Position numbers and translations under genes: made by a program. From a virus (taxonomy: Duplodnaviria; Caudoviricetes): a DNA stretch of 31,873 bases. How positions within the stretch are numbered: position 1 is the stretch's first letter; every line of letters begins with the position of its first letter. Below, piece by piece: positions 1-31,873 of the stretch. A model generated the notes under the pieces. The model was not told where the DNA came from, searched no databases, and saw only the letters and a program-made list of their open reading frames with translations. The DNA is taken from positions 1-31,873 of IMG/VR virus record IMGVR_UViG_3300033076_001170; one strand, 5' to 3'.

Positions 1-1
1 T

Positions 2-55
2 GTTATCCCTGCCCAGGAAGTTACTTTCTGGCTGTTAAAACGGACGCAACGATGA
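2..55 (+). CDS. 3' end of an upstream hypothetical gene (partial)
   Basis: Frame 2 reads VIPAQEVTFWLLKRTQR then TGA at 53-55, overlapping the next ATG (ATGA junction typical of this array). Confidence 0.5.
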   Translation, partial: VIPAQEVTFWLLKRTQR

Positions 56-465
56 TTCCAGAAGATCACAAAACCGCAGTGATTTCAAATGGCATGCATT
101 TTATGCGAGCCATCACAGAGGCCTACGGTGCCGATGAGGGTTTGAAGTTGTGGGAACAGATTGCAAGTGTGCTAGATGGTGATGTTAAAGGACAGATCTT
201 TATGGCCATGGTCACTGGCAACTACAACGACCGAGTTCACTTAAAAGGTTTGTATCCTTCAGGTCAGTCTAATGCTGTGGCTTGCATCAAAGCAATTCGC
301 GAATGGGATAAACGTGGGCTAGGCTTGAAGGAAGCCAAGGACATGTATGATCGCGTGGCAAATTGTGAAACTCATCACAAAATCAGCAATGAATATCTGC
401 ATGTTGATCATGCAAGATATAGTCAGGCAGTGACAGCTCTTCGTAATGTAGGATTTAATGTATGA
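52..465 (+). CDS. Protein with a ribosomal protein bL12 (L7/L12) C-terminal-domain-like motif
   Basis: [27 protein letters not shown] resembles bL12 [25 protein letters not shown]; the N-terminal half is unrelated to bL12. Confidence 0.65.
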   Translation: [137 protein letters not shown]

Positions 466-617
466 CCAAGTTAGAATACAGCAAGACTGGTTTATGGTAC
501 ACAAAAAGCCACAAAGGCGAGCAAGTGAATCACTTGTTCAGAATTGGAACCACAACCATGGATGGTATGAAGATCTATGAAATTATCGTCGGTAAGTTTA
601 GACTGGCATGGTGTTAA
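462..617 (+). CDS. Small hypothetical protein (51 aa), not in ORF track
   Basis: MTKLEYSKTGLWYTKSH...RLAWC; ATGA overlap with the previous stop; fills the gap to 621. Confidence 0.65.
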   Translation: MTKLEYSKTGLWYTKSHKGEQVNHLFRIGTTTMDGMKIYEIIVGKFRLAWC

Positions 618-620
618 AGA

Positions 621-935
621 ATGAATAAAGTTGTTCGCGATGGGTTAGTTGCTGTTCTTTACTCGCCAGGCTATGGTGCTGGCTGGTCAACTTGGGCCAG
701 CCCTGAGATTCGCCAACAGATTTTGTTTGATCCAGGTCTTGTTGATTTGGTAGAGCACGAACGTTGGGAAGAGGCACAGGCTTATGCGATACTCAAGTAT
801 CCAGATTTCTACACAGGCGGCTTAGAAGATCTGCACATTGAGTGGATTCCTGTAGGCACACAGTTTATTGTATACGAGTATGACGGTAACGAAAGCATTG
901 AAAAACGCGACAGCATAGATTGGTACACAGCATGA
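621..935 (+). CDS. Conserved phage hypothetical protein
   Basis: AVLYSPGYGAGWSTW and EYDGNES motifs; tightly packed in the array. Confidence 0.8.
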   Translation: MNKVVRDGLVAVLYSPGYGAGWSTWASPEIRQQILFDPGLVDLVEHERWEEAQAYAILKYPDFYTGGLEDLHIEWIPVGTQFIVYEYDGNESIEKRDSIDWYTA

Positions 936-1207
936 AAGCAATGGTCACTCAAGTTGACAGAGATTCAAAAGATAACATTGTGTTCTTGGAAGACAAGTCT
1001 CATCTCTCAGGGTCAATAACTATCACCAACGATGCTGAAGCAGTAGTAGACTTTTGTCGCTCTCTTTATGGCAACCGGGTTCGAGTTGTTTACAAAGATA
1101 CAGACCAGGAATGGTGGGAGATCAAGTGGGAACTGCATCTCGATGGAACTCGCGTCAGTTTCAAACCCTGGCATGGTACAGTGTGGGATAAACTCTCAAA
1201 GGTGTAA
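932..1207 (+). CDS. Hypothetical protein
   Basis: Start placed at ATG 932 (ATGA overlap); contains ITNDAEAVV..RVVYKDTD..WWE. Confidence 0.75.
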   Translation: MKAMVTQVDRDSKDNIVFLEDKSHLSGSITITNDAEAVVDFCRSLYGNRVRVVYKDTDQEWWEIKWELHLDGTRVSFKPWHGTVWDKLSKV

Positions 1208-1208
1208 T

Positions 1209-1538
1209 ATGTATTTGATGTTAGGTAACGATAACAAACCTTCATTGCTTGTGTCAGTTGAGCAGGAACGTAGTCCTACAGAATTTGACTTCTGGGTTTT
1301 AAACGGAGCATGGCGAGGTGTATACACAAATGGTTATGTAACTGTTTTAGGAGCACCAAGTGGTGACTACAGTTCACTGGACAAAGTTGAAATTCTCACA
1401 GACAATCAAGACCGCCTCCGACATTATGTAGGTGAGTGGCGCGAAGTGTTTTATAACTGGGACAATCCCGATTATGTTGCACCTGAACGTAAAAAAGTAG
1501 AATTACCAGCAAGCTGGGATGACGATATCCCGTTTTAA
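1209..1538 (+). CDS. Hypothetical protein with SSB-like acidic C-terminal tail (WDDDIPF)
   Basis: Start at ATG 1209, 1 nt after the previous TAA; ends ELPASWDDDIPF. Confidence 0.75.
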   Translation: MYLMLGNDNKPSLLVSVEQERSPTEFDFWVLNGAWRGVYTNGYVTVLGAPSGDYSSLDKVEILTDNQDRLRHYVGEWREVFYNWDNPDYVAPERKKVELPASWDDDIPF

Positions 1539-1547
1539 GGACACAGT

Positions 1548-1841
1548 ATGAAAGCAGTAGGATGGATTGAGAATGGCGAAGTGCGTTGGTTAAGTCCTGG
1601 CCGGCCCCCTGAGAATACCACGCTGTTTGTGGAAGTGCCAGAACCTCCAGAAGATCGTGAGCCTATTGGCTACCGGCTGGAACCCATCTATGCACCACGA
1701 CGTGGATATGTCGTCACACAGGCATTCATTCTTTGCTCAAGTTGTGGTGGTGCTATATCATCTACAGGTGGTCCGGGCTATAACTCACTTTGCTTGAAGT
1801 GTCTGGACAAGTTGGATATTTTTAACAAGTTGATCCAATGA
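1548..1841 (+). CDS. Hypothetical zinc-ribbon protein
   Basis: AAGGA RBS; CSSC...CLKC cysteine pairs. Confidence 0.7.
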   Translation: MKAVGWIENGEVRWLSPGRPPENTTLFVEVPEPPEDREPIGYRLEPIYAPRRGYVVTQAFILCSSCGGAISSTGGPGYNSLCLKCLDKLDIFNKLIQ

Positions 1842-2032
1842 CGCCAGTCCCAGTTCCGGCAAACTACCACAGTATAGAACATTTGAGCGACTGGCTCAAG
1901 CAACATATTCCGCATGAGTTTGATGTGGATGGTGGTGTTCGTTGGATAATTGTCACTGGTTGGGACAATTGGCACATTACTTTCGTTCGCGACCAAGATG
2001 CAACTTACTTTAACTTAAAATGGCCACGCTAA
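1838..2032 (+). CDS. Hypothetical protein
   Basis: ATGA overlap; ends DATYFNLKW, a common tail in small phage proteins. Confidence 0.7.
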   Translation: MTPVPVPANYHSIEHLSDWLKQHIPHEFDVDGGVRWIIVTGWDNWHITFVRDQDATYFNLKWPR

Positions 2033-2036
2033 CATA

Positions 2037-2294
2037 ATGAATCTATGCAGAGTTAAAACATGGCTTATCTCATCTGGAGATGTTGCTGATGCGTATTGGT
2101 TACAAGAACAAGGAATCACCGCACACTACGATTCGGACAGCATCCCGTTTGCTGTTGGTAATCAAACGTATTATGTAAAAGGCACAACCAAGCTAACTGC
2201 GGAAACTACTACCGAAGAACAAGAACTAATGTTAAAATTAAAGTTCGCACCTAAACTATCACTGATGATGGACACAATAAATCGAATTGACTAA
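2037..2294 (+). CDS. Hypothetical protein
   Basis: ORF in a packed array. Confidence 0.7.
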   Translation: MNLCRVKTWLISSGDVADAYWLQEQGITAHYDSDSIPFAVGNQTYYVKGTTKLTAETTTEEQELMLKLKFAPKLSLMMDTINRID

Positions 2295-2315
2295 TAATTC
2301 AATTTGTAGTATACT
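2287..2315 (+). promoter_or_regulatory. Sigma70-type promoter
   Basis: TTGACT (2287-2292), 17 nt spacer, TATACT (2310-2315); ATG at 2322 lies at the expected +1. Confidence 0.7.
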
Positions 2316-2321
2316 ATGACT

Positions 2322-2525
2322 ATGATGACTCCTGAAAAAGAAAACACATTTAGAGCACTCAAGGACGAGCCTCCACTGGCAACACGACCTATTCGCTGTT
2401 GGCTAGGATGGCACAAGTGGTTGAAGTGGGGAGACCCTCGGCGACATCCAGGGAGCATCTATGTTCGCCAAAGCCGCTATTGTGCCGCATGTAACTATTA
2501 TCACGAACGAAAGTTTCAAGAATGA
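2322..2525 (+). CDS. Small Cys/His protein (DUF1660-like pattern), probably leaderless
   Basis: CWLGWHKW...CAAC; start could be 2316, 2322 or 2325. Confidence 0.65.
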   Translation: MMTPEKENTFRALKDEPPLATRPIRCWLGWHKWLKWGDPRRHPGSIYVRQSRYCAACNYYHERKFQE

Positions 2526-2803
2526 ACGAACGATTAAAACAACTTGCTCGCCAAGCTGGTATCAGTATTCTATATGAATATGACGGATACGATGGTCATG
2601 CCGCAGTTGCAAACTTAGCAGACATTGAAAAGTTTGCCAAATTACTCATTGAAGAAACTCTTACACAGGTTGCCGAACGTGCTTACTACACAGGCGATAG
2701 AGACTGGAGTGACGAAATCGATCGTCCATGGATTCAGTTAGAGTTTGGGTATGGAGAGTTACACGATGCAAAATATCACAAGGGTAAATGGGTGAAAAAA
2801 TGA
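2522..2803 (+). CDS. Hypothetical protein
   Basis: MNERLKQLARQAG...EKFAKLLIEE, a common small phage protein pattern; ATGA overlap. Confidence 0.75.
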   Translation: MNERLKQLARQAGISILYEYDGYDGHAAVANLADIEKFAKLLIEETLTQVAERAYYTGDRDWSDEIDRPWIQLEFGYGELHDAKYHKGKWVKK

Positions 2804-3072
2804 CAAATCTAACTTACTACAAAATCCGCAAGAAGAGTGACCCCACGCAGTTCCGCAAAGCAGACGGAACCTGGAATCAATCGGGCAAAGTCTATGACAC
2901 GCTGGGCAAACTTCGTGCTACAATTACCAACCACATGAACAGTAGCAGTGAGTATTATCGTGCTCGACTACAAGACTTTGAAATTGTTGAATACGAAGTT
3001 CGTGTTAAAGAAGTTAAACAACTGATCGACATTGTTGATCCTAAAAAAGTATGGGACCTGTTGAAAAAATGA
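2800..3072 (+). CDS. Hypothetical protein
   Basis: Start at ATG 2800 (ATGA overlap). Confidence 0.75.
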   Translation: MTNLTYYKIRKKSDPTQFRKADGTWNQSGKVYDTLGKLRATITNHMNSSSEYYRARLQDFEIVEYEVRVKEVKQLIDIVDPKKVWDLLKK

Positions 3073-3398
3073 ACTTTGCTAAATGGCTACTGTTGAGAAT
3101 CAAGCGCACACTAATTGGTGATGGGCGGTGGGAATGGATCAACGAATACCGCAGATTGATTCTCAGAGAAAAACCAATATCCATTCTTGTCACGATTTTT
3201 GGTGGGCTTATGTGGTTCTTGGTGTGTGGTATTTTAACTTTATGGTTAGCAGATGATAAAGAAACTGTGTTCCTTATCATGCGAGGCGTGTTGTTAAGTG
3301 TTCCTGCCTTTTACATCTACAACTGGCTGGCTGCACTATATGAAATCTACGATGCTGAACGCATGGCCACTTGGGAAAGGCTAAAGGAGGCAGAATGA
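3069..3398 (+). CDS. Hypothetical membrane protein (2 TM)
   Basis: Start at ATG 3069; hydrophobic ISILVTIFGGLMWFLVCGILTLWL and a second segment. Confidence 0.75.
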   Translation: MNFAKWLLLRIKRTLIGDGRWEWINEYRRLILREKPISILVTIFGGLMWFLVCGILTLWLADDKETVFLIMRGVLLSVPAFYIYNWLAALYEIYDAERMATWERLKEAE

Positions 3399-3760
3399 AC
3401 GATACACTAATACTCATTGCTCTGTTATTCACCAAACACTTCATTGTAGACTTTCCTTTACAAAACAAATATCAGTGGAGCAACAAAGGCACATACGGCC
3501 ATCCCGGCGGCCTGCTTCACGCTGCCTTGCATGGCAACGCTACCATGCTTTGCTTCTGGTGGTGGGCTCCGATGTCTTGTTTGATCCTGGGATTCATTGA
3601 TGCGTTTATTCACTATCACATTGACTGGGCAAAGATGAATCTCAACGCCCGTATGGGCTGGGGGCCAAATACACACGAACAGTTTTGGTGGCTGTTGGGA
3701 TTGGATCAATTCCTGCATGCTATGACATACGTTGGCCTGGTAGCATTAGTGACAGTATAA
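3395..3760 (+). CDS. DUF3307-family membrane protein
   Basis: GGAGG RBS; HFIVDFPLQ, LLHAALH, HYHIDWAK and DQFLH motifs. Confidence 0.85.
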   Translation: MNDTLILIALLFTKHFIVDFPLQNKYQWSNKGTYGHPGGLLHAALHGNATMLCFWWWAPMSCLILGFIDAFIHYHIDWAKMNLNARMGWGPNTHEQFWWLLGLDQFLHAMTYVGLVALVTV

Positions 3761-3784
3761 CGCTACGGCGATAATAAATAACCC

Positions 3785-4969
3785 ATGATTTCACCAACTT
3801 TTTGTTCCGCCCCTTGGTTTGCAGTTAGAATAAATCGCAATGGCAAATATATCCCTTGTTGTCAAATCGATATTTCTAAAACAGAATTTAAAGGAAGAAC
3901 AGAATACTCAATGCATGATTCGACATTGGATCAATGGATGACCAGTGACTATAGTCAATATCTTAGAAAGTCGCTGGACAGTCACGCTAAAATTCCTGAG
4001 TGCTCTAACTGTTGGCAGAAAGAAGCTAGCGGGATCACAAGCGAGAGACAAATTTTAAACAACACTACCACACGAAATCAAGGTAATAATTTAGACAGCA
4101 CGTGGATCCCATTATTTTTGAAGCAAAAAAATTATTCAAAATACAGTGTGTTAACTGCCGACGTTAAATTAAGTAATATTTGTAATTTTAGTTGTGCTAT
4201 GTGTTCCCCAATGGACAGTTCCAAGATGTCCACTCAATGGGCAAACAACAAAGAAGTATTTTTTGTAAAACAAATTCTTGAAAAAACACCGGACTATTTT
4301 GAGAAAATTTCTAATATCTACAAAGACACTAGAGATTATAATCATTTAACAAATATTTTAGAACAGCCCTTGCAAAATCTCAAGTTACTAGGCGGAGAGC
4401 CTCTGCTTGATAAAAAGTTGTTTAAAATACTTGGCTCAGTGAGTTCGGAAAAAAAATCTCAGATTGCATTGCATTTTATCACCAATGGTAGTCAGAGTCT
4501 TGTTGATGCAGTTCGGTCATTGGATGGGTATAGGTCAATTAGTTTTAGTGTCAGTCTCGAAGGGGTTGGAAAAATCCAAGAATACATACGTTCCGGAAGT
4601 GACTGGAAACAAACCGAAGAGAATATTATATCTGCAAAACAAAACGGGATAGACGTTGTGATCCATCATGTATTACAATCGTTATCTATTTTAGGAACAT
4701 CGGAACTATTTAAATGGTGCACCGAACATGATCTCAAACTTTCCTTCCAGAATCTGGTTCGTCCTGACTTTCTTTCTTTAGCTGTGCTTCCTGACTCAGT
4801 TAAGCAGAAAGCAATAGACACGTTATCACAAAATAGGCAGGTTGTTAATTACATTAGTAAAATAACACCTACCCCAGAAAAATATCCAGAATTTCTTGAA
4901 TATGTCAAGTGGCTAGATAGCCAATCTCCGGTAAAATTAATAGAAATTTACCCAGAATTACTCGGTTGA
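3785..4969 (+). CDS. Radical SAM enzyme with N-terminal SPASM/twitch-like Cys domain
   Basis: CNFSCAMC (CxxxCxxC), LLGGEP, ITNG and SLEG motifs; N-terminal C..PW, PCC and CSNC. Confidence 0.9.
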   Translation: MISPTFCSAPWFAVRINRNGKYIPCCQIDISKTEFKGRTEYSMHDSTLDQWMTSDYSQYLRKSLDSHAKIPECSNCWQKEASGITSERQILNNTTTRNQGNNLDSTWIPLFLKQKNYSKYSVLTADVKLSNICNFSCAMCSPMDSSKMSTQWANNKEVFFVKQILEKTPDYFEKISNIYKDTRDYNHLTNILEQPLQNLKLLGGEPLLDKKLFKILGSVSSEKKSQIALHFITNGSQSLVDAVRSLDGYRSISFSVSLEGVGKIQEYIRSGSDWKQTEENIISAKQNGIDVVIHHVLQSLSILGTSELFKWCTEHDLKLSFQNLVRPDFLSLAVLPDSVKQKAIDTLSQNRQVVNYISKITPTPEKYPEFLEYVKWLDSQSPVKLIEIYPELLG

Positions 4970-4994
4970 CCATTAATTCCCGTTTTGCTATAAT
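4966..4994 (+). promoter_or_regulatory. Sigma70-type early promoter (repeated cassette)
   Basis: TTGACC-attaattcccgttttgc-TATAAT; AGGAG RBS downstream. Confidence 0.9.
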
Positions 4995-5024
4995 ATACGC
5001 ATAGACAGCAAAAAGGAGCAGAAA

Positions 5025-5297
5025 TTGGACTACACACTTCGCATTTATAAAGTTGACCGTCGTACCATATCTGGTGAGCGCCTAGTAGGTACTTACAATT
5101 TTGAGCGTAAAGATGCTGCGGCTATGGACCGCGAAGTGCGCGAACTCCGTCCGCTTTACCCTGCTACCAAATACCGCATTATTTGGGAACAAAAATACAA
5201 AACAGTTAAGAGCTTGATGACTGGGCAGGATGTGAAAATTGCTAGCGACACTCCTTGGTGTTGTAACCCTGCCAGCGAAACGTTTTGGAGCATGTGA
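5025..5297 (+). CDS. Conserved phage hypothetical protein
   Basis: TTG start after AGGAG; C-terminal TPWCCNPASETFWSM. Confidence 0.8.
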   Translation: MDYTLRIYKVDRRTISGERLVGTYNFERKDAAAMDREVRELRPLYPATKYRIIWEQKYKTVKSLMTGQDVKIASDTPWCCNPASETFWSM

Positions 5298-5416
5298 TGT
5301 TTTATGTAGTATGTAAAGACCGGACTAAACATACATTTGAGTCCATCGATGAATTGTTTGCTTATGTAAACACCAACGATGTCGTGATTGAAGGTTTTGC
5401 AGGATATAAAGTATGA
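5297..5416 (+). CDS. Small hypothetical protein (39 aa), not in ORF track
   Basis: MFYVVCKDRTKHTFESIDELFAY...GYKV; TGATG junction. Confidence 0.6.
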   Translation: MFYVVCKDRTKHTFESIDELFAYVNTNDVVIEGFAGYKV

Positions 5417-5568
5417 AGTTCCGTCAATGGTGTCAAGAAATGTGGTATGAGCACTGTGCTGAACTAGAATCTTACTGCCAAGGGCTTCCGTACTCTGCAC
5501 AAGAATATTTTGCCAAGTACAAGTACTGGCTCAAACGTGAATACCGTCATCAACAAGGAGTGAAATAA
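5413..5568 (+). CDS. Small hypothetical protein (51 aa), not in ORF track
   Basis: MKFRQWCQEMWYEH...EYFAKYKYWLKREYRHQQGVK; overlaps both neighbours by stop/start junctions. Confidence 0.7.
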   Translation: MKFRQWCQEMWYEHCAELESYCQGLPYSAQEYFAKYKYWLKREYRHQQGVK

Positions 5569-6005
5569 TGGGCCTCGACATGTACGCTTATGTTGCTGCC
5601 AGGGCAGGTCAACAAAGTGAATTCTACGAAGGTGCTGAATGGGACCCGGAACTCAAGGAAAGTGTTAATCCCACGGTAACCAAGCCACGTGAGATCGCTT
5701 ACTGGCGCAAGCATCCTAACCTGCATGGATGGATGGAGCAACTCTGGCATCGCAAAGGACAACCTGGCTTTGAAGACGATGCCAGTCATGATCCAACCTT
5801 CAACGGTGTCGAACTTGAATTAACATACGATGACTTGGATGAGTTGGAACGTGCAGTGACACATGGTCAATTGCCTGCCACTTCGGGTTTCTTCTTTGGC
5901 AACGACGCCGACGAATACTATCGCGAAAGCGATTTGAATTTTATCAAGAACGCTCGTGCAGAGTTGTTCTTGGGTTTAAAAGTGTTTTATAATTCCAGCT
6001 GGTAA
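5568..6005 (+). CDS. Conserved phage hypothetical protein (MGLDMY...YWRK family)
   Basis: MGLDMY, IAYWRKHPNLHGW, GFFFG and YNSSW; AGGAG RBS. Confidence 0.85.
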   Translation: MGLDMYAYVAARAGQQSEFYEGAEWDPELKESVNPTVTKPREIAYWRKHPNLHGWMEQLWHRKGQPGFEDDASHDPTFNGVELELTYDDLDELERAVTHGQLPATSGFFFGNDADEYYRESDLNFIKNARAELFLGLKVFYNSSW

Positions 6006-6017
6006 GGCAGTAAATAC

Positions 6018-7388
6018 ATGATCAATTACGAAGACGAAAGGTTTGACGGTGTAGTGAGCTCAGGTTGGATTCGCGATCTTGAATCTAGCGATAGCCGGAT
6101 TCACAAAGAGAAAGTGATCGAAAAGGCTCTTATGGCCGCAAAACTTGGATCAGCTGATGCACAGGCTTTCTTGTTTAACTGCTATCAAGCCTACAATCCC
6201 TACTACACATTCCATATCAAGCAAGTGGAAGAAGTCTACGGTCAAGTAGATCGTCCCAACATTTGGCCCCGGTTCTGGGCACTGTTAGAGTCTCTTCGCA
6301 CTCGTTCAGTCACAGGCAATTCAGCTCGTGAAGCCATTGCTGAATGTGCAGAATTGTTTGATGATGCAGAATGGAATCAAGTGTGCCGTCGTGTGCTGAT
6401 CAAGGATCTGCGTTGCGGTATCTCTGAAAAGACGCTAAACAAAGTTCTTAAAAACTCTGAATGGATGATTCCTGTGTTCAGTTGCCAATTGGCACAAGAC
6501 TCAACAGACCAGCCCAAGAAACTCAAGGGCACCATGCGTCTTGAACCCAAGCTGGATGGTGTGCGTGTGTTGGCAGTTGTGCAAGGTATGAACATCAGTT
6601 TGTTCAGCCGAAACGGCAAAGAGTTTGCTAACTTTCCACAGATTGCTTTGGAAATCATGAAGCATCGCAGTGCATTCCAGCGCAACTTGGCGTCAGGTGG
6701 CCGCTTTGTGCTGGATGGCGAAGTCACCGGCGAAAGTTTCCAAAAGCTCATGAAGCAAGCACAGCGTAAATCAGACGTTGAAACAGATGGTATGGTGTAT
6801 AACATTTTTGACATTATCCCACTAGACGACTTCCAACGTGGTTACTGGAACGCACAACAATACAAGCGTTTTGATATTTTGGATCGTGTTCGCAGTTCCC
6901 TGGTCGATGAAACCTCTTGTTTGAAGATTGTCTCGGGTCTCGAAGTAGATTTGGACACTGCCGAAGGGCATGATATCATGAATCGCTATGCCCAGGATTG
7001 TGTTGCACAAGGTTTCGAAGGCATTATGATCAAAGCAGTAGATGCTCCGTATGTGTGCAAACGAGCAGACTACTGGATGAAATGGAAACCTACTATCACA
7101 GTAGACTTGACTATTGTGGGTTTTGAAGAAGGAACAGGTCGCAATGCAGGCCGCTTGGGTGCTATAATCTACGAAGGAGTTGATAATGAACGAAACATCT
7201 GTGTTAATGTTGGTACTGGCTACAGTGATCGCGATCGTGATGAGTTTTGGGCCCTACGGAATCAGTTACTTGGTGTCGTTGGTGAAATCGAAGCTGACGC
7301 AATTACGCAAAACCAAGACGGAACATACTCACTAAGGTTCCCGCGTCATAAACGATTCCGTGGGTTTGAACCAGGAGAAAAATTATGA
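6018..7388 (+). CDS. lig: ATP-dependent DNA ligase
   Basis: Motif I EPKLDGVR, SRNGK, LDGE, FDII, EGIMIK, KWKP, and OB-domain VGTG / SLRFP. Confidence 0.96.
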   Translation: MINYEDERFDGVVSSGWIRDLESSDSRIHKEKVIEKALMAAKLGSADAQAFLFNCYQAYNPYYTFHIKQVEEVYGQVDRPNIWPRFWALLESLRTRSVTGNSAREAIAECAELFDDAEWNQVCRRVLIKDLRCGISEKTLNKVLKNSEWMIPVFSCQLAQDSTDQPKKLKGTMRLEPKLDGVRVLAVVQGMNISLFSRNGKEFANFPQIALEIMKHRSAFQRNLASGGRFVLDGEVTGESFQKLMKQAQRKSDVETDGMVYNIFDIIPLDDFQRGYWNAQQYKRFDILDRVRSSLVDETSCLKIVSGLEVDLDTAEGHDIMNRYAQDCVAQGFEGIMIKAVDAPYVCKRADYWMKWKPTITVDLTIVGFEEGTGRNAGRLGAIIYEGVDNERNICVNVGTGYSDRDRDEFWALRNQLLGVVGEIEADAITQNQDGTYSLRFPRHKRFRGFEPGEKL

Positions 7389-7567
7389 TCGTAATTGCAA
7401 TGATCGTTACTGCTGTGGTATTCTTTGTGGCAGGTATGCATTATGCAACCTGGGATCAAAATCGTGATGACCCAGAAGCAGAAAAAAGCATTTGGTGGAT
7501 GGTAGTATTGTGCATCATTGGCCTTTACAATATGATTAACCTAATCGGAATGGCGTCAAGGGGATGA
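7385..7567 (+). CDS. Small membrane protein (2 TM)
   Basis: AGGAG RBS; two hydrophobic segments. Confidence 0.7.
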   Translation: MIVIAMIVTAVVFFVAGMHYATWDQNRDDPEAEKSIWWMVVLCIIGLYNMINLIGMASRG

Positions 7568-8028
7568 AAGAAACTTTCTACAAAAAAGTCGGACGCAGGT
7601 ATGTGCCTGTGTATGAATACGATCAAACACTAATGGACTCGTTCCCTAAAGGTAATCATGTTGTAATGTGCTACCCGGGCGGCCAAAGTCGCGTCTATAG
7701 CATTGATCCTAACTATGCGGCTTTGATTGCTGCTAGTCGTGCCGCACGTGATCCCATGCATGAGGCAATTCACAAAGCTTCGGAGATGCATCGTGCTGGA
7801 CATGAGAATACTTGTTTAACTAACGAACAGCACGAAGCATGGGAAAAGTTTAAAGAAGTAATGGGCGAACGTGGAAGTTACATTCAGTTTAAAAGCACAC
7901 ACGACATTGCTGAAGCGGGCATAAAGGCTCTAGAAGCCGAAGCTGATAAACTAATGAAACACGAAAGTGTAAAACATGCATACGAACAATTCCTGTTGGT
8001 ATGCAAATTAACCAAGGAGAATGAGTAA
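7564..8028 (+). CDS. Hypothetical protein
   Basis: ORF in the array with overlapping junctions. Confidence 0.8.
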   Translation: MKETFYKKVGRRYVPVYEYDQTLMDSFPKGNHVVMCYPGGQSRVYSIDPNYAALIAASRAARDPMHEAIHKASEMHRAGHENTCLTNEQHEAWEKFKEVMGERGSYIQFKSTHDIAEAGIKALEAEADKLMKHESVKHAYEQFLLVCKLTKENE

Positions 8029-8720
8029 TGTATGCAACAACAGTAAATGAATACCGCGATGCCACAGCGGTTAACCAGGCCATGGGGCGAGTGTATTTCC
8101 ACATGATGTGTGCAGTGATGGTATCAATGATGGTCAGTGCCTTTGTTGGCACAAATCACGAACTGATGCAGTTTTTCTTCACAGGCTTCATGAAGTGGGT
8201 TGTGATCTTTGCACCACTGGCAGCAGTGTTTGTGATCACTCCTATCTTATACAACGACCCTCCGACTCCAGTGGCAGTAGCAGCCTTGCATGGATTTGCG
8301 GCACTGATGGGGTTGAGTTTCTCAATGATCTTTGTGGTTTACACCTTGGGCAGTATCTTTACAGCGTTCATGGGCGCAGCGGTGTTGTTTGGTACCATGA
8401 GTTTTTATGGATACTTTACAAAACAAAATCTTGACTCGGTTGGCAAGTATGCGTTCGTGGCATTGATTGCAATTTGTATTGCTAGCATCATCAATATCTT
8501 TATTGGCAGCACTGTAATGCAAATGGTGATCTCTGCGATTGCTATTGTTGTATTCTTGGCACTTACTGCCTATGACACCCAGACCGTCCGCGAAATGGTT
8601 ACATCGGGTGATGCTACTCCAGCAGATGAAGTTTGCGGTGCGCTGACTCTGTACCTGGATTTTATCAATCTGTTTATCAACTTACTCCAACTGTTTGGCG
8701 TAATGAACAAGGACGACTAA
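8028..8720 (+). CDS. Bax inhibitor-1 / YccA family membrane protein
   Basis: About 7 TM segments; MGRVY, LTAYDTQ and GALTLYLDFINLF signature. Confidence 0.93.
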   Translation: MYATTVNEYRDATAVNQAMGRVYFHMMCAVMVSMMVSAFVGTNHELMQFFFTGFMKWVVIFAPLAAVFVITPILYNDPPTPVAVAALHGFAALMGLSFSMIFVVYTLGSIFTAFMGAAVLFGTMSFYGYFTKQNLDSVGKYAFVALIAICIASIINIFIGSTVMQMVISAIAIVVFLALTAYDTQTVREMVTSGDATPADEVCGALTLYLDFINLFINLLQLFGVMNKDD

Positions 8721-8721
8721 A

Positions 8722-9444
8722 ATGGCTACCTGGAACCTATCACCACAATACAAAAAGTCCGCTGTGGAAGTAATGTTCTTCCATAAAGACAACATGGTTA
8801 TCACGGTTGAGCAAGGCTTTCGCTGGGCAAACTTTACAGTAGAGTCTGATACTCGTCCTTTGACAGACGAAGAACTCAAAAACGAAGATGGCTACGAACT
8901 TGGCTGCATTGACAACGACGAGTCATGGGAAATGTGCGACATGACTGACGGTTGTTGGTTAGACATTGACCGGTATAACTCACACGTATCAGACGAAGAG
9001 TTTGAGAAGTTTGAAAAGGCCTGGGAAGAAAACAGTTACGAAGGTGTTGAAGCACTGGGTTGGTCAAACGACGACACTGAGTATCACTTCCATGGCCCAC
9101 TGGAACTCACCAATGAAGATACTGGTGAAGTGTTTCAAGGCGAACCAGAAGAAAACATCTCAGTTGGCGGCGTCCCACATGTGTCTAATACTAGCAATCC
9201 GGTGGACTTTCCCAAAGAAGATTCGTTTGATTGGACACCAATTGAAGAAAAGCCTGTGGTAACTGATTGGTATCCTGTTGCTGTCAATCCTGTGCGTGAG
9301 GGCGCATATCAGGTGTTGCATACCGAAGTTGAAGAAAAGTGGCCATTTGCATCAAACGTAACCGCAGCAGTTTGGGACGGCAAAAAATGGAACGACAATA
9401 AGGTTGTTAAATGGCGCGGACTAACAGAAGACCCAAAGGCATAA
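8722..9444 (+). CDS. Acidic hypothetical protein with small Trp-rich C-terminal domain
   Basis: D/E-rich; ends TDWYP..PVREGAY...WDGKKW...WRGL. Confidence 0.8.
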   Translation: MATWNLSPQYKKSAVEVMFFHKDNMVITVEQGFRWANFTVESDTRPLTDEELKNEDGYELGCIDNDESWEMCDMTDGCWLDIDRYNSHVSDEEFEKFEKAWEENSYEGVEALGWSNDDTEYHFHGPLELTNEDTGEVFQGEPEENISVGGVPHVSNTSNPVDFPKEDSFDWTPIEEKPVVTDWYPVAVNPVREGAYQVLHTEVEEKWPFASNVTAAVWDGKKWNDNKVVKWRGLTEDPKA

Positions 9445-9445
9445 C

Positions 9446-9667
9446 ATGGCAACAGTATACACAGAAGTTGAAGTAGATGTAGACTTAGAGGACTTTGATA
9501 CTGACGATCTAGTTGAAGAATTACAACGTCGGGGTAAGGGCATGGAAGTTGCATCGCGATCGGGCACAGAATTGCTGACAGCTATCTACGAAAAGCGCAG
9601 GCTCGGACAAGACTACCAACGTGAGTTAGACGAACTGATCTACTTGGGTATTGGGAAGATTGTGTAA
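9446..9667 (+). CDS. Hypothetical protein
   Basis: EVDVDLEDFDTDDLVEELQRRG; packed in the array. Confidence 0.8.
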   Translation: MATVYTEVEVDVDLEDFDTDDLVEELQRRGKGMEVASRSGTELLTAIYEKRRLGQDYQRELDELIYLGIGKIV

Positions 9668-9930
9668 TGGCAAACTCTACATGGGACAACTCCCGCGGAT
9701 ACGACGAATACAACAAATACTGTAAGAGTGATGTTGACTACGAGTTCCACAAGCCCAATCCGGATGCAGGCATTACCATGCATGCCGTCGATGGCGGCGA
9801 TGAAATGCTCAAAGTCACCAAAGAGGGCTTCTATGTTCGCGGAAAGAAGATCGATCAGGATGACAAAGAAGCTGAAATAGTTTACAATGCTTTTAAACAA
9901 TGGCTCGCTTGGGCACAACTACAGAGGTAA
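9667..9930 (+). CDS. Hypothetical protein
   Basis: TAATG junction. Confidence 0.75.
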   Translation: MANSTWDNSRGYDEYNKYCKSDVDYEFHKPNPDAGITMHAVDGGDEMLKVTKEGFYVRGKKIDQDDKEAEIVYNAFKQWLAWAQLQR

Positions 9931-9931
9931 T

Positions 9932-10168
9932 ATGACTGAAGAAAAGAAACCAATCCAAATTGAATTTGCACCTGGTGCGTTTGATTCCTTTGAGGGCACA
10001 CAAGAAGAACTGGATGCAATGATGGCAGAGATCACAGAAATGATCTCCAACATGAGTCCTGAAGAACTTGCAGCAGCAAGCCGGCCCATTGATTGGGATA
10101 ACCTTTCCGAGGAAGAAATTGCCCTTCTTGACCGTGCGCTGGGCGATGAGCCACGAACTTTACAATAA
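9932..10168 (+). CDS. Acidic hypothetical protein
   Basis: Start at ATG 9932 after GAGG; IEFAPGAFDSFEGTQEELD. Confidence 0.75.
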   Translation: MTEEKKPIQIEFAPGAFDSFEGTQEELDAMMAEITEMISNMSPEELAAASRPIDWDNLSEEEIALLDRALGDEPRTLQ

Positions 10169-10178
10169 ATATTAGGCT

Positions 10179-11720
10179 ATGCTGTTTGGATACTTTACCC
10201 TATTTGTTGCGTTAGTCATTAGTGCAGTTGCAGAGTTCTACAGTATTGTAGGACTTACTGCCATTTTTAGTGCAGCCTTTTGGCCCATTGTGATCATGGG
10301 TGCAAGTCTTGGCGTAGGTAAAGTAACCGCAGCAGTTTGGTTAAAGCTCAATTGGGAACGTGCATCGTGGACCTACAAGTTGTATCTTGTACCAGCAGTT
10401 GCTTTCTTAATGGTGTTAACCAGCATGGGAATCTTTGGCTTCTTATCAAAAGCACACAGTGATCAAAGTTTAGTAACTGGGGATAGTCAATCGAAGGTAG
10501 CAATCTATGACGAAAAAATTTCCACAGCCAAAGGTAATATCGACGCCAACAGAAAAGCCCTTAAACAAATGGATGAGGCCGTTGACCAGGTTATGGCTCG
10601 AAGCGATGATGAAAAGGGTGCTGACAAAGCGGTTGCAATTCGTAGAAGTCAATCTAAAGAACGAGCACGACTATTGGCAGAAATTGAAGTGGAGCAAAAG
10701 AAGGTATCCCAACTATCCGAGGAGAGAGCTCCATACGCTGCTGAGTTCCGTAAAGTGGAGTCAGAGGTGGGACCTATCAAATACATTGCCGCTCTCATTT
10801 ACGGCGATAACCCTGATGCGAACATTCTTGAACGTGCGGTCCGATTGGTCATCATACTCATTGTTGCCGTATTCGACCCATTGGCACTTGTATTGATCCT
10901 GGCAGCACAACAAACTCTACGTTGGGCCCGGGAAGAAAAACAAGAGCGCAAAGACTTGGATCAGTTTATGACTGATGCCAGCCAAGAGTTGTTGAAAGAC
11001 ATTGACTTGCAGGAAGCCAAGATCAAAGAGCCCGAGAAGAGTATCTTTGAAAGTCATCCATATTTGTTCAAGCCGTTCTTGCATTTTAGAGATACTACAC
11101 CTATTGTTGCAAAAAAAGAAGAACCTCTAGTCGTTGCAAATAGTAATCCTGCAGATAATGTACCAATTAATGAAGAAGCCGACAAGTTTGATGACACTAG
11201 AAAAGAAGTGGAAGACAATGGTATCCTTGCATTTGGAATCGACGTTGTTGAGCGTCCAGGAGACTATGTAACTCCGCCTGAAGAAGATGACGCTGAAAAA
11301 GCAGCTATACGTGCCTGGAAAGCCGAAAACCCAGACGATACTATCAAGCATCAACGCTCCTTGTATGACAGCGGTAAAATTGATCGCTTGCCGTGGGACG
11401 ATGCTGCTCATGCAATAGGGCTAGAAGCTGACAACGAACCTCCGCATGGCGAAATGCGTGGCTTTGGGTCACAGTGGCCTGAAAATCCCAAAAAAGGTGA
11501 CATGTTCTTGCGTGTAGATCGATTGCCCAGCGCACTATACAAATACAACGGCAAAACTTGGATGGAAATCGACAAAGAGTTAAGCGATCAATACAGCTAT
11601 GATACAGCGTATATTGACCACTTGATCAACAAGATTGACTCCGGGGAATACGATCCAGACTTACTGACCGAAGCAGAAGTTGAGCAGATCCAACATCGTT
11701 TCCAAACTCGACAATCCTAA
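10179..11720 (+). CDS. Membrane protein with N-terminal TM bundle, coiled coil and acidic C-terminal region
   Basis: Three N-terminal hydrophobic helices, heptad-rich region, TM segment IVAVFDPLALVLIL; preceded by TAAATA. Confidence 0.85.
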   Translation: MLFGYFTLFVALVISAVAEFYSIVGLTAIFSAAFWPIVIMGASLGVGKVTAAVWLKLNWERASWTYKLYLVPAVAFLMVLTSMGIFGFLSKAHSDQSLVTGDSQSKVAIYDEKISTAKGNIDANRKALKQMDEAVDQVMARSDDEKGADKAVAIRRSQSKERARLLAEIEVEQKKVSQLSEERAPYAAEFRKVESEVGPIKYIAALIYGDNPDANILERAVRLVIILIVAVFDPLALVLILAAQQTLRWAREEKQERKDLDQFMTDASQELLKDIDLQEAKIKEPEKSIFESHPYLFKPFLHFRDTTPIVAKKEEPLVVANSNPADNVPINEEADKFDDTRKEVEDNGILAFGIDVVERPGDYVTPPEEDDAEKAAIRAWKAENPDDTIKHQRSLYDSGKIDRLPWDDAAHAIGLEADNEPPHGEMRGFGSQWPENPKKGDMFLRVDRLPSALYKYNGKTWMEIDKELSDQYSYDTAYIDHLINKIDSGEYDPDLLTEAEVEQIQHRFQTRQS

Positions 11721-11750
11721 TAAATAAACTACATAGTTTTTAGGAGACCT

Positions 11751-11972
11751 ATGAAGTTACGAGGAAGATCAGTGCTAGTCAAGGACGACAACGTAGAACG
11801 TGCGTTGCGTAAGTTTAAAAAGAAGATCATGGAATCAGGGTTGCTCAATGACCTGCGTGATCGTGAATTTTACGAAAAGCCAACAACAGCAAGAAAACGC
11901 AAAAAGTCAGCGGCTGCAAACCGTTGGAACAAAAAAGTAGCCAGCCAACAGTTACCTAAAAAACTCTACTGA
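11751..11972 (+). CDS. rpsU: 30S ribosomal protein bS21
   Basis: [11 protein letters not shown]...[18 protein letters not shown]; AGGAG RBS. Confidence 0.95.
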
Positions 11973-12649
11973 TGAATTTAATAGTTTGCGGAGATTCGTG
12001 GAGCAACGGAGCTGAACTCCATGATTATGAACTTACATTTGGGGATATTTTAGCCAAAAAACTCTCTGCAAACTTATACAATCAAAGTGTCGATGCAAGC
12101 TCTATACCGCATCTTGTGTTGCAACTTCGACAAGCAATTAATCAAGTTGATTTAACACAGCCTACAAAAGCATTATTTTTTCTTACTTCAAAAGACAGGG
12201 ATGTTATTTGGAGTCAGCATTTTTCTAAAGGCACCGGTTTTCTCATGACCCATCCGTTGCCATATTTGAAACCTGAAGAGATATTTTTAAATCCCAATGA
12301 TCCCTTGCACGAGCATTGGTATAAGTTATACCATACCAATGAATTAGCTAATTTTAGATGTAATACATCATTGATCACATTGCAAGCTATATGCAATCAT
12401 TACAACATTCGGGATTACTATCTTTGGGGTTGGGAATCATTTGATTTGTGGCCCGAAATAAATCAAACCAAATTTTACAATATAACAGCATTTGAAATGT
12501 TTACAAATGATTCCACTGTTACACCAAGTCCTGCATTCAACAAGAACTGCAAATACATCTGGCCAAACGGCGGGCACCCTAATCAACTTGGACATGAGTT
12601 AATTGCTCATACATTGTATCCTTGGATGTCTGATGTACATCGAATTTAG
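11972..12649 (+). CDS. SGNH/GDSL hydrolase-like protein
   Basis: N-terminal VCGDSW and C-terminal GGHPNQLGHELIA. Confidence 0.75.
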   Translation: MNLIVCGDSWSNGAELHDYELTFGDILAKKLSANLYNQSVDASSIPHLVLQLRQAINQVDLTQPTKALFFLTSKDRDVIWSQHFSKGTGFLMTHPLPYLKPEEIFLNPNDPLHEHWYKLYHTNELANFRCNTSLITLQAICNHYNIRDYYLWGWESFDLWPEINQTKFYNITAFEMFTNDSTVTPSPAFNKNCKYIWPNGGHPNQLGHELIAHTLYPWMSDVHRI

Positions 12650-12911
12650 TTTGCCTAATGGCTCAGCCGGACAAGCAGCAGCCCACTCTTTGATAATTAT
12701 CCGTAAAGCTCTAGTGGAGTGGAGCACAAAGTATGGTATCCTTTACTCGGAAAAAACAATCAAGTATAGTCATCGAGTGTGTTTCGACGATGACGCTCAT
12801 TATTCCTTGTTTGCTATGACTTGGAATCAGGATCGACGCTACTACGCTTTGGGCAAATGGCGCATTGTATCTGACCTAAATAATAAATCTTCCTTTGAAG
12901 ATGTGTTATAA
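12633..12911 (+). CDS. Hypothetical protein
   Basis: Start at ATG 12633 (MYIEFSLP...). Confidence 0.7.
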   Translation: MYIEFSLPNGSAGQAAAHSLIIIRKALVEWSTKYGILYSEKTIKYSHRVCFDDDAHYSLFAMTWNQDRRYYALGKWRIVSDLNNKSSFEDVL

Positions 12912-12922
12912 TAAATAAAAAT

Positions 12923-12968
12923 TGTAGTGCCAATCGCGGGCTACACAATTCTTTTGCTTTTTAGGAGA
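12923..12968 (+). promoter_or_regulatory. Two-hairpin bulged-G 5'UTR element (ROSE-like), copy upstream of groES region
   Basis: TGTAGT-G-CC/GG-GCTACA hairpin, then TTTGCT-ttt-TAGGAG pairing over the SD; follows TAAATA. Confidence 0.6.
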
Positions 12969-12973
12969 GAACA

Positions 12974-13009
12974 ATGATCAAACAACACGAGCACCGGCTC
13001 AATCATTAA
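12974..13009 (+). CDS. Mini-ORF MIKQHEHRLNH upstream of groES
   Basis: Strong AGGAGA SD at normal spacing; 11 codons. Confidence 0.4.
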   Translation: MIKQHEHRLNH

Positions 13010-13077
13010 TCCACCCTCATAAAGTTATCTTACATCCGTGTAGGATGTTTCGCTATTTTCGTTTAAAAGGAGAACTT

Positions 13078-15002
<1,925 letters not shown>

Positions 15003-15025
15003 TGACCACCTGAGGTCATAAATAT

Positions 15026-15080
15026 GTGTACGGATGCCGATGGTCGGGTCCGTACACTAGTCATATCTTGCTATAAGGAG
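15026..15080 (+). promoter_or_regulatory. Two-hairpin bulged-G 5'UTR element / ROSE-like RNA thermometer of hsp20
   Basis: GTGTACGGAT-G-CCGA-tgg-TCGG-GTCCGTACAC, then CTTGCT-ata-AGGAG; follows TAAATA at about 15019. Confidence 0.75.
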
Positions 15081-15086
15081 AATAAA

Positions 15087-15530
15087 ATGACACAAAACAA
15101 AACTCTCACTCTTCGTTCTTTTGATATTCCACAACTTCACAAGTTTGGTATCGGCTTTGATAACATGCTTGACGAACTCATGCGTGTAACATCACAGCAA
15201 CAAACTAATTATCCCCCACACAACGTTCGCAAAATTGATGAAGATCATTTTGTAATTGACTTGGCTGTGGCCGGATTTGCTGAAGGTGAAATTGATATCC
15301 GTTTGGAAAAGAATGTTCTTACTATTCAAGGAGGAACAACACGCGACAGCGAAGGCGAGTATTTGGTTCACGGTATCAGCATGCGAGATTTTGAGCGCAC
15401 ATTTACCTTGGCTGAATACGTAGAAGTTACCAATGCAGAAATGATCAATGGTATCTTGTCAATCCGATTAGAACGTATTGTTCCCGAAGAAAAGAAGCCA
15501 AAGAGCATTGCAATCACTTACACTAAGTGA
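15087..15530 (+). CDS. hsp20: Small heat-shock protein Hsp20 (IbpA-like)
   Basis: IGFD, NYPPHN, LAVAGF, YLVHGISMRDFERTF, NGILSIRL and PEEKKPKSIAI; start after AGGAG. Confidence 0.96.
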   Translation: MTQNKTLTLRSFDIPQLHKFGIGFDNMLDELMRVTSQQQTNYPPHNVRKIDEDHFVIDLAVAGFAEGEIDIRLEKNVLTIQGGTTRDSEGEYLVHGISMRDFERTFTLAEYVEVTNAEMINGILSIRLERIVPEEKKPKSIAITYTK

Positions 15531-15536
15531 TATAAT
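15508..15536 (+). promoter_or_regulatory. Sigma70-type promoter for clpS
   Basis: TTGCAA-17 nt-TATAAT with extended TG; a TAAATA also follows at 15543. Confidence 0.6.
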
Positions 15537-15549
15537 ATAGTGTAAATAC

Positions 15550-15569
15550 AGCGGGAGGAAACTCCCGCT
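15550..15569 (+). other. Stable GAAA-tetraloop hairpin (terminator or 5' leader stem)
   Basis: AGCGGGAG-GAAA-CTCCCGCT; weak U tail, so the function is ambiguous. Confidence 0.6.
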
Positions 15570-15601
15570 ACTTATTATTGTTTTGAAAAAAAGGAATGGT
15601 T

Positions 15602-15910
15602 ATGTCACAGGCTGATGCAGCAACAAAAATTAAAATTAACGAGTCGATTAAAGAACCTGGACTGTTCAGGGTTGTTTATTTGAATGACAACCAGACTACT
15701 ATGGAATTTGTTATCGAAAGTTTAATTGAATTTTTTGATTACAGCACCTCAACGGCACTTAAAATTACCGAAGATATCCACAATAACGGTCAAGCCACTG
15801 TAGCAGTACTGCCATACGAAATTGCTGAACAAAAAGGAACTGAAGTATTGCAAAGTGCTCGAGTGCAGAACTACCCTCTGCAAATTAAAATCGAGCCTGA
15901 TCTAGGTTAA
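15602..15910 (+). CDS. clpS: ATP-dependent Clp protease adaptor ClpS
   Basis: P.LFRVVYLNDNQTTMEFVIESL...IHNNGQATV...EIAEQK...YPL. Confidence 0.93.
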   Translation: MSQADAATKIKINESIKEPGLFRVVYLNDNQTTMEFVIESLIEFFDYSTSTALKITEDIHNNGQATVAVLPYEIAEQKGTEVLQSARVQNYPLQIKIEPDLG

Positions 15911-16695
15911 ACCTCTACTACAATCCGTTTAGGATAATACACAGACTGGCTCCACGGAGTATCTCCTCTGCCTCGGCAGTTGTTAACATAACGAATTCCG
16001 TTGTAGGTTCTATCCACAGATCGATGATAGTGGCCAAAGCACCAAGTTTTAATTTTGTTTTCGGTGTCGTCGCCTAGTGCAATTTGCAAATTTTCGTTGC
16101 CTGTGGTGTTGAATCTGTAGTGATTTTCTAACTCTAAATCGTGATTAACTAGCCAAGGTGAAGGAACAGTGTGCGTTACCATAACAATGGTCTTGACATC
16201 TCTATGTTTTTGCAATTTTTGAACACTGTTTCTAAGATACGCAGCATCGGTAATAGCCAAGTTAGCAATGGTACTAGCAACAGAAGAATCTACACCGTAG
16301 CGTTGGGAAAACCATGCAACTGTTTGATCAAAATCGATGTTAGGATCCATGGTAAAACTATACCAACCATTGCATGCTAAAAATGCCACGCCATTTACAA
16401 CAACCACGTTATCTTGCATGAACACTACATTTTTAAACTTGTCAACATACCGTCTAAGATCACGATAACTTTGCCCTAGGTCATCTAAGTAATCTCTATG
16501 TTCATCGTTGCCGTCGATATAAAACACACCTTGGTAACAGTTACCAAGGTGTTTCAGCGTTTCTGCTAGACGCTTTCTGTCCTGGCTTACATCGCCAGCA
16601 ACAACACAATAAGGACTAGTAGCCATGCCGCTCCAATCAAACTTATCCCAGGTTTCGACATGTAAGTCGGAAATTAAATCAAAACTAAATTCCAT
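15907..16695 (-). CDS. Calcineurin-like metallophosphoesterase
   Basis: SDLH, AGD, GNDEH, VTHTVP and FGHYH motifs. Confidence 0.9.
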   Translation of the reverse strand: MEFSFDLISDLHVETWDKFDWSGMATSPYCVVAGDVSQDRKRLAETLKHLGNCYQGVFYIDGNDEHRDYLDDLGQSYRDLRRYVDKFKNVVFMQDNVVVVNGVAFLACNGWYSFTMDPNIDFDQTVAWFSQRYGVDSSVASTIANLAITDAAYLRNSVQKLQKHRDVKTIVMVTHTVPSPWLVNHDLELENHYRFNTTGNENLQIALGDDTENKIKTWCFGHYHRSVDRTYNGIRYVNNCRGRGDTPWSQSVYYPKRIVVEV

Positions 16696-16721
16696 GATAC
16701 ATATTTAAAAGGATTATTTCA

Positions 16722-17075
16722 ATGAACATTATTTTCGGAAGAGAACAAGCAGAGCGAATGGAAGAAAACTATACCATTCTCGAACTAGACACATTTAACT
16801 ACCAAGGGCAGCTAATTACTGCATTTTGTGCCGTGGACCAGATTCCTATTATTGACATGCCTAAGGTAGAAAGCATGAAAGAACTACATCGTAACTTGTT
16901 AATCGAGTATCGCAAAGGAGATTGGAACTATTGTGAACAAGCCCTAGAACATTTAACAGGATTTTGGAATCACGAACTTGAAACATTTTACTCTAACTTA
17001 GCAACTCGCATAAGCAAAAACAAGGATAAAGAACTCGAAGATGGGTGGTGGATCATTGACCGCAATGACGAGTAA
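16722..17075 (+). CDS. Hypothetical protein (helical; weakly resembles the C-terminal extension of class III cyclases)
   Basis: AAGGA RBS; ILELD...YRKGDWNYC. Confidence 0.7.
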   Translation: MNIIFGREQAERMEENYTILELDTFNYQGQLITAFCAVDQIPIIDMPKVESMKELHRNLLIEYRKGDWNYCEQALEHLTGFWNHELETFYSNLATRISKNKDKELEDGWWIIDRNDE

Positions 17076-17187
17076 TAACTTGACTTCTAAATTTTTGATC
17101 TATGTGGCAACCAGCGATAAATTATAATATCATCTCGAGATAAACTATCGAGATAGTAATAACGACGATCTAAAGGAATACTCATAA

Positions 17188-18429
17188 ATGTCAAAAATTG
17201 GTTTTATTGGAATTGGTAAACTCGGACTTGATTGCGCCGAAGTAATGGCCGAGAAACACGAAGTGCGCGGCTACGATATCTACCCACGCACAAGCGACTT
17301 GGTTAAGGTTTGTGATATTGAAGAACTTGTTAACGAAAGTGAGTGGATTTTTATTGCTGTACCTACTCCACATGCCGAAGGCTACGATGGGTCAGTGCCA
17401 AGTTCTCACATGGAGCCGCGCGATTTCGGCCGCGATGCTGTGATTGATGCAATTAACAATATTAACAAATACGCAAAAGATAGCAAAAAGGTAGTTCTAA
17501 TTTCAACAGTACTGCCAGGCACTACACGCAAACACTTCTTCCCGTTGCTGGATACAAAACATCAGTTCTTGTATAATCCTTATTTGATTGCCATGGGATC
17601 AGTTAAGTGGGATATGGTTAATCCTGAGATGATCATGATCGGTACCGAAGATGGTAATCCAAATGCGTTAGCAGGCGAGCTTCGTCAATTGTATGACACA
17701 GTTATGCAAAATAATCCTCGTTATGAGATTGGCACCTGGGACGAATGCGAAGCTATTAAAATCTTCTACAACACATTCATCTCTGCTAAAGTTGGTTTAG
17801 TTAACATGATCCAGGACTTTGCTATGCGTATCGGCAACATTGACGTCGACGTTGTTACCAATGCTCTAGCCCGCAGTACAATGCGTATCATGGGACCCAA
17901 GTATATGACTGCCGGTATGGGCGATGCAGGTGCTTGCCATCCACGTGACAACATTGCTCTACGTTGGTTAGCAAAAGAATACAACATCGGGTACGATTTG
18001 TTTGATACTGTGATGCATGCTCGAGAAATTCAAGCTAAAAACTTAGCTATGTTCCTGGTCGACTTATCAGTAATGAACGATAACATGCCTATTGCTATTC
18101 ACGGCAAGGCATATAAACCAGATGTTGAATATTGCATTGGCTCTTACTCTACGTTGGTTGGCTATTATGTTGAGCAAGAAGGCAAGTCAGTGGTATACAT
18201 TGACCCGCTAGCCGACAACAAGGATAAAGTAGTTGAATCAATTGAGAAGCCTAGTGTTATTTTGTGGGCACATGATCGTCAAATTACTTACGAATACACA
18301 GGCGATCAAGACAAGACTAAACCTTACTGTGAAATTCCAGAAGGTTCAATGATTGTAGATCCATGGCGTAAGTTAAAATCAACTAATACAGTTGAAGTAG
18401 TACACTATGGCAACACCCGCCCCCTTTAA
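17188..18429 (+). CDS. UDP-glucose/GDP-mannose dehydrogenase family protein
   Basis: GIGKLG, IAVPTP, STVLPGT, EAIKIFYNTF, catalytic GACHPRD and AYKP. Confidence 0.92.
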   Translation: MSKIGFIGIGKLGLDCAEVMAEKHEVRGYDIYPRTSDLVKVCDIEELVNESEWIFIAVPTPHAEGYDGSVPSSHMEPRDFGRDAVIDAINNINKYAKDSKKVVLISTVLPGTTRKHFFPLLDTKHQFLYNPYLIAMGSVKWDMVNPEMIMIGTEDGNPNALAGELRQLYDTVMQNNPRYEIGTWDECEAIKIFYNTFISAKVGLVNMIQDFAMRIGNIDVDVVTNALARSTMRIMGPKYMTAGMGDAGACHPRDNIALRWLAKEYNIGYDLFDTVMHAREIQAKNLAMFLVDLSVMNDNMPIAIHGKAYKPDVEYCIGSYSTLVGYYVEQEGKSVVYIDPLADNKDKVVESIEKPSVILWAHDRQITYEYTGDQDKTKPYCEIPEGSMIVDPWRKLKSTNTVEVVHYGNTRPL

Positions 18430-18925
18430 ATATCACTTGGAACGGTTCTGGGACGACGAATTTAAAACTATCGACTACATCCAAGAACCTTTTAACGATC
18501 CAGACAGCGTGGCTCGATGGATCTCGCAAGGTTACCAAAGTAAAATCTGCGGCGACCTTGCTGACATGCGACATCGGTTGCCTCTGTGGGCTAACAAGTT
18601 TATTCAGATATACGAGCAATGGGGATGGAAAGATATTGGCCTTGCCTTCTATCGCATGCCCACAGGGACAGTAATGCCTGTCCACAGTGATCTTTATAAA
18701 CGCTACATAGAGTTGTTTAATTTACAGGGACAAGAGCATACCATACGCCGTGCATTGTTGTTGTTAGAAGATTGGAAACCGGGACATTATCTGGAAGTAG
18801 CTGGGAAACCGTATGTTAACTGGACAGCAGGTGATGTGGTCGAATGGACATTTGATGAGCCGCACATGGCAGCTAATATCGGGTTAGAAGATCGATATAC
18901 ATTACAAATTACAGGGTGGGTATGA
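18407..18925 (+). CDS. Cupin / 2OG-Fe(II) oxygenase-like protein
   Basis: MPVHSD (HxD), distal PHMAAN..G...RYTLQITG. Confidence 0.7.
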   Translation: MATPAPFKYHLERFWDDEFKTIDYIQEPFNDPDSVARWISQGYQSKICGDLADMRHRLPLWANKFIQIYEQWGWKDIGLAFYRMPTGTVMPVHSDLYKRYIELFNLQGQEHTIRRALLLLEDWKPGHYLEVAGKPYVNWTAGDVVEWTFDEPHMAANIGLEDRYTLQITGWV

Positions 18926-19839
18926 TATCAAGTTACAATGAGTGGGACCCACTTAAAAAGGTAGTAGTAGGTCGAGCAGATCACGCAAATTGGCCAGTAC
19001 ATGATCCAGTCTATCGAAAAGAAGCAGAAAACAGTTTGTGGACTGAAACTTCTGCACCCAAAGGCCCAGTGCCGCAATGGATCATCGACGAAGCCAATGA
19101 AGATTTAGAGATCCTGTCTCAAACTTTAACAAAGTTAGGGGCTGAAGTTGTTCGCCCCGATGATTTGAACTTCCAAGTCCACGATGGTATGTATAATTAT
19201 TGCCCTCGCGATCGCTTGTTGGTCTATGGTTCCGCTATTGTAAATCCTGCAATGATGTATCCTTGCAGAGACATGGAATTGCAATGTTATTATGACATTG
19301 TGGATTCAGCGACACATTATCACTTTATGCCACGCAACGAAGGCATGGTACTTGACGCTGCCAATGTATTACGTTTAGGCAACAAGATGCTAATGCTAGA
19401 AAGCGCAAGTGGCAATCGTGCAGCATACGAATGGCTATGCAAACAATTCCCGGGTGTAGAAATTGAATTATGCAATTTCTATGCAGGTGTGCATATCGAC
19501 TCAACGGTTGTGCCACTGAGAGAAGGATTAGTATTATTAAATGGAACTAGAGTTAATGAGGAAAATTGCCCAAAAGTTTTCGCCGATTGGGAGAAGATTT
19601 ACGTGGACGAAGTTGAACCTCAAGATTTTTACCAGTACCCGTATGCTAGTAAATGGATCGCCCTTAATATGCTCGTGGTGGACCCCACGACAGTTATATG
19701 TGACCGTAACCAACACAGGCTTGCCACTACTTTGGAGAAACACGGATTCACAGTTATTCCTTTAGAGTTGCGTCACAGTAGAACACTGGGCGGCGGCTTT
19801 CACTGTGTCACATTGGATTTATGGAGAGAACATGCTTGA
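18922..19839 (+). CDS. Amidinotransferase (glycine / inosamine-phosphate amidinotransferase family)
   Basis: SYNEWDPLKKVVVGRA, CPRD, DAAN, HIDST and GGGFHCVTLD (Asp/His/Cys triad). Confidence 0.92.
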   Translation: MISSYNEWDPLKKVVVGRADHANWPVHDPVYRKEAENSLWTETSAPKGPVPQWIIDEANEDLEILSQTLTKLGAEVVRPDDLNFQVHDGMYNYCPRDRLLVYGSAIVNPAMMYPCRDMELQCYYDIVDSATHYHFMPRNEGMVLDAANVLRLGNKMLMLESASGNRAAYEWLCKQFPGVEIELCNFYAGVHIDSTVVPLREGLVLLNGTRVNEENCPKVFADWEKIYVDEVEPQDFYQYPYASKWIALNMLVVDPTTVICDRNQHRLATTLEKHGFTVIPLELRHSRTLGGGFHCVTLDLWREHA

Positions 19840-21094
19840 TAACACAGCATTGCAACAGTTAGTTGAACAACAAATAAAAATCGAAGTTGCTGATAAAATA
19901 CAGCAAAGTATGAACGAAGCATGGCTCAAGTCAGTAGAAGATTCTTCTATCAAGTTCATCCAAGATCGCATTGTGGCTAAATTTGCCAACAGCGAAGCTT
20001 TGCCAGAACTTGTAGCAGCAGTAAAAACTTCGGTACGTGATTTGTTTTCCAATGGTCAACTACCAGGCATTGGTCAATTTGTTGACCATGATCAAGTTAA
20101 GCAAAGTATCAATGACAAAACACAAGAACTAATCGAGTCGGCTATTGCTGAGTTGTCGATTGACGCTGCTTGGTTGGAGAAAATCGAAAAAGTCATTGCA
20201 CAACATACTGTACGTCAAGTATTGGAAAGAATGGCAACAGTTGATGTTAGACCAATCATAAAGGAAAGTGTTGCTAGCCAGATCTCTGATCTTAAAGCAG
20301 ACATATTTCAAGGCATACAGTGTCAAAGTGAGTCAGTGGAACTTACTATAATGGATCAACATGTTGTGGTAGAGAACAACTTTACAGCCACTGACATAAC
20401 CGCAGTGAATTCAGTTGTGGTTAAAGATCTTGTGGTCAAAGGATCGATTAATACAGACAATCAGTCATGGGCTGCACTGTCGGATGCTATTACTGAAAAA
20501 ACATTTAACAAACTCAATGATCAATGGAAAGATTCTCTAGCGCAACAAGTCGCAGAATATATTTCCAATGCAGGTATTGACTTTAGTAACATCAAAGTCG
20601 GGGGTGATTATCTAGTTAAAGATGGAAAATTATCCAATGGTGTAGTAGATAGTGGATTAAGATCAGTTGGCACACTGCAAACGTTAACAGTTGATGGCGA
20701 TGTTAGTCTCAATGATACAGTAAATGTCAGTCGCCGGCGGGTAGGTATCAATACACAAGAGCCCGACATGGCACTGAGTCTTTGGGACGAAGAAGTGACT
20801 ATTAGTGCTGGCAAATTTAAAAATCAAACTGGCTACATCGGCACCACTAGAAAGCAAGGGCTAGTAGTGGGTATTAACAAAACTCCAGCAATAGAAATTG
20901 ACGAAACTGGCTTAACTGCAATTAAACGAGTGCAAATCGGGTTACACAAAATCAGTCACGGTACCGAAGTTCCTAATTACGCAGGAACCAAAGGAGATGT
21001 GGTATTTAATGCAGACCCTACTGTGGAAAATCCTGTGTTTGCCTGGCAGTGTTTAGGTGGGTTTCGTTGGAAAGTTATCAAAGCAGTAGCATGA
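19832..21094 (+). CDS. Hypothetical protein, possibly virion structural (helical N-terminus, beta-rich fibre-like C-terminus)
   Basis: GGAGAG RBS before ATG 19832; LRSVGTLQTLTVDG, RVGINTQEP and KGDVVFN..P. Confidence 0.75.
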   Translation: MLDNTALQQLVEQQIKIEVADKIQQSMNEAWLKSVEDSSIKFIQDRIVAKFANSEALPELVAAVKTSVRDLFSNGQLPGIGQFVDHDQVKQSINDKTQELIESAIAELSIDAAWLEKIEKVIAQHTVRQVLERMATVDVRPIIKESVASQISDLKADIFQGIQCQSESVELTIMDQHVVVENNFTATDITAVNSVVVKDLVVKGSINTDNQSWAALSDAITEKTFNKLNDQWKDSLAQQVAEYISNAGIDFSNIKVGGDYLVKDGKLSNGVVDSGLRSVGTLQTLTVDGDVSLNDTVNVSRRRVGINTQEPDMALSLWDEEVTISAGKFKNQTGYIGTTRKQGLVVGINKTPAIEIDETGLTAIKRVQIGLHKISHGTEVPNYAGTKGDVVFNADPTVENPVFAWQCLGGFRWKVIKAVA

Positions 21095-21645
21095 AAATAA
21101 CCTGGGCCCTGGCAGATACTGCGGTATTAGATCCCGCAGTAGATCTCGACAAACTCAAAAACATAGGCCCGATTTGGGGCGGGTGGCAAACCTGGCGAGC
21201 CTGGGCCACTGACAATGTTATATGCCATGATGTAACACAAGCAAGAAGTCTTGTCAGCAGAGAATTCCATGCTCGATGCAATTTATATTTGCCTGCCGCA
21301 GCATACAAAGATTTAGATCGACCCATGGGAGTACATTTGTATCAAGGGGATTTCCACCAATCAGTTGATCACCCAGACGATATTGTTGCTATGCACTTAG
21401 CCGCAGCCAACAGTGATATTGTATTACTGTTTGGGTTTGATCTACAACCAAGAGATCTAGAGCATGATAAATTAGCCAAGCATCATTGGCATAATTATAA
21501 GAATTATGCCAAACACATTATTTTGAATAACCCTGATGTACAATGGGTTATTTTGGATCATACACCCAAAATCGACAAAGATCTCGAAAATTTACCAAAT
21601 TTGCTGTTTGACAAGCTAGATAATGTATTGACACAATTTTCATAA
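21091..21645 (+). CDS. Hypothetical protein (Rossmann-like, DIVLLFGFD as in Maf/MptE-like folds)
   Basis: ATGA overlap; AMHLAA..SDIVLLFGFD. Confidence 0.7.
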   Translation: MKITWALADTAVLDPAVDLDKLKNIGPIWGGWQTWRAWATDNVICHDVTQARSLVSREFHARCNLYLPAAAYKDLDRPMGVHLYQGDFHQSVDHPDDIVAMHLAAANSDIVLLFGFDLQPRDLEHDKLAKHHWHNYKNYAKHIILNNPDVQWVILDHTPKIDKDLENLPNLLFDKLDNVLTQFS

Positions 21646-21656
21646 TCTTGTATAAT
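21628..21656 (+). promoter_or_regulatory. Consensus sigma70 promoter for uvsE (leaderless)
   Basis: TTGACA-17 nt-TATAAT, ATG 6 nt downstream, no SD. Confidence 0.85.
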
Positions 21657-21662
21657 TACAGC

Positions 21663-22703
21663 ATGACTACACCTATTACACCACGTATCGGTTTCTGTTG
21701 CAAATGGATTGATGGCCCCAGTGAAACTGCGGGCCGTAAACCCACATCAGAAAGCCGTGATCTAAACGGGCGTTCCACTACCATGCGCTGGCTTCGCGAA
21801 CATGCAGACGAAGCAGTGCAACGTCAGTGGGATATTATGAATCACAATGCTCGTGCAGCTCTACTCATGGTAGAACGTGTGGGCACATTGCCGCCTGAAC
21901 GCCGTATGGTACGCCTAGGCAGCGAAATGTTACAAGGCTACACCGAACCCTCGTGGATTGACTGGTGGCAACAAAATGAGATTCAAGATCACTGCGAACG
22001 AATTTTTAAACCGGTGGGTGATGCTGCTCGGCGTCTTGGTGTCCGACTGTCCTTTCATCCAGGACAATTTTGTGTGCTGGCCAGCGAATCGGATGAGATC
22101 GTTCAACGATCGATTCTTGAATTTGAATATCATGCCGATATGGCGCGATGGATGGGTTATGGCCAAAGTTGGCACGATGAGGGTTTCAAGATCAATGTCC
22201 ACTTATCGGGTAAGGGAGGTTCTGAAAAGTTTTTGCAGACCTTCAAACGACTTTCTCCTGAAGCTCGTAATTTAATAACTATCGAAAATGATGAGGTGAG
22301 CAATGGACTCGATTCTGTTTTATCTGTGGCTGAGCATTGTGCTATTGTGTTGGATATTCACCATCACTGGGTCAAAACAGGGGAATACATCACACCTGAA
22401 GACCCTCGTGTTTTGCGGGTTCGTGAGTCTTGGCGTGGTGTGCGTCCTACTATTCACTTTTCTACTAGCCGCGAAGATATTTTGGTTGGGCATGATCGAT
22501 GCACTCGACCAGACCTTGCTCAACTTATTGCTGGAGGTCATAAAAAACAGCAACTCCGAGCACACAGCGATTTCTGCTGGAATGAAGCTGTAAACGATTG
22601 GGCTTTGAGCTTTGCCTCAGATTTTGATATTCAAGTCGAAGCCAAAGGTAAAAACATTGCAAGCGAGCAACTATATGAACGATTTATTAGCCAACGTGTT
22701 TGA
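21663..22703 (+). CDS. uvsE: UV damage endonuclease
   Basis: RIGFCC, RLSFHPGQFCVLAS, INVH, TIENDE, VLDIHHH, RAHSD and VEAKGKN. Confidence 0.95.
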   Translation: MTTPITPRIGFCCKWIDGPSETAGRKPTSESRDLNGRSTTMRWLREHADEAVQRQWDIMNHNARAALLMVERVGTLPPERRMVRLGSEMLQGYTEPSWIDWWQQNEIQDHCERIFKPVGDAARRLGVRLSFHPGQFCVLASESDEIVQRSILEFEYHADMARWMGYGQSWHDEGFKINVHLSGKGGSEKFLQTFKRLSPEARNLITIENDEVSNGLDSVLSVAEHCAIVLDIHHHWVKTGEYITPEDPRVLRVRESWRGVRPTIHFSTSREDILVGHDRCTRPDLAQLIAGGHKKQQLRAHSDFCWNEAVNDWALSFASDFDIQVEAKGKNIASEQLYERFISQRV

Positions 22704-22965
22704 TTGGATCCGAGAGGATTTTAAATCTAATCCCACCCGATGTGTACTGGAAGTGTTGGCATGGTTTCTCAGCATTGGTTGTAGTTTTACAATGATGTTG
22801 ACTGTGCCTACCCCGCCATTCTTGATCTTGTATCCGTTGTTTATTACACAATGCGTGATCTTTGCTTGGGCAGCATGGACTAGACAAAGTCTTGGTATGC
22901 TGGCAAATTACATACTGTTAGTGAGCATAGATAGTGTAGCACTGGTTAGAATGTGGTTGCAATAA
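22675..22965 (+). CDS. Small membrane protein (3 TM)
   Basis: Start at ATG 22675; three hydrophobic segments. Confidence 0.75.
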   Translation: MNDLLANVFDWIREDFKSNPTRCVLEVLAWFLSIGCSFTMMLTVPTPPFLILYPLFITQCVIFAWAAWTRQSLGMLANYILLVSIDSVALVRMWLQ

Positions 22966-22988
22966 AAAAGCCCCTTTCGGGGCTTTTT
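22964..22988. terminator. Bidirectional rho-independent terminator
   Basis: AAAAAAGCCCC-TTTC-GGGGCTTTTT between convergent genes. Confidence 0.9.
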
Positions 22989-23280
22989 ATTTTTCAGCTT
23001 TTGGCTTACGTGGTGCCTTTGGCTTTGCTGGTGCCTTGATTTTAGCAACCTTGGCCTTGACATCGCCTTCTTCGCGTTTTACAAACGTGCGTTTCTTGGC
23101 AGGCGCCTTTGGTTTAGTAGACGCAGCAGGTGGCAAGTTGTCACCAGCTTTACTGCTGGCAACAACTGGTTGAGCATTTATTGCTTCAACTTTTGCCGCA
23201 GGTGTTTCTACCTTGTACGGTGCTTCTACAACAGGCTCCTGTGCCTTGCTTGTAAAAAATTTTTTAAAAAATGTCAACAT
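22987..23280 (-). CDS. Lys/Ala/Pro-rich histone H1-like protein
   Basis: KPKAPAKKR...KAPAKPKAPRKPKAEK; AGGAGG RBS and TAAATA upstream on the minus strand. Confidence 0.8.
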   Translation of the reverse strand: MLTFFKKFFTSKAQEPVVEAPYKVETPAAKVEAINAQPVVASSKAGDNLPPAASTKPKAPAKKRTFVKREEGDVKAKVAKIKAPAKPKAPRKPKAEK

Positions 23281-23378
23281 AATGTTTCCTCCTGAATATT
23301 TAGTAAGTTGACTTTAATGCCGTATAAAATGAGGTCAGGGCAGGTTTCTCATGGTAAATACTGAGAAAGGAACATATC

Positions 23379-23555
23379 ATGTTTACACAACCAATTGTAG
23401 GCTGGATCAAAAAACTAGCTGAAGATTTCCAAAAGACAACCACTTATGGGGCAGAGTTAGAAGAATACATTACCAGCAAGAATCCGCAAAACACCGCAGA
23501 CGTAGAAATGTTAATGAGACAATATAATCAAAATCAAAAAGGATGGTCACTATGA
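23379..23555 (+). CDS. Small hypothetical protein (58 aa), not in ORF track
   Basis: TAAATA then AAAGGA RBS; MFTQPIVGWIKKLAEDF...LEEYITSKNPQNTADVEMLMRQY... Confidence 0.75.
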   Translation: MFTQPIVGWIKKLAEDFQKTTTYGAELEEYITSKNPQNTADVEMLMRQYNQNQKGWSL

Positions 23556-23641
23556 AAAAAATCTTAAACTCGATTTGGAATTTTTGTTTAGCGTATGGGG
23601 AGCTGCGAGCTCGTTGTTATCAAAAATTTGGTTACTATTAA
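23552..23641 (+). CDS. Small peptide (29 aa), not in ORF track
   Basis: MKKILNSIWNFCLAYGELRARCYQKFGYY; AAGGA RBS and ATGA overlap. Confidence 0.55.
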   Translation: MKKILNSIWNFCLAYGELRARCYQKFGYY

Positions 23642-23666
23642 TTAGTGACAGCTCACTAGGAAAAAT

Positions 23667-23698
23667 TGTTGCATTGCAGCATAATTATCATATATAAT
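23667..23698 (+). promoter_or_regulatory. Promoter with overlapping TGC-rich palindrome (PhaR-box-like)
   Basis: TGTTGCA-T-TGCAGCA (23667-23681) over the -35 region; TATAAT at 23693-23698. Confidence 0.55.
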
Positions 23699-23702
23699 AC
23701 AG

Positions 23703-23752
23703 TATGAGACGCTGGATAGGCCGGGTCTCATAGTAAACTCGCTTTATAGGAG
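23703..23752 (+). promoter_or_regulatory. Two-hairpin bulged-G 5'UTR element (ROSE-like), third copy
   Basis: TATGAGAC-G-CTGG-atagg-CCGG-GTCTCATA, then CTCGCT-ttat-AGGAG. Confidence 0.7.
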
Positions 23753-23758
23753 AACATT

Positions 23759-24025
23759 ATGTTTACAGCAGACGCAACCATCGACGCAGTTCAAACTGCA
23801 AAAAAGACCTTCGTTAACACATTCGTAACAAACGAAGCAGTTAAAACACCATTAATCAAGTTCATCGACGCACAAGCCGATTACACTAAGAAGGCAGCTA
23901 AAGTTGGTATGGACACTTTTACTTCGTTGTCGAGCGAAGCACTGAAGCAAGCACAAGAAGCCACCAAGTTTGACTTCAACAAAGCATACGCTGAATTGGC
24001 TGAAAAGTTCAGCTTCAAAAAGTAA
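23759..24025 (+). CDS. Small amphipathic helical protein, phasin-like
   Basis: A/K/T/F-rich, no Cys or Trp, apparently all-helical; strong SD. Function is inferred. Confidence 0.6.
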   Translation: MFTADATIDAVQTAKKTFVNTFVTNEAVKTPLIKFIDAQADYTKKAAKVGMDTFTSLSSEALKQAQEATKFDFNKAYAELAEKFSFKK

Positions 24026-24045
24026 TACTCAAGTAGTACTTTAAT

Positions 24046-24071
24046 AACCCGCCCAGGTGGCGGGTTTTGTT
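24046..24071 (+). terminator. Rho-independent terminator
   Basis: AACCCGCC-caggt-GGCGGGTT followed by TTGTT. Confidence 0.8.
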
Positions 24072-24099
24072 TGACCAAAAATGCCCGATTTGCTATAAT
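24071..24099 (+). promoter_or_regulatory. Sigma70-type early promoter (repeated cassette)
   Basis: TTGACC-aaaaatgcccgatttgc-TATAAT. Confidence 0.9.
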
Positions 24100-24129
24100 A
24101 TACACATACAGAAACAAAAGGAGCTGACA

Positions 24130-24429
24130 TTGGACTACACTACAATCTACATGCTGGGCTTTATCTTCACAGTTGGCGCATTCGCTGTTCGTGCTCGTGA
24201 TGTTGATACTCGCACACTGTTTGTGATTGCTCTAGCTTGGCCTGCTAGTATGGCATTTACCTTGCTTATTGTGTTGCTAAGTTTGTTCAAGTGGGACTTG
24301 GATGTGGCCGAGTCCCCCAAGATGTTTGGATTCCGTAAAGCTACCAATCCCAAGATGCGTGGTATTGCTGTCTCTGTGTTTGGTACAGAACTCCAGTTTT
24401 ACGGTCCACGCAAAACGGTTGACCAATAA
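24130..24429 (+). CDS. Small membrane protein
   Basis: TTG start after AGGAG, same leader as 5025; two hydrophobic segments. Confidence 0.75.
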   Translation: MDYTTIYMLGFIFTVGAFAVRARDVDTRTLFVIALAWPASMAFTLLIVLLSLFKWDLDVAESPKMFGFRKATNPKMRGIAVSVFGTELQFYGPRKTVDQ

Positions 24430-24447
24430 TTGCCGTTTTGTTATAAT
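24419..24447 (+). promoter_or_regulatory. Sigma70-type early promoter (leaderless transcript)
   Basis: TTGACC-aataattgccgttttgt-TATAAT, ATG 7 nt downstream. Confidence 0.88.
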
Positions 24448-24454
24448 TACACTT

Positions 24455-24604
24455 ATGAAACCGATACATTTTACACTGCCGCCAGTCAAGGAACGTCGAC
24501 ATCGTGCTCTATTCGATCGAGACTTGCCGTTCCGCGGCCGTGTGGAACAACCAAAAACAGTTTACAATCGTAAACCAAAACACCGCAATCGCAACCAAGA
24601 CTAA
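24455..24604 (+). CDS. arfA: ArfA-like alternative ribosome-rescue factor (49 aa)
   Basis: ALFDRDLPFRGRVEQPKTVYNRKPKH aligns with ArfA [28 protein letters not shown]. Confidence 0.65.
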   Translation: MKPIHFTLPPVKERRHRALFDRDLPFRGRVEQPKTVYNRKPKHRNRNQD

Positions 24605-24608
24605 TCGA

Positions 24609-24637
24609 TTGACCGATTATTCCCAATTTGCTATAAT
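24609..24637 (+). promoter_or_regulatory. Sigma70-type early promoter (repeated cassette)
   Basis: TTGACC-gattattcccaatttgc-TATAAT; TAAGGAGG SD downstream. Confidence 0.9.
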
Positions 24638-24674
24638 ATACACATAAACAAACTTTTCAGGCTAAGGAGGCCAT

Positions 24675-25346
24675 ATGAAACGTGTTCTTTTAGTTACAGC
24701 CATTGCACTGACACTGAGTGCATGTAGTTCAGTTAGCTTGAACAAAGCCGACAACCCAGGGTCAATGACCCCGATTCATTCACAGAAACTGTCCAGCAAC
24801 TTTACCCGCAAAGGCATCAAGTTGGAATATGAATGTGCATTTGGCACCAGCATGTTTGGCATGACAGATGCTATGTGTAGCAAGACTGACATCAAAGCAA
24901 TTGAGGTCACAGCCTATGCACCCAGCTACGGTAACTCCGAAAACAACCGCGAAAATGCTTTCCGTGTAGCAGAAATGCGAGCCAAGGCAAAACTTCGTCA
25001 CTTTATTCAAGAAGATGTGTCTAGCTCACAGGTTAAAACTGTGATTGCCAAGAACATCGAAAAGGCCAATGATCGCATCAAGCAACGCATCTCGGCCAAT
25101 GAAGAAGTCAACATGACCGACGATGAGGCCACAAAAGAAACCAACTGGGCGATTCGAGAGAATACCAACGACACTGTGCAAACACTGACAGAAACTGTGC
25201 GTGTTAACGCCGCAGGTATCATGCGAGGCGTTCGTGCAGTAGATGAAAAGATTGTGGACCGTCAGACTGTGCAAGTTACTATTCGCTGGGACAAAGATTC
25301 GGAACGTGCTAGCCAGTTCTTCCGTAACCAATGGCGTAGCCAATAA
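24675..25346 (+). CDS. Lipoprotein, LPP20-like
   Basis: MKR + hydrophobic core + LSAC lipobox; AFRVAEMRAKAKL...GIMRGV. Confidence 0.8.
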   Translation: MKRVLLVTAIALTLSACSSVSLNKADNPGSMTPIHSQKLSSNFTRKGIKLEYECAFGTSMFGMTDAMCSKTDIKAIEVTAYAPSYGNSENNRENAFRVAEMRAKAKLRHFIQEDVSSSQVKTVIAKNIEKANDRIKQRISANEEVNMTDDEATKETNWAIRENTNDTVQTLTETVRVNAAGIMRGVRAVDEKIVDRQTVQVTIRWDKDSERASQFFRNQWRSQ

Positions 25347-26383
25347 TGAAACGGCTTGTGGTAGGTTTGCTAGCGGCATTGTGTTTCAATGCCCTAGCAG
25401 TGGATGCAGTAACTTTGCTTCGCCCCAGTCCACTAGGCGTGGTTATTGCGGTTAAATCCTATCTCAAAGATCAGAAAAAGGTCTATTACATTCGTGTTGA
25501 ATCACAAGCCCGCGACTTTGAGCAGGCCAAGAAACAAGCATTTCGACTGGCCAGTGAACAAGTTGCAGGTACCGTGGTCCTAAGCGAAAGCGAGTTGCGC
25601 AATAGCAATCTAACCCGCGACGAAATCATTACTTACAGTTCTGGACTGATTGACGAATACAAAATTGTTGATCGATTTGATGCTCCTGGATCGGTTAAAC
25701 TGACTGTGGATGTTTGGATTGTAGAAAGTGCAATGGCTCAAAGGTTGCTGGCCAAGAGCGCACAGGATCAACGTTTCAATGGCGATGCATTGGCAACAAG
25801 AACAGATAGTATTCTTGAAGAACGCCGCCGAGGTGATAATATAGTACAGGCAGTAGTTCGAGACATGCCCCGGCATGGTTTTGCAATTAAGATGAAATCT
25901 GTCAAGATCGGTATGGATGTTAATCGAAATACCATTGCCTCTGTGGTTGCATACATTGAATGGGATCCGCGATATGTTAATGCGCTGTCTGAGGCCGCAA
26001 TCAGCACAGGACTTAAACCGGATCCTTTGTGTTGGAGCAATTGCCCTAACATTAACTATGTACTGCAAGGTGCAGGGTTTGAAGATCCAGTAAAACTACA
26101 CATGGTCATTGAACAAGCACGTAATCTTACCGTGAGTGCAGAAGTGCAAGATGCATCTGGACAGACATTATCACGGATTTGTCAGCCTTTGTTGTTGTTG
26201 CAAGAACAAACAAAGGAACCCAATCCTATGATTATTGTAGGCAGTCATCATGTTGCATTAAACACCAAAGCACAGTATGGTATTAATTTTGTTTTTTACT
26301 TGGGACAAAACACAGCAATGATGGCCCGCTTGGACGAAATTAGAACCAAAATTGTAACAAATTCGCAATGTCGTCCTTTGTAA
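25346..26383 (+). CDS. Exported protein with LPP20/FlgT-N-like domain
   Basis: Signal peptide ending ALA; AKKQAFRLASEQVAGTVVLSES...DEIITYSSGLI..YKIV. Confidence 0.75.
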   Translation: MKRLVVGLLAALCFNALAVDAVTLLRPSPLGVVIAVKSYLKDQKKVYYIRVESQARDFEQAKKQAFRLASEQVAGTVVLSESELRNSNLTRDEIITYSSGLIDEYKIVDRFDAPGSVKLTVDVWIVESAMAQRLLAKSAQDQRFNGDALATRTDSILEERRRGDNIVQAVVRDMPRHGFAIKMKSVKIGMDVNRNTIASVVAYIEWDPRYVNALSEAAISTGLKPDPLCWSNCPNINYVLQGAGFEDPVKLHMVIEQARNLTVSAEVQDASGQTLSRICQPLLLLQEQTKEPNPMIIVGSHHVALNTKAQYGINFVFYLGQNTAMMARLDEIRTKIVTNSQCRPL

Positions 26384-26418
26384 AGCGTGATAAGTAATTG
26401 GATAACCAGTTACCTATC

Positions 26419-26991
26419 ATGCCACTAGACAAAGAACTGCCAGAAACAAGATCTCATTCAGAACAACTACAAGACAGCGGAATATATGTCTTCATGGGCG
26501 AAGTTGACGAAGAGTCAATTCAGCCCATAATTGAGTGGATACTAGCAGAAAACCACGTAGTTAAAAAGAAGAAAAAAGAACTGTTGCTAATGATTTGCAG
26601 TTCCGGCGGCGAGCTAGAAGCTGCTTTTGCACTGATAGATGTCATCCGTAGTAGCACAATTCCTGTAAAAACTGTGGGACTAGGGCAGATTGCCAGTGCA
26701 GGGCTAATGATATTCTTAGCTGGCAAACCACGTATACTAACTCCTAACACCAGTATACTAAGCCACCAATACAGTTGGGGTAGCGAAGGCAAGCACCACG
26801 AACTCTGGGCAGTCACTAAAGAATTTAACCTAGTTCACGAACGCATGCTAGCACATTACAAGCTGGCAACTGGACTAGACGAAGCGACTATAAAAACAAA
26901 ACTGCTTCCCCCGCAAGATGTTTACCTTAGTGCAGAAGAAGCAGTTCAATTGAGAATCTGCAATTATATTTCAGACCTGACTCATCGTTGA
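26419..26991 (+). CDS. clpP: ClpP-like serine protease
   Basis: ICSSGG, GQIASAG (Ser), ILSHQ (His), QDVYLSAEEAV (Asp). TTG at 26398 is an alternative start. Confidence 0.9.
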   Translation: MPLDKELPETRSHSEQLQDSGIYVFMGEVDEESIQPIIEWILAENHVVKKKKKELLLMICSSGGELEAAFALIDVIRSSTIPVKTVGLGQIASAGLMIFLAGKPRILTPNTSILSHQYSWGSEGKHHELWAVTKEFNLVHERMLAHYKLATGLDEATIKTKLLPPQDVYLSAEEAVQLRICNYISDLTHR

Positions 26992-28547
26992 CGCTTGCGT
27001 CCCAGGCTCTTGTCTGTGCCAAAACGCTCTGGCTCGGGCGCTGCTTTAATATTGCTTCTGCGTTGAGTTACTGCATCTAACTGGTCAGGATTACTAATAT
27101 CCACACTTGGAGCTTCCAAGCTATCTACGCCGTCAATGTCATTGACATCAGTGGGTTTAGCACCATTCTTTAGAATTTTAAATGTAAAGTTACCTTTGCC
27201 TTGTGTGCTCATGTAGGCTTTGGTGGCATCCAGCAGCACACCAGTGACAGTTTGACTTGGATACACTGCTTCTAGCTTGGTAATGGTGATTGTATCAGCG
27301 GTATCAGTGGTGTTGGTATACATTTGCACCAATGCTGCGTTGTTTAAGATAGATGACGCTGCTTCGCCAAAGCGTGTATTCTCATTGACATAATCGGCAA
27401 CTTTGTAAGCGATGGCTGCAATCATGTGTTCAGCAGGAATAATGCGTCCCATGTCTTTGGCTTTGCGTTCGTTGTATAACGCCAGCAGTTTTTTGCTTAG
27501 GACACTGGATACATCATCAGTTGGGCCTAGGTTCTTTAGTTGCATTACTCGAGCACCGTCGCCTTGGTCGATGATACCATACTTTTCAGCAATGGCGATA
27601 GGAGCACCAAAGTGTCCTAGCTTTTCAATGTTGGTCAACATCTCAATTTCTTCAGCAAATGTTTGCTTTAGTTTTCTCCCAGCTGGAACTTTTTCTAGTT
27701 CTTGCACAGATTTAATCAAGTTGGTCACTGACGCATTGGCGCCATCCTTGCCTTTACTGGATAACTTAATCTGTTTGCCTTGGGGGTTAACCAGCAAGCT
27801 ATCATACAAACCGCCAATGGTGTTGTTGTTGAAACTGATTGTGCAGTCCGAATAGTCTGCACCTGGACCAAAGAAGATTTCAGCGGCTTCGGCAGCATTA
27901 CCCGATACTCTTTTCCCCAACACAAGTGCAATGGGTTGCAACACTTCAGCAAAATAATCGCGGAATGCACCAGGGTTCATATTTCCGCGAGCAACTTCCA
28001 CAGGAATGTCTGAGTTGATAAATGTTGCTAATGCATTTGCTTCTGCACTGTCCTCTCCAAACTTGGCAATGGCCTGATCTAAAATAGTTTGCGGTGTGTT
28101 GTTTTGGAACTGTGTGAGCCACTCACTGGGCTTGAGTCCGGAATTTTCTTTTTGGCCTGCCTTGCTTTGGAATTTGAATCCGCCTGGGATTTCGTTGTGT
28201 GCAAAGTTATTTTGGGCTTTGTTAGGACTGATTGCTTTGACCCACTTGCCCAGATAGTATTCGTTGCCATCTTCGCCGGTGAATGTGGCAATCATAAATC
28301 CTCGTGTGGTGGCATTGGCTTGATTGACCCAATGCACATTGCGTCCAGTTTTGTCAACAGCATCTACTTTGGCCTGCACTAGCTCATTGGGATCAGCATA
28401 GGCGCCGGACTCGGGATAAAATTCCATGTTTTGATAAGTTACAATATCATCCACGTGATTTTTAAATTTTTCACCAGGTTTACGATTGGTAAGGCCTACA
28501 CCCTCAGTAAGGGTTATTTTGTCAAGAATGTTGAGTAAGTCGCGCAT
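26982..28547 (-). CDS. Large hypothetical protein, possibly internal head/virion protein
   Basis: 521-aa ORF with N-terminus MRDLLNILDKITLTE; TAAGTA upstream on the minus strand. Confidence 0.8.
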   Translation of the reverse strand: MRDLLNILDKITLTEGVGLTNRKPGEKFKNHVDDIVTYQNMEFYPESGAYADPNELVQAKVDAVDKTGRNVHWVNQANATTRGFMIATFTGEDGNEYYLGKWVKAISPNKAQNNFAHNEIPGGFKFQSKAGQKENSGLKPSEWLTQFQNNTPQTILDQAIAKFGEDSAEANALATFINSDIPVEVARGNMNPGAFRDYFAEVLQPIALVLGKRVSGNAAEAAEIFFGPGADYSDCTISFNNNTIGGLYDSLLVNPQGKQIKLSSKGKDGANASVTNLIKSVQELEKVPAGRKLKQTFAEEIEMLTNIEKLGHFGAPIAIAEKYGIIDQGDGARVMQLKNLGPTDDVSSVLSKKLLALYNERKAKDMGRIIPAEHMIAAIAYKVADYVNENTRFGEAASSILNNAALVQMYTNTTDTADTITITKLEAVYPSQTVTGVLLDATKAYMSTQGKGNFTFKILKNGAKPTDVNDIDGVDSLEAPSVDISNPDQLDAVTQRRSNIKAAPEPERFGTDKSLGRKRQR

Positions 28548-28568
28548 AGTAATATATACTTATCACTT

Positions 28569-29546
28569 ATGATTACAATACCTATACAAGTGTCAGGAGA
28601 TCTTTGGAACAACAGATCTTCTGTAAAAGACACATTAGATCAACTATCCCCGGGGCAACATATCATGTTGGATCTTTGCTCCGAGGGGCCCAGCCTGCGC
28701 AAACTAGGAATAGTTGATCTATTAGATCAGTACGAATTGCAGGTATCGATTACTAAATGGTCCAACAGCATAGAACAAGTCCCATATCGTCGTGTTTATT
28801 GTAATTCTAGCAGTCATTTCTTTCCCATGAGTTGGCATTATTGGACTGACGAGATTCCTAATATTGTTCCTGCAGAATTTCGATTTGGATTATTTTTGGG
28901 CCGGAGCTGTATAAGCAGAAATCGTATACTGCATGATGTTGCAGTTAATTGGAAAGACCACTTTTTGTTAAGTAAAATGGCAAGCCTACACGGCGACCCC
29001 TGGGGAGAGAAATTCCCTGCAGGTTCGGTGGTAGTTGAACAAATGCAAGATTGGTTTGACGATGTGGAATACGCACGAACTTGGCTCAGTAATTGTAACA
29101 TTACAAGCATTGATAATCACGTAATTCAAGATCAGTATCGTACTCCGGAAATTAGTTCAGCTGAAATGGCCCGTAGTTTAATGCAACATTACCCGAGATT
29201 TAATATCGAGTTAGTGTGCGAAACTTACACACTAGGAGATACGTTTTTCCCTACAGAAAAAACTATCAGGCCAATGGTAGGCAATCGACCATTTATAATT
29301 TACGGACCGCAGAATTATCTTGGTAATTTACAACAACGCGGATTTCAAACATTTGGCAATCTCTGGGACGAGAGCTATGACCAATTAGAAGGAACTGCTA
29401 GATGGCAAGCAATATCAACTCTGGTTGAATCTTTGATTTCATTGCCGTCAAACCACTGGGCAGAAATTATCAATCAATGTGTGAAAATTACACAGCATAA
29501 CAGACAAATAGTAAGGAAAATGATTCGTGATTTTAAAGGAGTATGA
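28569..29546 (+). CDS. Putative glycosyltransferase-like protein
   Basis: IELVCET...FFPTEKTIRPM...PFII.G...GFQTF..WDESYD motif. Confidence 0.65.
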   Translation: MITIPIQVSGDLWNNRSSVKDTLDQLSPGQHIMLDLCSEGPSLRKLGIVDLLDQYELQVSITKWSNSIEQVPYRRVYCNSSSHFFPMSWHYWTDEIPNIVPAEFRFGLFLGRSCISRNRILHDVAVNWKDHFLLSKMASLHGDPWGEKFPAGSVVVEQMQDWFDDVEYARTWLSNCNITSIDNHVIQDQYRTPEISSAEMARSLMQHYPRFNIELVCETYTLGDTFFPTEKTIRPMVGNRPFIIYGPQNYLGNLQQRGFQTFGNLWDESYDQLEGTARWQAISTLVESLISLPSNHWAEIINQCVKITQHNRQIVRKMIRDFKGV

Positions 29547-30495
29547 CATAGGTTGGGGTACAAATTGGCCCATGAAAAAACTAGAGCAAAAAATTGTAAA
29601 AAACTTTTTGTCAAAATATTACACCGATGATAGCAGAACAGTGATAATCAACAGTGTGTGGTATACCGGGGATTATCACCAACAGGTTGTTACCGAACTA
29701 AGAAAAATACAGCCTACACATATTTTTGTTGTTGCGCTACTAGATCCGCCTATAGTTGAACTTGATTGGTTTGATGAATTTAATTGCGAAGTTGTTGGAG
29801 TAGGCTATTATCCAGGGCCTGGTTATATTGATTACTGTGCATTGTTTGTGGAACACTTTTATCAACCAGTGGATCAAAGTTTGTTAACTACTTCTGATAA
29901 AATAGACACTGCTTACATGTGTTTAAACCGTAAGCCACATCAACATCGATTAAGACTTTATCAGGGGCTTGAAGATGCCGGGCTACTAGATCGCGGATTT
30001 GTCAGCATGGGAGGAGACCCTGTGCCCTTAAGATTGCTAGCAGAGGATTCTGCAGGGCAGGATATTGCACCCAATGGTGGAACCGAACAACACGGCATTA
30101 CCAATGACATTGTTAGTTTAGGTAATATTAATAACTGGCAAAGACATTTTGTTAACATTGTCACAGAAACTATCTGGGACATAGAACCTAGTAATTTTAT
30201 CAGTGAAAAAACTTTTAAACCTATTTTGGGTCTACGTCCATTTTTAATATACGCACCCAATGGGGGTGTAGAGTGCATACGCAGTCGAGGGTTTGAACCT
30301 TACATAAATGACTTTGGAGACATAACCGACTTAGATTTGACTGAGTCCTATAATGTTGTTAACTTCTTGAGAATTTTGTGCGACCAACCACAAAATTACT
30401 GGAAGATGAAATTTCAACAGTTACAAGAGAAATTACTGTATAATCAAGCTCATTTTGATAGCTATGCACAAGCACAAAAAAATATAGCACTTTAG
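29527..30495 (+). CDS. Putative glycosyltransferase-like protein (paralogue of previous)
   Basis: GTG start after AAGGA; CLNRKPHQHR, VNIVTET...FISEKTFKPI...PF. Confidence 0.65.
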   Translation: MILKEYDIGWGTNWPMKKLEQKIVKNFLSKYYTDDSRTVIINSVWYTGDYHQQVVTELRKIQPTHIFVVALLDPPIVELDWFDEFNCEVVGVGYYPGPGYIDYCALFVEHFYQPVDQSLLTTSDKIDTAYMCLNRKPHQHRLRLYQGLEDAGLLDRGFVSMGGDPVPLRLLAEDSAGQDIAPNGGTEQHGITNDIVSLGNINNWQRHFVNIVTETIWDIEPSNFISEKTFKPILGLRPFLIYAPNGGVECIRSRGFEPYINDFGDITDLDLTESYNVVNFLRILCDQPQNYWKMKFQQLQEKLLYNQAHFDSYAQAQKNIAL

Positions 30496-30511
30496 TATTA
30501 CTTTCTCCCGG

Positions 30512-30540
30512 TTGACCAAAATTCCCGTTTCGGCTATAAT
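30512..30540 (+). promoter_or_regulatory. Sigma70-type early promoter (leaderless transcript)
   Basis: TTGACC-aaaattcccgtttcggc-TATAAT, ATG 6 nt downstream. Confidence 0.88.
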
Positions 30541-30546
30541 AATAGC

Positions 30547-30813
30547 ATGAACAAAACAGAAAAAGCATGTTGGGTAGTATCATTTACACTTTTGGTAGTG
30601 TTTATTGTCACTGCTGTGATCAACGATTGCACAGGCACTGACGAAGTGGTTAGCGAGCCCTACTTTTCCTATTACTCATACTGCTCAAAATACAGTTATG
30701 GTCCCAAAGGGATTTCCACCTGTGTTGAAATGAGCGGTGCTCACGAAAAGCGTGTGGACACCCTGCATCATGGGGTGTTTTGGACACAGAATTCTTACAA
30801 AGTTGTAAGGTAA
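30547..30813 (+). CDS. Small membrane-anchored protein
   Basis: N-terminal TM segment followed by a Cys-containing domain. Confidence 0.7.
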   Translation: MNKTEKACWVVSFTLLVVFIVTAVINDCTGTDEVVSEPYFSYYSYCSKYSYGPKGISTCVEMSGAHEKRVDTLHHGVFWTQNSYKVVR

Positions 30814-30827
30814 TACTTGAGTATTAC
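30810..30827. promoter_or_regulatory. Palindromic operator-like site
   Basis: GTAATACT-tg-AGTATTAC, 10 nt upstream of a -35 box; related copies at about 24019-24042 and 30494-30504. Confidence 0.55.
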
Positions 30828-30837
30828 TTTTTCCAGG

Positions 30838-30866
30838 TTGACCAGAATTTACCGATTTGCTATAAT
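30838..30866 (+). promoter_or_regulatory. Sigma70-type early promoter (repeated cassette)
   Basis: TTGACC-agaatttaccgatttgc-TATAAT; AGGAG downstream. Confidence 0.9.
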
Positions 30867-30898
30867 ATTGACATAGCGTAACAAAACAGGAGCCCTAA

Positions 30899-31189
30899 AT
30901 GGACGTCAAAGACATCAACTCTGCAATCATGTTTGGCAACTTTACCAACGAGCAACTGAACTCAATTGGTGATGCAATTCGCTATGCTCGTGCTCAACTC
31001 ACCCAACAAAAGAAGCGTGAATTCTCAGTGGGTGCCGCAGTAAAGTTCCGCAACAGTCGCACAGGTGGCATCACTTATGGCACTGTTAAAAAGATCAACA
31101 TCAAATACATTTTGGTCAACGAACAACGACCCAACTCCGTTTTTACTTCTGTGTGGCGTGTGCCCGCAAACATGTTGGAGGCTGCATAA
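30899..31189 (+). CDS. Conserved phage hypothetical protein (SH3-like C-terminus)
   Basis: FSVGAAVKF...GTVKKINIKYILV...WRVPANML. Confidence 0.8.
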   Translation: MDVKDINSAIMFGNFTNEQLNSIGDAIRYARAQLTQQKKREFSVGAAVKFRNSRTGGITYGTVKKINIKYILVNEQRPNSVFTSVWRVPANMLEAA

Positions 31190-31308
31190 TGCGCAAAGAA
31201 CTATATCAAATTGTCTGGACTCAAGTGTATGAGTCTTGGCCTGTTGAAGAAGAAATTGTGGACCTCACTGAGGCTCGTGCGGTGTTAGCAAGGATCATGG
31301 CAAAATGA
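31189..31308 (+). CDS. Small hypothetical protein (39 aa), not in ORF track
   Basis: GGAGG RBS and TAATG junction; MRKELYQIVW...EARAVLARIMAK. Confidence 0.65.
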   Translation: MRKELYQIVWTQVYESWPVEEEIVDLTEARAVLARIMAK

Positions 31309-31391
31309 AATACATCCATTACATTCACTGTTTTGTGTTGGGTGTGTTTGTGGGTGTGAACATTGTGTATTTTATGATGGTGCTGAAATGA
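31305..31391 (+). CDS. Small hydrophobic peptide (28 aa), not in ORF track
   Basis: MKYIHYIHCFVLGVFVGVNIVYFMMVLK; ATGA overlaps at both ends. Confidence 0.55.
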   Translation: MKYIHYIHCFVLGVFVGVNIVYFMMVLK

Positions 31392-31744
31392 AATGGTTTG
31401 CTGAAACAACTGACTACCGGGACTCTGTTCCCAACGGCATCTACTTGCTGGATGACAGCAAGACCAAAATGTATGCGTTCAAGCCCCGAGGCACAGGCGA
31501 AATTAAAACATTCAAGAACCCAATCAAGATTGACACTCGTGGGCGTAAGTTTGTGGTTAACCCTGTGCAGTTTAAAACAGCACTCAAAGAACCAGAACCC
31601 GAAGGCCGTTTCTGGATTGTAAAAGGTAGCAAAGGCGATGAATACAAAGTCACAGAGAGTGGTGGAAATTTCCAGTGTAGTTGTTCAGGATTCCGGTTCC
31701 GTGGGGCCTGTAAGCACGTCAAAAGTATATCTGTGGCAGTATAA
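31388..31744 (+). CDS. SWIM zinc-finger protein
   Basis: GSKGDEYKV...CSCSGFRFRGACKHV (CxC-xn-CxH). Confidence 0.85.
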   Translation: MKWFAETTDYRDSVPNGIYLLDDSKTKMYAFKPRGTGEIKTFKNPIKIDTRGRKFVVNPVQFKTALKEPEPEGRFWIVKGSKGDEYKVTESGGNFQCSCSGFRFRGACKHVKSISVAV

Positions 31745-31873
31745 CGGTCGAGCACCTTGGTTAGAAATTTTAACTTGGTGCATGGAAAATCTCTACCACG
31801 GCGGGCACTACGAACCCAACTGGTATACCAATGGCAATGATACATTTTATTTTACAGACCCAAAAGAATACAC
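31701..31873 (+). CDS. Partial hypothetical gene running off the window end
   Basis: Open frame ...KVYLWQYNGRAPWLEILTWCMENL...FYFTDPKEY; start uncertain. Confidence 0.4.
   Translation, partial: MGPVSTSKVYLWQYNGRAPWLEILTWCMENLYHGGHYEPNWYTNGNDTFYFTDPKEY

Follow-up and report, generated by a model that had tools for sequence, protein, structure and literature searches.

The closest described relative of the peptide analyzed here is the rescue factor ArfA (YhdL) of Escherichia coli and other gamma- and betaproteobacteria (PF03889; PDB 5MDV, 5U4I, 5H5U, and 5MGP). In ArfA, Phe25 and the strand of residues 26 to 30 dock on RF2 (PMC5378476, PMC8012679), and the patch formed by Leu19, Leu24, and Phe25 binds RF2 Trp319 (PMC5378476). 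In E. coli, the ArfA(A18T) variant still binds and brings in RF2 but fails to activate it (PMC8012679, PMC5378476). Compatibility between species is low. A Lys-His pair contacts U534 of the 16S rRNA both in ArfA and in BrfA of Bacillus subtilis (PDB 6SZS), a small factor with a basic C terminus in the mRNA channel that, according to excerpts of the source, shares this contact and the strand added to RF2 and rescues ribosomes with an N terminus unlike that of ArfA (PMC6881298). ArfT of Francisella is analogous at the level of a small rescue factor, and arfT has no RNase III site (PMC8874680).

Phage ArfA genes have been reported by annotation, namely, g10 of Citromicrobium phage RXM (PMC8953757, in excerpts) and gp30 of pelagiphage HTVC027P, the latter described in excerpts of its source as highly expressed at 3 h and at 12 to 15 h after infection (PMC12753301). 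In the open-access literature, part of it seen as excerpts and with subscription papers outside its scope, no functional test of a phage ArfA was found, and the literature searched yielded no description of a phage inhibitor of trans-translation. The name "arfa" is reportedly also used for an unrelated anti-restriction protein.

A short conserved gene on viral contigs

The window, that is, the whole 31,873-nt stretch of DNA analyzed, is a 31.9-kb virus record from a large uncultured phage, with a CheckV completeness of 9%. Positions 24455 to 24604 of its plus strand hold an ORF of 49 codons plus TAA, nested, as a sequence-only reading had claimed, in a mis-started call, the 100-codon ORF from ATG 24302 (Table 1). 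The residues quoted in that reading are present in the translation, and those quoted from E. coli ArfA are also correct. The longer ORF was rejected: in 16 close relatives, the reading frame before the ATG stays open for a median of 9 codons, compared with 58 here.

Table 1. Coordinates of the features at the locus and of other predicted leaderless starts in the window
Feature	Positions	Strand	Basis
Upstream promoter, for the TTG ORF at 24130	24071..24099	+	Promoter scan; just after terminator-like hairpin 24046-24066
Spurious N-terminal extension of the 100-aa ORF call, outside the gene	24302..24454	+	Overlaps upstream ORF and promoter; closed in relatives
sigma70-type promoter of the 49-aa gene, TTGACC-17-TATAAT, with TG extension	24419..24447	+	11/12 matches; equivalents in relatives
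7-nt spacer and ATG; predicted transcription start at the ATG or 1 nt before (putatively leaderless)	24448..24457	+	Sequence, without SD match
49-aa ORF, putative ArfA-derived phage peptide, TAA stop	24455..24604	+	Sequence, homologues, selection, single copy in large relatives
Family-specific motif, residues 14-25, R-x-H-x-[AV]-L-F-x-x-x-[LTS]-P	24494..24529	+	Conservation; predicted short helix 17-20
F26-E31, counterpart of ArfA F25-E30 (putative hydrophobic RF2 contact and strand added to RF2)	24530..24547	+	Profile alignments
Shortened linker, 3 residues fewer than in ArfA, no GKG	24548..24562	+	F-to-Y spacing; motif counts
Y37-x-R39-x-x-K42-H43, counterpart of the ArfA mRNA-channel anchor (putative binding)	24563..24583	+	Conservation
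Promoter of the next gene, a 223-aa lipoprotein-like ORF from 24675, with SD	24609..24637	+	Promoter scan, TG extension; weak lipoprotein signal match
67-aa ORF at 2322, predicted leaderless	2287-2324		6 nt after near-consensus -10 box
UvdE endonuclease, predicted leaderless, true start probably ATG 21663	21628-21665		6 nt after near-consensus -10 box
88-aa ORF at 30547, predicted leaderless	30512-30549		6 nt after near-consensus -10 box

The 49-aa ORF is a real, strongly conserved gene. Its differences from 15 close relatives are distributed over the three codon positions as 94/99/333, and the pooled pN of 0.144 against a pS of 0.655 (pN/pS, 0.22; codons 2 to 44) denotes purifying selection. 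A protein search confirmed 81 homologues among 81 candidates, and a scan of viral contigs confirmed 99 of 127 pattern matches, with 80 loci kept; the close relatives lie on viral contigs. A profile built from 59 diverse members retrieved 275 clusters at 50% identity, the best 150 of which are the representatives behind all counts out of 150 given below. The gene is single copy in all four related phage records of 252 to 349 kb. Two DNA runs from a single study, which may be the source sample, contain contigs identical across the ORF, and no RNA runs containing the gene are listed.

Among 185,579 prokaryote genomes scanned, there were 132 pattern matches and 6 weak tblastn matches (E, 2e-5 to 2e-4), four of the latter spanning just 11 to 16 residues, and a family-profile search of one host genome gave a best E of 0.02. 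Cellular members of the family, bacterial or archaeal, may thus exist. The search found no cultured phage covering 80% of the peptide. A match was seen in Acinetobacter phage 133, for which one reading frame was examined, and a match in RP12/RP31 was set aside, being antisense and inside another gene. One 404-aa protein without the family motif (P0379) is filed in a 52-aa family cluster, probably as a clustering artifact.

In the JGI annotation, 19 of 26 named homologues of the peptide carry the label "stalled ribosome alternative rescue factor ArfA," as do 7 of 9 named members of the window protein's own 90% cluster. With close relatives so labeled and phage ArfA genes reported before, in excerpts of PMC8953757 and PMC12753301, the novelty implied by the sequence-only reading was overstated; the surprise is limited because such genes were already annotated.

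ArfA likeness of the C-terminal half

Taken alone, the window protein had no match in NCBIfam, Pfam, or the ArfA PDB chains in single-sequence searches. The Pfam ArfA search that had been proposed as a check turned out negative, with the protein below the PF03889 gathering cutoff of 25.5 bits, and this model was touched weakly by 4 of 82 close members (best E, 0.039) and 1 of 59 diverse members (best E, 0.2). Family profiles searched against 177,635 PDB sequences gave six matches at an E of ≤10, all six of them ArfA (best E, 0.0025 and 0.0055), and no BrfA chain was among the matches of either profile at that threshold. For a direct comparison, 50 ArfA loci from 401 Pseudomonadota genomes were reduced to 41 aligned sequences by dropping 9 near-duplicates. 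Against these, hhalign gave a probability of 86.8 (pairwise E, 4.3e-6) for the diverse family alignment over residues 17 to 49 and of 90.0 (pairwise E, 1.6e-6) for the close family alignment over its full length, including the N-terminal part. Additionally, an ArfA HMM scored the window protein at 10.5 bits, a value reached by none of 1,000 shuffles, and placed 81 of the 150 representatives above the shuffle 99th percentile.

Half-profiles of residues 26 to 49 exceeded the shuffle 99th percentile on 33/41 and 29/41 bacterial ArfAs, and those of residues 1 to 25 or 10 to 25 on 0/41, with targets cut at the aligned Phe, which favors the C-half test somewhat. As judged by these profiles, the likeness to ArfA is confined to residues 26 to 43, corresponding to the RF2-recruiting strand and the channel anchor, and the N-terminal head is not detectably homologous. 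Consequently, of the ArfA identity claimed earlier, a distant homology of the C-terminal half holds (profiles, hhalign, and HMM), and residues 1 to 25, which lack ArfA similarity, fall outside it. Since the Pfam cutoff was not reached, the peptide is best described as an ArfA-derived variant and not as a canonical member, with a C-terminal half that it appears to share with the phage DUF7230 proteins.

What the peptide has in common with ArfA is the F-R-x-R-V-E strand followed by the Y-x-R-x-x-K-H anchor, a basic C-terminal half, and a length near the 46 to 48 residues seen in ArfA structures. It differs in the 3-residue deletion that removes GKG, in residues 1 to 25, in the absence of N14 and of a long tail, and in its score below the Pfam cutoff; moreover, it has its own stop, no conserved hairpin, and a leaderless promoter layout, and it occurs on viral contigs.

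Conservation at the residue level

Within the family-specific motif, R14, L19, and P25 are invariant in 59/59 diverse members, and H16 and F20 are found in 58/59. An AlphaFold2 monomer of the peptide (pTM, 0.19) has a short helix at residues 17 to 20 and otherwise no regular structure; this predicted helix fits the ArfA helix of residues 15 to 24 only loosely. L19, P25, and F26 of the family align where ArfA has its L19/L24/F25 patch. Of the N-terminal minidomain by which ArfA opens RF2 (a small residue 18, N14, and P23), N14 is missing and the proline lies one place off P23.

The sequence-only reading had placed much weight on Ala18. The site so numbered is alanine in 78 of the 82 close relatives and Ala or Ser in 40 of the 41 bacterial ArfAs. 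However, among the 150 representatives, 131 conform to the pattern, and of these, 57 have V at this site, just 35 have A, 16 have I, 10 have E, 7 have M, and 6 have another residue, so that Val or Ile accounts for 73 of 131, and the N terminus resembles that of ArfA in none of 41 comparisons. Furthermore, the residue lines up with position 18 of the E. coli protein only if a one-residue gap is introduced, and the gap-free register gives the invariant Leu19. Because the site is variable, the argument from Ala18 fails across the family.

In the C-terminal half, F26 is present in 59/59 diverse members, and R29, V30, and E31 are present in 79, 74, and 77 of the 82 close members, being more variable in the diverse ones (E31 in 34/59). 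A counterpart of ArfA F25 and the strand docking on RF2 thus appears to be retained in the family. R39, K42, and H43 are kept in 59/59 and Y37 in 57/59, which bears out the conservation claimed for the F, Y.R, and K-H positions (57 to 59 of 59); in bacterial ArfAs, K-H is present in only 21 of 41.

The GKG motif occurs in 41/41 bacterial ArfAs versus 0/82 close members and 0/150 representatives, and the F-to-Y spacing is 11 (120 members) or 12 (11 members) among 131 family members versus 14 in all 41 ArfAs. G35, K36, and G37, three of the four residues invariant across the bacterial set, are thereby deleted in the phage family; a literature search for mutational data on this loop found nothing relevant. 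The tail after K-H has a median of 7 residues (137 of 150 representatives scored), and the reported loss of both the GKGS loop and the long tail is accordingly a property of the family.

Relation to other phage proteins

Viewed together, the phage ArfA-like proteins appear to constitute a graded superfamily of three forms. The first keeps GKG or GRG and includes RXM g10, HTVC027P gp30, BAMBUS_05560 of Brevundimonas phage Bambus, and an unannotated ORF of Ralstonia phage RsoM2USA. The three annotated proteins resemble the peptide in being ORFs of 39 to 60 aa with stop codons and an ArfA-like C-terminal half but differ in two respects, an N-P-x-A N terminus and a retained GKG/GRG loop, with an F-to-Y spacing of 14; the 49-aa family profile gave them 1.3 (RXM g10), 2.6 (HTVC027P gp30), and -1.0 bits (Bambus), not above shuffles. 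The RsoM2USA ORF (MG752970; L140:2534-2656; 40 aa; Pfam ArfA, 25.7 versus 25.5) lies under an opposite-strand hypothetical CDS and is followed by a tRNA-like sequence (by eye).

The second form lacks GKG and has an ArfA-like head, and it comprises a protein of Pseudoalteromonas phage J2-1 and the DUF7230 proteins Acj9p003 and Paride_0503; the third, also without GKG and with a replaced head, is the 49-aa family. Proteins of the second form scored 15.7 to 30.3 bits with the 49-aa family profile (0/500 shuffles as high), which gave E. coli ArfA 18.6 bits but did not recognize the first form. The J2-1 protein (ATN93434; L082:1465-1620) acts as a bridge, passing both Pfam ArfA (41.3 versus 25.5) and DUF7230 (28.6 versus 27); it has no GKG and an F-to-Y spacing of 11 residues, and it shares 43% identity with the window protein across 40 aa.

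DUF7230 (PF23876), phrog_2701, and phrog_6310, with Acj9p003 of an Acinetobacter phage and Paride_0503 of a Pseudomonas phage, share with the 49-aa family the GKG deletion and the Y-x-R-K end but have N-P-x-A where the family has R-x-H-x-x-L-F. For the window protein itself, no DUF7230 match was obtained (cutoff, 27 bits), and matches among family members amount to 45/82 at an E of ≤10 and 32/59 at an E of ≤1. One member scores 27.2 bits over model positions 15 to 35 only, and three have a DUF7230 stretch at an E of <0.001, restricted to model positions 15 to 35 or 15 to 33. In the open-access literature, no function and no mention of DUF7230 were found. Acj9p003 (L178:650-781) and Paride_0503 (L176:659-811) look like GKG-less ArfA relatives, and matches to Acj9p003 occur in 85 phage records, of which 69 are from Acinetobacter phages.

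With BrfA, the similarity would be one of working and not of sequence. Both are small factors with a basic C terminus, a Lys-His pair, a putative strand addition to RF2, and a non-ArfA N terminus, whereas the phage profiles have no sequence match to BrfA, and the model of the phage peptide has only a 4-residue helix compared with the N-terminal helix of BrfA.

Stop codon, mRNA folding, and promoter

The own stop codon reported for the ORF is found in all 60 complete distinct loci (TGA in 42 and TAA in 18; one contig-end fragment was dropped). In the window, the mRNA of codons 5 to 33 is predicted to fold into a long hairpin (24468-24555) with a z of -3.4, and 0/200 shuffles were as stable. This hairpin was rejected as a family RNase III site, since 55 distinct ORFs fold in different ways (median z, -0.8; z below -2 in 10), and a single 7-pair stem, with 0 compensatory pairs, is all that remains in the consensus fold of the alignment. 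As a control, E. coli arfA shows its 3' hairpin in the same kind of folding. None of the features that mark ArfA as the product of a non-stop mRNA (a terminator or RNase III hairpin within the ORF, gating by tmRNA, and an unstable tail) was found in the 49-aa family. Given its own stop codon, the lack of a long hydrophobic tail, and the lack of a conserved hairpin, it can reasonably be inferred that the gene escapes the RNase III/tmRNA gate.

The position claimed for the ORF, between two sigma70 promoters and without an SD, was confirmed. The element TTGACC-17-TATAAT recurs with 11/12 matches at 24071, 24419, and 24609. A scan of the whole window gave 10 promoter-like sites versus 9.5 expected in shuffles, so the support for these promoters comes from match quality and conservation. 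The ATG lies 7 nt past the -10 box and is not preceded by an SD match of ≥3 nt, unlike the genes at 23759, 24130, and 24675, which carry GGAG-type SD sites. Across 61 distinct loci, after dropping 3 without an in-frame ATG and duplicates, the ATG is 6, 7, or 9 nt past the -10 box at 50/55 strict promoters upstream of the gene versus 40/244 other promoters, counts that are not independent because the loci are related. The 9-nt spacing (28 cases) likely yields a 3-nt leader, and a leader precedes the gene in 3 of 16 close relatives.

A leaderless start thus appears conserved for this gene but common to other genes of the phage, being predicted for at least four genes in the window, including UvdE and two other ORFs; a further 8 loci also show the leaderless UvdE start. 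Between 24066 and 26993, the scan detected no terminator-like site, so the transcript probably continues into the next genes, and the promoter at 24071 could read through into the 49-aa gene. Therefore, of the "own leaderless early transcript" proposed before, the own promoter and the conserved leaderless layout stand, the transcript is probably not monocistronic, and its early and leaderless character is read from the DNA.

The TGA stop of the gene falls within the TTGAC -35 box of the next promoter in 21 of 60 distinct loci (e.g., L003:5154-5156), and the TAA stop of the window copy precedes that box by 4 nt. Two promoters far from each other in the window (4966-5040 and 24071-24145) are followed by near-identical leaders, an SD, and the same TTG-GAC-TAC start, which suggests a duplicated expression cassette.

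Genome context and host

The gene lies between an 88-aa ORF (20/21 close loci) and a ClpP-like gene (18/21), and its immediate neighbors vary, being kept in 0/21 and 5/21 close loci. The 88-aa ORF upstream (23759-24025) is conserved at 57 to 80% identity in those 20 loci; it has no significant Pfam or PHROG match, and our impression is that it is phasin-like. Host-type proteostasis genes in the window comprise GroEL (13045-15910) and the ClpP-like protease (26398-26991), as well as GroES, Hsp20, and ClpS recognized by eye only. In the relative G005 (L174:1453-2878), bS21 directly follows a ClpX-like ORF (named by eye). The four large relatives, two of which are ≥97% complete, encode bS21 and 23 to 39 tRNA matches; none of the four has a release-factor domain or a tmRNA over the cutoff, although a divergent tmRNA may be present.

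The window GroEL is 70 to 73% identical to its 25 best of 1811 plasmid-collection matches, all betaproteobacterial, and 66 to 69% to gammaproteobacterial records in another collection. This weakly suggests a betaproteobacterial host; the DNA ligase, tried as another host clue, matched only distant phages. In excerpts of a survey of 1000 betaproteobacterial genomes, arfA is present in 37 and arfB in 709 (PMC11633108).

Possible roles of the peptide

We propose, at a probability of roughly 0.55, that the peptide is an ungated ribosome-rescue factor, with residues 26 to 43 being a homolog of the half of ArfA that docks on the ribosome and on RF2. The observations behind this proposal are the ORF, its selection, the C-half homology, the stop codon, and the promoter spacing; its steps of binding and activity are conjectural. 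The host sigma70 polymerase would make a leaderless mRNA early in infection, and the gene would escape the RNase III/tmRNA gate by which ArfA is limited in E. coli. On a ribosome stalled on broken mRNA, the basic Y-x-R-x-x-K-H segment would then insert into the vacant 30S mRNA channel, and F26-E31 would add a strand to host RF2. In the weakest step, the R-x-H-x-x-L-F-x-x-x-x-P motif, replacing the ArfA N-terminal minidomain, may help to open RF2, so that the peptide would be released untagged and the ribosome recycled for phage mRNA.

The retention of L19, P25, and F26 at the RF2 patch counts for rescue, since a pure plug would gain less from conserving them, and BrfA, which is active with a non-ArfA N terminus, makes a replaced N terminus compatible with activity. 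Also on this side are the profile evidence for ArfA homology, the bS21 and tRNA matches of the four large relatives in the absence of a release-factor domain, and the low frequency of arfA (37/1000) in the weakly indicated host class. Against rescue, the homology is short, rich in Lys and Arg, and modest in E-value, and the head is unlike that of ArfA (0/41), often with Val or Ile at the Ala18-numbered site, besides the deleted GKG and the missing N14. Moreover, most Betaproteobacteria already have tmRNA and ArfB (709/1000), which makes it less than obvious why more rescue capacity would be needed. A complex prediction with a stand-in RF2 alignment gave a score of 0.01 (mark, 0.32; controls not folded) and speaks neither for nor against rescue.

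Sequence cannot separate such a rescue factor from a nonactivating plug, which is its main rival and which we regard as unlikely. The peptide would dock in the empty channel, hold RF2 closed like ArfA(A18T), and exclude tmRNA-SmpB, ArfB, or host ArfA, leaving ribosomes parked on cleaved host mRNA or tmRNA tagging blocked. This would agree with an ArfA likeness limited to the docking half, the half responsible for activation being replaced, and with the often beta-branched residue at the Ala18-numbered site, given that ArfA(A18T) recruits RF2 without activation (PMC8012679, PMC5378476). However, the replaced motif is nearly invariant, as expected for a working contact, and phages with N termini closer to that of ArfA carry the same GKG deletion. 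Sequestered ribosomes and RF2 would also harm translation of the phage itself, and 42 of the 60 stops in the 49-aa gene family are TGA. Termination at TGA needs RF2.

It is rather doubtful that the peptide binds the 30S channel with another partner or for another job, such as acting with RF1 or with both release factors (like ArfT), protecting or splitting idle ribosomes, or favoring leaderless initiation together with phage bS21. The channel-anchor residues are the best conserved of the ArfA-like ones, E31 varies, several window genes have predicted leaderless starts, and relatives carry bS21, but invariance is seen at F26 and the hydrophobic residues before it, the ArfA counterparts of which confer specificity for RF2, and an occupied channel should block initiation, not help it. 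Finally, a basic nucleic acid-binding peptide working outside the ribosome, with a convergent or vestigial ArfA likeness, is very improbable: the protein itself has no curated-family match, the matched stretch covers about 18 to 24 residues, and the closer families (DUF7230, phrog_6310, and phrog_2701) are of unknown function, but composition-preserving shuffles and reversed sequences fail to give the ArfA scores, ArfA is the only PDB match, intermediates pass both the ArfA and DUF7230 cutoffs, and an ESM Atlas feature search lists, as a lead only, an ArfA-labeled cluster at 0.90 in which 23% of members carry the family.

Implications

Stuck ribosomes accumulate when phages degrade host transcripts or when defense ribonucleases fire. 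An ungated phage rescue factor, if that is what the peptide is, would be a direct route to reclaim them, and a plug would be a new way of blocking host quality control. At 49 residues, the peptide is easy to test with standard assays. The family is also a natural experiment on the need for the invariant GKG loop and the Ala18 minidomain in ArfA, and it offers a candidate function for the DUF7230 genes of cultured phages. More tentatively, the 49-aa family and DUF7230 could possibly form a phage-specific class of mRNA-channel binders in which the ArfA docking half was kept, the GKG loop was dropped, and a new R-x-H-x-x-L-F head activates release factors in hosts lacking ArfA or inhibits trans-translation. 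If this were true, the phage would set how the host handles ribosomes stalled on cleaved mRNA, including mRNA cut by defense ribonucleases.
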